Shown here: in pieces, positions 1 to 64,000 of the stretch | Layout: each line of letters starts with the position of its first letter | Numbering within the stretch: position 1 is the first letter of the stretch | Assembly: GCA_051859245.1 (NCBI GenBank) | Contig: JBHYGA010000001.1 | Location: forward strand, 1,024,001-1,088,000 | Length of the DNA: 64,000 nucleotides | Reading direction: 5' to 3' | Source: Gemmatimonadaceae bacterium | GTDB lineage: Bacteria; Gemmatimonadota; Gemmatimonadetes; Gemmatimonadales; Gemmatimonadaceae | Made by a program: the position numbers and the translations under genes | The notes under the pieces: model-generated | The model's database searches: none | Told to the model about the DNA's origin: nothing | The model's input: the letters and a program-made list of their open reading frames with translations, nothing else

Positions 1-277
1 TGTGTGGGACAACACGGTTGATGTGGCCGAGTTTACTGACGCATTTGGACAGTGGATCAAAAAGCGCTATCCGAACGTGTACACGGCGGACGCAGAAGAC
101 GCGGTGTTGCGCCGCTGGATCGCGCCCAAGGACGACACCAAGGGAAGCCCGGCACATCGTTCAATCCAGATGCAGGTGCTGCAGCAGGGTGGACGTACGC
201 TCGTTGTGATCACCGATGCGCCGTTCGGTTTGGCCGAGAATCTGATCGACGTGTCCAAGATTACGCTTGAGCAATAA
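1..277 (+). CDS. 3' end of a hypothetical protein (truncated by window edge)
   Basis: Frame open from base 2 to TAA at 275-277, 12 bp before the next CDS on the same strand. Confidence 0.6.
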   Translation, partial: VWDNTVDVAEFTDAFGQWIKKRYPNVYTADAEDAVLRRWIAPKDDTKGSPAHRSIQMQVLQQGGRTLVVITDAPFGLAENLIDVSKITLEQ

Positions 278-289
278 CGGGCGCGTGCG

Positions 290-1618
290 GTGAGCACTGA
301 GCCGAGTGTCCCGGAGAAATCGGCGACTGGCGCGACGCCTGCAGTGATCGTGCCGCCTGCGCTGCAGATCACGCCAGACGACGAAATCAAACGTCAGCGT
401 CTTGCCAGCATGAAGCGTACGGCCACCGGTATGTTGGTGGTGGTCGCGGTGCTCTTTGCCGTGTCCAAGTACTACGAGCCGTTCTACCCCTGGCTCGCCT
501 GGGTGCGCGCGTTTTCTGAAGCCGCCATGGTGGGCGGCATTGCCGACTGGTTCGCGGTGACTGCGCTGTTCAGGCATCCGCTCGGGATTCCGATTCCGCA
601 CACGGCGATCGTACCGGCGCGCAAAGACCGCATTGGTACGGCGCTGGGCAACTTTGTGCAACGCAACTTCTTGCAACGGGAAGTCGTCGCGCAAAAAATC
701 GCGGCGATGAAGCTTGGCGAGCGCGCTGCGCGCTGGCTGGCCGAGCCTGAGAACTCGCGGCGATTGGCGCGACATGTGGCAAGCGGGTTGTCTGGTGCCG
801 TGAATGTGCTCAAAGATGACGACGTGCAGGCCGTGGCTGACCGAGCGGTTGTCGCACGCTTGCGCACCATGCAGGTCGCCCCGCTCCTCGCGCGAGGCTT
901 TGAGTTGCTCACGGTTGGCGGCCGTCACCAAGGATTGCTGGATGACGCGCTGCGCCTGGCGGCGCGATTTGTCGCTGACAACGAAGAAGTGATCCGCGAT
1001 CGCATCAAGGCCGAAAGCCCGTGGTGGGTGCCCGGCATGGTGGAGAACAAGCTGCACGATCGCATTGTCACGGGTGTGGAGAACACACTCGCTGCGGTCG
1101 CTGCTGATCCTGACCATCCGCTGCGTGTGCGCTACGACGAATCGGTGCAGCGGTTTGTCGAGTCGCTGCGCTCGTCTCCGGAAGTGATTGCGCGTGCGGA
1201 ACAGCTCAAGCTGGAGTTGCTGGAGCATCCGTCGGTCGCAGACTTTTCGCGTGAAGTGTGGACCGATGTCAAGGGACGCATCACGCGCTACGCGGAGCGG
1301 CTCGCCGAGGAAGAACAGTCAGAGCCCGACGCGATCGAGCGCTGGGTGAGCGGGCTGGGTCGCAGCGTGCTGGCGGACCCCGCGCTCAGCGCCAAGGTGG
1401 ATCTGTGGATCGTGGAGCTGGTGACGTACGCGGTGGAACACGCGCGCGGCGAAGTGGCGCAACTGATCGCCACCACCGTTGCGCAGTGGGACGCCGACGC
1501 AACATCGCGCAAGATCGAACTGCAGATCGGTCGTGATCTGCAGTTCATCCGCATTAACGGAACGGTGGTAGGCGGCCTTGTGGGTCTGCTACTGCACGCG
1601 ATCGCGACGGCGCTCTGA
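290..1618 (+). CDS. DUF445 family membrane protein
   Basis: 442 aa; motifs AAMVGGIADWFAVTALFRHPLG.PIPHTAI and DLQFIRINGTVVGGLVG are typical of DUF445. Confidence 0.9.
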   Translation: MSTEPSVPEKSATGATPAVIVPPALQITPDDEIKRQRLASMKRTATGMLVVVAVLFAVSKYYEPFYPWLAWVRAFSEAAMVGGIADWFAVTALFRHPLGIPIPHTAIVPARKDRIGTALGNFVQRNFLQREVVAQKIAAMKLGERAARWLAEPENSRRLARHVASGLSGAVNVLKDDDVQAVADRAVVARLRTMQVAPLLARGFELLTVGGRHQGLLDDALRLAARFVADNEEVIRDRIKAESPWWVPGMVENKLHDRIVTGVENTLAAVAADPDHPLRVRYDESVQRFVESLRSSPEVIARAEQLKLELLEHPSVADFSREVWTDVKGRITRYAERLAEEEQSEPDAIERWVSGLGRSVLADPALSAKVDLWIVELVTYAVEHARGEVAQLIATTVAQWDADATSRKIELQIGRDLQFIRINGTVVGGLVGLLLHAIATAL

Positions 1619-4105
1619 TCGACGCATTGGCGTCTCAGCAGACGGCGCGTCATCAAGCGGCAGCACGAGGGATTCGTCTACACGATCAGCAGGCGTCACC
1701 GACGGTTTGGCCAAGAGCGCGAGATGCAGCACTTCGTCCATTGTGGCGGCGAAGGTGAACGCCATGCCAGCACGCACCTCCGCCGGCACATCACGCAAAT
1801 CCTTCTCGTTGGCCTTGGGCAGAATCACTTCGCGCAATCCAGCACGATAGGCCGCAAGTACCTTTTCCTTCACGCCACCGATCTCGAGCACTTTGCCGCG
1901 CAGTGTGACTTCGCCGGTGAGCGCGACATCACGTCGCACTGGTCGGCGTGAGAGCGCACTCGCGAGCGCGAGCGTGACCGCAATTCCAGCCGACGGTCCG
2001 TCTTTTGGAATCGCGCCAGCGGGGAAGTGCAAATGCAGATCTGATTCTCGAAAATCTGCGTCGGAGATGTTGAGTGTTGCGGCGCGCGAGCGAACAAACG
2101 AATACGCGGCGTCTACCGATTCACGCATCACACCGCCGAGCTGACCGGTCACGGTGAGTTTGCCCGTGCCCTGCATGCGCAGCGCTTCAATGGTCATGAG
2201 CTCGCCGCCGGTTGCCGTCCACGCAAGACCGGTGACCGCGCCAATCTCCGGTTCTTTCTCGGCCTCTTCCATACTGTAGCGCGGCGCGCCGAGAATATCT
2301 TCGATGCGGGCGTTATCAATGATCCACGTGCTCAGATCGCCGTCAGCCTTGGCGCGCGCGCGTTTGCGCATGACCGATGCGATGCATCGCTCAAACGTGC
2401 GCAGACCTGCTTCCCGTGAATAGCGCGAGGTGATGTGGCCGAGGACCGGTTCAGGAATTGCAAGATCGATGGGGTCGAGCCCGTGATCAGCAAGCAGTCG
2501 CGGCATGATATAGCGCTCGGCGATTTCCACCTTTTCTTCAATCGTGTATCCCGCAATGCGGATCACTTCCATGCGGTCGCGCAGCGCCGGTGGAATGTCG
2601 TACAAATTGTTGGCCGTGCAAATGAACAGCACGCTCGACAGGTCGAACGGAAGGTTCAGATAGTGATCAACGAACGAATCGTTCTGCGCCGGATCGAGCA
2701 CTTCGAGCATGGCAGCGGTGGGATCACCACTCGCGCCGCCGTTCCCCATTTTGTCGATCTCGTCAATCATGATCACGGGATCACGCACCTGCACGCGGCG
2801 CAGCGCTTGCAGCAGCATGCCAGGCATGGCGCCAACGTAGGTGCGGCGATGTCCACGGATTTCCGCTTCGTCGCGCACGCCACCAACAGAGATGCGATAG
2901 AACGCGCGACCGATGCTGTTGGCGATCGCTTCACCGAGTGATGTCTTACCGGTGCCCGGCGGGCCGACAAAACAGAGAATCGGGCCGTTCGGATCGCCGC
3001 CGCGCAGTTTGCGTACGGCCAGGTATTCGGTGATGCGTTCCTTGGCTTCGTCGAGGCCGTAATGACGGTCTTCGAGTGCCTCTTCAACTTTTTCGAGTGC
3101 GATATCCGAGTCGTTCGCGGAGCGCGCGTGCCATGGCAGGGCGAGCAGCGTGTCGAGATACGTGCGCAGCACCTGGTACTCGCTGCTGGCGGGTGAGAGC
3201 TGACGCAGACGTTCCGTTTCGCGTCGGGCTTCCTGGGCCACCTTTTCCGGCAGCTGTGCCTCTTCAATGCGGCGCAGCAGGTCGACGGATTCCTTTTCGT
3301 TCGGGTCCGCTTCGCCGAGTTCTGATTGAATGGCGCGAAGCTGCTGTCGCAGATAAAACTCTCGCTGATGCTGCTCGATCTTGACTTCCGTTTGCTTCTT
3401 CACGTCTTCCATCACGCGGGCGCGGGCGACTTCGCGCTCGAGGCGTGAGAGAATAAATCGAATGCGCTGCCCGATATCGAGGCGCTGCAGCACTTCGTCT
3501 TTGTCGGCAATGCGCAGATTCATGTTGGTGGCCGCGAGGTCGGCAAAGCGACCCGGATCGGACACGTTCATTTTGAGAATCTGCGGTACTTCGGCCGGAA
3601 TGCGTTCGATGAGTTCGGCGAGTGTCTCGGCCGCGGATACCGTGCGAGCCACCAGTTCGTCGAGCTCCACCGGATCGGCGGGCGTCTCGCGGGCGCCTTG
3701 CACCGATGCAATCGCGTACGGCTGGATCTGTTCAATGCGATCGAGGGTGATGCGTCGCAGTCCCTGCAGCGTGATCTGTACCGTGTCGCCTGGCAGGTTG
3801 ATGCGTTCGTGCACGCGCGCGGCCACGGCCACTTTGCCAACGAACACGTTGGGATCGATCGGATCTTCCTGGTCCGTGCCAGCCACGACGAGGGCCACAA
3901 TGAGGCCTGACTCTTCGTGCGCCCGAAGCAGCGCGAGATTTTCCGGGGCGCCCATCTGTACAGCGATGGTGCCGAGCGGAAATACGATCGTGGAGCGCAG
4001 GGCCATGAGCGGCAGCGTGGGCGGCAGCTCGGAGCGGAGGATCTCTTCCTTCTTTTGCCCGCGCGGCATGGGCAAAGAGGGGAATCGCGAAGCAGGTCGG
4101 GACAC
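1589..4105 (-). CDS. lon: ATP-dependent Lon protease (endopeptidase La)
   Basis: Lon N-domain, Walker [22 protein letters not shown], Walker B IMIDEIDK, catalytic PKDGPSAG and GGVKEK; the start could be the ATG 12 codons downstream. Confidence 0.95.
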
Positions 4106-4307
4106 GGCGGGGCTGTTGCGGGAAGTGACTCAGACTACAAAGAGTGTCGGTCGCAGGTCACATCACTGTAGCAGCGTGGAATGTACGGCTTGTTTGTGTG
4201 GGCGCAAATCGTGTGTGCAAGCCAAGTTAGGTGGCTTTGGGAACGAGGTGTTACATTGCTGGCACGGTCACAAATGTGGTGGGGGAAAACCATGCACCGG
4301 AGCACTC

Positions 4308-5210
4308 ATGCGGCGCCGCGCCTTTATCCAGCAGTCTGCCTTCGCGCTTGGCGCGGTGCCGATGATCCCCGTCTCGAGTCTTCGCGCCGAGCAGGTGCCA
4401 TTGGCAGGCGCCGAGCCATTCCAGATCTCCCTGGCGCAGTGGTCGTTTCACAAAGCGCTCTTCGCGAAACAGATGGACCATCTCGATCTCGCACGCGTAG
4501 CGCGCCGCGACTACGGCATCGAAGCGATTGAGTATGTCAACGTGTTCTTCAAGGACAATGCTACCGACGCCGCGTATCTCGCCGAGATGAACACGCGGGC
4601 GCGAGGTGAGGGTGTGTATCAGCACCTGATCATGGTCGATGGCGAAGGTGCGTTGGGTGATCCGGATAGTGCGAAGCGGACCCTGGCCGTTGACAATCAT
4701 CGCAAGTGGCTCGACGCCGCGAAGACACTGGGGTGCGCGACAATCCGCGTGAACGCGCAGAGTACGGGCACGCCTGAGGAGCAGGAGCGGCTGGCTGCAG
4801 ACGGGCTACGACGTCTCGTTGAGATCGCAGCGCCGTTGAACCTGAACGTGATTGTCGAGAACCATGGCGGCCTTTCCTCGCATGGCGACTGGCTGGTGCG
4901 TGTGATGAAGCGCGTGGATCATCCGCGCTGCGGCACGTTGCCGGACTTTGGTAACTTCTACGATTACGATCGCTACCAGGCCGTCGAAGAAATGATGCCG
5001 TACGCCAAGGCGGTGAGTGCGAAGTCGCACGACTTCGATGCCGCGGGCAACGAGACGAAGACAGACTACAAGCGCATGCTGCAGATCGTGCTGCGTGCGA
5101 AGTTCCAGTCGTGGGTGGGCATTGAGTACGAGGGGGCGACGCTATCTGAGGCGGAGGGCGTGCGCGCGACGCTCAAGCTGCTGCAACGCATGCAGGTGGA
5201 GTTGGCGTGA
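4308..5210 (+). CDS. Tat-exported sugar phosphate isomerase/epimerase (xylose isomerase-like TIM barrel)
   Basis: Start reassigned to ATG 4308 (GGAG upstream, MRRRAFIQQ twin-Arg signal); motifs ISLAQWS, VENHGG, LPDFGNF, GIEYEG. Confidence 0.85.
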
Positions 5211-5290
5211 TCACTGCGAAGTCGAAAAGACCCGGCCGCACGCGCCACTCCACCAGATATTGCGAGCCCTGACTGCTGGCGGTCCGTCCG

Positions 5291-6721
5291 CTACGGCGTA
5301 GCCGGCTGAAACAGCACGCCAGCGGTACCAACAGCCTTCACTGTCCAACCCATCGCACGGGCCCGTTCGCGCGCAACCGCAATGTCCAGCGGCGTCACCG
5401 CATCCGGCAGGTACAGCCAACCGTTGTGCGCCGAGAACGCCATGAGCGAGCCCGGTGTGTTGGGAAGATCGAGCGGCTCAAGGTTCATGCGATATGCGCC
5501 ACTGCCAATTGTCATGCCGGATTTCACACGCGTGAGTCCGCGCACGGGTCGAGACGCGCCTTCAAAGATGCGTCGTAACGACGCTTCTGAGGCTTGTGAG
5601 ACGTACACCGGGATTCCACGGTCGACGGCGGTAAAAACGCCCCCGTTGGTGGCCGTAATGGAGGTCGCGGCGAGCACCGCTGTGATTGGTGTCGCACCAA
5701 GTGAATCGAGCAATCGTGCGCCGTATGCGTAGCTGAAGGTTGTATGGCCAGCGCCAAGCATGAGCCAGCCATCGCCGATCTTCGCAGCACCGGCCTGAAT
5801 GCCGAACGCATTGATCATCGCGAGATCGGGCGTGGCCATATTCACGGCACGTCGAACCACGTTTTCGTGCATCGGTCTGGTAGCAGTCGATGTCAGATAC
5901 ATGGCGCGCTGTTCCGGCGTAACAGCGAACGAGTCTGCAGCAAATTCCGCGTTGAAGTTCGCGCTCTGCACAGTCATGCGTTTATAGGGCACGCCAACGC
6001 GCAGAATGTCCCACTGCGCGGGAGTGCTGATTGCGCCAAACGTGCGCCACGCGGAGTACCATACTTCCACGGGCATCACACCCCAGGCGACGAGGCCAAA
6101 GTCGTTCGGGTGTCCGGCGCGAAAGCGCAGCATGGTGGGAAGCCCAGTGCCGCGGTGAAAGAACACGGTGCCACGAAAACGGCCGGCGAGCGTTGCGGTC
6201 ACGCGCGTGTGGCGTTCTCCGCCGATTACGGTGTCCGCGCCGAGCGCGAGGTCGGCCGCGTCTCGCAAGGCCAACACCAGGCGGTCGGGAGTGTACACGA
6301 ACAACTCGGCCCGCTCATCTACGTAGGCAATGCTCAGGGGTTGGACAGCGGTGCCCATGGTGGTGAGCGCAATCGAATCGCGAATCACGTTGATAATGCG
6401 GTTCGTCCCGAACTCACGCGTGTTACGCCACGCGGGGAGTGTGTAGTCCCGGACGTCGGTGTGCGGCTCGAATGACGGTTGATCCACGTACGGTACGTTA
6501 CGGAAGTTCGCGCGCTGCCACTGCGTCATCATCCGGTACGCCACGCGCTCAACGTTTCGCAGCGTCTGCTCACCACCCATGAGCGCAAGCGCACGGCTGA
6601 TCACACGATCTGCGGACACGCGAGTGGGGGCAACCGGCGTTGCCTGCGCCCCCAGCGGCGGATGGACGAACGAGACAGCGCCAACGATTGCGAGTACAGC
6701 GATCGATCGCGAGGTTGTCAT
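5291..6721 (-). CDS. Secreted hypothetical protein with a possible degenerate metallo-beta-lactamase-like C-terminal domain
   Basis: 476 aa, N-terminal signal peptide; C-terminal beta/alpha pattern resembles the MBL fold but lacks HxHxDH. Confidence 0.6.
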   Translation of the reverse strand: MTTSRSIAVLAIVGAVSFVHPPLGAQATPVAPTRVSADRVISRALALMGGEQTLRNVERVAYRMMTQWQRANFRNVPYVDQPSFEPHTDVRDYTLPAWRNTREFGTNRIINVIRDSIALTTMGTAVQPLSIAYVDERAELFVYTPDRLVLALRDAADLALGADTVIGGERHTRVTATLAGRFRGTVFFHRGTGLPTMLRFRAGHPNDFGLVAWGVMPVEVWYSAWRTFGAISTPAQWDILRVGVPYKRMTVQSANFNAEFAADSFAVTPEQRAMYLTSTATRPMHENVVRRAVNMATPDLAMINAFGIQAGAAKIGDGWLMLGAGHTTFSYAYGARLLDSLGATPITAVLAATSITATNGGVFTAVDRGIPVYVSQASEASLRRIFEGASRPVRGLTRVKSGMTIGSGAYRMNLEPLDLPNTPGSLMAFSAHNGWLYLPDAVTPLDIAVARERARAMGWTVKAVGTAGVLFQPATP

Positions 6722-6801
6722 GGCTCACGGAAGAGGAGGGGGAAGAAAACGGACCCGCCACCATACCGCGTTGCACCTCGTGCGCACTATCGTTCAAAAG
6801 G

Positions 6802-8118
6802 ATGAAGACTGACACGGACGATGTAGTATCGCAGCTGCAGCGGGCCAATGCGGCACTGACAGAAGGCCGCATGCGCGATCTGCTTTTACACACGCGCCAA
6901 GCCGCAGATTGGGCAGACGCGCGCGACTTTGTTGACGTGTCGATTCACATGCGTGTCGCGAGCATGTTGCAGGCGGCGTTTCGATTTTCCGGCGAACCGG
7001 ACATGTTCGAACGCGCACTGGCGGCCTGCGTCCGCGTTGGCGATCAGACGACGGTGCCGCAGTGGGCGATCCCGGCAAGGGCGTTAGCGGGCAACATCCT
7101 GATGATGGCAGGTCGGCTTCATCAAGCAATCGAAATGTGTGACGCGTCGCTGGCGCTCGCTCAGGCGTGTACGCTGCATGATGATCGGGTCGCATCCATG
7201 GGCCATCAGTTTCGTGGCTATGTACTCATGGAGTGGAATCGCCTGGAGGAAGCGCGAAGCAGTCTACTGACCGCGTGGCGAGTGTCCGCGGTTACCGATG
7301 CTGGTGTGCGCAGCGGCGTGGCGCGCATGATGGCGGAGCTTGAACTTGCCATTGGTGATATCGAAGCGGCGCAGCAGTGGAGCAACGATCTGGCCGCGAT
7401 TGTTTCCGAACCAATGACGCTGCGCAATCGCGAGTGGTTGGCGGCGGTTCGCACGCGCCACGGATTCGCCGTCACGCGTGATCTACGCGCACTCGATGCA
7501 TGGCAGCGCCGTCACGACTACCAGATTGACTCGCTCGTGCGCCTTGCCAAAGCCGACGTTACCGCGCGCCTGCACGAGGTCGCGCACCTGGCCACCATGC
7601 TTGAATCCACAAGACAGTGGACCACTCTGGCGCAGCTCAGCGAGGTGATCGAGCGCGGCGCGCGTGAGCTGCGAGTGGGATACGTTATCAGCGCACTGTG
7701 TGCACGTGCCGTTGCACGAGACGCGTTGGGCGCTGTGGATGAGGCGCTCGAACTGTGGCTGCAGGCGCTGGAGTACGGCGAGGCGGGCGGTTTTGTTCGC
7801 GTCTATATCGAGGGTTCGCCAGCACGCGTGCGGCTCTTGCGGCGCGCGGCCGAACATCCACGTGGCGCAACCCACGCGCGTCGTGTCCTGGACGCGGCCG
7901 GTCTGATGCATCGTGAAGACGCGCTTGTTCCGCTCACGGATCGTCAGCGCGATGTGCTGCAACTTGTGGCACGCGGACTCAGCGACCGCGAGATCGCGGT
8001 GGAGTCAGGGCTTAGCGTGGCCACGGTGAAAACGCACCTGCGTGCGGTGTATGCGCGGCTCGGCGTACGCTCGCGCACGGCTGCGGTGGCGAAGGCTGCG
8101 GGGGAGGGGATAGTCTAA
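6802..8118 (+). CDS. MalT-like helical domain plus LuxR HTH transcriptional regulator
   Basis: C-terminal LTDRQRDVLQLVARGLSDREIA...TVKTHLRAVYARLGVRSRTAAV; start taken at ATG 6802 after AAGG. Confidence 0.85.
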   Translation: MKTDTDDVVSQLQRANAALTEGRMRDLLLHTRQAADWADARDFVDVSIHMRVASMLQAAFRFSGEPDMFERALAACVRVGDQTTVPQWAIPARALAGNILMMAGRLHQAIEMCDASLALAQACTLHDDRVASMGHQFRGYVLMEWNRLEEARSSLLTAWRVSAVTDAGVRSGVARMMAELELAIGDIEAAQQWSNDLAAIVSEPMTLRNREWLAAVRTRHGFAVTRDLRALDAWQRRHDYQIDSLVRLAKADVTARLHEVAHLATMLESTRQWTTLAQLSEVIERGARELRVGYVISALCARAVARDALGAVDEALELWLQALEYGEAGGFVRVYIEGSPARVRLLRRAAEHPRGATHARRVLDAAGLMHREDALVPLTDRQRDVLQLVARGLSDREIAVESGLSVATVKTHLRAVYARLGVRSRTAAVAKAAGEGIV

Positions 8119-8213
8119 CGTACAGGTGCAGCGCGTGCGCTCGCAGCGCAACGCCCAGCCAGTGCGTTAGCCTTCCGTCAGATCATCGTCTCTCCCGCCA
8201 GCCCCCACCTCTT

Positions 8214-11200
8214 GTGAATCGCAACGCTTTGCTCGCCGCCAGCACGTGTCTGGCGCTCGCCGCTGTCTCCACGCTTTCCGCACAACCGCGCGGTGGTGCG
8301 CGGGCCGCTGGGGCCGACACCAGCTTTGGTGTCACGTGGCGCAACATTGGCCCGAATCAATCCGGTCGTATGGTAGCCGTGGCCGGCTCGACCGCGCGCC
8401 CGGATGAGTACTACATGGGCACGACCGGCGGTGGCGTGTTCAAGACCACTGACGGCGGCAAGACGGCGTTTCCGGTGACCGATGCGTACTTCGGCGGCAC
8501 CATCGGATCCATCGATGTCCAGCAGTCGAATCCGGACGTGGTGTGGGTCGGTGGCGGCGAAACGCCAATCCGAGGCAACGTGTCGCACGGCGAAGGCGTG
8601 TGGAAGAGCACCGATGCGGGAAAGACGTGGCAGTACATGGGACTGAAAGAGACGCAGTACATCTCGCGCGTACGCATTCACCCAACGAATCCCGACATCG
8701 TGTATGTGGGTGCGCTTGGACATGTGTTTGGTCCGAACAAGGAACGCGGAGTGTTTCGCACCACCGACGGCGGCAAAACGTGGCAGAACATTCTGTTTCG
8801 CAATGACTCGACCGGTGTTGCGGATATGATCCTGGATCCGAGCAATCCGAAAATCATTTACGTCACGTTCTGGCAAGCCGGTCGCAAACCGTGGCTGCTG
8901 GTGAGCGGTGGACCGCACAGCGGCATTTTCAAGACAACGGATGGTGGTGATACGTGGACGGAGATCACACGCAATCCCGGACTGCCACAAACCGGCATGC
9001 TGGGTGCGATTGGCATCACGGTGTCACCAGCCAAGCCGAGTCGGCTGTGGGCGATTGTTGAACACGAAGCAAACGGCGGCGTATATCGCAGCGATGATTC
9101 GGGCGCCACGTGGACGTTCATGACGGGCGATCGCAATCTGCGTCAGCGTTCGTGGTACTACTCCAAGTTGTACGCCGATCCGAAAGACACAAATGTCGTG
9201 TACGGTCCGCAGGTGAGTCCGCTGATTTCAAAGGACGGTGGCAAAACGTTCGTGCGCGGATTCGGCGGCGGTGACAATCACGATATCTGGATTGATCCCA
9301 CGGATCCGAAGCGCGTCGCGGTTGCGCACGACAACGGCTTGATCATCACCAAAGACGGTGGCACCACGTCAACGCGCGTGGCGGTGGCCACGGGTCAGTA
9401 CTATCACGTGCACCTGACCAATCACTTCCCGTATCACGTCTGCGGCGCCAAACAGGACGCCGGGTCATCGTGTGGACCGGTGCGTGCCGCACAGGGTGGT
9501 CGTGGTGGTTTCGGTGGCGGCGGTGGAGCGCCGGCCGCCGCGGCGTCGCCGTTCTCCGAGTTTTACGGCGTGGCCGGCGGTGAGTCGGGGTACATCTCGT
9601 CGAATCCGAAAGATCCCGACATCATGTACGGTGCGAACTACGGCGGCAGCATGGACATGCTCAATCGTCGCACGGGCAAGTCCACGTCCATCGATCCGTG
9701 GCCGCTCAATCCGATGGGCCACGATGCAAAAGACTCGAAGTATCGCTTTCAGTGGACGTACCCGATTGTGCACTCGCCACATGATGCGAACACGATCTAT
9801 GTTGGATCGAACGTCGTGTTTCGCAGCACCAACGGCGGCATTACATGGACACCGATCTCACGCGACCTGACGCGCAACGATCCGAGCACGCTTGGTCCGT
9901 CGGGCGGTCCGATCACCAAAGATCAGACGAGCGTTGAGTACTACGGCACGGTGTTCACGCTGGCCGAGTCGAAGTTGGTGAAAGGCTTGATCTGGACGGG
10001 CTCAGATGATGGCTTGATTCACGTGTCGCGCGACAACGGTGTCACGTGGAAGAACGTGACGCCGAAGGGACTGCCCGAGTGGATGCGCTGGTCGATCATC
10101 GAAGCCGGTCAGCACGCGCCAGGCACGGCGTGGGCGGCGGGCAATCGCTATCAGATGGACGACTTCACGCCGTATCTGTATCGCACCACCGACTACGGTG
10201 TGACGTGGACGAAGATCACGAACGGTATCACGGCCGATCATTTCACCCGCGCGATTCGTGAAGACTTGCATCGTCCCGGCATGGTGTACGCGGCGACAGA
10301 ACGCGGCGTGTGGGTGTCGTACGATGCGGGCAACAACTGGCAGAGTCTGCAGAAAAATCTGCCGCCAGTGCCGGTGAGTGACATGATGTTGCGCGACGAC
10401 GATCTCGCGATTTCCACGCATGGTCGTGCGTTCTGGGTAATGGAGAATCTCACACCGCTGCGTTGGGCGCCGGAACAGGAAAAGGCCGCGAGCGCGCCGT
10501 ATCTGTTCAAGCCGGTGCCGGTGTATCGCCTGAATGGTCAGGCGTCGCCCACCTTTGTGTATCGTCTCCCGGCTGATTCAATGCCGGTGACGTTCGAGTT
10601 CTTCGACAAGGCTGGCAAGTTGCTCAAGACGGTGGCGAGCACCGACAGCACGCCAACACCGGCCGCTGGTGGTGGTGGTGGTGGTTTCGGCGGTGCGGCG
10701 CAGGGCGCCAAGCCGACGTCGCGTCGCGGTGTGAATCGATTTACGTGGAGCATGCGGCATGACAACGCCGTCGTGTTCCGCGGCATGATCAACTGGGCCG
10801 GTCGTGGCGGTGCGCCTGCGATGGCGCCCGGCACGTACACCGTGAAGATGACGGCCGGCAACAGTGCACCGGTGTCGTATGCGTTTGAGGTATTGCCCGA
10901 TCCGCGTAGTGACGCGACCGTGGCCGATCTTACGGAACAAGTCCGTTTCGGATTGCAGATTCGCGATCGCGTGACGCAGGCGAATCAGGGCGTGATCGAA
11001 ATCCGCAATCTCAAGAAGGAACTTGAGGATCGCACCGCAAAGATGACGGCGAACGCGACGTTTGCTCCGATGGTGAAACGGTTTGTCGATTCACTGAGTG
11101 CGGTGGAAGACTCGCTGTATCAGACGAAGAACCAGTCCGGCCAGGATCCGCTGAACTATCCCATTCGACTCAACGATCAGATGGGCGGTTTGATGAGCTT

Positions 11201-11447
11201 TGTGATCAGCGGAGAACGCCGTCCGCCGAAGCAGGCCTACGATGTGTACAACGTGCTTGGCCCGAAGCTCGATGTGCAGGTTGCGCGCCTTGAGCGCATC
11301 ATCACGGCCGATCTGCCCAAGGTGAACGCTGCACTGAAAGCGGCGGGATTGCCGGTTATCACACGCAGCAAGGTCGAGGTGGGCGGGAGTGGGCCCACAC
11401 CGCCGGCCTTTGTGCCTGAGGAAGGGGAGAATAATCGAGGACGCTGA
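8214..11447 (+). CDS. Secreted VPS10/BNR (Asp-box) repeat beta-propeller glycosyl hydrolase-like protein
   Basis: 1077 aa, signal peptide, WRNIGP, many S/T-x-D-G-G-x-T-W Asp boxes, RFQWTYPI, coiled C-terminus. Confidence 0.85.
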   Translation: MNRNALLAASTCLALAAVSTLSAQPRGGARAAGADTSFGVTWRNIGPNQSGRMVAVAGSTARPDEYYMGTTGGGVFKTTDGGKTAFPVTDAYFGGTIGSIDVQQSNPDVVWVGGGETPIRGNVSHGEGVWKSTDAGKTWQYMGLKETQYISRVRIHPTNPDIVYVGALGHVFGPNKERGVFRTTDGGKTWQNILFRNDSTGVADMILDPSNPKIIYVTFWQAGRKPWLLVSGGPHSGIFKTTDGGDTWTEITRNPGLPQTGMLGAIGITVSPAKPSRLWAIVEHEANGGVYRSDDSGATWTFMTGDRNLRQRSWYYSKLYADPKDTNVVYGPQVSPLISKDGGKTFVRGFGGGDNHDIWIDPTDPKRVAVAHDNGLIITKDGGTTSTRVAVATGQYYHVHLTNHFPYHVCGAKQDAGSSCGPVRAAQGGRGGFGGGGGAPAAAASPFSEFYGVAGGESGYISSNPKDPDIMYGANYGGSMDMLNRRTGKSTSIDPWPLNPMGHDAKDSKYRFQWTYPIVHSPHDANTIYVGSNVVFRSTNGGITWTPISRDLTRNDPSTLGPSGGPITKDQTSVEYYGTVFTLAESKLVKGLIWTGSDDGLIHVSRDNGVTWKNVTPKGLPEWMRWSIIEAGQHAPGTAWAAGNRYQMDDFTPYLYRTTDYGVTWTKITNGITADHFTRAIREDLHRPGMVYAATERGVWVSYDAGNNWQSLQKNLPPVPVSDMMLRDDDLAISTHGRAFWVMENLTPLRWAPEQEKAASAPYLFKPVPVYRLNGQASPTFVYRLPADSMPVTFEFFDKAGKLLKTVASTDSTPTPAAGGGGGGFGGAAQGAKPTSRRGVNRFTWSMRHDNAVVFRGMINWAGRGGAPAMAPGTYTVKMTAGNSAPVSYAFEVLPDPRSDATVADLTEQVRFGLQIRDRVTQANQGVIEIRNLKKELEDRTAKMTANATFAPMVKRFVDSLSAVEDSLYQTKNQSGQDPLNYPIRLNDQMGGLMSFVISGERRPPKQAYDVYNVLGPKLDVQVARLERIITADLPKVNAALKAAGLPVITRSKVEVGGSGPTPPAFVPEEGENNRGR

Positions 11448-11612
11448 CTGTTTCGCCCGCGCAACAGCTGGGCGTGCATAGCCCACGAGGTTGCGGTCAA
11501 TACGACCGATTTGTTCGCTCGAGCACAGTCAGTATCGCAGCAGATGCAGCTCTAGTATCGGCCTCCGTTCGTCAAGAATCGCGTAACTGTATTCAAGATA
11601 ATCGTTTAACTC

Positions 11613-11673
11613 TGTTGCTCATTTGTGACACAAGGGACCGGTTTGTTTTCGAGAATTGGGAATGTCTCTTGCA
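11613..11673 (+). promoter_or_regulatory. Putative sigma-54 promoter with an upstream imperfect palindrome (candidate activator site)
   Basis: GGAATGTCTCTTGCA at 11659-11673 fits GG-N10-GC; TGTTGC-N6-GTGACA at 11613-11630. Confidence 0.5.
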
Positions 11674-11726
11674 ATCAGCGTAGGCGTTCCCGCTTGTCCC
11701 AGTTCACGCGTACGACGGAGTACACA

Positions 11727-12407
11727 GTGATTTCAGTTGCTCGGCTATTTGCGGCTTCGGCCGCTCTCGTAGTGCTCGCCTCCTCGGCGGAGGCACAGTT
11801 TACCTCGGTTGGTGGGTTCGATTTGCGCCGAGAGGGTACTGATCGTGAGCTCCTGTACGGTCAGTCACCCTCAGGCCCAGGACAAGTCGGCGCGGCGAAT
11901 ACCGATGGTTCAGGGTTTCACACGAATACGTTCGCGCCGTTCAGAATCAGCTACAACGCGACGCTTGGCACGATGCTGTTCTCCTGGGACCTGTTCAACT
12001 TCGGTGCGACCTACGCGATCAATCCGGTGTCGAACACGTTCAACGCGATTCAGTTCAACGTTCGCGGCGCAGCTGGTAACGGGGGCGTTGCGATCGACAA
12101 CGTCACGTACAATGGTTTGTCGTTGCTCGGCCTGCAGGAGTCGGGTGCAAACAACGTCTTCCTCCCGTTCGGCGGCGTCGATGCCTCGCAGGATTTCGAG
12201 ATCGAAGGCGATCTCAAGTTCGGAGCCGTCGCGAATCCACAGGGCAGCGCCGAGGCGCAGCGTTTTTCGTTTCGTTATGGCACGATCGAGGGTGATTTCA
12301 CTTCAGTGCCAACGTCCGAAGTGCCGGAGCCCACACAGATTGCGCTGATGGGACTTGGGTTGGCCGGATTGGCCGTCGCGGCTCGCCGTCGCCAGCAGAC
12401 GCGCTAA
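11727..12407 (+). CDS. PEP-CTERM sorting domain protein
   Basis: GTG 11727 after GGAG; signal peptide; C-terminal VPEPTQIALMGLGLAGLAVAARRRQQ. Confidence 0.9.
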   Translation: MISVARLFAASAALVVLASSAEAQFTSVGGFDLRREGTDRELLYGQSPSGPGQVGAANTDGSGFHTNTFAPFRISYNATLGTMLFSWDLFNFGATYAINPVSNTFNAIQFNVRGAAGNGGVAIDNVTYNGLSLLGLQESGANNVFLPFGGVDASQDFEIEGDLKFGAVANPQGSAEAQRFSFRYGTIEGDFTSVPTSEVPEPTQIALMGLGLAGLAVAARRRQQTR

Positions 12408-12440
12408 CGCGAGAGCACTTCGCAAAAGTTCGTTGTTATT

Positions 12441-12487
12441 CACCAGACACTTGCTGCCGCGAAGCGCAAGCGAGTGTCTGGTGTTTT
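12441..12487 (+). terminator. Rho-independent terminator
   Basis: Stem CACCAGACACTTGCT / AGCGAGTGTCTGGTG followed by TTTT, 33 bp after the PEP-CTERM stop and between convergent genes. Confidence 0.75.
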
Positions 12488-12580
12488 GTATCCGTGCGCC
12501 TGTCGGTCATCAAATGCATAAACGGGGCGGGCTGTCCTCCTGTCGACGCAACCTCGGATGACCGCGCTGCCGCAGGGCGG

Positions 12581-15500
12581 CTACTGTCTCACCACCGAAC
12601 GCACGCCGTCTGAGAAGACCAACTCCAGGCGCCGTCCGTTGGTGACAACCGAATCGCCGGAGCGACGCACAAAGCCCATGATCTGACCGCTTGTTGCATC
12701 GCGGACCATCGCCATCGGGTAGGCCGCACTGTTCCAGCTGATGCGTGCACTGTTCGAGCTGACCGATGTGACACGCGACTCCGGATCCGGGCGCACCGTA
12801 GCGCGTGCAACGGCCGACTGCAGCACACTCGCGCGTGATGACTGTGCCTCGCGCACGCGCACGGTCGCCAGTCGCGATTCGAGCGACGCGGTCCACGGCA
12901 CCACCACGGCAAAGTGCCGCTCGTCGCGATCCGTGATGTGGTCAACGCGCTCGGCACTGAAGAACACCGCTTGCAGCGCCGCACCGGTGTTGTCGAGCAG
13001 TTCGGCGCGGTGCGTGCCGGTAAATGTGGTCGCCACGGGCGCACGCACACGAAAAGCGGGTTCAAGCGTGATGCGACCGTTCACGATGCGGCCCCAGACC
13101 AACAAGCCTTCGGTAGACGCGGACGGAGCAGAGGCTGCGCGCGATGCGGAGACACGCGGCTGCGTGCCGCGGTATTGCAGCACCGCGCTCCAGTTGTAAT
13201 CGCTGATCCAGTTGTTGTCGCAGTAGCTCATGATGTCGGTGGCGTTTGACTGCACCAGCGTGTTGGTGCTCGCATTCCAGCCGATCTGGCCAATCACACC
13301 GCCCGGGTACGGATAGCCTGGCGCGCCTCCCACATCACACGGCGCATGACCACGCGAAAAATTGTGTCCCCATTCGTGCGCGGCCACGTTGTCACCGCTC
13401 GGCATTTTGTCCCACCCGATCGCAGTGAGTCCCGGTACATAGCCGTAGCCGGCGATGCCGCTGTTGTAATTGGTGGCCACGACGCCGTAGTAATGCTGGT
13501 CAGGTGCTCCCTCAACCGTGCGCAGCGCGTTCATCTCGCTGAGCAGAGTCGACCAGCCGCTGGCGTTATTCGCATCCAGTTCCGTCACGCTTGATGTAAA
13601 GGGTGCACGCACGTCGGTAACGACAGCGTTGACGGGGAACAGTTGGCGCAACGTGACGAGAAACTGCTGGTGATTGGCGATGGTCACGTTGCCACTGAGT
13701 GCGCCCGTTACGACCGGCACAAAGCGCACGGTAAACGGAGGCACATTGCGCGTGGCGATCGCCTGCGGCGTTCCACCGGCCGGCCACACGTTGTCGGCGG
13801 CGTTGCCGTCAGGGAATGCGCCCGTGGGATCAAGCTCGGCCAGCACGCGCAATCCCGGTCGCATGTTCGCCGCCGGAATCGCGAGATTCCAGCTCGATTG
13901 TAGCACGCTCTGCGCGTCTGATAGTCGTACGCTCGACTCCGGCGCCGGAATGGTCGCGTTCTGCAGAAGCGTCGCGCCGTCGTACACACGCACGCGCACG
14001 GCCGGTTGTGCCGTGTTGGCCACGGTGGATCGTACGAACACACGCAGCAGTGCATCGCGACCGGCCACAAGTTCCACCGAACCGTCGAGTCGCTGCGTTG
14101 CCTGCGTTACGTGCACATGACTGATGAAGTAGTTCAGGCCGCCCGAGGCAGCGTACGTAAACGAGACAGGTACGCTGGTGTTCGCGACCACGTTCACGTT
14201 CGCGGCCGATGGTGAAGGCGTGTACGTGCTTCCGCCGCTGTTGTGCATTGATGCAGACACGGTGTAGCTGCCCGGGCTCAGGCCTGACACCGTTTGTGCG
14301 CCAAAGACTTGTTGCGTGCCCGAGGCGTTGGTGAGCGTAAACGTGGGCGTGATTCCCGGCGGCAGTCCCGACGCAGCAATGGCGATGGACCCGGAGGCCT
14401 GACCGTACGAAACGGACACGGTCACCGGCTGCGCCGATGCGCTGACCAGACGCTGCTGCGTGAGTGGAGTCGGTGTGTACGTGGCGCCAAGATGCGACAG
14501 TGAACTCGCCGAAATGATATAGGTGCCGGGTGTGAGTTGTGTGAGCGTGGTCGACGACGAAACGCCTTGCGAGAAATTGTTCGGTCCGGTTACGGTGATG
14601 CCGGCGGCGATACCATTCGGAACACCACTCACATTGATCGCGAGCGAACCGGTGCTGATGGTGTAGTGCACGGGCAATCGCAGGGTATCACCGGCGGTCG
14701 CGGTGCCTTGTGCTGTTGGGGGCGTGGGTACGTACGTAGCACCAGCGCTCGTGACCGATGTCGCGAGTACGCGCCAGATGCCCACGGCAGCAGGCGCAAT
14801 GTGTGTGGTGCGCGTGACGGACTGCGCTGCACCAGCTGGCGGAGTGAGCGTGATGCTTGCGTTCACGCCATCCGGCAGTCCGGTAACGGGGATGGCGACA
14901 ACGGTCGGCACCACCGAAAACGCAACGTTCACAGCTGTTGTTGCACCGGTGCTGATCACAACATTCTGTGTCACCAACGCCGGTGTGTATTTCACGTTGT
15001 CGGCAATGAACGATGCGGCGGTGAGCTGATACGATCCCACCGGCAGCGAGTCGAGCGTGGTGGCACCGTTGAGCGTACGTACGCTGTTCGCACCGGTGAG
15101 TGTAAGCGTTGGTACGGCGTTTGGCGGCAACCCGCTGGTGGTCACAGTGAGTCGGCCCACCTGTGCCGCGTATGCAACGTTCGCCGGCGAGGCCACCAGT
15201 GATGCCGATACGGTCACCTCGGTGCTGTCGGGCAGCGGATGATAGGTGACGCCTTGGCCCGACACAGGAAGGGCCGTTACGCGGTACGTTCCCGGCGCGA
15301 GATCGGTGACTGTTGCACTCGCGGCGATGGCGCGAGCAAATGCGTTCGGCCCGCGCACGCGAACCTGCGCATCGAGTCCCAGTGGCAGCCCAGAGACCGC
15401 CACGGCAATCGCTCCGCTCGCGAGTGTGTAGTTCACGTTCAGTCGCGCCGTGTCGCCAAAGAGCACACTCGCTTCAGCGGAGGCTGGCACCGGCGCGTAT

Positions 15501-16060
15501 CGAAAGCCACCCGTGCGCAGCGTATCGGCGACAAATCGCCAGACGCCGCCGTTCGCGTGCGTGAACACGCGCGAGCTTTCCGTGCGGATCGCAGAGTCTG
15601 TGGGGGTGAATACGGTGACCGGCGCGGCGACACCCGATGGTACGCCAGTGATGGTGAACGCCAGCGCCGATGGCACGGGCTCATATCGCACCACGGCCGT
15701 TGTTGGCGGCGCGCCGCTGACCACCGTCGCGCTGATCGTTGACGGGTTCGACGCATAGGTGCCGGTGGCGGCGCGTACGGGAATCACCGTGATGGTGTAG
15801 CTGCCGCCTGGCAAGTCACTCCAACTGGTGGTGCCCGTGGCCGCTCGATTGATGCCGGGTCCGCTGAGCGTGATACTCGCCGGTACACCGGGCAACCCTT
15901 CAACCGTGAGGATCAGAAGGCCGGGCGGCTGCGGCTGCGCCGCTGGCGGCGGTACCGTTGGTGGCGGACCCACAACGGTTTGCGTATCGCCGCCGGAACA
16001 GGCAGCGAGCAGGACAATCGCGAACGGCAGAACACCGCGAAGCATGGGCAGTCGGATCAC
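12581..16060 (-). CDS. Large lipoprotein with seven tandem beta-sandwich repeats and an M66-like metzincin peptidase domain
   Basis: Lipobox LLAAC; repeats of about 85 aa starting G.L.I.VSGLP; HEWGHNFSRGH zinc motif and DIMSY Met-turn. Confidence 0.8.
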   Translation of the reverse strand: MIRLPMLRGVLPFAIVLLAACSGGDTQTVVGPPPTVPPPAAQPQPPGLLILTVEGLPGVPASITLSGPGINRAATGTTSWSDLPGGSYTITVIPVRAATGTYASNPSTISATVVSGAPPTTAVVRYEPVPSALAFTITGVPSGVAAPVTVFTPTDSAIRTESSRVFTHANGGVWRFVADTLRTGGFRYAPVPASAEASVLFGDTARLNVNYTLASGAIAVAVSGLPLGLDAQVRVRGPNAFARAIAASATVTDLAPGTYRVTALPVSGQGVTYHPLPDSTEVTVSASLVASPANVAYAAQVGRLTVTTSGLPPNAVPTLTLTGANSVRTLNGATTLDSLPVGSYQLTAASFIADNVKYTPALVTQNVVISTGATTAVNVAFSVVPTVVAIPVTGLPDGVNASITLTPPAGAAQSVTRTTHIAPAAVGIWRVLATSVTSAGATYVPTPPTAQGTATAGDTLRLPVHYTISTGSLAINVSGVPNGIAAGITVTGPNNFSQGVSSSTTLTQLTPGTYIISASSLSHLGATYTPTPLTQQRLVSASAQPVTVSVSYGQASGSIAIAASGLPPGITPTFTLTNASGTQQVFGAQTVSGLSPGSYTVSASMHNSGGSTYTPSPSAANVNVVANTSVPVSFTYAASGGLNYFISHVHVTQATQRLDGSVELVAGRDALLRVFVRSTVANTAQPAVRVRVYDGATLLQNATIPAPESSVRLSDAQSVLQSSWNLAIPAANMRPGLRVLAELDPTGAFPDGNAADNVWPAGGTPQAIATRNVPPFTVRFVPVVTGALSGNVTIANHQQFLVTLRQLFPVNAVVTDVRAPFTSSVTELDANNASGWSTLLSEMNALRTVEGAPDQHYYGVVATNYNSGIAGYGYVPGLTAIGWDKMPSGDNVAAHEWGHNFSRGHAPCDVGGAPGYPYPGGVIGQIGWNASTNTLVQSNATDIMSYCDNNWISDYNWSAVLQYRGTQPRVSASRAASAPSASTEGLLVWGRIVNGRITLEPAFRVRAPVATTFTGTHRAELLDNTGAALQAVFFSAERVDHITDRDERHFAVVVPWTASLESRLATVRVREAQSSRASVLQSAVARATVRPDPESRVTSVSSNSARISWNSAAYPMAMVRDATSGQIMGFVRRSGDSVVTNGRRLELVFSDGVRSVVRQ

Positions 16061-16139
16061 AGAGAGCTCGGTAGAGGGCTACCTCTCAGACGAGTCTCAG
16101 CGATTTGGGCCACGCGGTGTTACATGGGTGGCACGAGTG

Positions 16140-17147
16140 TCACGCCAGCGACCTGCGACGCCATGTTGCGAGCAGTGCTACGCACAACAGCATGGCATTC
16201 GCGGTCCACATGGCGACAAACGGTGACACAACGTGTCGATCGGCGAGGGTTTCGCCGGTCATGAGCAACATGTAGTACATGCCGATCACCGCGACGCTCG
16301 CGAGCACCACGAGTACTGATCCGCCGCGTGGCAGGGCAAACGCGATTGCCATGCCAGTCATCGCAAACACGAGACAGGCGGCGGGCAGCGCGGCCTTTTT
16401 GTGTACTTCCACCTCGAACATCGACGCGCGTGTGCTGACTGTATCAACAATCCGCGCGTTTCGCGCGGCTTCACGCAGCTGACCGAATGTCATTTCGCGT
16501 TCGCCCCTGCCAACTGGTGTGCCGGCGAAAACTTCGCTCAACCGGTGATTTGTTCGCGGCACAAGCTCGGCGGTAACAACGAACGCGAGTGCCGTTATGC
16601 CCGTGGCGGCCAGCAGCACCGGTTGGACAAGGCGACGCACTCCATGGCGAGTTGCTCGCGCTGCGGCGAGTGTGCCGTTTGCACCCAGTCGCGTGAACTG
16701 CACAAGCACGGCAAGCAACACTGCGATCGGAATGGTCAGCGCAGCGTTAAATGGGATCGCCAGAAGCAGCACTTCCGGGATCGTGCCCGACGCGCCCCGA
16801 GCAGAAAGCATCGGTATGATGTGCCGCGCATACAAACCAACGAGCGCCAATGTGAAGAGCACGAATGAAACCGCGAAAGATGCCGCGAGACCGCGCAGCA
16901 GCTCATGCGATGTTGGCAGTGGCGTATTCGGATCAAACTTGTCGCTGGGTCGCACGCGTTCGTACGCCGCACGCACGAGTACATCCCACAAGCCGCGCAG
17001 AGTTGCAAGCACAACGCGTAGTGACCCGTGCTCACGTGCCTGATCAAGCTCGCGTTGAAATGACCGCTCGATTGCGGGTGACTGTTTGCTCTGCAAATCG
17101 GCAGGCAACAATCGCAGCACTGCTCGATACAATTGCGGCGCGATCAT
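16140..17147 (-). CDS. LptF/LptG-like permease with an N-terminal permease-prefix segment
   Basis: LLLAIPFNAALTIPIAVLLAVL, EVEVHKKAALPAACLVF and PFVAMWTAN resemble YjgP/YjgQ; start overlaps the PadR stop (ATGA). Confidence 0.7.
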   Translation of the reverse strand: MIAPQLYRAVLRLLPADLQSKQSPAIERSFQRELDQAREHGSLRVVLATLRGLWDVLVRAAYERVRPSDKFDPNTPLPTSHELLRGLAASFAVSFVLFTLALVGLYARHIIPMLSARGASGTIPEVLLLAIPFNAALTIPIAVLLAVLVQFTRLGANGTLAAARATRHGVRRLVQPVLLAATGITALAFVVTAELVPRTNHRLSEVFAGTPVGRGEREMTFGQLREAARNARIVDTVSTRASMFEVEVHKKAALPAACLVFAMTGMAIAFALPRGGSVLVVLASVAVIGMYYMLLMTGETLADRHVVSPFVAMWTANAMLLCVALLATWRRRSLA

Positions 17148-17464
17148 GCGCCCCCCAACGCCAGTCGCGTACGCGCCACCCGAGCGAGTGACTGCAGTCG
17201 CTCGGCTTCGCGTTCCAGTGCGGCGCGTCCTGAGGGGGACAGTCGGTAGAATCGCTCTCGTCCTGAGATGCCTTCCGGGCGATCGTCTTCGGCCACTTCT
17301 TCAAGCCATTGTTGCTCGACGAGTTCTTCGAGCGAGCCGTACAGTGTAGCCGGCCAAAGGCGCACGCTCCCGTCGCTGAGGGCACGCACGTCGTCTTGAA
17401 TCGCCGAACCGTATCTCGGTGCGGCAGAGACGGAGAGCAGGATGAAGAAGTGGTGGGGCTTCAT
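17144..17464 (-). CDS. PadR family transcriptional regulator
   Basis: ILLSV...RYG.AI...LWPATLYGSLEEL...RERFYRLSPSGR. Confidence 0.9.
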   Translation of the reverse strand: MKPHHFFILLSVSAAPRYGSAIQDDVRALSDGSVRLWPATLYGSLEELVEQQWLEEVAEDDRPEGISGRERFYRLSPSGRAALEREAERLQSLARVARTRLALGGA

Positions 17465-17491
17465 CGGACGGGTCGAAGTGGCGGAGGGTAG

Positions 17492-17524
17492 ATACTATGA
17501 AAGCATACTATTGAGCAATAGTAT
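17492..17524. promoter_or_regulatory. Putative PadR operator
   Basis: Perfect palindrome ATACTATTG-AG-CAATAGTAT (17505-17524) plus an extra ATACTAT half-site at 17492, 28-60 bp upstream of padR. Confidence 0.65.
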
Positions 17525-17727
17525 ACCTCGCAAGTACCTGCGCGCACTTCGACGAACTCCACCGGTAGCATGCCTGCATCCTTGAGTGTTTGCCGAGACG
17601 CAAGCACGCGCGCCTCCGCTGATAGCGCGGGGTCAACGCTTGCGCGGACTCAGCGCCGGCGACTGTAACAGATCTGCATCAGAACGACGCTGGCCGTCAC
17701 GCTTCGCGTTCAACGCTAATTTTCGGC

Positions 17728-18426
17728 ATGCAAACGGCCACGCAGTCCATGCTGAATACCTCTACGCTGATCGAGTTTTTGATCAGTCTGGTGAAGTTCT
17801 GGCAGATCATCGTATTCATGTTTGGCGCGTATCAGTTCTGGGCGAATCGCCGCGAGCGTCTGGCTGCTGACAAGGTACGCGAAATTGCCGAGCGCACCGA
17901 TACCAACTATCAGGCATGGCAGGTGGTCAACAGTGCACAGGGGAAAGGCGGGAGCGGCGGACGTATCGATGCACTAGCCAATCTCGTCAGGAATGATCAG
18001 TCGCTGGCGGGCGTGAATGTGGATGGGGCGTGGCTCGTCGGGATCGACCTGCGCGGGGCAGATCTCGCCTCTGCCAGCTTCAAGGAGGCCAATCTGCAAG
18101 GCGCCAACCTGTCAGCTGCCAACTTGAAGGGAGCCAACCTCGAAGGCGCGAATCTTGCGGCCGCCCAACTCGATGGCGCGATCCTCCAAGGCGCCAATGT
18201 GAAGGGCGCGCGCATGTCGGCCGCGTCGCTGCTCGGCGCCGATCTGCACGATCTGATCGGCTGGCGCGACATCGCGAGTGTCAACTACGCGAGGGTGGAA
18301 AACGTGCAGCGCGCGCCGCTGGGGTTTCGCGAATGGGCGCTCAGTGAAGGTGCCGAGGGGGGCGATCTCGCCAGTCGGGAGTCGTCGCCCGAGAGCTCCT
18401 ACTCCACGCAGTTTCGCGCCATCTAA
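17728..18426 (+). CDS. Membrane-anchored pentapeptide repeat protein
   Basis: N-terminal hydrophobic helix; tandem A(N/D)LxG repeats (ANLQG ANLSA ANLKG ANLEG ANLAA). Confidence 0.85.
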   Translation: MQTATQSMLNTSTLIEFLISLVKFWQIIVFMFGAYQFWANRRERLAADKVREIAERTDTNYQAWQVVNSAQGKGGSGGRIDALANLVRNDQSLAGVNVDGAWLVGIDLRGADLASASFKEANLQGANLSAANLKGANLEGANLAAAQLDGAILQGANVKGARMSAASLLGADLHDLIGWRDIASVNYARVENVQRAPLGFREWALSEGAEGGDLASRESSPESSYSTQFRAI

Positions 18427-18581
18427 CGATCAACAGGCGCGGTGCCATGTGATGCGCGGACGGCACCAAAAGGCCTCCGCGTGCACTTACCTGCATACGC
18501 TCGTACTTCGGCGCCTCGCGTGAACGGTTGATGCGGTGACACTCACCGCAGACACTTCATCATCTATCCGGAAGCCTGCTC

Positions 18582-18929
18582 ATGGAAACCGCCGTTGCAG
18601 CCGCGCAGGTGATCGTCGCGTTGTCCGTCCTGTTTGTGTGGATCGTCCGGCTCCCCAATGTCGAGCAGGAGTTTCGCGAATACGCGCTCAGTGATGTTAT
18701 GCGCAACTTCGTTGGCGCCACCAAAATCTCGGCTGCGGCGCTGCTCCTGGCGGGGCTGTGGTATCCTGGCTTGGTCTTTCCGGCGTCGGTCGTCATGGCC
18801 TTCTTCATGATCTGCGCCCAGTTCTTTCACTACAAGGCCCGGCACCCGGCCTCGAAATACGCAGCTTCACTGCTACTGCTGCTGCTCTCATTGTTTGTTG
18901 CTTATGCGTCGCGCGGCAGCGTGCTGTAG
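18582..18929 (+). CDS. DoxX family membrane protein
   Basis: 115 aa hydrophobic; EFREYALSD.MRNFVGATK. Confidence 0.75.
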   Translation: METAVAAAQVIVALSVLFVWIVRLPNVEQEFREYALSDVMRNFVGATKISAAALLLAGLWYPGLVFPASVVMAFFMICAQFFHYKARHPASKYAASLLLLLLSLFVAYASRGSVL

Positions 18930-19277
18930 ATGTCTTTGTTCTTGATCCTGACCGTGCTGTCAGGCGTGTCATTTCTGGTGTACGGGGCAAGCTGTGTGTT
19001 CAGCAACGCGATGATGCAGGAGTTTGATCGCTTTGGTCTGGCGAAGTTTCGCGTGCTCACCGGCGTGCTCGAGTTACTCGGCGGAGCGGGGTTGTTGCTT
19101 GGCCTGTTGTACCTTCCGGTGCTCTGCCTCTCGGCGTCCGGGCTCGCCGTGTTGATGCTGCTTGGCGTAGGTGTGCGCGTGCGGTTGCGCGACGGTGTGT
19201 TGCTCACGCTGCCCGCGCTGCTGCTCATGATCGTGAACGGCTGGATTGCCGTTGAGGCGTGGCGGCGAATCGTGTAG
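18930..19277 (+). CDS. DoxX family membrane protein
   Basis: 115 aa; MMQEFDRFGL..FRVLTGVLELLGGAGLL; abuts the previous gene (TAG-ATG). Confidence 0.8.
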   Translation: MSLFLILTVLSGVSFLVYGASCVFSNAMMQEFDRFGLAKFRVLTGVLELLGGAGLLLGLLYLPVLCLSASGLAVLMLLGVGVRVRLRDGVLLTLPALLLMIVNGWIAVEAWRRIV

Positions 19278-19279
19278 CG

Positions 19280-20221
19280 CTACGCCGGAAACAATCCCGT
19301 GCTCAGGTAGCGATCTCCACGGTCGCAGATGATAAAGACGATCGTCGCGTTGCTCACTTCTGCAGCGACGCGCAACGCGATGACCAAGGCACCAGCAGCT
19401 GATGGGCCGCAAAAGATTCCCTCTTCGGCCGCCATTCTACGCGCCATCTGCTCGGCGTCTGTCTGCGACACCTGCTCTATGCGATCCACACCGTTCGCGT
19501 TGTAGATACGCGGTTGATACGGCGGCGACCATTTGCGAATGCCGGCAATTTGTGAACCTTCGGACGGTTGCGCACCAACAACTGTGATCGATGGATTCTG
19601 TTCGCGCAGAAAGCGACCGACGCCCATGATGGTGCCCGTCGTGCCCATGGCGCTGACAAAGTGTGTGATGCGCCCACCGGTATCGCGCCAGATTTCGGGG
19701 CCGGTAGTGTCGTAGTGCGCGCGCGGATTGTCGGGATTGGCAAACTGATCAAGTACGCGACCCTCGCCGCGCTGTTGCATTTGTGCCGCGAGATCACGCG
19801 CATATTCCATACCACCGTTGGCCGCGGGGGTCAGAATCAGCTCGGCGCCATACGCCGTCATCGAAGCGCGGCGTTCGGCACTGAGATTGTCGGGCATGAT
19901 CAGCGTCATGCGGTAACCGGTCATGGCCGCGATCATCGCCATAGCGATACCGGTGTTGCCGCTGGTGGCTTCGATCAGGCGGTCCCCAGGCTTGATCTCA
20001 CCACGCGCTTCGGCACCGCGAATCATTGACAGCACCGGGCGGTCTTTCACAGAACCGCCGGGGTTGTTGCCCTCGAGTTTTCCGAGAATGACCGTGCCGT
20101 TGGCCTGAATAGCGGGGTCGGGAATACGCTGCAGGCGGACGAGTGGCGTGTTGCCGATCGTTCGATCGATGCTTCGGCTGAGCGTCTGCGCGAACGCATC
20201 GCTGGCGCTGGTAGAGGACAT
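19280..20221 (-). CDS. cysM: Cysteine synthase B (O-acetylserine sulfhydrylase)
   Basis: IGNTPLV, KLEGNNPGGSVKDR (PLP Lys), EATSGNTG, MGTTGT, GIRKW, ICDRGDRYLSTG; start at ATG 20221. Confidence 0.92.
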   Translation of the reverse strand: MSSTSASDAFAQTLSRSIDRTIGNTPLVRLQRIPDPAIQANGTVILGKLEGNNPGGSVKDRPVLSMIRGAEARGEIKPGDRLIEATSGNTGIAMAMIAAMTGYRMTLIMPDNLSAERRASMTAYGAELILTPAANGGMEYARDLAAQMQQRGEGRVLDQFANPDNPRAHYDTTGPEIWRDTGGRITHFVSAMGTTGTIMGVGRFLREQNPSITVVGAQPSEGSQIAGIRKWSPPYQPRIYNANGVDRIEQVSQTDAEQMARRMAAEEGIFCGPSAAGALVIALRVAAEVSNATIVFIICDRGDRYLSTGLFPA

Positions 20222-20381
20222 AGAGTGCCGAGGGTACGTGGACAAGAGGCGGAACGAATCCCTGTCCTTTCGCAACGCTTGATGTCACGCCAGGGTTGCC
20301 AGCTAGTCCCATTGAGCAATAGCGGCCCCGGACCTTCGAAGGCGATGATGAAGCTTCACGAAGTGCAACCCCAGGAGTTCG

Positions 20382-20900
20382 ATGCTCGAAGACGATGTCG
20401 CGACCGCAGACGCACGTGAAGCCGCTCGGCTTGAGGCAATGAAGGCGGATGTGGGCCGCGAAGTGCGCGCCGAGATCGGAGGGCAGGCCGCGGTGGCATC
20501 TCCCGGAGATCGCGCGCGTGTATCGGAAGTAGCAGCCGGCATGCGACAGTCTGCGATCAACGAAACCGTGCACGCCGACCGGAAAATTGAGCACGCCCGA
20601 ACCGCCGCTCGCGGTTCACAGTTCCTGGACTACGCGTTCTACGTGCTGTACACGCTGCTCGGCGTGCGGCTGATTCTGGCGCTAATTGCCGCGAACTCAA
20701 ACAACGGGTTCGTGCAGTTCATCTCGACGATCACGAATCCGTTTTATGCGCCCTTCCGTGGGATTGTAGAGAGTCCCACCACCGAAGCTGGTAACACGCT
20801 CGTATTCCCGATTGTGATTGCCATGGTGGTGTACGCCATTGTTCACGTGGCGATCAACGGGTTGTTGCGCATGGTAGGCAATCGGAAAACGTCGATCTGA
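20382..20900 (+). CDS. YggT-like membrane protein
   Basis: AGGAG RBS; LLGVRLILALIAAN..NGFVQFI..ITNPFYAPFRGI. Confidence 0.7.
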   Translation: MLEDDVATADAREAARLEAMKADVGREVRAEIGGQAAVASPGDRARVSEVAAGMRQSAINETVHADRKIEHARTAARGSQFLDYAFYVLYTLLGVRLILALIAANSNNGFVQFISTITNPFYAPFRGIVESPTTEAGNTLVFPIVIAMVVYAIVHVAINGLLRMVGNRKTSI

Positions 20901-20986
20901 TTCGCCGGTGGATCGACGGCAGGCGGTCACTGCGAATCACCAATACGCAGTGGGCGCGCGGCGAGGTGTGGGGATAGCTTTCCAGC

Positions 20987-21862
20987 ATGATCGATCCTCA
21001 TCTCCTCATTGTCGATGCCCAGTCACTCGCGGCGCGCGCGGCGCATGTCGCTGCAGGTGATGTCAACAACGGCGTGCGTCTCTGGTCTCAGATGGCGCGC
21101 GGCGCGGCGCTGGACGTTGGCGCCACGCACCTGGTGGCTGCATGGGATCACGACGGCCCAACCTTCCGGCACGCGCTATTCCCTTCCTACAAGCACAGGC
21201 GCACCGGCGGCATGCGATTACGCGTGACGCCGATTCGTGAAGGCGTGGAAAGAACGGGAATCACGAGCGTCAGCGTACCCGAGTTTGAAGGCGATGATGT
21301 GGTGGCCTCGCTCATGGCGAGGTTTCGTGCCGAAGCCCGTGTAACGCTGTTATCGAACGACTCGGATTTGCTGCAATTCATTGCCGACGATGTTGATGTG
21401 GCGACGTATGTGGGCGCGGGCAAGGGCGCTAATGGTACGCGCATCAAAGTCTGGAGTGACGCCGATGTGATGGAGCGGTTTGGTGTGCCTCCCGCCAATC
21501 TTTCCGCGTTCAAAGCGCTGTGTGGTGAAGAAGGCGACGACATTCCGGGCGTAAAGAGTATCGGCAAGGGGACTGCCGCCAAGTTGCTGCGTCGTTGGAA
21601 AACAATCGACAAGGCAATCGAGGCCTGCGAGTTTGTCAGTGCGCGCGATGAAACGTCCAAACTGGCGGGACAGGCCGCACACATTGCGCTCATGCTGCAA
21701 CTCACCACGATCCGACAGGATGCGCCGCTGCCAACGTTCGAGTTCGCGCAGTGCGCGCTGGCGAACGTTGGCTGGCCCAGTAACTCCGCCGCGCGTAGCG
21801 CGGACGTCGTGACGCGCGTGGCCGCCGGACCGGGACTAGAGGACGTGCCGTTCCCAGAGTAG
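20987..21862 (+). CDS. Stand-alone 5'-3' exonuclease / flap endonuclease (Pol I N-terminal-like)
   Basis: LLIVD, FRHALFPSYK, EGDDVVA, SNDSDLLQ, helix-3-turn-helix DDIPGVKSIGKGTA. Confidence 0.85.
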   Translation: MIDPHLLIVDAQSLAARAAHVAAGDVNNGVRLWSQMARGAALDVGATHLVAAWDHDGPTFRHALFPSYKHRRTGGMRLRVTPIREGVERTGITSVSVPEFEGDDVVASLMARFRAEARVTLLSNDSDLLQFIADDVDVATYVGAGKGANGTRIKVWSDADVMERFGVPPANLSAFKALCGEEGDDIPGVKSIGKGTAAKLLRRWKTIDKAIEACEFVSARDETSKLAGQAAHIALMLQLTTIRQDAPLPTFEFAQCALANVGWPSNSAARSADVVTRVAAGPGLEDVPFPE

Positions 21863-21875
21863 CGGCAGAAGGCCG

Positions 21876-22142
21876 CTACACAAACATGGCGGGACTGATT
21901 TCCAGCGAGACTTCGGAAATTCGATGAGCGGGAATACCACTCCGACGCGCGTGCTCCAGTACGGCTTCCGGGTTGGGCGCAATGTACTCACAATAGATCT
22001 TGCCTTCGGCGTCGGACACGTAGCTCTTAACCCAGACCACCTCAGGCATATCTGCGAGCACGGCGTTCGAACTGCGGCCCGCAGCGGCGAGCTGTTCCGG
22101 TGTGAGTTGACCAACATTGCGTTCAATGATGTAACGCGGCAC
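21876..22142 (-). CDS. DUF4242 domain protein
   Basis: MPRYIIER...WVKSYVS...KIYCEY.APNPEAVLEHARRSGIPAHRISEV; GGAG RBS. Confidence 0.85.
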   Translation of the reverse strand: MPRYIIERNVGQLTPEQLAAAGRSSNAVLADMPEVVWVKSYVSDAEGKIYCEYIAPNPEAVLEHARRSGIPAHRISEVSLEISPAMFV

Positions 22143-22175
22143 GAGGACTCCAGGGTGAAGAGTGTTCCAAGAGGA

Positions 22176-25100
22176 TCAGGAAAGGGATACTGCGTGCAAC
22201 AAGCCCGGTTCATTCAGTTCCTGCGCGATCTCTCGCGCGGCTGCAGCGGCTTTCGCAGCCCCAGCGACATCATTCAGCAATGTGTTCGCGTGAGCGAGTC
22301 GATGCTGCATCCAGCCTTCACCACGTCGATCCGCGAGATCAACGCGGAGCAGCAACGACTGCGTGAAGCGTTCGCGCGCCTCTTCAAGTCGTCCGCTGGC
22401 GATGGCCACGTCACCAAGCGTAGCGTACGCGTGCGCGCGCAATTGCAGCTCACCGGTTTGCTCGGTGACTCGCACCGCCTCCACGAGTGCCGTGCGCGCT
22501 TCATCCCATCGTTTGAGCTGATGCAGTGATGCGCCAAGACTGTTCAGAATCAGCGCTTCGTGCACGCGGTCTGCATTTTCGCGGCAAAGTCGCAGCGCAA
22601 CCTCATAATGGTTCACGGCTTCCCGATACTCGCCGCGCTGCCAGTGCACGATACCGAGGGCGTTGCGCACCGTCAGCTCACGCTTGCGATCACCCACACG
22701 CACGGCGAGCGCGAGTGCGTCTTCGTATCGCGCGATAATCTGTTCGGGCGCGACATCGAGCTGTCGCTCGGCACGCGCGAGCCCGTCCAGCGCTTCGGCC
22801 TCTCCGGCCGCGTTGCCCGACGAGAGATGCACCGCACGCGCACGTTCCCAACTGTCGCGCGCCTGCTCCGGCTCGTGGAGTCGTTCGTAAGCCAGGGCCA
22901 GTCGACGCCACATCATGGCGGTATTGACGTGATCCTCAAGCTGCGCAAAGAGCTCCGCCGCGCGACGCAGATGCGGCAGGGCCTCAGACAACCGGCTGAG
23001 CCCCACCAATACCTCACCGAGTGATCGACTGGCGTGCGCCGAGCCTTCTGCGAAGCGTGCCTTCAGGTTGATGTCGAGCGCCTGCTGATACGTGGCGAGC
23101 GATTCCTCTACCAACCCCTGCTGCAACTGAATGTGCGCGATAGCGGGCAGTGTGAATGACGAGATCACTGGATGGCGATGTTCGAGGCCGTCGTTCATAA
23201 GCCGATGAAAGTATTCGAGCGCACGATCGTAGTCGCCGAGGTCGCGATGCACGGTGCCGATCACGTTGAGCAGTGCACCGTAGCGTACGGGATTGTCAGT
23301 CGCGGCCGTACGTTCCAGAGCGGCTTCCAGCACGGTGAGTGCTCGCGCCGAATCGCCCATCGCGCGCAGGATATTGGCCATGGTTGCCAGGTCGCCGGCT
23401 TCCGCACGCGTATCCGACGCTTCCCGGCCGAGCTCCAGCACGCGCTCGATGATGGCCAGCGCATCGGCATGTCGTCCTTCATGTGATCGGAGCAGGGCAA
23501 TGCTGCGTAATGCGTTGCGCTCACCGGCCGAATCAGCGCGTTCGTTGGCAATGTGTAGCGATGTCTCCAGGGCCCGCTCCGCCGATTGAAATCGGCGCAG
23601 CAACGTGAATGCATCTCCCTGTCGCAAGTACGCCTGCGCCAGTCGCTCCGACGGACCAAACGGCGCCAGCAGCGCAATCAATCGCTCCACCAGTCCCAAC
23701 TGACGGTTCCGCATGCCGAGTGTCTCGGAGAGGCGCTCCTGTCGAAACAGCACGTCCGCTTCGAGGTCGCGCCGCGAACTGTCGTCTGGCATGCGCGCGA
23801 GCCAGCGCTCAACACGTTCGAGCGTATGCAGTGCATCCGCGTTCTGATTAAGGTCCATGGTGCGATCAGCAGACTGCAAACCGTAGTTCACGGCTTCGGC
23901 CCACGACTCGGCACGTCCAAAATGATGCGCGAGTTTATCGACGTGTGATTCCAACCGGCCGGCATAGCGCGCTTCGATTGCCCGACCAACCGCCAGATGC
24001 ATGGACGCACGCTGATGCTCAAGCAAACTGTCGTACGCGACTTCCTGCGTCAGTGCATGCTTGAAGCGAAAGAGGGGCTCCGGCACGACACCGACTTGTT
24101 GCACCAGACCAGAGGCTTTCAGTCGTTCGAGGGCCTGCGGCAGTGCATCGCGCGATTCATACACCGCGTCAAGCACGCCGCGTGCAAAATCTCGACCGAT
24201 CACTGAAGCAATGCGTACCACATCAAGCGCGTGCACGTCAAGCCGATCAATGCGCGTGCGCAGCACGGCTTGTACAGTCTCCGGTACCAGTACTGTTCCT
24301 GTGTCACCCGAGGTGGTGGCCACACCGTCGAGTACCGCCACCGCACCGACTTCACGCAACGCTTCGCACACTTCCTCAAGGAAGAACGGGTTGCCGCCCG
24401 TCCGCTCATGCAGCTGTTGCGCGAGTTCCGGGGAGATATGCGACGCGCCGAGTACCCCGCACGCAATCGCCCAGGTGGCGGCGCCGTCGAGTGGCGTGAG
24501 ATGCAGCACACGCAGGTGATCCGAACTCCCCCACTCGATTGTTGCATCGGGCCGCGAGGTCGCGACGAGCATGAGAGGAGAGTTGGCCAGAATTTCGGAC
24601 AGGTTGCGAAGTGCCGCTCGTGACGCTTCATCCGCCCAGTGCCAGTCTTCCAGCAGCAACAACGTTGGCTGCGCGTGCGATCCCACGGTGAGAAGTGCGG
24701 CAATCGCGTCGAGCATGGCGCTTTGCAGGAGCTCGCCACGCAACTGTTCGGGCACAGGATACGCTGCACTTGGTATGGAGAGCAGCGCGAGCAAAAGCGG
24801 AAGGAACTCTTCGAGTGAGCGATCAATCGCGCGTGTCGAGAGCAGCAGGGCTTCGTGGCGCTCGGAGGGTGTTCCGCCTTCCGGCATCGCGAGTGCGTCG
24901 GCGATGGTTTCGATAAACGGTGCGAATGGGGTACTTCGGGCGTACGCATCGCAGTGCCCCACAAGCACTCGGACATCCGACGCGAAGGCGCCCGCGCGAA
25001 GCTCTCGCAACAAACGGCTCTTGCCAACACCTGCCTCGCCCACGATGGCGGTGAAGCTCCCGCTCCCCTGACGCACCGCCGCAAGTCGGGCCAACAGTTC

Positions 25101-26855
25101 GGCGCGTTCGCGTTCGCGACCAACGAATGGTGTCAGCGAATCGATCGCCGCTCCATCGAGACGAGATCGTACGTCCGATTCGCCAATCACCACGAACGTG
25201 CCAACGGGTATGCCATCCGAGGACGTGGTCGTTCCTCGCGCTGCCGCTGTGCGCACGAATGGCGTGACCAACCGCCGTGCTTCTGCGCTGATCACGATGG
25301 TATCGGGATCCGCGGCCGCATTCAGTCGTGAGGCGACGTCAACCGGTGCGCCACTCAGCCGATAACGTCGGTCTTCATTGGCGGACTGCTGCACGACCAC
25401 CGGACCTACGTGCACTCCAACGCGCAAACGCAGTGCGATCGGAATCCTTGCTGGTAGCGTTGTTGTGAGATCGCGGACACGCGCCTGCAGCCCGATGGCA
25501 GCTCGAACACCAGAGAGCGCGTCTTCATCGTGCGCCGTTGGTACCCCGAACAACATGACCAGACTGTCGCCGGTCACCTGATTCAACACGCCGCCGTGGG
25601 CCTTGGCCGTCTCCGCAGCGGCTTCGCGAATCTGCGCCAGGACACCGTCTGCCTCGTCTGGAGCGAGACGTTCAAACAGTGCATCGTGACCATCAATCGT
25701 GCACACGACGAGCGTCACATGTCGCCGCTCGCCGCTGCGCGAAATGCGCGTGTCCCGCGTGGGATCTGGCGCAGCGCGGCCCTCATTTAGACTGGCCGGT
25801 TCTGCGGTGATTGGGCGCGTGGTGCAGGCGAGCAACGCGCCGAGCAGCTGCGCGGCGTCGGCATAACGATCGCCGGGACGTTTCGCGAGGAGGGTGCGCA
25901 CGACGGCTTCAACATCGGGTGGCACATCGGAGCGCGCCTGCGAAAACGGGGCCGGGTCGGCCGAAAGCGTTGCCACCAGCAACGCCTGATCCGCGCTCCC
26001 ACGAAACGGTCGAACTCCCGCCAGCATTTCGTACATCACGACGCCGAGCGACCAAAGATCGGTGCGGTGATCGACTGTTTCGCCGAAGGCCTGCTCCGGA
26101 CTCATGTAGGCAAGCGTACCGATTACGGCCGTTGCCTGCGTGGCTGTGACATCCGACAACTTGGCAATCCCGAAATCGAGGATCTTGACCAGACCGTCGG
26201 CCGTGATCATGACATTCGCCGGCTTGATGTCGCGGTGCACGATGCCGCGCTGGTGCGCCTTGATCAGTCCGCGCGTGATCTCTGCGCTGATACGAATCGC
26301 TTCCGCCACCGGGAGCGGGCCGCGCGCGATGCAACGGTCGAGCGTTTCGCCGTCATAACACGCCATGACGATGTGCAATGTGCCGTCGGACATTTCGCCG
26401 ATTTCGTGCACCGTGCAAATGTTCGGATGCTCAATGGCCGCCGCGGCACGTGCCTCGACAAGGAAGCGCTTCTTCGCCACCGGATCTTCGCTGAGATGCG
26501 TTGGAAGAAACTTCAGCGCGACCTCTCGACCAAGTCGATCATCGCTGGCGCGATAGACCACACCCATGCCGCCTTTGCCCAGCTGTTCGAGCAGGCGGTA
26601 ACGCGAGTGCGCCGGAAGAGACAGCGCCGGCGTCGACACAAGCGCGGGTGAGGGCAGCAGTGGAGACATGACTTCTTCCACCAGCTGGTCCAGTACGCCC
26701 CGTCGCTCGTGCGCGGCGAGCAGCGCTTGAACCTCGGCTCGTACGCTTGCGTCGGGCGCCACGCGCAGAAGAAACGATTCGCGCTCAGGTCGCGGCTGCG
26801 TTAGCGCGTCCTGAAACAACGCCTCCACGGCGGCCCATTTTTCGGCGGCGTTCAC
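22176..26855 (-). CDS. Ser/Thr kinase, class III cyclase-like domain, AAA/STAND-type NTPase and TPR multidomain protein
   Basis: GKGGMG, HRDIKPAN, DFG; RRHVT...GDS...RVGVHVG; FVGRERE, GEAGVGKS, LLLEDWHWAD, GGNPFF, FKHALTQEVAY; C-terminal TPRs. Confidence 0.88.
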   Translation of the reverse strand: MNAAEKWAAVEALFQDALTQPRPERESFLLRVAPDASVRAEVQALLAAHERRGVLDQLVEEVMSPLLPSPALVSTPALSLPAHSRYRLLEQLGKGGMGVVYRASDDRLGREVALKFLPTHLSEDPVAKKRFLVEARAAAAIEHPNICTVHEIGEMSDGTLHIVMACYDGETLDRCIARGPLPVAEAIRISAEITRGLIKAHQRGIVHRDIKPANVMITADGLVKILDFGIAKLSDVTATQATAVIGTLAYMSPEQAFGETVDHRTDLWSLGVVMYEMLAGVRPFRGSADQALLVATLSADPAPFSQARSDVPPDVEAVVRTLLAKRPGDRYADAAQLLGALLACTTRPITAEPASLNEGRAAPDPTRDTRISRSGERRHVTLVVCTIDGHDALFERLAPDEADGVLAQIREAAAETAKAHGGVLNQVTGDSLVMLFGVPTAHDEDALSGVRAAIGLQARVRDLTTTLPARIPIALRLRVGVHVGPVVVQQSANEDRRYRLSGAPVDVASRLNAAADPDTIVISAEARRLVTPFVRTAAARGTTTSSDGIPVGTFVVIGESDVRSRLDGAAIDSLTPFVGRERERAELLARLAAVRQGSGSFTAIVGEAGVGKSRLLRELRAGAFASDVRVLVGHCDAYARSTPFAPFIETIADALAMPEGGTPSERHEALLLSTRAIDRSLEEFLPLLLALLSIPSAAYPVPEQLRGELLQSAMLDAIAALLTVGSHAQPTLLLLEDWHWADEASRAALRNLSEILANSPLMLVATSRPDATIEWGSSDHLRVLHLTPLDGAATWAIACGVLGASHISPELAQQLHERTGGNPFFLEEVCEALREVGAVAVLDGVATTSGDTGTVLVPETVQAVLRTRIDRLDVHALDVVRIASVIGRDFARGVLDAVYESRDALPQALERLKASGLVQQVGVVPEPLFRFKHALTQEVAYDSLLEHQRASMHLAVGRAIEARYAGRLESHVDKLAHHFGRAESWAEAVNYGLQSADRTMDLNQNADALHTLERVERWLARMPDDSSRRDLEADVLFRQERLSETLGMRNRQLGLVERLIALLAPFGPSERLAQAYLRQGDAFTLLRRFQSAERALETSLHIANERADSAGERNALRSIALLRSHEGRHADALAIIERVLELGREASDTRAEAGDLATMANILRAMGDSARALTVLEAALERTAATDNPVRYGALLNVIGTVHRDLGDYDRALEYFHRLMNDGLEHRHPVISSFTLPAIAHIQLQQGLVEESLATYQQALDINLKARFAEGSAHASRSLGEVLVGLSRLSEALPHLRRAAELFAQLEDHVNTAMMWRRLALAYERLHEPEQARDSWERARAVHLSSGNAAGEAEALDGLARAERQLDVAPEQIIARYEDALALAVRVGDRKRELTVRNALGIVHWQRGEYREAVNHYEVALRLCRENADRVHEALILNSLGASLHQLKRWDEARTALVEAVRVTEQTGELQLRAHAYATLGDVAIASGRLEEARERFTQSLLLRVDLADRRGEGWMQHRLAHANTLLNDVAGAAKAAAAAREIAQELNEPGLLHAVSLS

Positions 26856-26862
26856 TCGGCGT

Positions 26863-27450
26863 TCACTCCGCGCTCAGTTCACGATTTAACCACGCGCGTG
26901 CCGCCGTCCAGTCACGCTTTACCGTGGCCGGTGAAAGATTCAGCGCCTCAGCCGTTTCTTCGATACTCAAGCCAACGAAAAAGCGGCATTCGACAATCCG
27001 ACCGTGTCGCGGATTGAGTGCGGCCAATCGCTCGAGCGCGTCATCGAGTGCGGTGAGATGATCGAGGTTCTGATCCACCGCAGACATCTGTGCATCAGCG
27101 TGCTCAAGCGGCACCAGCAGCTCGCCGCCACCGCGTTTCTGGGCGCGTCGCGTTTCGGCATAGTCGACCAGCACGCGTCGCATTGTGCGCGCCGCCATGG
27201 CCAAGACATGTGTGCGGTCTCGCCATTGCATCCGATCCAGACCTTCCAAACGCAAGAACGCCTCGTGGACCAGTCCGTCCGTCTCAAGCGTATGCCCCTC
27301 GGCCTCACCAGCAAGTTGACGCCGCGCAATAAGCCGCAGACGGTCGTGTAGTAAACCCAGCACTTGCTTGAGTGCGTTAGCGTCACCGTGACTGGCGATA
27401 TGCAGCAGCCGAGTGACGTCGCCTTGATCGGGGATCTCTTGGACGGTCAT
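26863..27450 (-). CDS. ECF sigma factor (TIGR02999-like, kinase-associated type)
   Basis: DVTRLL, GHTLETDGLVHEAFLRL, RAQKRGG, VECRFFVGLSIEETAEAL.LSPATVKRDW. Confidence 0.9.
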   Translation of the reverse strand: MTVQEIPDQGDVTRLLHIASHGDANALKQVLGLLHDRLRLIARRQLAGEAEGHTLETDGLVHEAFLRLEGLDRMQWRDRTHVLAMAARTMRRVLVDYAETRRAQKRGGGELLVPLEHADAQMSAVDQNLDHLTALDDALERLAALNPRHGRIVECRFFVGLSIEETAEALNLSPATVKRDWTAARAWLNRELSAE

Positions 27451-27631
27451 GCCAGGGCAGTAAGGGAAGGGAGGCCGTTCACTTAAGGAGGCGGGAACGT
27501 CAGGCGAAACGGCTCATCCGCCTTGTGGGCAGGTCAATCTACGTCTTCTGGCGAATAGCCCCACGCGGTCGCGTGATCGAGTTTGAAGGAACGCTACCAC
27601 TTGAACCACACATCAGTGAACGGAGAGTGTC

Positions 27632-28195
27632 ATGGAAGACCGACTCGCGACCGAACGTAGCACCGCAGGAACCACTGGCCGTCTGGACAACACGACCGCC
27701 GGCCAGCTCATGCACCTAAGCGACATGAACGACTACGAAATCGCAGACGGCGAACCGGATATCCGAGGTTGGGATGTGCGGGCGAGCAACGGCGACAAGA
27801 TTGGGGACGTGGAGGATCTGCTGGTTGACTCGGCGACACTGCGCGTCCGGTACATCGAAGTCAAGCTCGAGAAGGATCTTGTCGCTAATGCCGATCGTCG
27901 CCATGCGTTGCTGCCCATCGGTTCGGCGCGCCTCGACGATGATGACGACAATGTGCTCGTCAGCATGGACAGTGAGCGGTTGCGTGCACTGCCGCCCTAT
28001 GTACGCGGCACGCTGAATCGCGAATATGAGCAGTCGGTGGTGGACGGATTTCGCCGCCCGGACGATCGCGTCATGTCGACGGACGCCGACCGCGATTTTT
28101 ATGACGGCGACCAGTTCGACGATCGCCGCACGTTCGAGACACGTCGGACTCCCGGCCGTGAAGACACCGGGTACATGCGTCGATTGGGCGAGTAA
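27632..28195 (+). CDS. PRC-barrel domain protein
   Basis: DYEIADGEPDIRGWDV..NGDKIGDVEDLLVD...VRYIEV; GGAG RBS. Confidence 0.85.
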   Translation: MEDRLATERSTAGTTGRLDNTTAGQLMHLSDMNDYEIADGEPDIRGWDVRASNGDKIGDVEDLLVDSATLRVRYIEVKLEKDLVANADRRHALLPIGSARLDDDDDNVLVSMDSERLRALPPYVRGTLNREYEQSVVDGFRRPDDRVMSTDADRDFYDGDQFDDRRTFETRRTPGREDTGYMRRLGE

Positions 28196-28204
28196 CGATT
28201 GGTC

Positions 28205-30109
28205 CTACGTTGGGGTTGGTTGATACAGCAGCGCGTCGTGCACTTCGCGACGCGCTGCGGTTAACCGGTCCACGTCTTCGCCAACCGCTCGCGCGGCCTC
28301 AATGAGCGTCGTGAGCGGCGCCACGTCTGACTCACCGGCGTGCAGGCGCAACAGATCGAGTCGTATTGCCTCGAGTGCCGCAACGCTCCGGGCCAGTCGT
28401 GCGCCGGCCGCGTTTCGTCGATCAGCCAGTAGCTCGTTGTTGGCGGAGTCGGGCGCCAGGGCGGCCACCACATCCAGATCGGCGCGTGCCTCTGCTGCCT
28501 GCGCCTCGAGCGCGGCGACCGTCGCGGGCAGATCGCGCAGCTGTTCACGATACGCTTGCGGCAGCGCAGCAAACAGTTCGCCCGCCGCAACGCCGAGCGC
28601 GGCTTCCGTGGCGCGAAACACGCCTCCGCCCACTGCGCGTGAACGAGCCGGTGCGCCAAGCCGTTTTGCCAGCCACGCGCCGGCGCGACTGCTCCAGAGT
28701 CGTTCGCGAATACCGGTCTGCAACAGATCACGCACACGGTGTGGAATGAACTGCACATCCAGCGCGTTGCTGATGGCGCCAAACAACATGGTGGTCAGCA
28801 CGGGCGCCACGATCACAATTGGCGCCATTTCATTTTCCCTGATCGTACCGGCAATCAGCAGGCCGATCGTGCTGGCCAACCAGCCAGCCGCCCCCAACGT
28901 CGCAACGCGCAACAACCGCGGCCCTGGGCCTTCTGGTGTGCTCCGTATGAGCGCGTCCGTCTCGCTCCGCTCCCGACGCGCCACGCCGAGTGCCGTGCGC
29001 AGATCGGCCAGCGTATGCCCGGCTTTGAACTGAAGGCGGGCCTGATTGAGGTGGTACCCGATGATCGGAAACAATGGCAGCGACGTAATTGCCGCGAGGA
29101 GGACGATGTCGGCTGGACCATCCGGCCGATTGCCGGTGACCCACGCAATAAGATTGGCCAGCGTCATAAAGCCAAAGACTGCTGACCAACCCGCGTACGG
29201 CACCAGAAGCGGGTTGCGCGCCGAGAGCCACGCACGAAGCGATGTGGGCAGCACCGGACGTGCATCGGATGACGGCGCGAGCGCTGCGGCAACAGCTTCG
29301 CCGTCCTGAAAGCGATGTGCAGGATCACGTTCAAGACATCGATCGATTGTGGTGCCGATCACACTCGGCAATCCCGGTGCGATCTGCAGGACGCTCGTTG
29401 GTACCTCGGTTGCCTGACGGACAAGAAGCGCCGGAAGATTACTCGTCTCGAATGGCAGACGCCCACTCACGGCGAGGTACCCCACGACGCCGAGCGCGTA
29501 AATGTCGCTGCGTCCGTCGATTGATGAACCGGCCGCCTGTTCAGGGCTCATGAAATGCGCGGTGCCCATGAGCATGCCGGGATCGGTGCTCGGGCCCGCG
29601 TGTGTTGCGCCGTGCGCAATGCCGAAATCGGTGACGAGCGCGCGCCCCGTACTGGCTTCGAGCAGAATGTTATCTGGTTTCACGTCACGGTGAACGATGC
29701 CACGTCCATGGGCGTATGCGAGTGCCCAGGCAACCTCGCGCAGGACACGCGCGGCATCGGCGGGAGGGAGCGGACCCCGGGTGCGCAGCCGCTCGCCGAG
29801 CGTTTCGCCTTCCACGTACGCCATCACGAAATACACGATGCCGCGCGCTTCACCAACGCGGTGAATGGGCACGATATGCGGATGTGACAGACCGGCCGCG
29901 GTTCGCGCCTCGCGCAAGAATCGAGCGCGCGTTGCTTCCGACGCGAGTTGCGAGGGGAGCGTCTTGATTGCCACATCGCGGTCGAGCTGCACGTCTCGCG
30001 CGAGGTAGACAATGCCCATGCCGCCGCGGCCCAATTCGCGCTGTAGCGAGTATTCGCCCGCCAGAGCGGACTGCAGCGCGAGGAATTCGTTGTCGTGGGG
30101 TGAGGTCAT
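28205..30109 (-). CDS. Membrane-associated Ser/Thr protein kinase
   Basis: LGRGGMGIVY, HRDVKPDN, VTDFGIA, GTAHFMSPEQ; hydrophobic helices and a helical C-terminus. Confidence 0.9.
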   Translation of the reverse strand: MTSPHDNEFLALQSALAGEYSLQRELGRGGMGIVYLARDVQLDRDVAIKTLPSQLASEATRARFLREARTAAGLSHPHIVPIHRVGEARGIVYFVMAYVEGETLGERLRTRGPLPPADAARVLREVAWALAYAHGRGIVHRDVKPDNILLEASTGRALVTDFGIAHGATHAGPSTDPGMLMGTAHFMSPEQAAGSSIDGRSDIYALGVVGYLAVSGRLPFETSNLPALLVRQATEVPTSVLQIAPGLPSVIGTTIDRCLERDPAHRFQDGEAVAAALAPSSDARPVLPTSLRAWLSARNPLLVPYAGWSAVFGFMTLANLIAWVTGNRPDGPADIVLLAAITSLPLFPIIGYHLNQARLQFKAGHTLADLRTALGVARRERSETDALIRSTPEGPGPRLLRVATLGAAGWLASTIGLLIAGTIRENEMAPIVIVAPVLTTMLFGAISNALDVQFIPHRVRDLLQTGIRERLWSSRAGAWLAKRLGAPARSRAVGGGVFRATEAALGVAAGELFAALPQAYREQLRDLPATVAALEAQAAEARADLDVVAALAPDSANNELLADRRNAAGARLARSVAALEAIRLDLLRLHAGESDVAPLTTLIEAARAVGEDVDRLTAARREVHDALLYQPTPT

Positions 30110-30164
30110 GGGGGTCCGTACGCGTTGCCGACGGAGAGGTTTCCTGTTGCGCAGACACCCCGTG

Positions 30165-31253
30165 TCAGGGCGGTGAGTCCGCGTGGTGTGTGAAACTCAG
30201 CTCGAAGGGTCTCGTGAAGTATCGCTCCCGCCAGGTGGGGTCGTGCGCATCAAGAACGATGGCGACTGCAGCTCCTACAGGATATACCACCTCGCGCCGA
30301 TGTTTCGCGAGGTTGGCGCCTGCGGTCCCACGCACGATGGCGCGAAAAATGGAGTCGCGGACGGTTGGCCACGAACGACCGTAGAGAGCGCTGGCGTGAG
30401 CATCTGCCGCGGCAACGGAAGCCACGCGGTACTCCGTGTAGCGTGCGACGCCCTCCTGCCACAGCTGAAAGTTGAGATAGCGCGCGTCGTTTGCAGAAAG
30501 CGCGGCGTGCAATGCGGCATACGCAGTGCGCACCTCTGCAATTCGTGACGGGCGTACGGAGACACTGAACGTGTCAAGCGCAGCAACAAGTGCGTGCGTC
30601 AACTGATCGAAGCGTTGCTGCACACGCGCGGAGTCGTACGGGAAGGCGTAGTTGAGCGCCCACATGCCGGTAGTGTCGCCGCGCGCGAGGTCAAGCGCGT
30701 TCACGCCGTCGTAATAGCGTGGCTGCGCGAACTGGAGTTGATGAAAATGTTCGTGCAGCAACGTAAGCACCCATTCTGCGGGTGATTTCCCCGTGGCTTC
30801 GGCCTGTCCGATCACGACAACGGGTGACGCGTTGCCAAGGGGAAAAGTGGCGAGCAGTGCGGACGGGAAGATGCGCGTTCGCGTGTGCACGGCTGCGCGA
30901 AGCATCGAGTCGATGCCCACGCTCGCGAAGCCCGCAGGCACGCGCGTCTCGGTAGTCGTTGGCGACGACAGCGGCGTGACGAGATACTCGCGCTCGCCTG
31001 CTACGAGCAGTATTGGAAACGCCGTTGCGCCCCAGCCCGTCCACGCGCTGTCACCATAACGCGCGGCCAGTGTGTACGCGTCGAGAATCCCCGCGCGATC
31101 CACTGTCGGCAGTGTGTCGATAGATCGCGACGCCTTGGCGCGTGCGAACGGTGGCGCTCCTGGCGTCGGGCTGAAGCGGACAACGCCGGTGTCACGTGAA
31201 AGGGCGACGCACGCGAAGAGCACCACGCCGAGCATCGGAATCTGACGCATCAC
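30165..31253 (-). CDS. Secreted hypothetical protein, putative gluzincin-type metallopeptidase
   Basis: Signal peptide; LLHEHFHQ and downstream WQEGVARYTE. Confidence 0.6.
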   Translation of the reverse strand: MMRQIPMLGVVLFACVALSRDTGVVRFSPTPGAPPFARAKASRSIDTLPTVDRAGILDAYTLAARYGDSAWTGWGATAFPILLVAGEREYLVTPLSSPTTTETRVPAGFASVGIDSMLRAAVHTRTRIFPSALLATFPLGNASPVVVIGQAEATGKSPAEWVLTLLHEHFHQLQFAQPRYYDGVNALDLARGDTTGMWALNYAFPYDSARVQQRFDQLTHALVAALDTFSVSVRPSRIAEVRTAYAALHAALSANDARYLNFQLWQEGVARYTEYRVASVAAADAHASALYGRSWPTVRDSIFRAIVRGTAGANLAKHRREVVYPVGAAVAIVLDAHDPTWRERYFTRPFELSFTHHADSPP

Positions 31254-31518
31254 GAAAGAGCAAATGTTGGGGAGGGATGGCGTGCGCTCTGCGCACCGCT
31301 ATTGCGACACGTTGCCGGCGTGATTGGGTTGCCCCGAGGGGGACGCCCAGTGCGGGGAACTTCCGGACCCTCCCCTCAGGAAGACCCTGACTGCCTCGCC
31401 GATGCTGAACGACTAGCGTAGGCGTGCGAACGTGTGGCATGACCTGCGGCGTTCGCCTGCCGCGACTCGATCGCCGTCTGATTGGGTGCGCAGTTCTCTC
31501 GCGACCTCGGGAGTTGTT

Positions 31519-32133
31519 ATGCGATCGCTTGCGATCATTATGGCCGCCAGTGCAGTAACTCTCACACCACTATGCGCGAAAGCGCAGCTGGCGCGCGAAA
31601 CATCACGAACATCAATGGAGTTCCTGGTTGATGGTGCGTTCCCAACCAACAAGCTTGGTGACGCAGAACTCGATGCCGGCCTCGGTTTTGGCGCAAATAT
31701 CCGCGTGCGACTCCAGCCGCACTTGCTCGCATACGCGGGATGGGAGTGGAAACACTTCGTGACCGACCAACTGGTCTCCACGCAGGAACTGGATGTTGAG
31801 GAAACCGGGTACACGTTTGGCCTGCGCTTTGAGCATCCGCTCCGCGGGGAGACCTCGAGTGAGAGATCCACACTCGGCTACTGGCTGCGCGCGGGCGGCG
31901 TGTTCAATCACATCGAAGTTGAAAATGACGACGGTGATATTGTTGCCGACACTGATCACGCCATTGGGTGGGAAGCTGGCGGTGGTCTGACCGTGCCGCT
32001 GACTGCACGACTCGCGCTCGCGCCAGGTGTGCGCTTCCGCACACTCAGTCGCGATCTGTCCATTGGCAATACCAGTCGGTCCGTGACGCTATCGTACGTT
32101 ACGGCCACCGTTGGATTGACGGTCGCCTTCTAG
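31519..32133 (+). CDS. Outer-membrane beta-barrel protein (OmpA/OmpW-like)
   Basis: ATG 31519 after GGAG; signal peptide, alternating beta strands, C-terminal Phe (VGLTVAF). Confidence 0.8.
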   Translation: MRSLAIIMAASAVTLTPLCAKAQLARETSRTSMEFLVDGAFPTNKLGDAELDAGLGFGANIRVRLQPHLLAYAGWEWKHFVTDQLVSTQELDVEETGYTFGLRFEHPLRGETSSERSTLGYWLRAGGVFNHIEVENDDGDIVADTDHAIGWEAGGGLTVPLTARLALAPGVRFRTLSRDLSIGNTSRSVTLSYVTATVGLTVAF

Positions 32134-32142
32134 GATCCGGGA

Positions 32143-33027
32143 GTGACTGTGCGGGTGGTGTTGGTGCTTCTTGTTGCGGCGATCGTACTGGCAGGTGGTG
32201 TGCTGGCGTGGTTCGCGCGCGCACCATCGAGCTTGCGCGCAACGTACGACCGCGAAGTAACGATCCAGCTCACCCGCGCATCGGCAGCTCGGAGCACGGT
32301 GACATCCAACGTGCTCACCGAGTCGGAGCTGCAACGCCTGCCAAGAGCCGTTCAGCGGTACATACGGTTGTCCGGTGCTGTTGGACAGCCACACGTACAG
32401 AACGTGCGAGCGCGAATGCGCGGCCGCATACGCAGCGGTCCGGATGCGCGCTGGATGTCGTTCACGGGAGAGCAGCACAACTTTTTTGATCAACCCTCGC
32501 GATTGTTCTACCTTGATGCGCGCATGGTTGGCCTGCCTGTGCAGGTGTTTCACCGATATGTCGGAAGTGCGGCGACGATGCGCGTTACGCTGGCGTGGAC
32601 GATGTCTATGGTGAACGCTGCCGGGCCGCAAATGGATGTTGGCGAAACAGTCACGATGTTCAACGATATGTGCTGGCTGGCAGCGGGGAGTCTGATCAGC
32701 AATCACATTGCGTGGGAAGAGATCGACGCGTCCACTGTGCGCGCAACATTTACCAATGCGGGACACACGGTGAAGGCCCTGCTTCGGTTCAACGATCAGG
32801 GCGAGCTTATTGACTTCGAGTCGGACGATCGCACGGCCGCTTCGTCAGATGGGCAATCGTTTACTGCAATGCGCTGGTCTACGCCACTCGGCCCGTATCG
32901 CACCTTTGGACGGAACCGCGTGAGCGGTGGTGGCGAGGGACGATGGCATCCCGCATCCGGGAGCTACACGTATATTGAGCTTGAACTGCTTGACGTTGCC
33001 TACAACGTTCCTGTTCGAGATCAATAA
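32143..33027 (+). CDS. Conserved hypothetical protein (DUF6544-like)
   Basis: N-terminal TM; LP.AVQRY...GAVGQP, GETVTMFNDMC, F.SDDR, WSTP. Confidence 0.65.
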   Translation: MTVRVVLVLLVAAIVLAGGVLAWFARAPSSLRATYDREVTIQLTRASAARSTVTSNVLTESELQRLPRAVQRYIRLSGAVGQPHVQNVRARMRGRIRSGPDARWMSFTGEQHNFFDQPSRLFYLDARMVGLPVQVFHRYVGSAATMRVTLAWTMSMVNAAGPQMDVGETVTMFNDMCWLAAGSLISNHIAWEEIDASTVRATFTNAGHTVKALLRFNDQGELIDFESDDRTAASSDGQSFTAMRWSTPLGPYRTFGRNRVSGGGEGRWHPASGSYTYIELELLDVAYNVPVRDQ

Positions 33028-33039
33028 CCCCCGCGAGAT

Positions 33040-33669
33040 ATGAATAGCTGTGCCTGTAGCGCGATCCATGAGGGACGCCGCGTTGTGCTCACGGGCGGCC
33101 CTGGCGCAGGAAAGTCGGCGGTGCTCGAACTCGCGAAACTCTTTTTCTGCACGCACGTGCACACGCTGCCCGAGGCCGCGGGTATCGTGTTCGGCGGGCG
33201 CTTTCCTCGCAATGGCGCACCACGCATCCGACGCGCGGCGCAGGAGGCGATCTATCATGTGCAACACGCGCTGGAATCCACGATTGAGACAACCAATACG
33301 GCCGTTGTGCTCTGCGATCGTGGAACGCCTGACGGCGCCGCGTACTGGGTTGGCGACGATACGCTCTGGCAGTATGTGAAGAGCACGCGTGACGCCGAGC
33401 TCGCGCGCTACTACGCGGTGATCCACCTGCGCACGCCAAGCGTGAGTGATCATTACAATCTGGACAATCCGCTGCGAACTGAATCGCACGATGAAGCGCG
33501 CGCGATTGATGCGCGTATTGCGCAGGAGTGGGCGGGTCACCCGCGCATGTTCGATGTACCCGCGACGGATGACTTTCTCGGCAAGGCTGCGGCCGCGCTC
33601 GGGATACTCCGGGAGTTGGTGCCCGACTGCTGCCGCACGCAGATGCGCCCGCTGATCTGGCCGGCGTAA
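33040..33669 (+). CDS. AAA_28 / NadR-like P-loop ATPase
   Basis: VVLTGGPGAGKS, PEAA, VLCDRGTPDG.AYW. Confidence 0.8.
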   Translation: MNSCACSAIHEGRRVVLTGGPGAGKSAVLELAKLFFCTHVHTLPEAAGIVFGGRFPRNGAPRIRRAAQEAIYHVQHALESTIETTNTAVVLCDRGTPDGAAYWVGDDTLWQYVKSTRDAELARYYAVIHLRTPSVSDHYNLDNPLRTESHDEARAIDARIAQEWAGHPRMFDVPATDDFLGKAAAALGILRELVPDCCRTQMRPLIWPA

Positions 33670-33708
33670 CGCAACACAGGCGTGCGCCTTCTCTCAGAGG
33701 TCGAGCCC

Positions 33709-35073
33709 TCACACCGTCCGTGAGAACCGCCCCGCACCCGCCTGCGCCGGCAGGTACGCATCAAGTTCCATGCACAGATTGCGCAAGAAGAATCGTCCAA
33801 GAGGTGTGACCACGAGACGGTCCGCCTCATACGTGGCGAGACCGTCTTGCACGTACGGACTGAATCGAGGCCGCAGTTCTTCTTCAGCCCCCGGGAACAC
33901 GTCGTACGGCAGTTCGAGATTGCACATGAGATGGAGGATCGCATCCTGACGCGCGCGGTCGTCGTCGCTGCGAATGTGGCCACGAATCGTGGGCAAACGC
34001 CCGCGACTTACGCGTTCACGCCACGGTGACAATCCGGGTTCGTTCTGCGCGAAGTGCCCGGCCACATCGGAAATGGCACTCATGCCCACCGCCACGAGAT
34101 GCTGTGCCGGCATGGTCGTGTACCCCATGAAGTTCCGGTGCAATCGACCCTGACGCTGTGCAATGGTGAGCGGGTCATTGGCGCGGGCGAAGTGATCCAG
34201 TCCGATCCACGCATAACCGGCCGCAGTAAACGCCGACGCGGCCATGCGGAACAGCTCAAATCGCGTATGCGCGTCTGGCAGTTCGTCTTCGTGAATTACG
34301 CTCTGGTGCAAACGCTGGGTTGGCATGTGGGCGTAGCCAAAACACGCCACTCGGTCCGGCGCGAGTTCGATGACGCATTCGAGGGTTCGTGCGAACGTTT
34401 CGCGCGTTTGCCGAGGCAGGCCGTAAATGAGATCGAGGTTGATTTCCGCAAAACCCGCGGCCCGCGCGAGCGCAGACACCGTTTGCACCAGTTCGACCGG
34501 TTGCACCCGGCCAATCGCGTCTTGCACATCGTCATCCAGATCCTGCACGCCGAAGCTGATGCGCGTGAAGCCCAGCGCGTGAAGCAATCGCAACTGTCGC
34601 GGCGTGACCAAGCGAGGATCGGCCTCGATGCTTAGCTCAACATCGCGGGTAAAGCTGAATCGTCGCGAGAACATCTTGAATGCGCGAATGATTTGCGCGT
34701 CGTCGAGAAAGTTGGGGGTGCCGCCCCCCCAGTGCATTTGGGCCACGGCTCGCCCTTTGCCAAGCGCGTCGACCACGAGATCCAGTTCCGTCTCCAGCGT
34801 ATCGAGATATCGATCGACTATTTCGCGACGGGACGTTGTGAGTGCGTTGCACCCGCAGTAGAAGCACTTGGCGGCACAATAGGCGAAGTGCGCGTACAGT
34901 GCGATCGGCGCGTCGTCCGCGCTCGCTTGTACGAGCGCAGAGCGATAGGACGCATCATCCACGCTGGAGCTCCATGACGGCACCGTAGGATAGCTCGTGT
35001 AGCGCGGCCCGGATTTGTCGTACCGTTCGATCAGATCGCCCGGCACCTGGAGCGAATCGAGCGAGGTCAGCAC
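33709..35073 (-). CDS. hemN: Oxygen-independent coproporphyrinogen III oxidase
   Basis: GPRYTSYPT, CAAKCFYCGC, HWGGGTP, DLIYGLP.Q, IGLDHFA, RNFMGYT, terminal RFSRTV. Confidence 0.93.
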   Translation of the reverse strand: MLTSLDSLQVPGDLIERYDKSGPRYTSYPTVPSWSSSVDDASYRSALVQASADDAPIALYAHFAYCAAKCFYCGCNALTTSRREIVDRYLDTLETELDLVVDALGKGRAVAQMHWGGGTPNFLDDAQIIRAFKMFSRRFSFTRDVELSIEADPRLVTPRQLRLLHALGFTRISFGVQDLDDDVQDAIGRVQPVELVQTVSALARAAGFAEINLDLIYGLPRQTRETFARTLECVIELAPDRVACFGYAHMPTQRLHQSVIHEDELPDAHTRFELFRMAASAFTAAGYAWIGLDHFARANDPLTIAQRQGRLHRNFMGYTTMPAQHLVAVGMSAISDVAGHFAQNEPGLSPWRERVSRGRLPTIRGHIRSDDDRARQDAILHLMCNLELPYDVFPGAEEELRPRFSPYVQDGLATYEADRLVVTPLGRFFLRNLCMELDAYLPAQAGAGRFSRTV

Positions 35074-36803
35074 GGGCGCACACTCGCCAGATCCGGCGCG
35101 GAGCCGTCGATCTCGCCAACATCGTCGGCTTCACCCTCGTTGTCCATGTCTGCGAGCGCGACTCCGCCATCCGTTGCCTTGGCCGACGCGTACAATCGCG
35201 AGCGCTTCGGTGCGATGAACTCGTCCGCTGGCAGTTCATGTCCGCCTGACGCCACCATCGGCAACGAGCCGCGGCTGCTCTGCCCATGCACGTGCTGGAT
35301 CTCGCGCTTGCTCTGCAGGCGCACCAACTCTTCCTTCGACGTGGTCTTGGCTTCGTCGAACTTCCAGTCCACCGTGGATTGTCCCCAGTAATTGATGCGC
35401 CCCAGATCGTAAAAGCGTCGTTCCATGGCGCTCTTGAGGTACGCTTTCAGGCAACCTCGTAAATACTTGCGCCGATAGGGATCCTTGTCCCAGAGATATC
35501 CTCCCGTTGCCTTTTTGAAGTAGAAGCGACGATAGTTGTTGAGAACGCCTTTAAGCACGTCGTCACGCGACATGAGATCAGGCTGGATGATCGGCGTGAC
35601 AAAGTTGTATTTGGCGTAGTCGCGCACTTCGACCTTGTCGCCGAGTTCCTGAAAGAGATCAGAGAAGGGCCACGGAGTGTAGCAGTTCCAGTTCACCAGG
35701 TCGGGCTTCCAGTCGAGCGCCATATTGTAGGTTTCCTCGAGCGTCTCGGCGGTTTCATTCTCGAGCCCCACGATGAACTGTGCTTCGGCGACGATGCCGT
35801 TTTCCCGAAGCAGTTCAATGGCCCGCTTGCTCTGCTCAACTTTGATCTCCTTGTTGAAACGATCAAGCTTGAGCTGCGCCGCCGCCTCTGTGCCCAGTGA
35901 CACGTGGACTAGTCCGGCTTTGCGGTACATCGGCAACAAGGCTTCGTCGCGCAAAATGTCGGTGACGCGCGTGTTGATGCCCCACTTCACGCCCAGGTCG
36001 CGCGCAATCAGTTCCTCGCAGAGCGCGACGAACTTCTTGCGGTTGATGGTCGGTTCTTCGTCAGCAAGAATGAAGAACCCGACGTTGTGATCTCGTACCA
36101 GCAGTTCGATTTCGTCCACGAACTTCTTGGGATCGCGCGTGCGATACTGCCGCCAGAACTTCCACTGCGAGCAAAAGCTGCAGGTAAAGGGACAACCGCG
36201 CGCAAAGTTCGGGATCGCGACGCGACAGTTGAGCGGGATGTACATGTAACGGTCCCAGTTCAGAATGCCCCAGTCGGGCGTGAGCGAATCGAGGTCCTGA
36301 ATGGGCGGGTGCGGCTGCGTGGCAAACGGTTTGTCGTTGTCGAGGTACGCAACGCCCTTGATGCTCGAGCGTTCTGTCGGAAGTCGACCTTCATCGAGGG
36401 CGCGAATGAGGTTGACGATGATCTCTTCGCCTTCGCCGCGCACGATGTAGTCAATCCACGGGGCCTCCGAGAGCACCTGTCCGTACATGAAGGTGCCGTG
36501 AATGCCGCCGAGGATCGTGACCGCGTTGGGATGCAGTCGACGTACCATCTGGAGCGTTTCCTGCGCCTTGTAAATCGCTGGTGTGATCGCGGTGGCGAGC
36601 ACGGCGTCCGGGCGTTCTTCGCGCAGCATGGCTTCCAACGCGTCGTCCGCGATGTGATCCGTCATCGCGTCAATAAATCGAATATCCGTGTAGCCGGCTT
36701 TCTTGAGCGCACCGCTCAGGTACGCCACCCAGGCTGGTGGCCAGTTTCCGGCGATTTCGGCACCGCCAGAGTGATAGTTCGGATGGATCAGAACAATGCG
36801 CAT
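35067..36803 (-). CDS. bchE: Anaerobic Mg-protoporphyrin IX monomethyl ester cyclase (B12-dependent radical SAM)
   Basis: MRIVLIHPNYHSGGAEIAGNWPPAWVAYL, ARGCPFTCSFCSQWKFW, GTEAAAQLKLDRFNKE, RFYDLGR. Confidence 0.95.
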   Translation of the reverse strand: MRIVLIHPNYHSGGAEIAGNWPPAWVAYLSGALKKAGYTDIRFIDAMTDHIADDALEAMLREERPDAVLATAITPAIYKAQETLQMVRRLHPNAVTILGGIHGTFMYGQVLSEAPWIDYIVRGEGEEIIVNLIRALDEGRLPTERSSIKGVAYLDNDKPFATQPHPPIQDLDSLTPDWGILNWDRYMYIPLNCRVAIPNFARGCPFTCSFCSQWKFWRQYRTRDPKKFVDEIELLVRDHNVGFFILADEEPTINRKKFVALCEELIARDLGVKWGINTRVTDILRDEALLPMYRKAGLVHVSLGTEAAAQLKLDRFNKEIKVEQSKRAIELLRENGIVAEAQFIVGLENETAETLEETYNMALDWKPDLVNWNCYTPWPFSDLFQELGDKVEVRDYAKYNFVTPIIQPDLMSRDDVLKGVLNNYRRFYFKKATGGYLWDKDPYRRKYLRGCLKAYLKSAMERRFYDLGRINYWGQSTVDWKFDEAKTTSKEELVRLQSKREIQHVHGQSSRGSLPMVASGGHELPADEFIAPKRSRLYASAKATDGGVALADMDNEGEADDVGEIDGSAPDLASVRPC

Positions 36804-37060
36804 GCAGGATCTCCGGCGGAGCGCGATGAGACAGGACGAGAGCGTTCGGTTGACGACGTCAAGCTGTCCATTGCACGCCCTCGCCGCAGCAAGGGAACTG
36901 CTGTCTGGATGTCGGGAAATCCTTCGTGATTCAACGCGATGATTGTCGGGGAACTACGGACAGCATCCTGCAAATGCAACACCGCCCGACTTCGCAGGTC
37001 GTGCGAAGCCGGGCGGTGCGCCCACAAATCATCGGAACCTACTTCTGTTCTCGCCTTGGA

Positions 37061-38359
37061 CTACGGGTTGGGCGGTGTGTTCGGATTGCTGGACCGTTCG
37101 TTGAGCGGGTACGGCAACCAGTTCACGCGCGCTTCCTGCGCTCGGCCAAACCGACGTAAGTCGCTCCACGCCAGACCGCTTCCGAAGAGTGAATAGCGAC
37201 GTTGACGCGCCACTTCATTGAGCATCGCCGGCTGCGTTGCCAAGTCTGTGGACGTGCGCGGTGTCAGGTTGGCACGTTGACGCACCGCATTCACTTGCGC
37301 GAGCGCCTCCGGCAGTCGATTCAACCGCGCCAGCGCTTCGGCGCGAATGAGCGACACTTCGTCCTGCGTAAACATCGGATACGCTTCGGTCTGCGTTGCA
37401 AAGATCAACACGGGCACAACGCTTGAGCCACCGAACGACGCTTGCGGCGTTGGGCCGAACAATCGTGTTACGCGTGAATCGCCCGCCTCGGCATCGGTAC
37501 GCAACGACGCCTGTGCGGAGAAGTAGCGAAGCCCGGTAAAGACCGACCAGAGCGGACTCTGATCTGCCGTGGCGTAGCGATACTCGCTCTGCGCAGTGGT
37601 CGCCACATCATTGGCAAACGCCAACGCTTGATCGTTGCGTCCGGCAGCGAGTGCGAAGCGCGCCTGCCAGGCACGAATAAGGTTTGGCAGATCGATGCCT
37701 GGTGTCAGCAACTGAGACGTGAACTCGGCACTCGGCGGCGTTGCGTCGAGCGCTTGCCGAGCCTGCGCCAGCAAGTCGAGCGTGGTGTTGAGCGCCGCTG
37801 CACGGTCCACGAACGCAGACTCGAATCCCGTAATGTCAACCGGGATTTGCTGCCACGCCTCGGCAAGCGTACCGAACGCGTAGGCCTTCATGGTGAACGC
37901 CAACGCGCGAATACCGGAGACAGTGCCGGGTGCGAGTGTGACGCCCTCAATGCTGGCCAGCAGCTCGTTGGCCGTACGCACGATCTGATAGTGACGGCTC
38001 CAGAAGTTGAGCAGGTCCACATTCACGTCTTCGAGCGGCGTAAGCGCCCCCGGATCAGGGAAACGCTGAAACGCGCGCTGCGGCGCGAGAGACGCGTTGG
38101 TCACACCTAGCTCATTGGCAACGAGTCCGGGAATCCAGACGGCATCCGCGCGCGCGTTGCCCCAACGTCCTTGCAAGCCAACCGCGAGCGCTCGCACACC
38201 AGCGGGAGTGGTGAGCACGTTCACCTCGGTCGCCGCATTCGGATTGGCGATTTCGAGGTTACACGCAGTGAGCACAGTTCCGGACGCCGCGCACACGAGG
38301 AGTGTCGTGAGCGCAGTACGGCGAGCCGGCCGGGCAGTGATGAATGTCATGGTCGGCAT
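37061..38359 (-). CDS. RagB/SusD family lipoprotein
   Basis: Lipobox LTAC, NPN, EVSLIRAEALAR, VNAVRQRANL, DLRRFG, LPYP.NER. Confidence 0.85.
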   Translation of the reverse strand: MPTMTFITARPARRTALTTLLVCAASGTVLTACNLEIANPNAATEVNVLTTPAGVRALAVGLQGRWGNARADAVWIPGLVANELGVTNASLAPQRAFQRFPDPGALTPLEDVNVDLLNFWSRHYQIVRTANELLASIEGVTLAPGTVSGIRALAFTMKAYAFGTLAEAWQQIPVDITGFESAFVDRAAALNTTLDLLAQARQALDATPPSAEFTSQLLTPGIDLPNLIRAWQARFALAAGRNDQALAFANDVATTAQSEYRYATADQSPLWSVFTGLRYFSAQASLRTDAEAGDSRVTRLFGPTPQASFGGSSVVPVLIFATQTEAYPMFTQDEVSLIRAEALARLNRLPEALAQVNAVRQRANLTPRTSTDLATQPAMLNEVARQRRYSLFGSGLAWSDLRRFGRAQEARVNWLPYPLNERSSNPNTPPNP

Positions 38360-38360
38360 C

Positions 38361-41312
38361 TCAGTAGTTCAGGTTCACAGACATGGCAATACTGCGCGGA
38401 ATCGGAACGGCGGCGAATCCAAAGCCGCGAACCACGGTGCGTTGTCCACCGGTGTTGGTTTCCGGATCCCATCCGGTATAGTCCGTCCACGTGACAAGGT
38501 TGCGCCCCGAGAACGTGATGGACGCGCCACGCGAGCGAAGCCGCTGCGCGAACGCGCTCGGCAAGGTGTAGGTGAGCGCGATCTCGCGCAGCTTCACGAA
38601 GCTGCCGTCTTCGATGTATTCCTCAAAGACGGAACGACGAGCCGCGAAGTAGCCGCGCGGCACTCGTCCTTCCAGTTCGTCCGCGTACGCAGCACCAACA
38701 CCGAAGGCTGGAGTCTCAAGCACACGACGGTCAAAGTTGAACAGGTCAACATCGCCCACTCCGTCGAACTGTACGCGCAGCGCGAGGCTGCGGCGAACGG
38801 TGAACTCATTGATCACCGACCAGTAGTTCTTGGGGTTCGGATTACCAAGCACCGCGGCGGGCCCAATGGCCGGAATTCCTGTGATCGTTCCGTTGGCATC
38901 TTCGATGGGGACACCGGCAGACGTCAGGATCTGGCCCGCTTCATTGCGGCGATACGTGCTGCCCCAGAAGTGACCAGGCGCCTGATCGGCCGCGACCCGA
39001 ATGATGTTGAAGCTCTCGGGAATGAAGAACGCGCCCCCCGACGCCACACGAGTGACGATTGGATCGTTGGTTGCGTAGGTGACCGTGGTGTTCCAGCTGA
39101 ACGCATCGCGCTGCACATTGAACGAGCGCAACAGAATCTCGTTGCCCTTGTTGCGCAGTGAGCCCACGTTCGACAGCTGCTCTGTAAATCCGCTCGACGG
39201 CGTGACGGTTTGCGGAAGGATGAGATCGGTCACATTGCGATCAAAGCGCGTGTACTCAATGCCAACGCGTCCGTTGAACAGCTCGGCGTCGAATCCGAGT
39301 TCTGTTTCTTTCGCGCGTTCGGGGCGCAGGCCTTCGTTGCCTTGACGCGTGCTGTTCACCACGCCCGACAGCGTGCCTGACGGCTCAAAGACATAGTTGG
39401 ACAAGCGATCAAAACTTCCCGGTGGCTGTTCGCCCGAAAATCCGAGACCACCGCGCAAGCGCAGGCGATTGACGAATGTGCCGGCGATGTTGCGGAAGCC
39501 TTCCAGTTCGGTCAGGTCAAGCGACGCGCCAAACTTTGGAAAATACTGCTGACGTTCGTCGCGACCGAAGGCGCTTGACGCATCAGTGCGGACAGCGGCG
39601 GTCAGTGTGAGCAGATCGCCGTAGGCAATCTGCTGCTGTCCGTAGTAACCGATGATGCGGCGTTCATCAATGGACTGACTCGCGAACTGCGCGCTGCCTT
39701 GCACTGTGCTCACGAGCAGCGCCAGGTTCTCCGCACGCGCGATGGTGGAGTTGAACGTTTGCTGCTGATAGTTCGACCCAACGCCGGTTACGAATCGCCA
39801 GCCGCCCAGTGCGGGCCATCGGTACGTGACATCGACGTCCTGATTGAGCAGACGTGCACGCAGATTCGCGGAGATGGCGAGTCCACCCTGCAAATCGGGC
39901 GCGGAGCTTCCGCGCGGCACGAACGACGACTGCGCGTCCGTGTAGTTGTCAATGCCGACGCGATAATCAACGGACAGCGCCTCGAAGGGTGTAGCGTTGA
40001 GCTGCACACCGCCGGTGAAGCGCGAAATCTCCTGCGGTGCTTTCCAGTTCGCCATCACTTCCAGCGGATTCGACGCGAGCTGACCAAGCGGATAGATCCC
40101 GGTTTCCGGGTTGGGAAACAGGTCACGATCGTTTGAGTTGAACAGGAAGTTCGTGAGCACGCCGCGATTGTTCACCAGACCGCCGGAGGCCTGACGATTG
40201 GCTCGACTGGTCACGTAGCCCGTGCTGGTGGACAGCTTGAGCCAGTTCGTGAGTTGACGGTCTACGTTCAAGCGGATGTTCTGTCGGAGATAGTCGGTGG
40301 TGCGAACGATGCCATCTTGCGTTTGCACCGAGCCGCCAAGATAGAACTGCGTCTTGTCATCACCGCCAGACAATCCGATTGATGTGTTCGACGTCAAACC
40401 GCGTTGAAAGATTTCGTCCTGGTAGTCAAAACGCCGCGTCACCGGCTGGCCGGCCGCGTTGACCGTGGCCTGGTTTACCGGAATGCGTGTCTCCACGTCG
40501 TCTTGACCAACTGACGTGCGCACATTCACGCGAAGCGCACCGGGCCGTCCGCGTTTCGTGAAAATCTGCACCACACCGTTGTTGGCCCGTGAACCGTAGA
40601 GCGCTGCGGCCGCAGCACCCTTCACGATTTCCATGCGCTCGATGTCGTTTGGATCCAGATCGGCGATGCGGTTACTTGTGTTGCCGCCAAGATCGACGAG
40701 CTGCGATGATCCGTTGTCGACAATGACGCCGTCAACGATGTACAACGGCTCTGCGCTGCGGCTGATCGTGGACAAGCCGCGCAGTCGCACACTGGAGCCA
40801 CCACCCGGTGTACCCGAGTTCAGCTGGACCAGTGCACCCGGTACCTTACCCGCAAGCGCCGCGTCCACCTGCGCCACGCCAGCGTTGGCGATGTCACTGC
40901 CCGTCACTGTTGCCAGTGACGCACCAAGACTCGCGCGTTCGGCTTCAACACGTGTGGCCGTGGTGACCAGCTGCGAAAGGTTGAGAATGTCGCGCGAAAG
41001 TCTGACATCCTGCGTGATCTGCCCGCTCGTTGTCGAGAGCGGAAAGCGCTGCGGCTTGTAGCCGAGCACGCGCACGAGCAAAACCAGTGGTGGACGCGGT
41101 TCGGCAACCACCAGACGATACGATCCATCGTCGTCCGTGACCGTGCCAAAGCGGGTGCCATCAATGAGGACCGAAACGGTCGGCAGGCCGCGACCGGTCT
41201 CATCGGTGACTCGACCAGAGACCGTGAGCTGAGCCTGGAGCAGCGCGGGCAGACCGATCATTCCCAGAAGGAACATCGTGGCTGCTCGCAGGTGCGTTCG
41301 AAGAGGCATCAT
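38361..41312 (-). CDS. SusC/RagA family TonB-dependent outer-membrane receptor
   Basis: Start reassigned to MMPLRTHL (41312); carboxypeptidase-regulatory-like N-domain, PLYIVDG, DIERMEIVKGAAAAALYGSRANNGVVQIFTK, LRPE, EDGSFVKLRE. Confidence 0.92.
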   Translation of the reverse strand: MMPLRTHLRAATMFLLGMIGLPALLQAQLTVSGRVTDETGRGLPTVSVLIDGTRFGTVTDDDGSYRLVVAEPRPPLVLLVRVLGYKPQRFPLSTTSGQITQDVRLSRDILNLSQLVTTATRVEAERASLGASLATVTGSDIANAGVAQVDAALAGKVPGALVQLNSGTPGGGSSVRLRGLSTISRSAEPLYIVDGVIVDNGSSQLVDLGGNTSNRIADLDPNDIERMEIVKGAAAAALYGSRANNGVVQIFTKRGRPGALRVNVRTSVGQDDVETRIPVNQATVNAAGQPVTRRFDYQDEIFQRGLTSNTSIGLSGGDDKTQFYLGGSVQTQDGIVRTTDYLRQNIRLNVDRQLTNWLKLSTSTGYVTSRANRQASGGLVNNRGVLTNFLFNSNDRDLFPNPETGIYPLGQLASNPLEVMANWKAPQEISRFTGGVQLNATPFEALSVDYRVGIDNYTDAQSSFVPRGSSAPDLQGGLAISANLRARLLNQDVDVTYRWPALGGWRFVTGVGSNYQQQTFNSTIARAENLALLVSTVQGSAQFASQSIDERRIIGYYGQQQIAYGDLLTLTAAVRTDASSAFGRDERQQYFPKFGASLDLTELEGFRNIAGTFVNRLRLRGGLGFSGEQPPGSFDRLSNYVFEPSGTLSGVVNSTRQGNEGLRPERAKETELGFDAELFNGRVGIEYTRFDRNVTDLILPQTVTPSSGFTEQLSNVGSLRNKGNEILLRSFNVQRDAFSWNTTVTYATNDPIVTRVASGGAFFIPESFNIIRVAADQAPGHFWGSTYRRNEAGQILTSAGVPIEDANGTITGIPAIGPAAVLGNPNPKNYWSVINEFTVRRSLALRVQFDGVGDVDLFNFDRRVLETPAFGVGAAYADELEGRVPRGYFAARRSVFEEYIEDGSFVKLREIALTYTLPSAFAQRLRSRGASITFSGRNLVTWTDYTGWDPETNTGGQRTVVRGFGFAAVPIPRSIAMSVNLNY

Positions 41313-41528
41313 GAGCGTGGGCGGGAGTGAGAGGAAACAGAAAAGTGCAGGCGGGCGGAACGTTCGCCGCCGACCCATTGCATAATGATTGTCCGTCGCG
41401 AATTGATCCCCCACGCTGGACCGTGGGACAAGGCGCTGCGTACGAGGGTCGTGGGGAGCGCTGGGCTGGAGCGCGCGGTAGATTGTTCGCTCGCTCGGGG
41501 TTGCTTTCTTCAACCGTTCAGGTAGCCA

Positions 41529-42221
41529 ATGTCGACTGAGCCTCTGCTTGCACGCCTGACCACTTCGTGGGTGGAGAACGCCGACGCGTGGACTACGGCC
41601 GTACGAAGCGGCGCGATCCCCAGCCGCCGCGCTGGTACTGATGACGCGATTCTTCGCGCGATCACGCAGGCACCGCCGGGCCCGTTGATCGATGTCGGAT
41701 GTGGCGAGGGGTGGCTGGCACGCGCCATCGCTGGCACAGGCCGCCGTGTACTCGGTGTCGACGCGAGCGGGCCGCTGATTGAAGCGGCGAAGCAGGCGGC
41801 GGGGGCTGGCGACCTGGACTACGAGCAGGCTACGTACGCCGAGCTGCCAGCTCGTGCGCGCGCGCGAGGCGATCTGTTTTCCGTGGCCGTCTGCAACTTT
41901 GCGTTGCTCGATGATCAACTCGCCGGCGCACTCGCGGCTATTCGCACGGTACTCGCGCCAACAGGCGTGTTACTCATTCAGACCGTACATCCGTTTACTG
42001 CGTGCGGCGAAGCCGCGTATCGTAACGGCTGGCGCGAAGAAACGTTTGATGCGTTTGGTGGTCGGTTCCCGTCACCGATGCCGTGGTACTTCCGCACGGT
42101 CGCCTCGTGGATCGACGAGATGAGCAGCGCGGGATTCGTGATCGAATCATTGGTGGAACCAGTCGCCACAGATGGAGTGCTGCCCTTGTCGTTGTTGTTG
42201 CGGGCTCGGCGCTCCGACTAG
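41529..42221 (+). CDS. Class I SAM-dependent methyltransferase
   Basis: LIDVGCGEGW, GVDAS, VCNFAL. Confidence 0.88.
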   Translation: MSTEPLLARLTTSWVENADAWTTAVRSGAIPSRRAGTDDAILRAITQAPPGPLIDVGCGEGWLARAIAGTGRRVLGVDASGPLIEAAKQAAGAGDLDYEQATYAELPARARARGDLFSVAVCNFALLDDQLAGALAAIRTVLAPTGVLLIQTVHPFTACGEAAYRNGWREETFDAFGGRFPSPMPWYFRTVASWIDEMSSAGFVIESLVEPVATDGVLPLSLLLRARRSD

Positions 42222-43792
42222 AACCGCACCGCGCTCGCCAGCTCCCACGCGCGTGACATGCCGCTTGTTTGCGGCGACGTCAGAAGCTGCCCGGCCACCA
42301 GCTGCGGATAGATGTCGGCGTAGCTGCGAATTTCCATGGCGCTGACACGCTTCATGATAAACCAGGGCTTAAGCTCGCGGGGCTGCTGCAGTCCGGCGGC
42401 GCCCAACACTTCAAAAAAGCTCTTGACCGTTTCGCGATGATACCGCGCCACACGTTCTGACTTGTCGCCCACGTGCAGGCCGGCTTCGAGTGCGCGATCC
42501 TGCGTTGCGATGCCGGTGGGGCACTGATTGGTATTGCATCGCAGTGCCTGAATGCATCCGAGCGCAAACATCATGGCGCGTGCCGCGTGACAAATGTCGG
42601 CGCCAAGTGCGACCTTGGTGGCCATGGCAAATCCGGTGTTCACCTTGCCCGACGCGATAATGCGGATTCGCTCGCGCAGCTCAGCACCAACCAGCGCATT
42701 GTGCACAAACGAAAGCCCTTCATTCAGTGGCGTACCAACGGAGTCGGAGAACTCCAGCGGAGCGGCGCCGGTGCCACCCTCGCCACCGTCAACCGTAATG
42801 AAGTCCGGAGTGATTCCGGTTTCCATCATCGCTTTGACGATGCCGAGAAACTCATGACGCTTACCAACGCACAGTTTGAATCCAACCGGTTTGCCGCCAC
42901 TTGCCACACGCAACCGTTTGATGAAGTGCAGGAGTTCGGTTGGCGTAGCGAACGCGGTATGCGCCGGTGGAGAGATCACGTCAAATCCCGGTTCGACCCC
43001 GCGAATCTCGACAATCTCTGGCGTAAGCTTTGACGCCGGAAGAATACCGCCGTGACCGGGTTTCGCTCCCTGCGAAAGCTTGATCTCGATCATCTTCACG
43101 TTTGGCAGCGTCGCGCGCTTTGCAAACTCTGTTTCGCTGAACCGTCCTGACTTGTCGCGGCAGCTGAAGTATCCGGTGCCGATCTGCCAGATGATGTCGC
43201 CACCGGGTTGCAGATGATAGGGACTCAGTCCACCTTCGCCCGTATTGTGTGCGAAGTTGCCAAGCCTGGCGCCTGTGTTGAGTGCGAGTACGGCGTTACG
43301 ACTGAGTGAGCCATAACTCATGCCCGACACGTTGAAAACCGACGAGGAATAGGGCTGCGTGCAATCCGGTCCCCCAACCATCACGCGCGCGTGCTGGGGA
43401 TCCGGGTGCACCGGCATCAGCGAATGATTGATCCATTCGTAGCCAGTGGCGTACACATCCTTCTGCGTACCAAAGGGCAGCGTGTCCGTATCGCCCTTCG
43501 CTCGCTGATAGATGACCGAACGATCGTTGCGGCTGAACGGTCGACCATCGTGGTTTGACTCGACGAAATACTGATTGATTTCCGGACGTATCGCTTCAAA
43601 CAGATAGCGTGCGTGCCCAATGAGCGGAAAGTTGCGCTTGATGGCCTGTCTGGTTTGCACCATGTCGGCCACACCGCGCGCGATGAGCGGCAGCAGAATG
43701 ACCAGAGACCACAAAGCCGGCGGCCACACAAGGGACACGCCGGCCACGGACAGCAACAGGACCGCTGAAACGGCCACGAAGAGAGTGCGCAT
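42218..43792 (-). CDS. FMN-binding glutamate synthase family protein (membrane-anchored, YerD-like)
   Basis: MSYGSLS, NTGEGG, EIKLSQGAKPGHGG, DGGEGGTGAAP, GCIQALRCNTNQCPTG; start at ATG 43792. Confidence 0.88.
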   Translation of the reverse strand: MRTLFVAVSAVLLLSVAGVSLVWPPALWSLVILLPLIARGVADMVQTRQAIKRNFPLIGHARYLFEAIRPEINQYFVESNHDGRPFSRNDRSVIYQRAKGDTDTLPFGTQKDVYATGYEWINHSLMPVHPDPQHARVMVGGPDCTQPYSSSVFNVSGMSYGSLSRNAVLALNTGARLGNFAHNTGEGGLSPYHLQPGGDIIWQIGTGYFSCRDKSGRFSETEFAKRATLPNVKMIEIKLSQGAKPGHGGILPASKLTPEIVEIRGVEPGFDVISPPAHTAFATPTELLHFIKRLRVASGGKPVGFKLCVGKRHEFLGIVKAMMETGITPDFITVDGGEGGTGAAPLEFSDSVGTPLNEGLSFVHNALVGAELRERIRIIASGKVNTGFAMATKVALGADICHAARAMMFALGCIQALRCNTNQCPTGIATQDRALEAGLHVGDKSERVARYHRETVKSFFEVLGAAGLQQPRELKPWFIMKRVSAMEIRSYADIYPQLVAGQLLTSPQTSGMSRAWELASAVRF

Positions 43793-43850
43793 GCGGTGAT
43801 AGTATCGGCCGCCTGCGTGAGGAGTTGAGTCGTCTCGCGCCGAACGGCTG

Positions 43851-45491
43851 CTACGATCCGCCTTTGGGTGCAACTACCCGCTGTACTGCCGCGAGACCTG
43901 CGTCCACGACAATCGCAAGCAGCGCTGCCGGAAGGGCTCCTGAGAGCACAAGCCGGCTATCTGCGAGGGCAAGTCCAGTGACAATCGGCTCACCAAGTCC
44001 GCCCGCACCAATGAACGCGGCCAGTGTTGCTGCACCCACCGTGATCACAGCCGCGGTGCGAATACCGCCGAGCACCGCCGTCGACGCAAGCGGCAGTTGC
44101 ACGCGCCACAATCGCTGCGCCTGCGTCATGCCGAGTGCTTCGCTGGCCGCAACCGCATCGGGGTCGGCGGTGGACACGCCGGTGTAGGTGGCGCGCACAA
44201 TCGGAAGCAAGGCGTACAGCCACAGTGCCACGAGTGCCGGTGTGGTGCCGATCCCGAAGAACGGCAGCATGAACGCCAACAGCGCAATCGACGGGATCGT
44301 CTGAAATACGCCGAGCATCTGCATCACGACGGACGCGATGCGTGGCCGCTGCGTGAGCGTAATGCCGAGTGGCAGTGCGATCAGGACGGCAGCAAGCATG
44401 GCGACCAGAACCAACATGCTATGCTGCAACAAGAGCCGCAGCGTTTCTGCGCGCCGGTTGAAAAAGAACGACCAGAACCCGTCTTGCTGCGATGTTGGTG
44501 TGACCGCCGATGATTCAGCGGTACTCGTTGCGCGCAGCAATCCCAGCTGCTGTAACGCCGCGCGCGCGACGTCGGGAATTGGCACGCGTTCCACTTCGAT
44601 CTGTCGATTCCATTCGCGCACCGACGGCTCCGACAGCCGACCGCTCAACTGCGACAACACACCCACGACCTCAGGACGCGTCTGCGCGATGCGCGGCGAC
44701 ACGATTGCCGCCGCGTCGTACGGTGGAAAGAAGTGACGGTCATCATCAAGCACCACCAGATCGTAGCGCGCCAGCAATCCATCGGTGGTGTAACCATCAA
44801 TCACATCCACGGAGCCGGCGGCGAGCGCTTCATATTTGACGGCTGGCGCAAGCGGTACGGCGGACTTGAGACGAAGACCATACGCGTCTGCCAGCCCGCT
44901 GAATCCATCCGAACGCCCAATGAAGTCACTCGTAAATCCGGCGGAGAGCGCGCGCCCTTCGCGCACAAGGTCGCTGATCGTTCGCAGTCGCAATCGCTCG
45001 GCGGATTCGCGGCGCACGGCAATGGCATATCCGTTGCTGAATCCAAGCGGCGGCAACCACTGCACGCCAAACTGTGCTTTGAACTGCTGCGCCACGTGCG
45101 CATAGAGCACGCGTGGATCTTCCCGCATGCGTGCCGTCGCCGTATCTCGCAGGACGGCAATCAAACCGGTGCCTGTGTATTCTGGATACACGTCAATTGC
45201 GTCCGATCGCAAGGCGCGGAATGCGACTTCTGTTGAGCCGAGTCCTGGCCGGCGCTGCACGACGAGACCATTCGCTTCCAGCAGTTGCGCGAACATTTCC
45301 GCCAGCAGATACGACTCGCCAAACGGTTTGGACGCAACGATCACGGCTTGAAGCGTAGGCGTTGCCGATATCGGAATATCGGCGGTGCGAGGCGACGCTG
45401 GCTGTGCGTGCGCGCCAGTGCAGGCGCAGAGCACGACGAGCAGGGACGTGATCGCGCGGGTCGCAAGAAGGCGGTGTACGCCGCGCGTCAT
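43851..45491 (-). CDS. Betaine/osmoprotectant-type ABC transporter, fused substrate-binding protein and permease
   Basis: SKPFGE, IDVYPEYTGT, LGFSNGY, YTTDG, FFPPY (OpuAC-like); QTIPSIAL, EALGMT, IGAGGLG (permease). Confidence 0.88.
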   Translation of the reverse strand: MTRGVHRLLATRAITSLLVVLCACTGAHAQPASPRTADIPISATPTLQAVIVASKPFGESYLLAEMFAQLLEANGLVVQRRPGLGSTEVAFRALRSDAIDVYPEYTGTGLIAVLRDTATARMREDPRVLYAHVAQQFKAQFGVQWLPPLGFSNGYAIAVRRESAERLRLRTISDLVREGRALSAGFTSDFIGRSDGFSGLADAYGLRLKSAVPLAPAVKYEALAAGSVDVIDGYTTDGLLARYDLVVLDDDRHFFPPYDAAAIVSPRIAQTRPEVVGVLSQLSGRLSEPSVREWNRQIEVERVPIPDVARAALQQLGLLRATSTAESSAVTPTSQQDGFWSFFFNRRAETLRLLLQHSMLVLVAMLAAVLIALPLGITLTQRPRIASVVMQMLGVFQTIPSIALLAFMLPFFGIGTTPALVALWLYALLPIVRATYTGVSTADPDAVAASEALGMTQAQRLWRVQLPLASTAVLGGIRTAAVITVGAATLAAFIGAGGLGEPIVTGLALADSRLVLSGALPAALLAIVVDAGLAAVQRVVAPKGGS

Positions 45492-46243
45492 GTGCTGGTC
45501 GCGAGGAATGCGATCGAGCTGATCGCCTGTTTAATCAGAGACGCCACGTACGGCGTTGAGGGCGACGATCGCAGTTCCTCAAACGAGCCGATCTGTTCGA
45601 TTCGGCCCGCGCGCATGACGGCAATGGAATCGGCCAGGCGAGCCGCTTCCGACAAGTCATGCGTGACAAGAATCGCAGTGAATGCAAGTTCTCGACGAAC
45701 GCGCAAGAAAACGTCATGCAACGCACTCCGCGAGATCGCGTCGAGCGCGCCGAACGGCTCGTCCAGCAACACGATTTGCTGCTGCGCCGCGAGCGCTCTG
45801 GCGATTGCCACGCGCTGACGCTGCCCACCGGAGAGCTGCCGTGGGTAGCGCGCGCCGAACTCGTGGGCGGGCAGCCCGACCAGCTCGAGTGCTTTTGCCG
45901 CCAGCTCCAGCGGCGATGGTTGGCGCAGCAGTTCGGGTACGAGCGCGACGTTTCGCTGCACCGTCCAGTGCGGAAGCAGGCCGCCGGATTGTGGTACGTA
46001 TCCAATGCGTCGACGCAGCGTCACCGGATCAAGCGTACGCACATCGTCGCCGTGCACGTGCACCCGACCGCTATCGGGCTCAACCAGCCTGTTGAAGGTC
46101 CGAAGCAGCGTGGTTTTTCCCGAACCACTCTCCCCAACAAGAGCAAGAGCGTCGCCAGCGCGAACGTCAACACTCACGCCGTTTAGCGCTTGAACGGTAC
46201 CGAACGAGTGCGAAATATCACGTGCGTGCAGGGCAGCGGTCAC
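45488..46243 (-). CDS. ABC transporter ATP-binding subunit (ProV/OpuA-like, no CBS domain)
   Basis: GESGSGKT, LRRRIGYVPQ, LSGGQRQR, LLDEPFGALD. Confidence 0.9.
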   Translation of the reverse strand: MTAALHARDISHSFGTVQALNGVSVDVRAGDALALVGESGSGKTTLLRTFNRLVEPDSGRVHVHGDDVRTLDPVTLRRRIGYVPQSGGLLPHWTVQRNVALVPELLRQPSPLELAAKALELVGLPAHEFGARYPRQLSGGQRQRVAIARALAAQQQIVLLDEPFGALDAISRSALHDVFLRVRRELAFTAILVTHDLSEAARLADSIAVMRAGRIEQIGSFEELRSSPSTPYVASLIKQAISSIAFLATST

Positions 46244-46355
46244 TTCTGGCAGGCTTCGGGGACGAAAGCGACAGGGTGGGGAACCTACTTGGCATCCATA
46301 TGATACATCAACATAAGGTTATACCCTACGCGTTTTCGTCCCTCTACTGCCCGCC

Positions 46356-47618
46356 ATGACCGTTGCCCGTCTCGACGCCACAGCTCTCTCACTCGCGGAA
46401 CGATATCGAAGCGTCCGAGAGGCAACGGTGGCGCTCTGTGTTCCGCTGGAAACCGAGGACTTTGTTGTTTCCAGCATGGACGACGTGAGCCCGACCAAGT
46501 GGCACCTCGCGCACACGAGTTGGTTTTTTGAGACCTTTGTGCTCGCGCCATTCATGGCATCGTACGTGGCGCGCCATCCGCGTTACGCGTTTCTCTTCAA
46601 CTCATACTATGTGCAGGCGGGCGAGCGACATTGCCGAGCCCAGCGTGGATTGGTCACACGCCCGACGGTGAGTGAGGTGTTCGAATATCGTCGCTACGTG
46701 GATGAGGCCGTCTTGTCGTTGTGCGATTCCATCGGAGACGATACGAATCACCCCGCATGGCACGTGCTGGAGCTGGGGCTCCATCATGAACAGCAACATC
46801 AGGAGCTGTTGCTCACTGATATCAAGCACGTGTTCTGGACGAATCCGATGCGCCCGGTGTATCACGACGCGCCGCTTCCGGTCCCGCCGTCCGTTGTTCA
46901 GGATTGGCAGGCGATCAGCGAAGGTGTGTACGACATCGGTCACGACGGCGCACAGTTTGCGTTCGACAATGAAGGACCGCGTCATCGCACATACGTGCAG
47001 TCAGCAAAGCTGGCCACGCGCTTGATCACCAACGCAGAGTACGCGCAGTTCATTGCCGACGGCGGGTATCGACAGCCGGCGCTCTGGCTCAGCGCGGGGT
47101 GGAGCACGGTGCAGTTGGAGAAGTGGGTCGCTCCGTTATACTGGGAGTTGCGCGATGGCAGTTGGCACGAGTTTACGCTGCGTGGTGACGGTCCAATCAA
47201 TGCCACGGCACCAGTCACGCACCTGAGCTATTTCGAAGCCGACGCGTTCGCTCGATGGGCCGGTGCGCGTTTGCCAACGGAAGCCGAATGGGAGCTGATC
47301 GCACGAACGCATGCGGTCAGCGGACGATTCGTGGAAGAGCGCATGTGGCATCCGGGGGCAGCTGTCGGCAGTGGCATGCAGCAGCTATTCGGCGACGTGT
47401 GGCAGTGGACGCAAAGTCCGTACGTCGCATATCCCGGATTTCGGCCGTCTGCAGGAGCGATCGGCGAATACAACGGGAAGTTCATGTGCGACCAGTGGGT
47501 ATTGCGCGGTGCTTCGTGCGCAACGCCTCGCTCGCACGCGCGGGCGACATATCGCAACTTTTTCCCCAGTGACGCACGCTGGCAGTTCTCGGGTATTCGA
47601 CTGGCGGCGGACGCATGA
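46356..47618 (+). CDS. egtB: Ergothioneine biosynthesis sulfoxide synthase
   Basis: SPTKWHLAHTSWFFETF, FNSYY, HHEQQHQEL (Fe ligands), FGE-like domain FDNEGPRH...RLPTEAEWE...EYNGKFM...YRNFF. Confidence 0.92.
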   Translation: MTVARLDATALSLAERYRSVREATVALCVPLETEDFVVSSMDDVSPTKWHLAHTSWFFETFVLAPFMASYVARHPRYAFLFNSYYVQAGERHCRAQRGLVTRPTVSEVFEYRRYVDEAVLSLCDSIGDDTNHPAWHVLELGLHHEQQHQELLLTDIKHVFWTNPMRPVYHDAPLPVPPSVVQDWQAISEGVYDIGHDGAQFAFDNEGPRHRTYVQSAKLATRLITNAEYAQFIADGGYRQPALWLSAGWSTVQLEKWVAPLYWELRDGSWHEFTLRGDGPINATAPVTHLSYFEADAFARWAGARLPTEAEWELIARTHAVSGRFVEERMWHPGAAVGSGMQQLFGDVWQWTQSPYVAYPGFRPSAGAIGEYNGKFMCDQWVLRGASCATPRSHARATYRNFFPSDARWQFSGIRLAADA

Positions 47619-48592
47619 CGCGAGCTGCGACGAACAATCTGTCGCTTCGGCACACCACGCCACGATCCGCATTCTCTCCGTCGCTCACGGCGACGGTCAT
47701 TCGTGGGCTCACGGACAGCGTCAAGACGCTGCCAGCGGTGCTGTTCTACGATGCGAAGGGAGCTCGCCTGTTTGAGGAAATCTGCGAGCAGCCGGAGTAC
47801 TATCCCACGCGCACCGAAATCGAGATTCTCACACGTCATGCGCCTAATCTCGCGCAGCACGCGGGGGCTCACGCCGCGCTGATTGAATATGGGAGTGGCG
47901 CAGGTGTGAAGGTGCGTTATCTGCTCGACGCGTTGCGGGATCCGGCAGCGTACATCCCGGTCGACGTGTCGCAGGAACAGCTGGTGCACGTGGCACGGGA
48001 ACGGGGACGACAGTACCCGGGATTACGCATTGCGCCTGTATGTGCAGACTACACCTTGCCGTTCGATCTGCCTGCGCTGCCCGTCGAGACACGACGCGTT
48101 GCGTTCTTCCCAGGCTCGACGATCGGCAATTTTCACCCCACGGAAGCGGCGGCCTTTCTGCACCGCATTCGCCATACCGTTGGCCCCAAGGGTGGCTTGA
48201 TCCTCGGCGTTGATCGGCGGAAAGACTTCCGTGTACTGCACGAGGCGTACAACGATCGTGCAGGCGTGACCGCGGCGTTCAACCTGAACATGTTGGCGCA
48301 TCTCAATCAGGCAATGAACGCCAACTTCGATCTGACCCAGTTCCGGCACGTGGCGTTCTTCAACAACGAAGCCAGCCGCATCGAGATGCATCTGGAATCG
48401 CTGGTCGAGCAGGAGGTGGTGGTGAACGACACGCTCGTGTACTTCGACGCTGGCGAAACGGTGCAGACGGAGTGCTCCTACAAATACGACGAGCAGACGC
48501 TGCGCGCATTGGTGGAGAGCAGCGGGTTCACCATTGACACGCTGTATTCGGATGACAACGACTGGTTCTACGTGGCGTGGCTCCGGCCATAA
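47615..48592 (+). CDS. egtD: L-histidine N-alpha-trimethyltransferase
   Basis: FYDAKG.RLFEEIC.QPEYYPTRTE, EYGSG, FPGSTIGNF, AYND.AGVTAAFNLN, RIEMHL, TECSYKY. Confidence 0.93.
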   Translation: MTRAATNNLSLRHTTPRSAFSPSLTATVIRGLTDSVKTLPAVLFYDAKGARLFEEICEQPEYYPTRTEIEILTRHAPNLAQHAGAHAALIEYGSGAGVKVRYLLDALRDPAAYIPVDVSQEQLVHVARERGRQYPGLRIAPVCADYTLPFDLPALPVETRRVAFFPGSTIGNFHPTEAAAFLHRIRHTVGPKGGLILGVDRRKDFRVLHEAYNDRAGVTAAFNLNMLAHLNQAMNANFDLTQFRHVAFFNNEASRIEMHLESLVEQEVVVNDTLVYFDAGETVQTECSYKYDEQTLRALVESSGFTIDTLYSDDNDWFYVAWLRP

Positions 48593-48612
48593 ACTTTTCA
48601 CTTGATATTGAC

Positions 48613-48894
48613 ATGAAAGCATTGTGGAATGGCGTCGTCATCGCTGAGAGTGATGACACGGTTATTGTCGAGGGCAACCACTATTTCCCGGCCGACTCTC
48701 TCCGCCGCGAGTACATCGTGGAGAGCGCGCATCAGACAACGTGCCCGTGGAAGGGCACCGCATCGTACTACAGTCTGAATGTGAACGGCGCGGAAAACCG
48801 AGACGCGGTGTGGTACTACGCCACGCCGAAAGCCGGTGCCGAACAGGTGGCGAAGCGGGTGGCGTTCTGGAAAGGTGTACAGGTCGCCGCGTGA
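48613..48894 (+). CDS. DUF427 domain protein
   Basis: MKALWNGVVIAESDDT.IVEGNHYFP, CPWKGTASYY, VAFWKGV. Confidence 0.9.
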   Translation: MKALWNGVVIAESDDTVIVEGNHYFPADSLRREYIVESAHQTTCPWKGTASYYSLNVNGAENRDAVWYYATPKAGAEQVAKRVAFWKGVQVAA

Positions 48895-50336
48895 TCCAAT
48901 CCCGTGCTGAGGGGTCGCCAACGCCGTTGATCGTTGACGCGGTGATTATCGGCACGGGTCAGGCGGCCGTGCCTCTGGCGGTCGCACTTGCCACGCAGGG
49001 TGAAACTGTGGCGCTGTTCGAAGGCGGTCAGCTCGGCGGCAGTTGCGTGAACGTCGGTTGCACACCAACAAAGACCTTACGCAAGAGCGCCCGCGTTGCG
49101 CACATGGCACGACGCGCGCATGAGTTTGGTGTGAACGTGGGTGAGGTTCGGGTTGACTTCGCCGCCGCGATGGAGCGTGCGGCCGCAGTTGTCGACGCAT
49201 CGCGAAACGGACTCACACGTTGGCTCGGTGACGCCGCCGGTGTGACCCTGGTTCGTGAGTGGGGCAGGCTTGATGGCAAGGCGAGCGACCGATTTGTGGT
49301 GCGTGGAAGCGCGACCGTCGTGCACGCATCACGCGTGTACGTGAACAGCGGCACGCGTCCTTTTCTTCCTCCCATTCCTGGCTTGTCGGATGTACCCGTG
49401 CTCACGAATGAGAGCATCATGCAGTTGCGTGCACTCCCGCGTCATCTGATGATTCTTGGTGGCAGTTACATTGGGCTGGAGTTCGGTCAGATCTTTCGGC
49501 GTCTCGGTAGTCAGGTCTCCATCATCGAAGCTGCTGAGACGGTGGCCAATCGGGAAGACGACGATATCGTCTCCCGCATTACGGCGCTCATGGAAGCCGA
49601 GGGCGTATCGTTGTACACGCAGGCGTCCGTGGTGGCCGTGGAACGCAGCACCGCAGCCGCCCCAAGCGAGACCTTGACGGTCACTATTCAGCATCGCGGT
49701 ACGAATGTACGCGAGGAGTTGTTTGCGTCACACGTGCTCGTCGCGACGGGTCGCGTTCCCAATACCGATCAACTCGGTCTGGAGACGGTTGGCGTCGCGC
49801 TCGATGACCGCGGATTCATTCCCGTGAACGGCGCGCTGGAAACGACAGTGCCCGGCATCTTCGCTCTGGGAGATGTGAACCGACGTGGTGCGTTTACGCA
49901 CACCAGCTACCAGGACTATGAGATCGTGCTCGCGAATCATCGCGGCACAGCGCGATCAGCTGATGGCCGCATCAGCACCTACGCTATGTATACCGACCCT
50001 CCGCTCGGACGCGTAGGACTTTCCGAGCGGGAAGCGCGCACGCTCGCCACACAGGGTCGGCGCTTCCTCACGGCATCGCACGAGATGCGGTTTGTGAGCC
50101 GTGCCAAGGAAGAAGGTGAAACCGTGGGTGTGATCAAGATGCTCGTTGACGCCGAAACGCGCCGGTTTGTTGGTGCGTCATTGCTCGGTATCGGTGCGGA
50201 CGAGATTGTGCAAATCATTGGCGCCATGATTGCGGCCGACGCTCCGTACGAAGTTTTGCGCGACGCGTTGCCGGTACACCCAACCGTCACCGAGTTTTTC
50301 CCTACGATCCTAGGGAAGCTCGCTCCACTCGAATAG
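48891..50336 (+). CDS. Pyridine nucleotide-disulfide oxidoreductase (MerA/RclA/LpdA-like)
   Basis: GTG overlaps the DUF427 stop (GTGA); IIGTGQA, GGSCVNVGCTPTK, GGSYIGLEF, HPTVTE; no C-terminal Cys-Cys pair. Confidence 0.88.
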   Translation: MIQSRAEGSPTPLIVDAVIIGTGQAAVPLAVALATQGETVALFEGGQLGGSCVNVGCTPTKTLRKSARVAHMARRAHEFGVNVGEVRVDFAAAMERAAAVVDASRNGLTRWLGDAAGVTLVREWGRLDGKASDRFVVRGSATVVHASRVYVNSGTRPFLPPIPGLSDVPVLTNESIMQLRALPRHLMILGGSYIGLEFGQIFRRLGSQVSIIEAAETVANREDDDIVSRITALMEAEGVSLYTQASVVAVERSTAAAPSETLTVTIQHRGTNVREELFASHVLVATGRVPNTDQLGLETVGVALDDRGFIPVNGALETTVPGIFALGDVNRRGAFTHTSYQDYEIVLANHRGTARSADGRISTYAMYTDPPLGRVGLSEREARTLATQGRRFLTASHEMRFVSRAKEEGETVGVIKMLVDAETRRFVGASLLGIGADEIVQIIGAMIAADAPYEVLRDALPVHPTVTEFFPTILGKLAPLE

Positions 50337-50380
50337 CAATCGCTTATGGCGCGACGCGATCATTGGCCCAACGCGAGCGT

Positions 50381-51217
50381 CTAGCGTGATCCATCCGGCG
50401 GCGTCTCCCGCCGGTACTCTACACCGAGCACACGTACGAGCTGCACCACGTCTGCAGCAGGCCAGCGCTCACCGTTGCTCGGTCGATTGTACCACCACGC
50501 CGCGGCCGTTGAATCCGGCATGACAATCAACGGCGATACTTCACGAAACGACGAGAATCCCTCAAGCCGCGCCGGTCCCTCGCGCGTACTCGCCACCAGC
50601 GAGAACTCAACGCGCTGCAGCACGCTCGTTGTCGAATCAAGCGTGACGGTGCCGCTCCAATCGGGCCAGCGTACGGCGTCGCTTGGTGCGAAGCCAAGGC
50701 GCACCTGCGCGCGACCGCTCGCGAAGGACGACGAGACACCGGTGACACAGTGATACGACCAGAATTCGGGATCGCCGAGTGTCTCAACGAAGAGGATCTG
50801 CGCGGAGAATCCGCCGCATGTGCCGGTGCGAACCACGTCGTACGGCTTGTATCGGTCGCCCCATCGCTCTGAGTTCGTGCGTTCCTCGTGGCGTGTCTCT
50901 CTCGGCGGTCGCGTGGGTCCATCGTGCTTCGAGGTGCGGGGCTCGGTCTGCACACGAAATGGGTACGCCCGCCGGAACGAGCCGTAGCGCTCAGCGCCTT
51001 CGCGAAGTTGCAGCAGTGCCCAGTAGGCAAGAGGCGCTTGCTCCGGAGCGATTGCGGGGCAGCCTCGCGCTTCGGTAATCGCCACCGTGGGAAGGTCCAG
51101 GGCGACGACTTTGATTGCCGTCCGTACGATCACAACGAGGGATTGCGACTGCGCGGCGAGTTGTGGTGCGCCTGCGAATAAGAACAGAGCGGACAGGGCC
51201 AGACATTTCACCACCAT
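50381..51217 (-). CDS. Secreted hypothetical protein
   Basis: Signal peptide; start coupled to the upstream stop (TAATG). Confidence 0.55.
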   Translation of the reverse strand: MVVKCLALSALFLFAGAPQLAAQSQSLVVIVRTAIKVVALDLPTVAITEARGCPAIAPEQAPLAYWALLQLREGAERYGSFRRAYPFRVQTEPRTSKHDGPTRPPRETRHEERTNSERWGDRYKPYDVVRTGTCGGFSAQILFVETLGDPEFWSYHCVTGVSSSFASGRAQVRLGFAPSDAVRWPDWSGTVTLDSTTSVLQRVEFSLVASTREGPARLEGFSSFREVSPLIVMPDSTAAAWWYNRPSNGERWPAADVVQLVRVLGVEYRRETPPDGSR

Positions 51218-51849
51218 TAACCACCTTTCGACGTCACCGGATGGATGGTCTCCCCACGCGCGAGCATTGCGACCAACTCGGCAATTTTCAGCGCGCGGCG
51301 TGCAGGTGTGGTCGCGGTCTCCACGCGAAACAGAATCGCATAGCGGTTGTCGCGCTTCAGCTGCTCAAACGCCGCGAGGGCCACCGGGTTCGCATTGAGT
51401 GCCTGCTGCAAGTCGTCTGGAACCGAACTCTTACTCGACGACGAATATGCGCGGTCCCACCGACCGTCGGACTTGGCGGCCTCAACCGCTGCCAATCCCG
51501 CGGGTTGCATTACACCGCTCGCGATCAAACGCTCCACATGTCCAACGTTCACTTTGGACCAGATGCTGCGCGGCCCGCGTGGCGTGAACTTGATCAGGTA
51601 TGACGCGTCATCGTATCGCTTGAGCTGGCCATCGATCCAGCCGTAGCAGAGCGCGATATCCAGCGCTTCGGCGTACTTCATAGTCGTGTATGCCGCCGCT
51701 TTCTTGGCAAAGCGTAGCCAAACTCCGCGCGCCGTCGTGTGCTGTGCATGCAGCCACACCTGCCACTCCTCAGGCGACGCAAACATCAGCGTTGGATACT
51801 CGGCGCGCGAGGAGCTTTGCGAGGCAGACGCGGTGGATTTTTTCATCAT
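51217..51849 (-). CDS. YdeI/OmpD-associated family protein
   Basis: EALDIALCYGWIDGQ, FTPR.PRSIWSKVN, VPDDLQQAL.ANP. Confidence 0.9.
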   Translation of the reverse strand: MMKKSTASASQSSSRAEYPTLMFASPEEWQVWLHAQHTTARGVWLRFAKKAAAYTTMKYAEALDIALCYGWIDGQLKRYDDASYLIKFTPRGPRSIWSKVNVGHVERLIASGVMQPAGLAAVEAAKSDGRWDRAYSSSSKSSVPDDLQQALNANPVALAAFEQLKRDNRYAILFRVETATTPARRALKIAELVAMLARGETIHPVTSKGG

Positions 51850-51991
51850 GTCTCTGGAGTCAAGTCAACTGAACGCGATTGCGTCAGTGTTTCCCTGACA
51901 CTTCTAGAGGGAGACGCTGGTGTCGTTGTGTGGATCGTCCCGTCATACTGACCGGAGGACATGCCATCGTCAAGAACGGGAGGATCTGCAG

Positions 51992-52252
51992 ATGTTCGAC
52001 TTCACGGAACAGGTGGCGCTTGCCGAAACTCCGCAGCCCCTGGGCTGGACACGCGTAGCACTCACCACGGTCGGTACGCTGCTCGTGTTGATCGCGTGTT
52101 TCTTCTATGTGCCACATTGGTTGCTGACGCAGCTTGATGCCGTGGCCCGAGGTGTTCGCGTGTGGTTGGCGACTGCATGGATGGCGATGGCGTTTGCACT
52201 CTCCTGTGTCGCCGCGCTGCGAACGACACGAAACCCAGCCCGCGGCAGATGA
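51992..52252 (+). CDS. Small membrane protein with two TM helices
   Basis: GGAGG RBS before ATG 51992; two hydrophobic helices; first gene of the redox operon. Confidence 0.55.
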   Translation: MFDFTEQVALAETPQPLGWTRVALTTVGTLLVLIACFFYVPHWLLTQLDAVARGVRVWLATAWMAMAFALSCVAALRTTRNPARGR

Positions 52253-52270
52253 TGTCCTTGTTCAGCAGCG

Positions 52271-54181
52271 ATGCGTGCTGACATGCGTACTGATCAGCGT
52301 GACGATGCGCATATGATCCGCCCGACCTCCGACTTTGGCGCAACAATGCAGGGCACGCCCGCACCGTGTCGCGCGGCGTGCCCGGTTGGAACAGACGCGG
52401 CGGCCTACGTTGCACTGCTCGCCGAAGGACGCATTACTGATGCGTATGATGTCGCGCGGCAGCACAATCCGTTTCCCTCCGTGTGTGGTCGGGTATGCTC
52501 CGCGCCTTGTGAACGCTCCTGTCGTCGAAGTGTGATCGACTCGGCAGTGTCGATCCGTGCGCTGAAACGCGTGTTGTGCGATGTATACGGAGCGGAGCGC
52601 GGTGATACCTCTCGGTGGATGCAGGGCGTACGTTCCGTGCCGCCCATCAGCCGTGAGTCGGTGGGCATCATTGGTGCCGGTCCGGCAGGATTGGCCGCAG
52701 CGCATGATCTTCGCGTTGCCGGACACGCCGTGACTATCTACGAAGCGATGGAGTACGCTGGCGGCATGATGCGCTACGGCATTCCCGCGTTTCGACTTCC
52801 ACGCGAAATGATCGACGCGGAAATCGCGGCGATCATCTCGCTCGGAGTTGAACTGCGATTGAGTTGCCGTATCGGACGTGATGTCACCTTCAACGCGCTG
52901 TTGCAGCGGCACGCGGCCGTACTCGTTACGATCGGCTGTCAGCAAGGGCGACAACTTCGCGCGCCTGGCTCCGACCTGCCCGGCGTGGTGCGCTCCGTTG
53001 ACTTTCTACGCGCTGAAAATGCACGCGTCGAAGGAAAACCGGCGTCGGTGTCGCTCCTTGGTGACGGTGCGGTGGTGGTGATCGGTGGCGGCAGTGTGGC
53101 GTTCGACGCCGCGCGTAGCGCCTGGCGTGCCAGTGCGATGACCGCGTACGATGGCCAGACGGCTGTTGACGTCGCGCGCAGCGCACGACGTGCCGAGCAG
53201 TCGGGAGTGGTACGCGATGTCACGATGGTCGCGCCAGAGCAACGTGCCGCACTGCCAGTTCCCGTCGAAGAACTGCACGAGGCCACGGTTGAAGGCGTCA
53301 CACTGCGCGATGGATTTGGCGTCGTTCGCATCGTTGGCGAGTCGGCAGTTACGGGCGTGGAGATCGCGCCCGTGCAGCGACTGTTCGACGAGACTGGTCG
53401 ATTCGCGCCGGTACTTGACGAAGCGCGCAGTACCGTGCTGCCCGCACGCACGGTCGTGCTGGCAATCGGGCAGCAATCAGACAGCGGATTTTTGTCGGAC
53501 ACGCCAGACGTGCAGCTCACTGGCTGGGGCGGCCTGGTGGTGGACGCTGATCTGCGCTCCACGCACCCGCGCGTGTGGGCCGCTGGTGATGCGGCATCTG
53601 GTCCCCGTGATTTGATTGACGCCATCGCTGCAGGACAGCGCGCCGCTCTCTCCATCGTGCGCACGTTTGGCGTGGCGTCTGTGACTGCCCAAGAGGAGCC
53701 CACGGATCTGCGAGCGCGTCGCCGAGCGATCCATGTGCCGAGCGTATACACCGCACCAGCGCTCGCCACGAACACGCGGTTCTGGAGTCGATACGACGAC
53801 GTTACACGCGCACCGCTTCCTGTACTGCAACCCACGGCGCGCGACGCTTCCACAGAAGTTGAGACTGTGCTCGCACCGGACGACGCGCGTATCGAAGCAG
53901 CCCGCTGCCTTCGCTGCGATGAACACATGCAGTTCGCTGCTCGGCGCTGCATCGCCTGTGCGCTCTGTGTGGACGTCTGTCCACAATCATCGCTGGCGCT
54001 GCTCCCCGCTGGTGATCGCGGACTCGCACTGGTTTTTGACGACCAGACATGTATCCGGTGCGGACTCTGCGTACATCGCTGCCCTACGGATGCCTTGATG
54101 TTTACACTCGCACCGACAGATCGAATGCCCGTTCTTGCGGACCTCGCGTCAGAATTGTCACGGACGACGGCACATGGCTGA
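52271..54181 (+). CDS. GltD-like FAD/NAD(P)-dependent oxidoreductase with an extra C-terminal 2x[4Fe-4S] ferredoxin domain
   Basis: APCRAACP, CGRVCSAPCERSCRR, IIGAGPAGL, YGIPAFRLP, IGGGSVAFDAA, RCLRC, CIACALCVDVCP, CIRCGLCVHRCP. Confidence 0.88.
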   Translation: MRADMRTDQRDDAHMIRPTSDFGATMQGTPAPCRAACPVGTDAAAYVALLAEGRITDAYDVARQHNPFPSVCGRVCSAPCERSCRRSVIDSAVSIRALKRVLCDVYGAERGDTSRWMQGVRSVPPISRESVGIIGAGPAGLAAAHDLRVAGHAVTIYEAMEYAGGMMRYGIPAFRLPREMIDAEIAAIISLGVELRLSCRIGRDVTFNALLQRHAAVLVTIGCQQGRQLRAPGSDLPGVVRSVDFLRAENARVEGKPASVSLLGDGAVVVIGGGSVAFDAARSAWRASAMTAYDGQTAVDVARSARRAEQSGVVRDVTMVAPEQRAALPVPVEELHEATVEGVTLRDGFGVVRIVGESAVTGVEIAPVQRLFDETGRFAPVLDEARSTVLPARTVVLAIGQQSDSGFLSDTPDVQLTGWGGLVVDADLRSTHPRVWAAGDAASGPRDLIDAIAAGQRAALSIVRTFGVASVTAQEEPTDLRARRRAIHVPSVYTAPALATNTRFWSRYDDVTRAPLPVLQPTARDASTEVETVLAPDDARIEAARCLRCDEHMQFAARRCIACALCVDVCPQSSLALLPAGDRGLALVFDDQTCIRCGLCVHRCPTDALMFTLAPTDRMPVLADLASELSRTTAHG

Positions 54182-55481
54182 ATCTGACCATCGGAATCGA
54201 CGCGCCGACGGTTGGCTGAAGCGCGCGCAGGAGACAACGATCTATCGATCGGTTGTCCGAACGCCGTCGCTGGATTCGCCGCGTGGCCGTGCGCAACGGG
54301 CGTTCGGGAATGTGTTCCTGCACGTCTATCCAGTGCGGGTGCCGAGAGCGCTGCTGAAGTTCCGATCCACGTGGCGTCTGGGATTCATCTCAACGGTGCT
54401 CTTCGCGATTTTGCTGATCACCGGTGTATACCTGATGTTCTTTTATACGCCGGCCGTCACAATGGCGTATGGAGACATGCAGGTGTTGCGCTCGCAAGTT
54501 GGTTTCGGGCAGCTCATCCGTAACGTGCATCGATGGGGTGCGCACCTCATGGTGCTCGCCGTCGTGTTTCATTTGGTGCGTGTGTTCATTGACGGTGGAT
54601 ACAAAGCGCCGAGGCAGTTCAACTGGGTCATCGGTGTTGGACTGTTGGTTGTCACCTTGGCGTATTCGTTTACCGGCTACTTGCTGCCGTGGGACCAGCT
54701 CGCGTATTGGGCGGTCACCGTTGGTTCAGACCTTGTGCAGTACGCGCCTGGTATTGGTCCGTGGATGCGCAACTTCCTGCTCGGCGGAAGCACCATTGGG
54801 CAGGCGGCATTGCTTCGCTTCTACGTGATTCACGTGGCCGTGCTCACGGCGGCATTCTTCGCGCTCATGGCGGTTCATCTGTGGCGCTTGCGAAAGGATG
54901 GGCTTGTTGTTGGCGATCCGCCGCACGCGCGCGATATCACCAAGCGTGTTACTGAAGGAAACGCGGATACGTCGCCGACCCAATGGCTGCCCGATGGCCG
55001 CCGAGTGTTGGGTGTCGTGGAGCTGGAAGGAACGCCCGCGCACGCGCGCGATCCCGAAGATGAAGTGTTCTCGTGGCCGCACCTGTTTGTGCGTCACCAG
55101 GTAATTGCGCTCGCGGTCTGTGCGCTGGTACTGGCACTTGGTGTCGCGTTTGAAGCGCCGCTGCGTGAACTGGCCAATCCCAACCTTACACCGGAGCCAG
55201 CCAAGGCCCCGTGGTATTTCGTGGGACTGCAAGAATTGCTGGCGCACTTTGATCCGCTGGTGGCGGGTGTGTTGGTGCCGGGCGTTTTGATTGCGGCGCT
55301 GGTGGCGTTGCCCTACATCGACCGCAATCCTTCACGTAGTCCACAGGATCGACGAGTTGCGCTCGCACTGTTTCTGTCGCTGTTCATCGCACTCGTGATT
55401 CTCACGATTATCGGCGCACTGTTTCGCGGACCCGGCTGGGCTTTTGTCTTGCCGTGGGAACACTTGTATTTCGAACCGTAA
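54174..55481 (+). CDS. Cytochrome b (b6-like domain fused to a subunit IV-like domain)
   Basis: [39 protein letters not shown]...AVH, then [16 protein letters not shown]. Confidence 0.9.
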
Positions 55482-55494
55482 TGCAGGAGCAGAC

Positions 55495-55986
55495 ATGAGT
55501 CCGACACGCCGGGAGATGCTGGAAGCCGGATGGAAGGTGGGCAGCGGGCTGCTCGTGGCCGCAGCCGGCTGGACAACGTTCGAAGCGCTGAAGCCGCTGG
55601 CCGATGTGTCAGGCGGTGGCGCCGTGACGTTGCTGGAGCCGGATGCCTACGCGGAAGGCTCGGTAACGTACGTGCGTGAGGGTCGTTTTTTTGTTACGCG
55701 CGCGAAGAACGAGTTGTTCGCCGTCTCGCAGAAGTGCCCGCATCTGGGGTGTGCCGTGCCGTTCTGTGAGGAATCCGGGCGGTTCCAGTGCCCCTGTCAT
55801 GGCTCAGTGTATAACGTGGCCGGTGAATGGATCAGCGGGCCTGCACCGCGAGGCATGGATCGGCATCCGCTGCTCATTGCTGATGGACGCGTCGTGGTGA
55901 ACACCGCCGTGCTCGAGCAAGGTCCACCTTTGGGTTCATTGAAGTACGATACGCCGTCGCGCGGCGGGAGCTGCGAGCCGACGTGA
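55495..55986 (+). CDS. Rieske 2Fe-2S protein
   Basis: AGGAG RBS, Tat motif TRREML, CPHLGC and [13 protein letters not shown]. Confidence 0.92.
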
Positions 55987-56480
55987 CGCCTGCTCCACTC
56001 GATACTCCGGAAGAATCGCGCGCGCTCGATCGGTATTACATCGTTGGCCTGATATGTATGCTGATCCTGATCGTCGCGTTTCCGCTGTACAAATATGGCG
56101 AACCCGCGCGTCGTGAACGCACGCAGGACGCCATGCGGGAAGAGAACATTGCGATCGGTGGCGCGATGTTTGCGCAGCACTGCGCCGCGTGTCACGGCGA
56201 CAACGCTTCGGGAGGGCGCGGCTTTCCCACGCTCGGCTCCAAGGAGTTCCTGGCGTCGGTAAGTGACAAGCAGTTGCAGTGGCTGATCTCGGGCGGTGTG
56301 CCGGGCTCGGCCATGACAGCTTACGATATGGATCTTGGTGGGCCGTTCACTGCTCAGGAGATCCTGCGCATCGTGACGTATCTTCGTTCGCTCGAGAAGG
56401 ACGCGCCGTCCGTGCCGGGTTGGTACAAGGGAGCGCCGGCGACATCGACCGCCGTGTCCGCACGCGACGAACTGCGCTAG
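55983..56480 (+). CDS. Membrane-anchored monoheme cytochrome c
   Basis: TM helix, CAACH, distal Met in GSAM. Confidence 0.88.
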
Positions 56481-56496
56481 TGCGGTTTCTGAGTGG

Positions 56497-57108
56497 CTAG
56501 GAGAGGCGAACTGCGTAGCGGCAGCAGCAGCCACCACTCGCGGCGCTGTCTACCTGCGTGACGCGTGTGCCGGGGCGAACGAGCGTATCGAGCAACCGCT
56601 CGAACGTGCCGGTATAGAAGTCGCACACCGGTGCGCTCAGCGTGAGGCCTCGACAGAGCGGACAGTCACGAATGGCAAAGGTTGGTGTTGACGCCGCTCG
56701 GAAAACGAACGCGCCACTGCCAGCAAACGTCCATGCATGCTGCGCCATGGCGCGCGCGAGCAGTCGCAGTGCGGCGCGCGCGGGCAGTGCGCGGAGCAGC
56801 CATTGCACCGGCCGAGGAATCCGATGATCCAGCAGATACAGTGCGGTGCGATCGCCCGATTCACGCAATAACTCGCGAGTGCGCGTTGCGCCAAGCTGCT
56901 CAAGGCAGAGCACCAGCAGATCGTGCACCTCGCCTTCATCCACCATGTGTGAAGGCAACTCATCCAGCGTTCGCCCCGTCGCGCGATGCAACAGGTCTGC
57001 AGCGAGCGGTGTGCCATATCGCTCCTGCAGCACGGCGACGGTCTGAATGATGGCATTGGGGCCAATACGACCGTGCGTGGTTACGCGTTCATGGGTGGTG
57101 GCGGTCAT
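56497..57108 (-). CDS. bchJ: BchJ (V4R-domain bacteriochlorophyll synthesis protein)
   Basis: GRIGPNAIIQ, P.HMVDE, YLLDHRIP, HAWTFAGSG.F, CDFY.GTFERL, GCCCRY. Confidence 0.9.
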   Translation of the reverse strand: MTATTHERVTTHGRIGPNAIIQTVAVLQERYGTPLAADLLHRATGRTLDELPSHMVDEGEVHDLLVLCLEQLGATRTRELLRESGDRTALYLLDHRIPRPVQWLLRALPARAALRLLARAMAQHAWTFAGSGAFVFRAASTPTFAIRDCPLCRGLTLSAPVCDFYTGTFERLLDTLVRPGTRVTQVDSAASGGCCCRYAVRLS

Positions 57109-58478
57109 TACACAATGCGTGAGAGGCGTTGCGGCTCAAACGCAGAGAACGAATCTCTTTCGGGATGCAGCGCGCTCACGAGCGACGAAAGGAAATAGCG
57201 ACCGGTGGGTGTGACCGTGATCATGCGCTCACCAATCATCACGAGGCCGTCTGCCTCGAACTGCTGGAACGACTGCATGATGCGTCCCCCGTTGTCTGGG
57301 AGTGCGTCTCGGCGCAGCGCCAGTGTGGTGGTCAGCGCCCGAATCGCGCTGCGTCTTGTCCGATCATCGTCCGTGAGTCGATGTCCGCGCGCAAAGGGAA
57401 GCCGTCCGTTGTCCACGGCACGCTGCCAGTCCGTCAGTGCACACTCGTTCTGGACCAGCACACCTCCAACCTCGCTGATCGCGCTCACGCCGCCGCCTAC
57501 GAACGAGCGCGAACGGCTCGCTGTGTATCCCATGTGGTCACGATGGAGCTGTCCAGTTGCAGCCGCCATGAACAGCGCGTCCTCAGGCTTTGCAAAAAGT
57601 TCGGGCCCTATCCACAGGTACCCGGCTTCTGTGAGCCGCCGTACCGCGAGTTGATACAGCGCAAAGCGCGCGGTGCAATCCGGGAGTGTGGCTTCATCAA
57701 TCCGACGTTGATGCGGAAGCAACCATGGGGTGTGTACATACCCGCGACACGTGACGCGATCCGGCGCAAGCTCGATGACGGCGTCGATCGTATCGCCCAG
57801 GCTCGCGGTGGTTTGGTGTGGCAAGCCAAAGAGCACATCCAGGCTCAGCGACTGGAATCCCTGCTCACGCGCGCGCTCAACGACGTCGGTGATCAGGGCG
57901 ATCGATTGCACACGTCCGATGGCGTGCTGCACGAGGGGATCAAGATCCTGCACGCCGAAGCGGAGCTGGTTGAATCCCAGGCCGCGCAGCCAGCGCAACT
58001 GCGTGGTGGTCACCAACCGCGGATCCGCCTCGACGGAGCATTCGACGTTCGACGACAGCGCGAACCGTTCGGCCACAAGATCAAACACCCGTACCAACTG
58101 ACCATCGGCGAGAAAGTTTGGTGTGCCGCCGCCCCAGTGCATCTCGCGTACCACCGGTTCGCCGCCCATCACGGAATGCAGCAGCTCGAGCTCTGTTTCG
58201 AGGCGCGTGATGTATTCGGTCACTTCATCACGGTGTGTGTTCACCGTAGCGTGAGAGTCGCAGTACAGACAGCGCAGCGCGCAAAACGGAAGGTGCAGCT
58301 GCACGGACAGATCGCCGCTGACGGTACTCAGGGCGTCGCAATACTCGCGATAGGTGACATCGCCGTTCCAGTCATTGACAGTGGGATACGTGCCAATGCC
58401 TGCGCTGCTTCCACCGTATTTGGCCAGCAACGACGACGTGATCGGGCGCGAAGACATTGAGGTCTGGGCCATGCCCAC
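57108..58478 (-). CDS. Divergent HemN-family radical SAM protein
   Basis: HLPFCALRCLYC, HWGGGTPNFL, GVQDLD, FGLPHQT; altered N-terminal motif and RDHMGYT; coupled to bchJ (TAATG). Confidence 0.85.
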   Translation of the reverse strand: MGMAQTSMSSRPITSSLLAKYGGSSAGIGTYPTVNDWNGDVTYREYCDALSTVSGDLSVQLHLPFCALRCLYCDSHATVNTHRDEVTEYITRLETELELLHSVMGGEPVVREMHWGGGTPNFLADGQLVRVFDLVAERFALSSNVECSVEADPRLVTTTQLRWLRGLGFNQLRFGVQDLDPLVQHAIGRVQSIALITDVVERAREQGFQSLSLDVLFGLPHQTTASLGDTIDAVIELAPDRVTCRGYVHTPWLLPHQRRIDEATLPDCTARFALYQLAVRRLTEAGYLWIGPELFAKPEDALFMAAATGQLHRDHMGYTASRSRSFVGGGVSAISEVGGVLVQNECALTDWQRAVDNGRLPFARGHRLTDDDRTRRSAIRALTTTLALRRDALPDNGGRIMQSFQQFEADGLVMIGERMITVTPTGRYFLSSLVSALHPERDSFSAFEPQRLSRIV

Positions 58479-58745
58479 CGAGACTGCTGCGTGGCGCCGT
58501 GCTCTCGGTATGCCACCGTTGTGACCATGGCAGACCGTCCCGTGGCGCCTGAGGGATCGGTCTGCGTCGACCGTACCTCAAGTGTACGGTCGGTCGAGCA
58601 GGTGAGGATCCGGCAGACGGCGTACAGCGGCGTCGGGGGAAGCCCGACCGTCCTTCGATGCGGTGCTCGGAACGGGCGCCGCACCGAGAGCGTTGCGTGC
58701 GCGTACGTGACGGTCTACGTGGCATGATTCCTCAAGGAGCCCTGA

Positions 58746-59153
58746 ATGCTGTTTCCGAATGAGTCGTACTTCAACGTCTACGACGGGGTGCTGGGCGCAC
58801 TGGCGTTTGATGACGAAAAGCCAATGGCGATCTGGAGCCACTACCATGCGGACGCGCTCGCCGCTCGCATGACGGAGTATCGGAATCGATTGCGCGTGGC
58901 TGAGTGGCGTGTGGCTGACAATACCGCGCGATTGGATACCAACGCCAATGCCTCAGAGGGCGTGCGAACGCGACTGCAGGAGTGCGTCGCCATCGCGACC
59001 GCCGAGCGCGATGCGATCCGCGCGCGGCTCTCCGTTCTGGTGGGGCGCGCGCGCGTAATGGAAGCCGCGCGTGTGGCGGACTGGTATGCGATCAAGGTCA
59101 GTCCGTTCGAGTTCGCGGATGAAGAAGCAGCGGTGGCGGAGACCCCGCGCTAG
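58746..59153 (+). CDS. Hypothetical protein (helical)
   Basis: AAGGAG RBS, 135 aa, no recognised motif. Confidence 0.6.
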   Translation: MLFPNESYFNVYDGVLGALAFDDEKPMAIWSHYHADALAARMTEYRNRLRVAEWRVADNTARLDTNANASEGVRTRLQECVAIATAERDAIRARLSVLVGRARVMEAARVADWYAIKVSPFEFADEEAAVAETPR

Positions 59154-59216
59154 TCCGGTCTTGCCTTCGCGGTTCGTCACGCCGAAAAGGCGACTCGAAC
59201 CGCAAATCCGAAATGT

Positions 59217-59246
59217 TGTGACGCGGGTTGACGTGGGGCGGGTATT
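59217..59246 (+). promoter_or_regulatory. Putative ECF promoter, copy 1 (TGTGAC-N19-GTA)
   Basis: TGTGAC 59217-59222 and GTA 59242-59244, just before ATG 59256. Confidence 0.6.
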
Positions 59247-59255
59247 CGCGGGTGT

Positions 59256-60596
59256 ATGCCATCATCCGCTCTCGCTCCGCGTCACCTGCGTCGTTGGCCG
59301 TTGTCAGCCGCAGCGTCGCTAGTCTTTGCTGGTTCGGCTTCCGCCGGCCTGTCAGCGCAGTCGCCGTCGGGCCTGGAGTTCGCCTCGGCGATCGCCTCGC
59401 ACTCGCAGCCGTCGTGCGGCGTCGCCGCGCTCACGTCGGTCGGCGCGCACTGGCCGCAAGCGTCGGTACGCCTCTTGTCGGGACCCATCACCGGTTCCGA
59501 CCCGGCGCTTCAGTGGCGACCTCGAATCGCGCTCGACCTCGCGTCGGCAGACCACCGCAACTGGCGTGTGCGCGGCAGCGGCGTTATCGGCCCCATCGAT
59601 CAGCGCTGCGATACGCAGCGTGAGCAAACGCGCGGTTGGCTGGAGATCTCCCGCAGGCTTGGGCGGAGTACCTTCGCATTGTCCGCAGGAACGGGCGCGC
59701 GCGAAACGTTCGATCCGTCTCGTGAGCGCCAAGGCATCACCCTGAGTTTTGCGCGGGCGTATCAGGCACGCGCGTTTGGCATTGATGTGCGCGCGTTCGA
59801 GACGGAGCGCACCGTGCTCGGCTACTTTAGTCGCGCGCTGATGCAGCCCGATAGCGTACGGGTCGACTCGGCGGGTGGTTGGGTCCCAACCACTCGTACA
59901 ATCGTGGTTCGTGATTCCAGCATGCGGCGGAATCAGGCCGGCATGCTCGGGTTGAACGCACATTGGATCGAGCAACACGGCCGATTCGTGTTTACGTTCC
60001 GGGTCGGTGGGGCAGGCGAGGTACGCTCACAAAGAGTGCAGGCGGCGAACGGCGACTCGCTGCCTGCCGGGACATCGCCGCGTGCCTTTCAGATACAAAT
60101 GTGGGCGGCGGCTGGAGTAGACGCCCGCGTGTCGGAGCGACTGACGGCTGCGCTGACCTTCGCCGCGCTGCCAAGAGATCTCTCAGGTGGCCTGCGCGCC
60201 TCGCGTGCCGCAACACTTGGTATGACGGTGTCAACCGGTGGTCTGCGTCGCAAGCGCGCCGAATCGGAGGCAGAAGGTGGACACGTCTTCGAAATGACGC
60301 GTCTTGCGGTGTCCTCGGAGGCGGCGTCCGTCTTCGCGCGCGACAGTGGCTACGTACGCATCCGGGTGCGCAATCCGCGGGCCGCAAGCATTGAGGTGTC
60401 TGGTGATGCGTTCGGCTGGCAGCCGATCGCACTCATGCGAACGCGCAACGGCTGGTGGGAACGAGACGTGCCGCTCGGTGCGGGCACGTATCGAATCAGC
60501 ATGCGTGTTGACGGCGGACGCTGGACCGCACCGCCGGGGTTCCCCGCATTGAACGACGAGTTCGGCAGCGAAGCCTCGCTGGTCTCGGTGCCCTGA
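59256..60596 (+). CDS. Exported beta-rich protein with a C-terminal CBM48/AMPK-like glycogen-binding domain
   Basis: Signal-like N-terminus; C-terminal A.SIEVSGD..GW.P..L...GWW....GTYR..MRVDGGRW..PPG....DEFG. Confidence 0.7.
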   Translation: MPSSALAPRHLRRWPLSAAASLVFAGSASAGLSAQSPSGLEFASAIASHSQPSCGVAALTSVGAHWPQASVRLLSGPITGSDPALQWRPRIALDLASADHRNWRVRGSGVIGPIDQRCDTQREQTRGWLEISRRLGRSTFALSAGTGARETFDPSRERQGITLSFARAYQARAFGIDVRAFETERTVLGYFSRALMQPDSVRVDSAGGWVPTTRTIVVRDSSMRRNQAGMLGLNAHWIEQHGRFVFTFRVGGAGEVRSQRVQAANGDSLPAGTSPRAFQIQMWAAAGVDARVSERLTAALTFAALPRDLSGGLRASRAATLGMTVSTGGLRRKRAESEAEGGHVFEMTRLAVSSEAASVFARDSGYVRIRVRNPRAASIEVSGDAFGWQPIALMRTRNGWWERDVPLGAGTYRISMRVDGGRWTAPPGFPALNDEFGSEASLVSVP

Positions 60597-60619
60597 CACG
60601 CGCGTACGCTGCAGAAAGT

Positions 60620-60651
60620 TGTGACGCGACGAACATGGCCGAAGGTACCAC
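60620..60651 (+). promoter_or_regulatory. Putative ECF promoter, copy 2 (autoregulatory)
   Basis: TGTGAC 60620-60625 and GTACCAC 60645-60651, 9 bp before the sigma ATG. Confidence 0.65.
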
Positions 60652-60660
60652 TCGTCAACA

Positions 60661-61200
60661 ATGACTGACGAACAACTGGCACAGCGTATTCTCGCAGGTG
60701 AAACAACGGCGTTCGATCAACTGATCGACCGCCACGCCGCCTCGTGCATGCGTTTCGCCACGCGAATGCTGAACAGCCATGAGGATGCGCAAGAGGTCAC
60801 GCAAGACGCATGGTTGCGCGCCTACCGAGCCCTCGACCGCTTTGACACATCGATGCCATTCCGGACCTGGCTCTTCGCGATTCTCGTGAATCGGTGTCGT
60901 ACACATCTCGCAACGCGTCAACGCCGTGAGCGTGTGTTTGTGGAGGAGCCAGCATTGATGCATGAAACGTGGGGAGGCAGCGAGCATGAAAGCTGGCCGC
61001 TTCGCGTCGAGCTGCAGCGAGCGCTGGAACAATTGTCGCCCGAGCTGCGCGAGGCGTTCTTGCTGAAACACGTGGAACAGTTGGAGTACACGGATATGGC
61101 GAGCTTGCTGAACGCAAGCGTGTCGGCCCTCAAGATGCGAGTCCAACGGGCCTGTCTTCACCTTCGCGCTTTACTGCAGGAGTACAGCGATGCACGCTGA
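60661..61200 (+). CDS. ECF (sigma-24 type) RNA polymerase sigma factor
   Basis: DAQEVTQDAWLRAY, FRTWLFAILVNRC, LREAFLLKHVEQLEY.DMA, ALKMRVQRA. Confidence 0.92.
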   Translation: MTDEQLAQRILAGETTAFDQLIDRHAASCMRFATRMLNSHEDAQEVTQDAWLRAYRALDRFDTSMPFRTWLFAILVNRCRTHLATRQRRERVFVEEPALMHETWGGSEHESWPLRVELQRALEQLSPELREAFLLKHVEQLEYTDMASLLNASVSALKMRVQRACLHLRALLQEYSDAR

Positions 61201-61822
61201 ACAGCCGAACGATCTGTCTCGCTGGCGTCACGCGTCGGATGAGGTTCCTGATGCGCTTCGCGGGGTCGTTGACGAACTACGGCGAGACGTAGACGTGCCA
61301 GCACAGTGGCGGCAATCGCTCACCGCGGCGATTCAGAACGAGCCTCGAGCGTCCGCCGAACTCCCCCGCGCGCCGCGGCGCATCGAACTGCGTCCGCTCT
61401 ACGCTGCTGCGGCGGCGCTGGCGTTCACCACGTTCGGTGCGTTCGGCACGTTTCTGGCCACGTCGGGACCGCGTGCCTTACAAATTGCAGCGACCGCAGA
61501 TTCGCCCGGTCAGGCGTCGGTCAGTGCGACTCGCGTAAGTGGTGACGGTTCGCGTGTGAGTGTGAGATTTTCGCTTGTTGCCCCGGGAGCACACCGTGTG
61601 AGCGTTGTGGGCGCGTTCAATCAGTGGGACCCGTCTGCCAATGCCATGCAACTCGCCGAAGATGGCGTGACGTGGACCGCCACGCTGGCAATGCCCGTTG
61701 GCAAGCACAGCTACGCATTCGTGATCGACGGCGAAGTCACGCCGGACCCCGCAGCACCGGCATCGGCAGACGATGATTTTGGCGTGCCGAATTCGTTTCT
61801 CCTCGTGAGCAATTCGCTATGA
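61190..61822 (+). CDS. Putative anti-sigma factor: one TM helix plus a CBM48/isoamylase early-set domain
   Basis: Overlaps the sigma stop; TM YAAAAALAFTTFGAFG; VRFSLVAPGAHRVSVVGAFNQW...YAFVIDG...DDFGVPNS. Confidence 0.8.
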   Translation: MHAEQPNDLSRWRHASDEVPDALRGVVDELRRDVDVPAQWRQSLTAAIQNEPRASAELPRAPRRIELRPLYAAAAALAFTTFGAFGTFLATSGPRALQIAATADSPGQASVSATRVSGDGSRVSVRFSLVAPGAHRVSVVGAFNQWDPSANAMQLAEDGVTWTATLAMPVGKHSYAFVIDGEVTPDPAAPASADDDFGVPNSFLLVSNSL

Positions 61823-62475
61823 CGCACCCTCTGATCAAGACCTGTGGTCATCTCGCTGTATGCGCCTCGCTGCTCGTCACAGCAGCAGCCAGCCTTGAAG
61901 CGCAAGCCGTACGACGCGGTGCTGCGATCCCGGATCGCGTGGCGACGTCGACGAGAGTCGGCATCCAGGCGCTGGTCGACTCACTCGACGCCGAACAGTT
62001 GCCGTCCTTCGCACTGTTGGACAAAGCGGCGGAAGGGGCGCTCAAGGGCGCCGACGACAGTCGCATCCTGATGGCCGTCCGCGCACTCGCCGCTCGTTTG
62101 CGCAGCGGCCGAGAGTTGCTCGGCCCGCGCGCATCAGACAGCGAGTTGCTTGCGGCGTCGAGTGCGTTGTACGCGGGTGTTTCCGAGAACGCCATCACGC
62201 AACTGGTGCAAACACAACGGGCACGCGATGCGAGCACGCCACTGACGAGTGCGCTGAGTATTGTCGCCGAGCTTGCCTCGGCGTCAGTGCCCGCGGATCT
62301 CGCGCTGTCGTCTGTAGACGCGCTGCTTGCGAAGGGAGCGCGGGATGTGGAGCTGGCCGCGTTTCGGGTCGCGGTGGATCGAGAGATCCGCGGCGGCGTC
62401 ACACCACGTGACGCAACCACTGCAGGCTTGAAGCGCGCGCTGAGCAATCTTGATCGTGCATCTCGCACACCGTGA
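61819..62475 (+). CDS. Exported helical hypothetical protein
   Basis: ATGA coupling; signal peptide; LDKAAEGALKGA. Confidence 0.7.
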   Translation: MTHPLIKTCGHLAVCASLLVTAAASLEAQAVRRGAAIPDRVATSTRVGIQALVDSLDAEQLPSFALLDKAAEGALKGADDSRILMAVRALAARLRSGRELLGPRASDSELLAASSALYAGVSENAITQLVQTQRARDASTPLTSALSIVAELASASVPADLALSSVDALLAKGARDVELAAFRVAVDREIRGGVTPRDATTAGLKRALSNLDRASRTP

Positions 62476-62550
62476 CATTCGTAGAGTGTGTGATCGCCCC
62501 ATGTGTGCAGTTGTATGTGTAAAGGACTCTGAGTAGTTGGTGCGCGAAGA

Positions 62551-62582
62551 TGTGACCTGACGTGACGCTGATGAAGTACCAC
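62551..62582 (+). promoter_or_regulatory. Putative ECF promoter, copy 3
   Basis: TGTGAC 62551-62556 and GTACCAC 62576-62582. Confidence 0.65.
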
Positions 62583-62628
62583 GCGGTGAGTGCATAACAT
62601 CAACGATCACCGTTCAGAAGGAGTCAAC

Positions 62629-63432
62629 ATGCAGCATGGTTCAACGCGTGCCACAATCGCTTTCATCGCCGCAGGTCTTGCGCTGAGCGCGTGTTCTGAT
62701 CAATCCCCGCTCAATGTGAGCGCCGACGGCGCCAAGCTGGAGCTCATTGCCGAAGCGGCAACGAATCCTGGTATTGAGCTCGACCCAAACGCGGCCACGT
62801 TGTACGTACACGAGGGAATCATCATTCGCGCACGGGTGGTTGACGCGTCCGGTGCGGTGATTGCCGGAGCGCAACCAACGTGGCGCAGCAGTGACGCCTG
62901 GGTTGCCGCTGTAAACATCCTGCCAGACTCCATTTCCACACCTGGAGCGCGCGCATCCGTGATTGGTGTCGCGATTGGTGAAGCGCGAGTCACCGCCAGC
63001 TACGCCGAACTTGCGGCGACAACCATGATCACGGTACGTGCCAGGCCCGACTCCGGCAACAACACGCCGCGTCCTCAACCTCAGCCTCGCCCCACAACGT
63101 TCGACGCGGCGATTACGGTGTTGGGATTCATTGCCGGTCCCGATACGTCCACCACTTCGTCGGAGCTGGTACCGGGCAGCACGGTCACGCTGACGTTACT
63201 GCCTCCGGCGCCGGGAGACTCAACCGCCGTTGGCACGCCCACCACAACGGAGACGCGGTTCGCAAGCGCGATTGCCAACGCGCAGTCCCGCGTTCAGTTC
63301 ACCGGTGTCCCGCAGTCGCGTTTCCGAATCGATGTAGTGCCGCCCGCCGGCTCCCCCTGGAAGGCCGCGTCGTTTACATCGCCTGCGCCCTTTGTGGGAT
63401 CGTACACACGCACGCTGTTCCTGGAAAAATGA
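62629..63432 (+). CDS. Lipoprotein with an Ig-like (BIG2-type) domain
   Basis: AAGGAG RBS before ATG 62629; lipobox LSAC; TWRSSD..VA.V; Pro-rich linker. Confidence 0.75.
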   Translation: MQHGSTRATIAFIAAGLALSACSDQSPLNVSADGAKLELIAEAATNPGIELDPNAATLYVHEGIIIRARVVDASGAVIAGAQPTWRSSDAWVAAVNILPDSISTPGARASVIGVAIGEARVTASYAELAATTMITVRARPDSGNNTPRPQPQPRPTTFDAAITVLGFIAGPDTSTTSSELVPGSTVTLTLLPPAPGDSTAVGTPTTTETRFASAIANAQSRVQFTGVPQSRFRIDVVPPAGSPWKAASFTSPAPFVGSYTRTLFLEK

Positions 63433-63452
63433 TGGTGTGATACCAGCGCGCC

Positions 63453-63492
63453 GCCGCCGATATTCCTTTATATTTAAAGGAATATCGGCGGC
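63453..63492. repeat. Perfect 18-bp inverted repeat (operator and/or terminator)
   Basis: GCCGCCGATATTCCTTTA-TATT-TAAAGGAATATCGGCGGC. Confidence 0.85.
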
Positions 63493-63512
63493 ATCCCTTC
63501 CGGAGTCCTCGC

Positions 63513-64000
63513 GTGCGCATCCTTGTTGTTGGCGGCGGTCCTGGTGGTCTCTACGCGGCGCTGCTGCTCAAGCGCCGACATCCCAAGGCCCACATCACGG
63601 TTACTGAGCGCAACTCGCGCGACAGCACGTTTGGTTGGGGCGTCGTTCTCTCGGATCAAACGGTTGCCAACCTGCGCGACGCTGATCCACCGAGCGCGGA
63701 TCGCATCGCCGCCGCGCTGCATCGCTGGGATGACATCGAGATTCATTTTGGCGGCCAGACCATTCGATCTGGTGGCCATGGCTTCAGCGGCATTGGCCGC
63801 CTCGAATTGCTGCGCATTCTGCAGGAGCGATGCCTCGAGCTCGGCGTAGCGCTCGAGTTTCGCGCCGAAACGTCGCCAGACCTTGAATCGGTCATCGCAC
63901 GCGACGGCATCGATCTGGTGATCGCCGCCGATGGCATCAACAGTCGTATTCGCGAGCGGTACGAAGGCACATTCAAACCCGATGTGGACCTTCGGGAATG
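63513..64000 (+). CDS. FAD-dependent monooxygenase, salicylyl-CoA 5-hydroxylase-like (3' truncated; absent from the ORF track)
   Basis: GGAG RBS then GTG 63513: MRILVVGGGPGGLYAALLLKR...ERN...TFGWGVVLSDQT...WDDIEIHF...SGGHGFSGIGR...IAADGINSRIR. Confidence 0.85.
   Translation, partial: MRILVVGGGPGGLYAALLLKRRHPKAHITVTERNSRDSTFGWGVVLSDQTVANLRDADPPSADRIAAALHRWDDIEIHFGGQTIRSGGHGFSGIGRLELLRILQERCLELGVALEFRAETSPDLESVIARDGIDLVIAADGINSRIRERYEGTFKPDVDLRE

Follow-up and report, generated by a model that had tools for sequence, protein, structure and literature searches.

A four-module ergothioneine (ET) locus was identified in a soil-type Gemmatimonadota bacterium within a 64,000-nucleotide stretch of DNA, referred to here as the window, and with roughly even odds (a probability of about 0.5) it would encode a system returning oxidised ET to its reduced form at the expense of NAD(P)H. 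Four genes on the plus strand, encoding in this order EgtB, EgtD, a DUF427 protein and a class-I flavoprotein disulfide reductase, diverge from an operon for an ABC importer (Table 1). This reading builds on the gene identities, the operon geometry, the recurrent linkage of the four modules, the fold and fusions of DUF427 and the misfit of the reductase to named enzyme families. The coordinates given in the first-pass annotation agree with the ORF list and the sequence, as do its junctions: an ATGA overlap of egtB and egtD, a 20 bp gap between the egtD stop (48590-48592) and the DUF427 ATG at 48613, a GTGA overlap formed by the DUF427 stop (48892-48894) with the reductase GTG at 48891, and a divergence across 112 bp. 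The ATPase gene is the first gene of the transporter operon and shares 4 bp with the permease gene, and no sigma-70 consensus match or Rfam match was found in the 112-bp divergent region.

Table 1. Features of the ergothioneine locus in the window, with the profile matches assigning them.
Feature	Position	Strand	Basis or remark
Fused ABC importer subunit (binding protein/permease)	43851-45491	-	Pfam OpuAC 201 bits, BPD_transp_1 68 bits
ABC transporter ATP-binding subunit	45488-46243	-	Pfam ABC_tran 121 bits
Divergent intergenic region, 112 bp	46244-46355		Presumed control region common to the transporter and egt operons
EgtB, Chloracidobacterium thermophilum-type (type II) sulfoxide synthase	46356-47618	+	TIGR03440 559 bits (cut-off 360)
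EgtD, L-histidine N-alpha-methyltransferase (hercynine)	47615-48592	+	TIGR03438 390 bits (cut-off 291); Pfam Methyltransf_33 351 bits
DUF427 protein, 93 aa	48613-48894	+	PF04248 109 bits
Class-I flavoprotein disulfide reductase, 481 aa	48891-50336	+	Pyr_redox_2 178 bits, Pyr_redox_dim 66 bits

The arrangement exceeds chance. Among genome contigs, the reductase of 22 loci shares at least 56% identity with that of the window, and 16 of these loci repeat the order egtB-egtD-(DUF427)-reductase, compared to none of 58 loci whose reductase reaches at most 52%; at the 16 loci, which belong to Gemmatimonadota and Burkholderiales (Ramlibacter and others), egtD lies directly 5' of the reductase gene. 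A test set beforehand was that reductase orthologues should often lie beside egtBD, and this was observed for 19 of the 25 rows forming the clade of the window reductase and, at a distance of at most 2 kb from egtD, for 15 of the 38 Gemmatimonadota genomes (301 in total) that carry a reductase relative, although these counts overstate independence since the sampled genomes are related. Relatives were defined by a score of at least 290 bits, a threshold set post hoc above the host genome's own 268-bit paralogue. EgtD was present in 35 of the 38 genomes, none being seen in G200, G103 and G299, and it was above cut-off in all five genomes whose in-clade reductase does not adjoin egtD; genomes with an unlinked in-clade reductase carry DUF427 just 3' of egtD. 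In trees made by quick IQ-TREE runs with SH-aLRT support only, four or more further deep lineages of the reductase subfamily are likewise occupied by egt-linked enzymes. In all, the link is seen in five or more deep lineages and spans both EgtB types, several gene orders and also Burkholderiales.

The linkage has clear boundaries. Whole sister clades, those of Anaerolineae and Acidimicrobiia, are never egt-linked, and of five genomes sampled there one has EgtD and four lack it, which means that members of the subfamily act on, or have come to act on, other substrates. Egt-linked reductase groups have in common T58, right after the second redox cysteine, and R105, where these two unlinked clades carry Arg58 and Ser/Val105. 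EgtD was found in 125 of the 301 Gemmatimonadota genomes and the reductase in only 35 of these 125, which makes it an optional add-on. In a Comamonadaceae-level sample the enrichment was modest, with EgtD in 26 of 30 genomes carrying the reductase versus 104 of 171 without it, and adjacency in 4 of 30.

Of the accessories, the importer shows the strongest link to egt genes, its orthologue being found in 94 of the 301 genomes, 79 of them with EgtD and at least 34 with EgtD within approximately 4.5 kb. Moreover, 15 fused-importer orthologues adjoin egt genes or the reductase, the ATPase gene beside the permease gene is conserved in related loci, and five loci (L098, L102, L104, L109, and L156) have transporter genes directly 3' of a co-oriented reductase gene. 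In an Ilumatobacter genome, where EgtD was not found, one strand carries the genes for reductase, ATPase, permease and OpuAC binding protein. The fused subunit of the window carries a signal-like segment at the N-terminus, a solute-binding domain of the betaine type (residues ~50-315) and a permease domain (~373-540) at the C-terminus. It has the EgtUC chains 9egj/7txl (182 bits) as best solved relatives, followed by Lmo1422 (166) and AfProX (156), which bears out its earlier placement in the EgtU structural family, and the best NCBIfam match of the ATPase was the proV betaine/proline/choline subfamily (227 bits, under the cut-off of 327). The residues to which PMC9732360 ascribes the ergothioneine specificity of S. 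pneumoniae EgtU are G244, F293 and Y337, whereas the window importer has Phe, Tyr and Phe at these positions, the pattern given there for the glycine-betaine protein AfProX (PMC9732360). This pattern is invariant in 16 of 16 importer orthologues.

The DUF427 protein carries the motif C44-P-W-K-G, and C-x-W-K-G with Cys44 is invariant across the family alignment, where E20, Y24, P26, C44, W46, K47, G48, A50, Y52, W67, Y69 and P72 are conserved in all 23 rows. Its AlphaFold model (pLDDT 97.5) matched 3djm (Z 15.9), Mis18/yippee proteins (8.5-9.7), the cereblon CULT domain (6.0) and MsrB1 (5.9); the modelled fold is the beta-tent fold, attributed to MsrB and Gfa in PMC4287342. The egt-type subfamily, defined by a score of at least 100 bits, occurs in 19 of the 301 Gemmatimonadota genomes, all 19 with EgtD, and adjoins egt genes in only 5 of 25 well-flanked metagenome loci and 6 of the 19 genomes. 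At locus L188 DUF427 lies beside an EanB/EanA-type oxygen-independent ET locus, the sulfurtransferase of which scores 688 bits against 6ktv/6h9a. The 96 longer DUF427 relatives include three fusions to EgtD. Conceivably, the accessory genes serve the use of ET and not its repair, with DUF427 binding, sensing or carrying ET and the reductase using ET or an ET conjugate elsewhere, for example in reductive ET release from S-conjugates or in reduction of 5-oxo-ET. The invariant aromatic-rich surface (Y24, W46, Y52, W67, Y69), the fold as in ligand-binding CULT and yippee domains and two fusions to Crp-type regulators among the longer relatives agree with such a function. However, 30 of the 96 are fused to a thioredoxin-fold domain (C-[GPA]-P-C being present in 27 of the 30 and DUF427 forming the N-terminal part in 26) and four to a DsbD/CcdA membrane domain, which points to thiol-disulfide chemistry at Cys44 over passive binding, and we consider ET use an unlikely explanation. 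The thioredoxin fusions also lend independent support to the earlier proposal that the DUF427 cysteine takes part, and the protein may act as a cysteine-based redox partner or bind ergothioneine.

The reductase contains the redox pair C52-V-N-V-G-C57 and the motif H463-P-T-V-T-E468 with its His463-Glu468 dyad. Its C-terminal tail is without cysteine, and the first-pass annotation was thus right in describing CVNVGC and HPTxxE motifs in an enzyme lacking the C-terminal Cys-Cys pair of MerA; an N-terminal metal-binding domain is likewise missing. NF004992 ('FAD-containing oxidoreductase') was the best NCBIfam match with 525 bits and its cut-off of 629 was not reached, and the protein falls under the cut-off of every named-enzyme NCBIfam model. 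Tests for membership of the MerA, dihydrolipoamide dehydrogenase (Lpd), glutathione reductase and HOSCN reductase families were all negative. The nearest solved structures are 6kgy/6kod (232 bits; E. coli RclA, 6kgy) and 8ajj (206 bits; S. aureus MerA), both enzymes being described as HOSCN reductases in PMC11107202. Together with two unlinked in-clade copies, one adjoining a gene for an AhpC/TSA-type redoxin and one next to ArsR and a low-molecular-weight phosphatase/ArsC-like gene, this similarity would suit an RclA/Har-type enzyme that reduces oxidants or electrophiles in general, acting on HOSCN, HOCl-related species, Cu(II) or quinones and merely co-regulated with ET in an oxidative-stress regulon. 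Such an identity seems improbable, as the scores are far under the curated cut-offs (RclA 295 vs 740, HOSCN reductase 272 vs 650 bits) and both active-site lysines are replaced (Gln24 and Val27), the entire subfamily having G-x-G-Q where Har, RclA and MerA keep them. Moreover, neither the tracking of EgtD nor the operon with a betaine-type importer is expected of a general stress enzyme.

Type-I and type-II EgtB use different sulfur donors. The window EgtB is of the second type, scoring 523 bits against its best solved relatives 8qf6/6qki/6o6l, 'EgtB (Cabther)', versus 126 bits against 4x8b. Five genomes have the reductase at the head of a one-strand operon that also encodes type-I EgtB, EgtD and an EgtA-like glutamate-cysteine ligase (GCS2); this EgtB has 4x8b as its best solved relative (348 bits). 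In five further genomes the reductase is divergent from EgtB-EgtD. The operons with type-I EgtB suggest that the reductase could maintain the pathway's sulfur donor in reduced form, as a cystine or bis-gamma-glutamylcystine reductase feeding EgtB, for which the halobacterial gamma-glutamylcystine reductase, long annotated as MerA, offers a model. The host genome encodes a GCS2 ligase (195 bits) and a GshB-like ATP-grasp protein (169 bits) without a recognisable glutathione reductase; that enzyme (NF004776) was found in none of the 301 Gemmatimonadota genomes, while control genomes did match. Nevertheless, we regard a donor reductase as quite improbable, since no EgtA was found near the window locus, and since neither the link of the subfamily to both EgtB types despite their differing donors nor its pairing with a quaternary-amine importer, even where EgtD was not found, is expected of a cysteine or gamma-Glu-Cys enzyme. 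Type-I and type-II loci have their product in common, but not their sulfur donor. Finally, a mercuric reductase or Lpd, as automatic annotation tends to name the enzyme, is very improbable and contradicted by our data despite broad similarity, since the MerA (301 of 454 bits) and Lpd (299 of 409 bits) cut-offs are missed, the Cys pair and metal-binding domain are lacking, two other proteins of the host pass the Lpd model (533 and 535 bits) and MerT (PF02411) was not found anywhere in the 99.9%-complete genome, in line with the earlier claim of a non-MerA reductase without mer genes.

In the re-reduction system that we favour, EgtD and type-II EgtB would make ET, with a C-S lyase encoded elsewhere being needed, and the divergent ABC system would import from outside a quaternary amine resembling histidine betaine, most probably ET itself. 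The flavoprotein would use NAD(P)H, FAD and the C52/C57 pair to return oxidised ET to the thione, the candidate substrates being ET disulfide, ET sulfenic acid or a mixed ET disulfide with a protein or small thiol. The single invariant Cys44 of DUF427, set among invariant aromatics, may serve as the partner encountering oxidised ET and would be reset by the window reductase, or by the fused thioredoxin domain in other organisms, a role resembling that of methionine sulfoxide reductase B with thioredoxin. The substrates of reductase and transporter, the DUF427-reductase contact and the direction of electron flow are inferred. The linkage, the importer family and the non-MerA reductase speak for the make/import/recycle reading proposed in the first-pass annotation, which stands only in part because the substrates are presumed, because of the AfProX-type residues at the three EgtU positions and because the reductase is optional. 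Ordinary thiols reduce ET disulfide chemically and the host has GCS2/GshB-like genes, so the need for a dedicated enzyme is not obvious.

According to PMC8868364, direct reduction of ET disulfide is confined to the selenium-containing mammalian TrxR, TrxRs without selenium show hardly any, and GR needs glutathione. The earlier statement that no dedicated ET reductase has been described holds insofar as the phrase 'ergothioneine reductase' was not found in the literature searched, but the co-occurrence of egt neighbours was already tabulated, without interpretation, in a 2026 paper that labels the co-occurring reductase family 'pyruvate dehydrogenase E3' (PMC13674229). The reductase, DUF427 and the importer accompany egt genes in numerous other bacteria, which makes them testable candidates for the bacterial system of ET re-reduction.

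The ergothioneine (ET) locus of the window contains six genes whose description in the first-pass annotation matched the ORF list and the sequence exactly. The EgtD match spans positions 2-300 of the 301 in the TIGR03438 profile, and EgtB is nearest to the type II enzyme of Chloracidobacterium thermophilum, with 523 bits to 6o6l ('EgtB (Cabther)') vs. 126 bits to 4x8b. On these scores the two proteins classify as a type II sulfoxide synthase and as EgtD, respectively. For every gene of the locus the nearest relatives come from Gemmatimonadota. A seventh gene, encoding a 'Glu_synthase' protein, has the same strand as the binding-protein/permease gene and shares 23 bp with its end, so that it may be co-transcribed with the transporter; no relatives of this protein were found among the 80 reductase loci described below. 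A search of positions 43000-51500 against Rfam at permissive thresholds gave no match. Consensus scans, which are uninformative for this phylum, returned 0 promoter-like sites and three terminator-like sites, fewer than in shuffled sequences.

Genes of the egt locus, with window coordinates, arrangement and family assignment
Gene	Position	Strand	Arrangement	Family evidence
'Glu_synthase' protein, FMN, 551 aa	42218-43873	-		Domain match 285 bits
Fused binding-protein/permease	43851-45491	-		Pfam domain thresholds passed
ABC ATPase	45488-46243	-	112 bp from egtB, divergent	Pfam passed
egtB	46356-47618	+		NCBI equivalog TIGR03440, 559 bits (cut-off 360)
egtD	47615-48592	+	ATGA overlap with egtB	TIGR03438, 390 bits (cut-off 290.9)
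DUF427 gene	48613-48894	+	20-bp gap after egtD	PF04248, 109 bits (cut-off 22)
Flavoprotein disulfide reductase, 481 aa	48891-50336	+	GTGA overlap with DUF427 gene	

The reductase has the features of a class-I flavoprotein disulfide reductase: Pyr_redox_2, Pyr_redox and Pyr_redox_dim all match, and neither the redox pair C52-x4-C57 nor the H463/E468 dyad varies among the 25 clade members. In its nucleotide-binding motif, I-I-E-A-A-E, a Glu closes the second beta strand, which we take to be the NADH-type pattern. The best NCBI model was the generic NF004992 ('FAD-containing oxidoreductase'; 525 bits, below the cut-off of 629), and the protein fell below the cut-off of every named enzyme model, namely MerA, dihydrolipoamide dehydrogenase (Lpd), RclA, HOSCN reductase and the glutathione, mycothione and trypanothione reductases. 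MerA was rejected on its score (TIGR02053, 301 bits vs. 454) and on a C-terminal tail free of cysteine, in agreement with the earlier remark that the MerA Cys-Cys pair is missing, and MerT was not found in the source genome (4.7 Mb, 99.9% complete). Lpd (E3) was rejected as well (TIGR01350, 299 bits vs. 408.8); two other genes of the source genome pass the Lpd model with 533 and 535 bits, and two further PRK06370-type paralogues are present. Glutathione reductase (GR) was rejected with two models (NF004776, 240 bits vs. 480; TIGR01424, 235 vs. 606), as was mycothione reductase (NF005884, 246 bits vs. 501). No gene of the source genome passes the GR models, and GCS2 and GshB-like genes are present despite this. 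Among 8000 scored candidates, the only long protein at E <= 1e-60 that could represent a fusion of the reductase was of an unrelated Gfo/Idh/MocA type.

The closest solved structures are E. coli RclA (6KGY, 232 bits) and S. aureus MerA (8AJJ, 206 bits), both of which are HOSCN reductases (PMC11107202). Like these two enzymes and Har of S. pneumoniae, the window reductase is without the C-terminal cysteines of MerA. Unlike them, it carries an insertion of about 17 residues after the redox helix, and its scores against the HOSCN reductase models are less than half of the cut-offs (NF040477, 295 bits vs. 740; NF041853, 272 vs. 650), so this identity was rejected too. Har, RclA and MerA have in common two active-site lysines in the motif G-x-G-K-x-G-K (K13/K16 in Har numbering; PMC11107202), which alignment to 6kgy and 8ajj showed to be replaced by Gln24 and Val27 in the window protein, and G-x-G-Q is found throughout its subfamily.

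Relatives of the reductase were collected at 80 loci on one-genome-per-species contigs, and the other proteins of the window were sought in each. In the loci where the reductase is at least 56% identical, egtD lies immediately upstream in 16 of 22, mostly together with egtB and DUF427, a set in which one contig is counted twice (loci L006 and L007 on JBBRFQ010000010.1; L007 was left out of the trees). Seven Gemmatimonadota loci of this set also have the divergent transporter. The arrangement is found in two phyla, since nine of the 16 linked loci belong to Pseudomonadota, Burkholderiales among them (Ramlibacter and relatives). No egt genes were found at any of the 58 loci with a reductase of 52% identity or less. 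The doubly counted contig, 42.9 kb from a MAG, shows identical gene patterns in opposite orientation at L006 (5787-23199, reversed) and L007 (19734-37146), which points either to an artefact of assembly or to duplication, in inverted orientation, of the entire egt/reductase/transporter cassette.

The first-pass annotation had proposed a system for making, importing and recycling ET, and had named rarity of reductase orthologues beside egtBD as the outcome that would count against it. Instead, 19 of the 25 rows of the window clade were egt-adjacent in a quick maximum-likelihood tree of 76 rows with SH-aLRT support only. For the six clade members that are not adjacent, five genomes could be searched, and all five encode EgtD elsewhere; in genomes whose in-clade reductase sits unlinked, DUF427 is found directly downstream of egtD. 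In the Anaerolineae and Acidimicrobiia clades that are never linked, EgtD was present in only one of five genomes, and the neighbors of the reductase were heterogeneous with none recurring. The egt-linked groups share Thr58, directly after the second redox cysteine, and Arg105, whereas these unlinked clades have Arg58 and Ser or Val105; the alignment thus marks positions 58 and 105 as candidate specificity determinants, and we treat them only as such.

A wider sample of 301 Gemmatimonadota genomes was screened for EgtD and GR as well as for the reductase, the transporter and the DUF427 subfamily of the window. Four of these genomes are flagged as unpublished, and no individual claim depends on them. 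EgtD was found in 125 genomes, and reductase relatives in 38, when called at 290 bits or more, a line set afterwards above the 268-bit paralogue of the source genome itself. EgtD was present in 35 of these 38 genomes vs. 90 of the remaining 263, although these and all other co-occurrence counts are inflated by the shared ancestry of the genomes. The reductase gene lies within 2 kb of EgtD in 15 of the 38, and 10 of those 15 enzymes are just 39-46% identical to that of the window. The architectures differed, and included a reductase followed on one strand by a type-I EgtB (nearest to the mycobacterial 4x8b), EgtD and an EgtA-like ligase; a reductase divergent from EgtB-EgtD; and a reductase followed by transporter genes on the same strand (loci L098, L102, L104 and L109 and the metagenome locus L156). 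In the 76-row tree the linked enzymes of 39-46% identity formed four or more additional deep branches of the subfamily, with unlinked clades nested among them. The association is therefore independent of a single gene order, EgtB type or lineage. A weaker signal was obtained from a Comamonadaceae-level sample of 201 genomes, with EgtD in 26 of 30 reductase-positive genomes vs. 104 of 171 others. Adjacency was seen there in only four genomes, and in three of them the EgtD concerned is an extra, divergent copy. Some genomes of this sample have two EgtD genes (G434:C8, G415:C1 and G459:C1). The copy beside the reductase scores lower than the other (281-296 bits), suggesting that these genomes have an additional reductase-egtB-egtD cassette, probably gained by transfer.

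The DUF427 protein belongs to its family by PF04248 score, by structural match to 3djm and by the conserved cysteine motif. Its model (pLDDT 97.5) superimposes on 3djm, the sole solved DUF427 structure, with Z 15.9 and an rmsd of 1.2 over 93 residues. More distant beta-tent matches were yippee/Mis18 (Z 8.5-9.7), cereblon CULT (6.0), MsrB (5.0-5.9) and Gfa (4.3), and at these Z values the model has only the fold in common with them; the beta-tent placement agrees with PMC4287342. With MsrB, matched at Z 5.9 for MsrB1 and Z 5.0 for the S. aureus enzyme, DUF427 shares the possession of one invariant cysteine, but it is without the zinc site and shows no detectable sequence similarity. The egt-linked proteins constitute a tight subfamily, 54-84% identical to the window protein across phyla. 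Twelve residues are invariant, including Cys44 of C-x-W-K-G and five aromatics, and this motif was seen in all 23 aligned rows and in 91 of a set of 96 longer relatives (E <= 1e-8, 164-2000 aa). A second DUF427 gene of the source genome (locus L087, G000:C4:542512-542790) encodes a protein only 23% identical, inside a 203-aa open frame.

Thioredoxin-fold domains were found in 30 of the 96 longer relatives, a type of fusion also known from Msr; 27 of the 30 contain C-[GPA]-P-C, in 26 DUF427 is N-terminal, and the three inspected in full all have W-C-G-P-C. Other fusions were to a DsbD/CcdA membrane thiol-transfer domain (four), EgtD (three) and Crp-type regulators (two). The thioredoxin-fold and DsbD/CcdA fusions speak for participation of Cys44 in thiol-disulfide chemistry, for which it would need a reductant. 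In the two regulator fusions (P0003 and P0005, 310 aa), DUF427 is N-terminal to a Crp/FNR-type protein with cNMP-binding and HTH domains, which hints that the domain can also act as a sensor module. One locus (L188) places DUF427 beside an oxygen-independent ET locus of the EanB/EanA type, whose sulfurtransferase gives 688 bits to EanB structures. Because such a locus has no sulfoxide step, action of DUF427 on the EgtB sulfoxide intermediate was set aside in favor of a role with ET or hercynine. All 19 Gemmatimonadota genomes with the DUF427 subfamily encode EgtD, and adjacency to egt genes was rarer, seen in 6 of these 19 and, among well-flanked metagenome loci, in 5 of 25. Away from egt genes no conserved neighbor other than DUF427 itself was found, and a protein atlas search returned DUF427 clusters only.

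Of the accessory genes, those of the transporter showed the strongest genomic association with egt genes. The transporter was found in 94 of the 301 Gemmatimonadota genomes, 79 of which have EgtD; that is, in 79 of 125 EgtD-positive vs. 15 of 176 EgtD-negative genomes, and in at least 34 genomes it lies within about 4.5 kb of egtD. Like EgtU/EgtUV of S. pneumoniae and H. pylori and BilE of L. monocytogenes, it consists of a fused permease and binding domain with a separate ATPase, but its domains are arranged the other way round, with the binding domain N-terminal here and the transmembrane domain N-terminal in EgtUBC (PMC12922746). The best solved relatives of its binding domain are the EgtUC domains, which bind ET (182 bits), with Listeria BilEB, a choline-binder scaffold and archaeal ProX close behind. 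When the residue roles defined for EgtU (PMC9732360) were mapped onto it, both the carboxylate clamp (K55, T108 and R193, aligned with EgtU K242, T296 and R379) and the aromatic cage (N153, Y155, Y234 and Y258, aligned with N339, Y341, Y419 and Y443) were found to be kept, invariant in 16 of 16 orthologues; these are the features of a subcluster F-III binding domain. EgtU T275 is conserved as well, and E375 is replaced by Asp.

The positions that mark ET specificity in S. pneumoniae (G244 and the F293/Y337 'Y-to-F switch') are F57, Y105 and F151 in the window protein, the pattern of the glycine-betaine-binding AfProX, and this too is invariant in 16 of 16 orthologues. The importer thus resembles EgtU in cage, clamp and nearest relatives, and not at the three ET-specific positions. 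Subclusters without the ET determinants may have other or relaxed specificity, and some members, including the H. pylori protein, import ET at lower affinity (PMC9732360); sequence therefore leaves the substrate undecided. Ten of the 15 EgtD-negative carriers fall in one genus, g80 (genomes G133, G140, G142, G199, G204, G215, G218, G239, G257 and G284), with transporter orthologues 51-53% identical. Members of this genus are candidate scavengers of ET or hercynine, and their gene content would fit scavenging by non-producers. In an Ilumatobacter sp. MAG (locus L019:7989-13062), the reductase, an ABC ATPase, a permease and an OpuAC binding protein lie on one strand and EgtD was not found in the genome, so that the locus is a possible 'import and reduce' module of a non-producer.

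GR, mycothione reductase (Mtr), trypanothione reductase and glutathione amide reductase are each the cognate recycler of one cellular thiol. The window reductase is like these LMW disulfide reductases in fold, in its FAD and NAD(P)H domains, in the C-x-x-x-x-C of its first helix and in the C-terminal His-Glu dyad, and the role proposed here for ET, recycling of a cognate thiol, is theirs, although the proposed substrate is a thione and betaine and not a cysteinyl thiol. We estimate at roughly one in two the probability that the reductase returns oxidised ET species to the thione with NAD(P)H, which is the function we consider most likely from its genomic associations; in this reading DUF427 would be a cysteine partner that captures the oxidised species or is itself reset, and the importer would supply or salvage ET. 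In formal terms HOSCN is a sulfenic acid, and oxidation of ET likewise gives a sulfenic acid as its first product; the C-S lyase step of biosynthesis, too, yields ET in sulfenic acid form. As HO-S-CN, a sulfenic-acid-type oxidant and the substrate of the nearest enzymes, is thus chemically analogous to ET sulfenic acid, the chemistry is plausible.

The need for such an enzyme can be judged from PMC8868364, according to which the only direct enzymatic recycling of ET reported is by mammalian selenoprotein TrxR, or by GR with glutathione, while non-selenium TrxRs barely reduce ET disulfide and GR needs glutathione. The proposed NADPH-driven reduction of ET disulfide (and 5-oxo-ET) resembles that of the mammalian TrxR system, and the flavoprotein superfamily is the same. 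The mammalian enzymes, however, are generalists that depend on selenocysteine or glutathione and are not encoded with ET genes, whereas the window reductase has no C-terminal Sec/Cys redox center and no glutathione system nearby. GR was found in none of the 301 Gemmatimonadota genomes (NF004776, E <= 1e-110), with E. coli, Caulobacter and Synechococcus controls matched. Given this absence, the weak activity of non-selenium TrxRs and the requirement of GR for glutathione, a need for the enzyme is plausible; with GR found in none of the genomes, a comparison of the distributions of reductase and GR is uninformative.

We put forward more tentatively, as a scheme we consider somewhat less probable than this reading, a dedicated and so far undescribed bacterial ET redox cycle in which electrons would pass from NAD(P)H through the reductase subfamily to oxidised ET, either directly or via DUF427. 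The latter would then be a beta-tent, single-cysteine 'ergothioneine redoxin' restored by the reductase or by a fused thioredoxin, and the first representative of a new protein class. The importer would allow producers as well as non-producers to salvage ET for the cycle. Alternatively, and with lower probability, the accessory genes may have ET-binding or ET-using roles, a rival to be weighed against the thiol-transfer fusions of DUF427.

Less probably, the reductase would act on oxidants in general and be co-regulated with ET. Two observations speak against an ET reductase: the module is an optional one, present in 35 of 125 EgtD-positive genomes, and unlinked clades exist in genomes where EgtD was not found. 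Ordinary thiols chemically reduce ET disulfide, which, with the GCS2 and GshB-like genes of the source genome, also counts against it. That the reductase acts on the disulfide of a sulfur donor is a further, less probable rival.

The accessory genes have been noticed before. The NHISS gene-neighborhood table of 'Widespread Biosynthesis of Thiohistidine Dipeptides in Bacteria' (PMC13674229) lists DUF427 (5.7%), Lpd/PRK06370 (4.0%), an AfProX-like permease (5.4%) and an ABC ATPase (13.6%) as co-encoded with EgtB-like enzymes. The passages of that paper on these genes give frequencies only, call the reductase 'pyruvate dehydrogenase E3', group such genes as housekeeping and propose no function. 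In the literature searched, the phrase 'ergothioneine reductase' was not found and no cognate ET reductase was found described; only mammalian TrxR work and reviews surfaced. As judged from genomic evidence, the association is real and recurrent, and the system would be of the cognate LMW-thiol reductase kind with an unexplained partner protein. The candidate proteins are small and soluble and do not come from a pathogen.

Many bacteria, fungi and animals synthesise ET or take it up. If an ET reductase is indeed encoded here, ET gains a cognate recycling machinery, as glutathione, mycothiol and trypanothione have, which would make it a true redox buffer rather than a sacrificial scavenger and would explain the presence of an importer in ET producers. 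It would also correct a systematic misannotation of these enzymes as 'mercuric reductase' or 'E3', and would assign a concrete and testable function to DUF427, a widespread family of solved structure.
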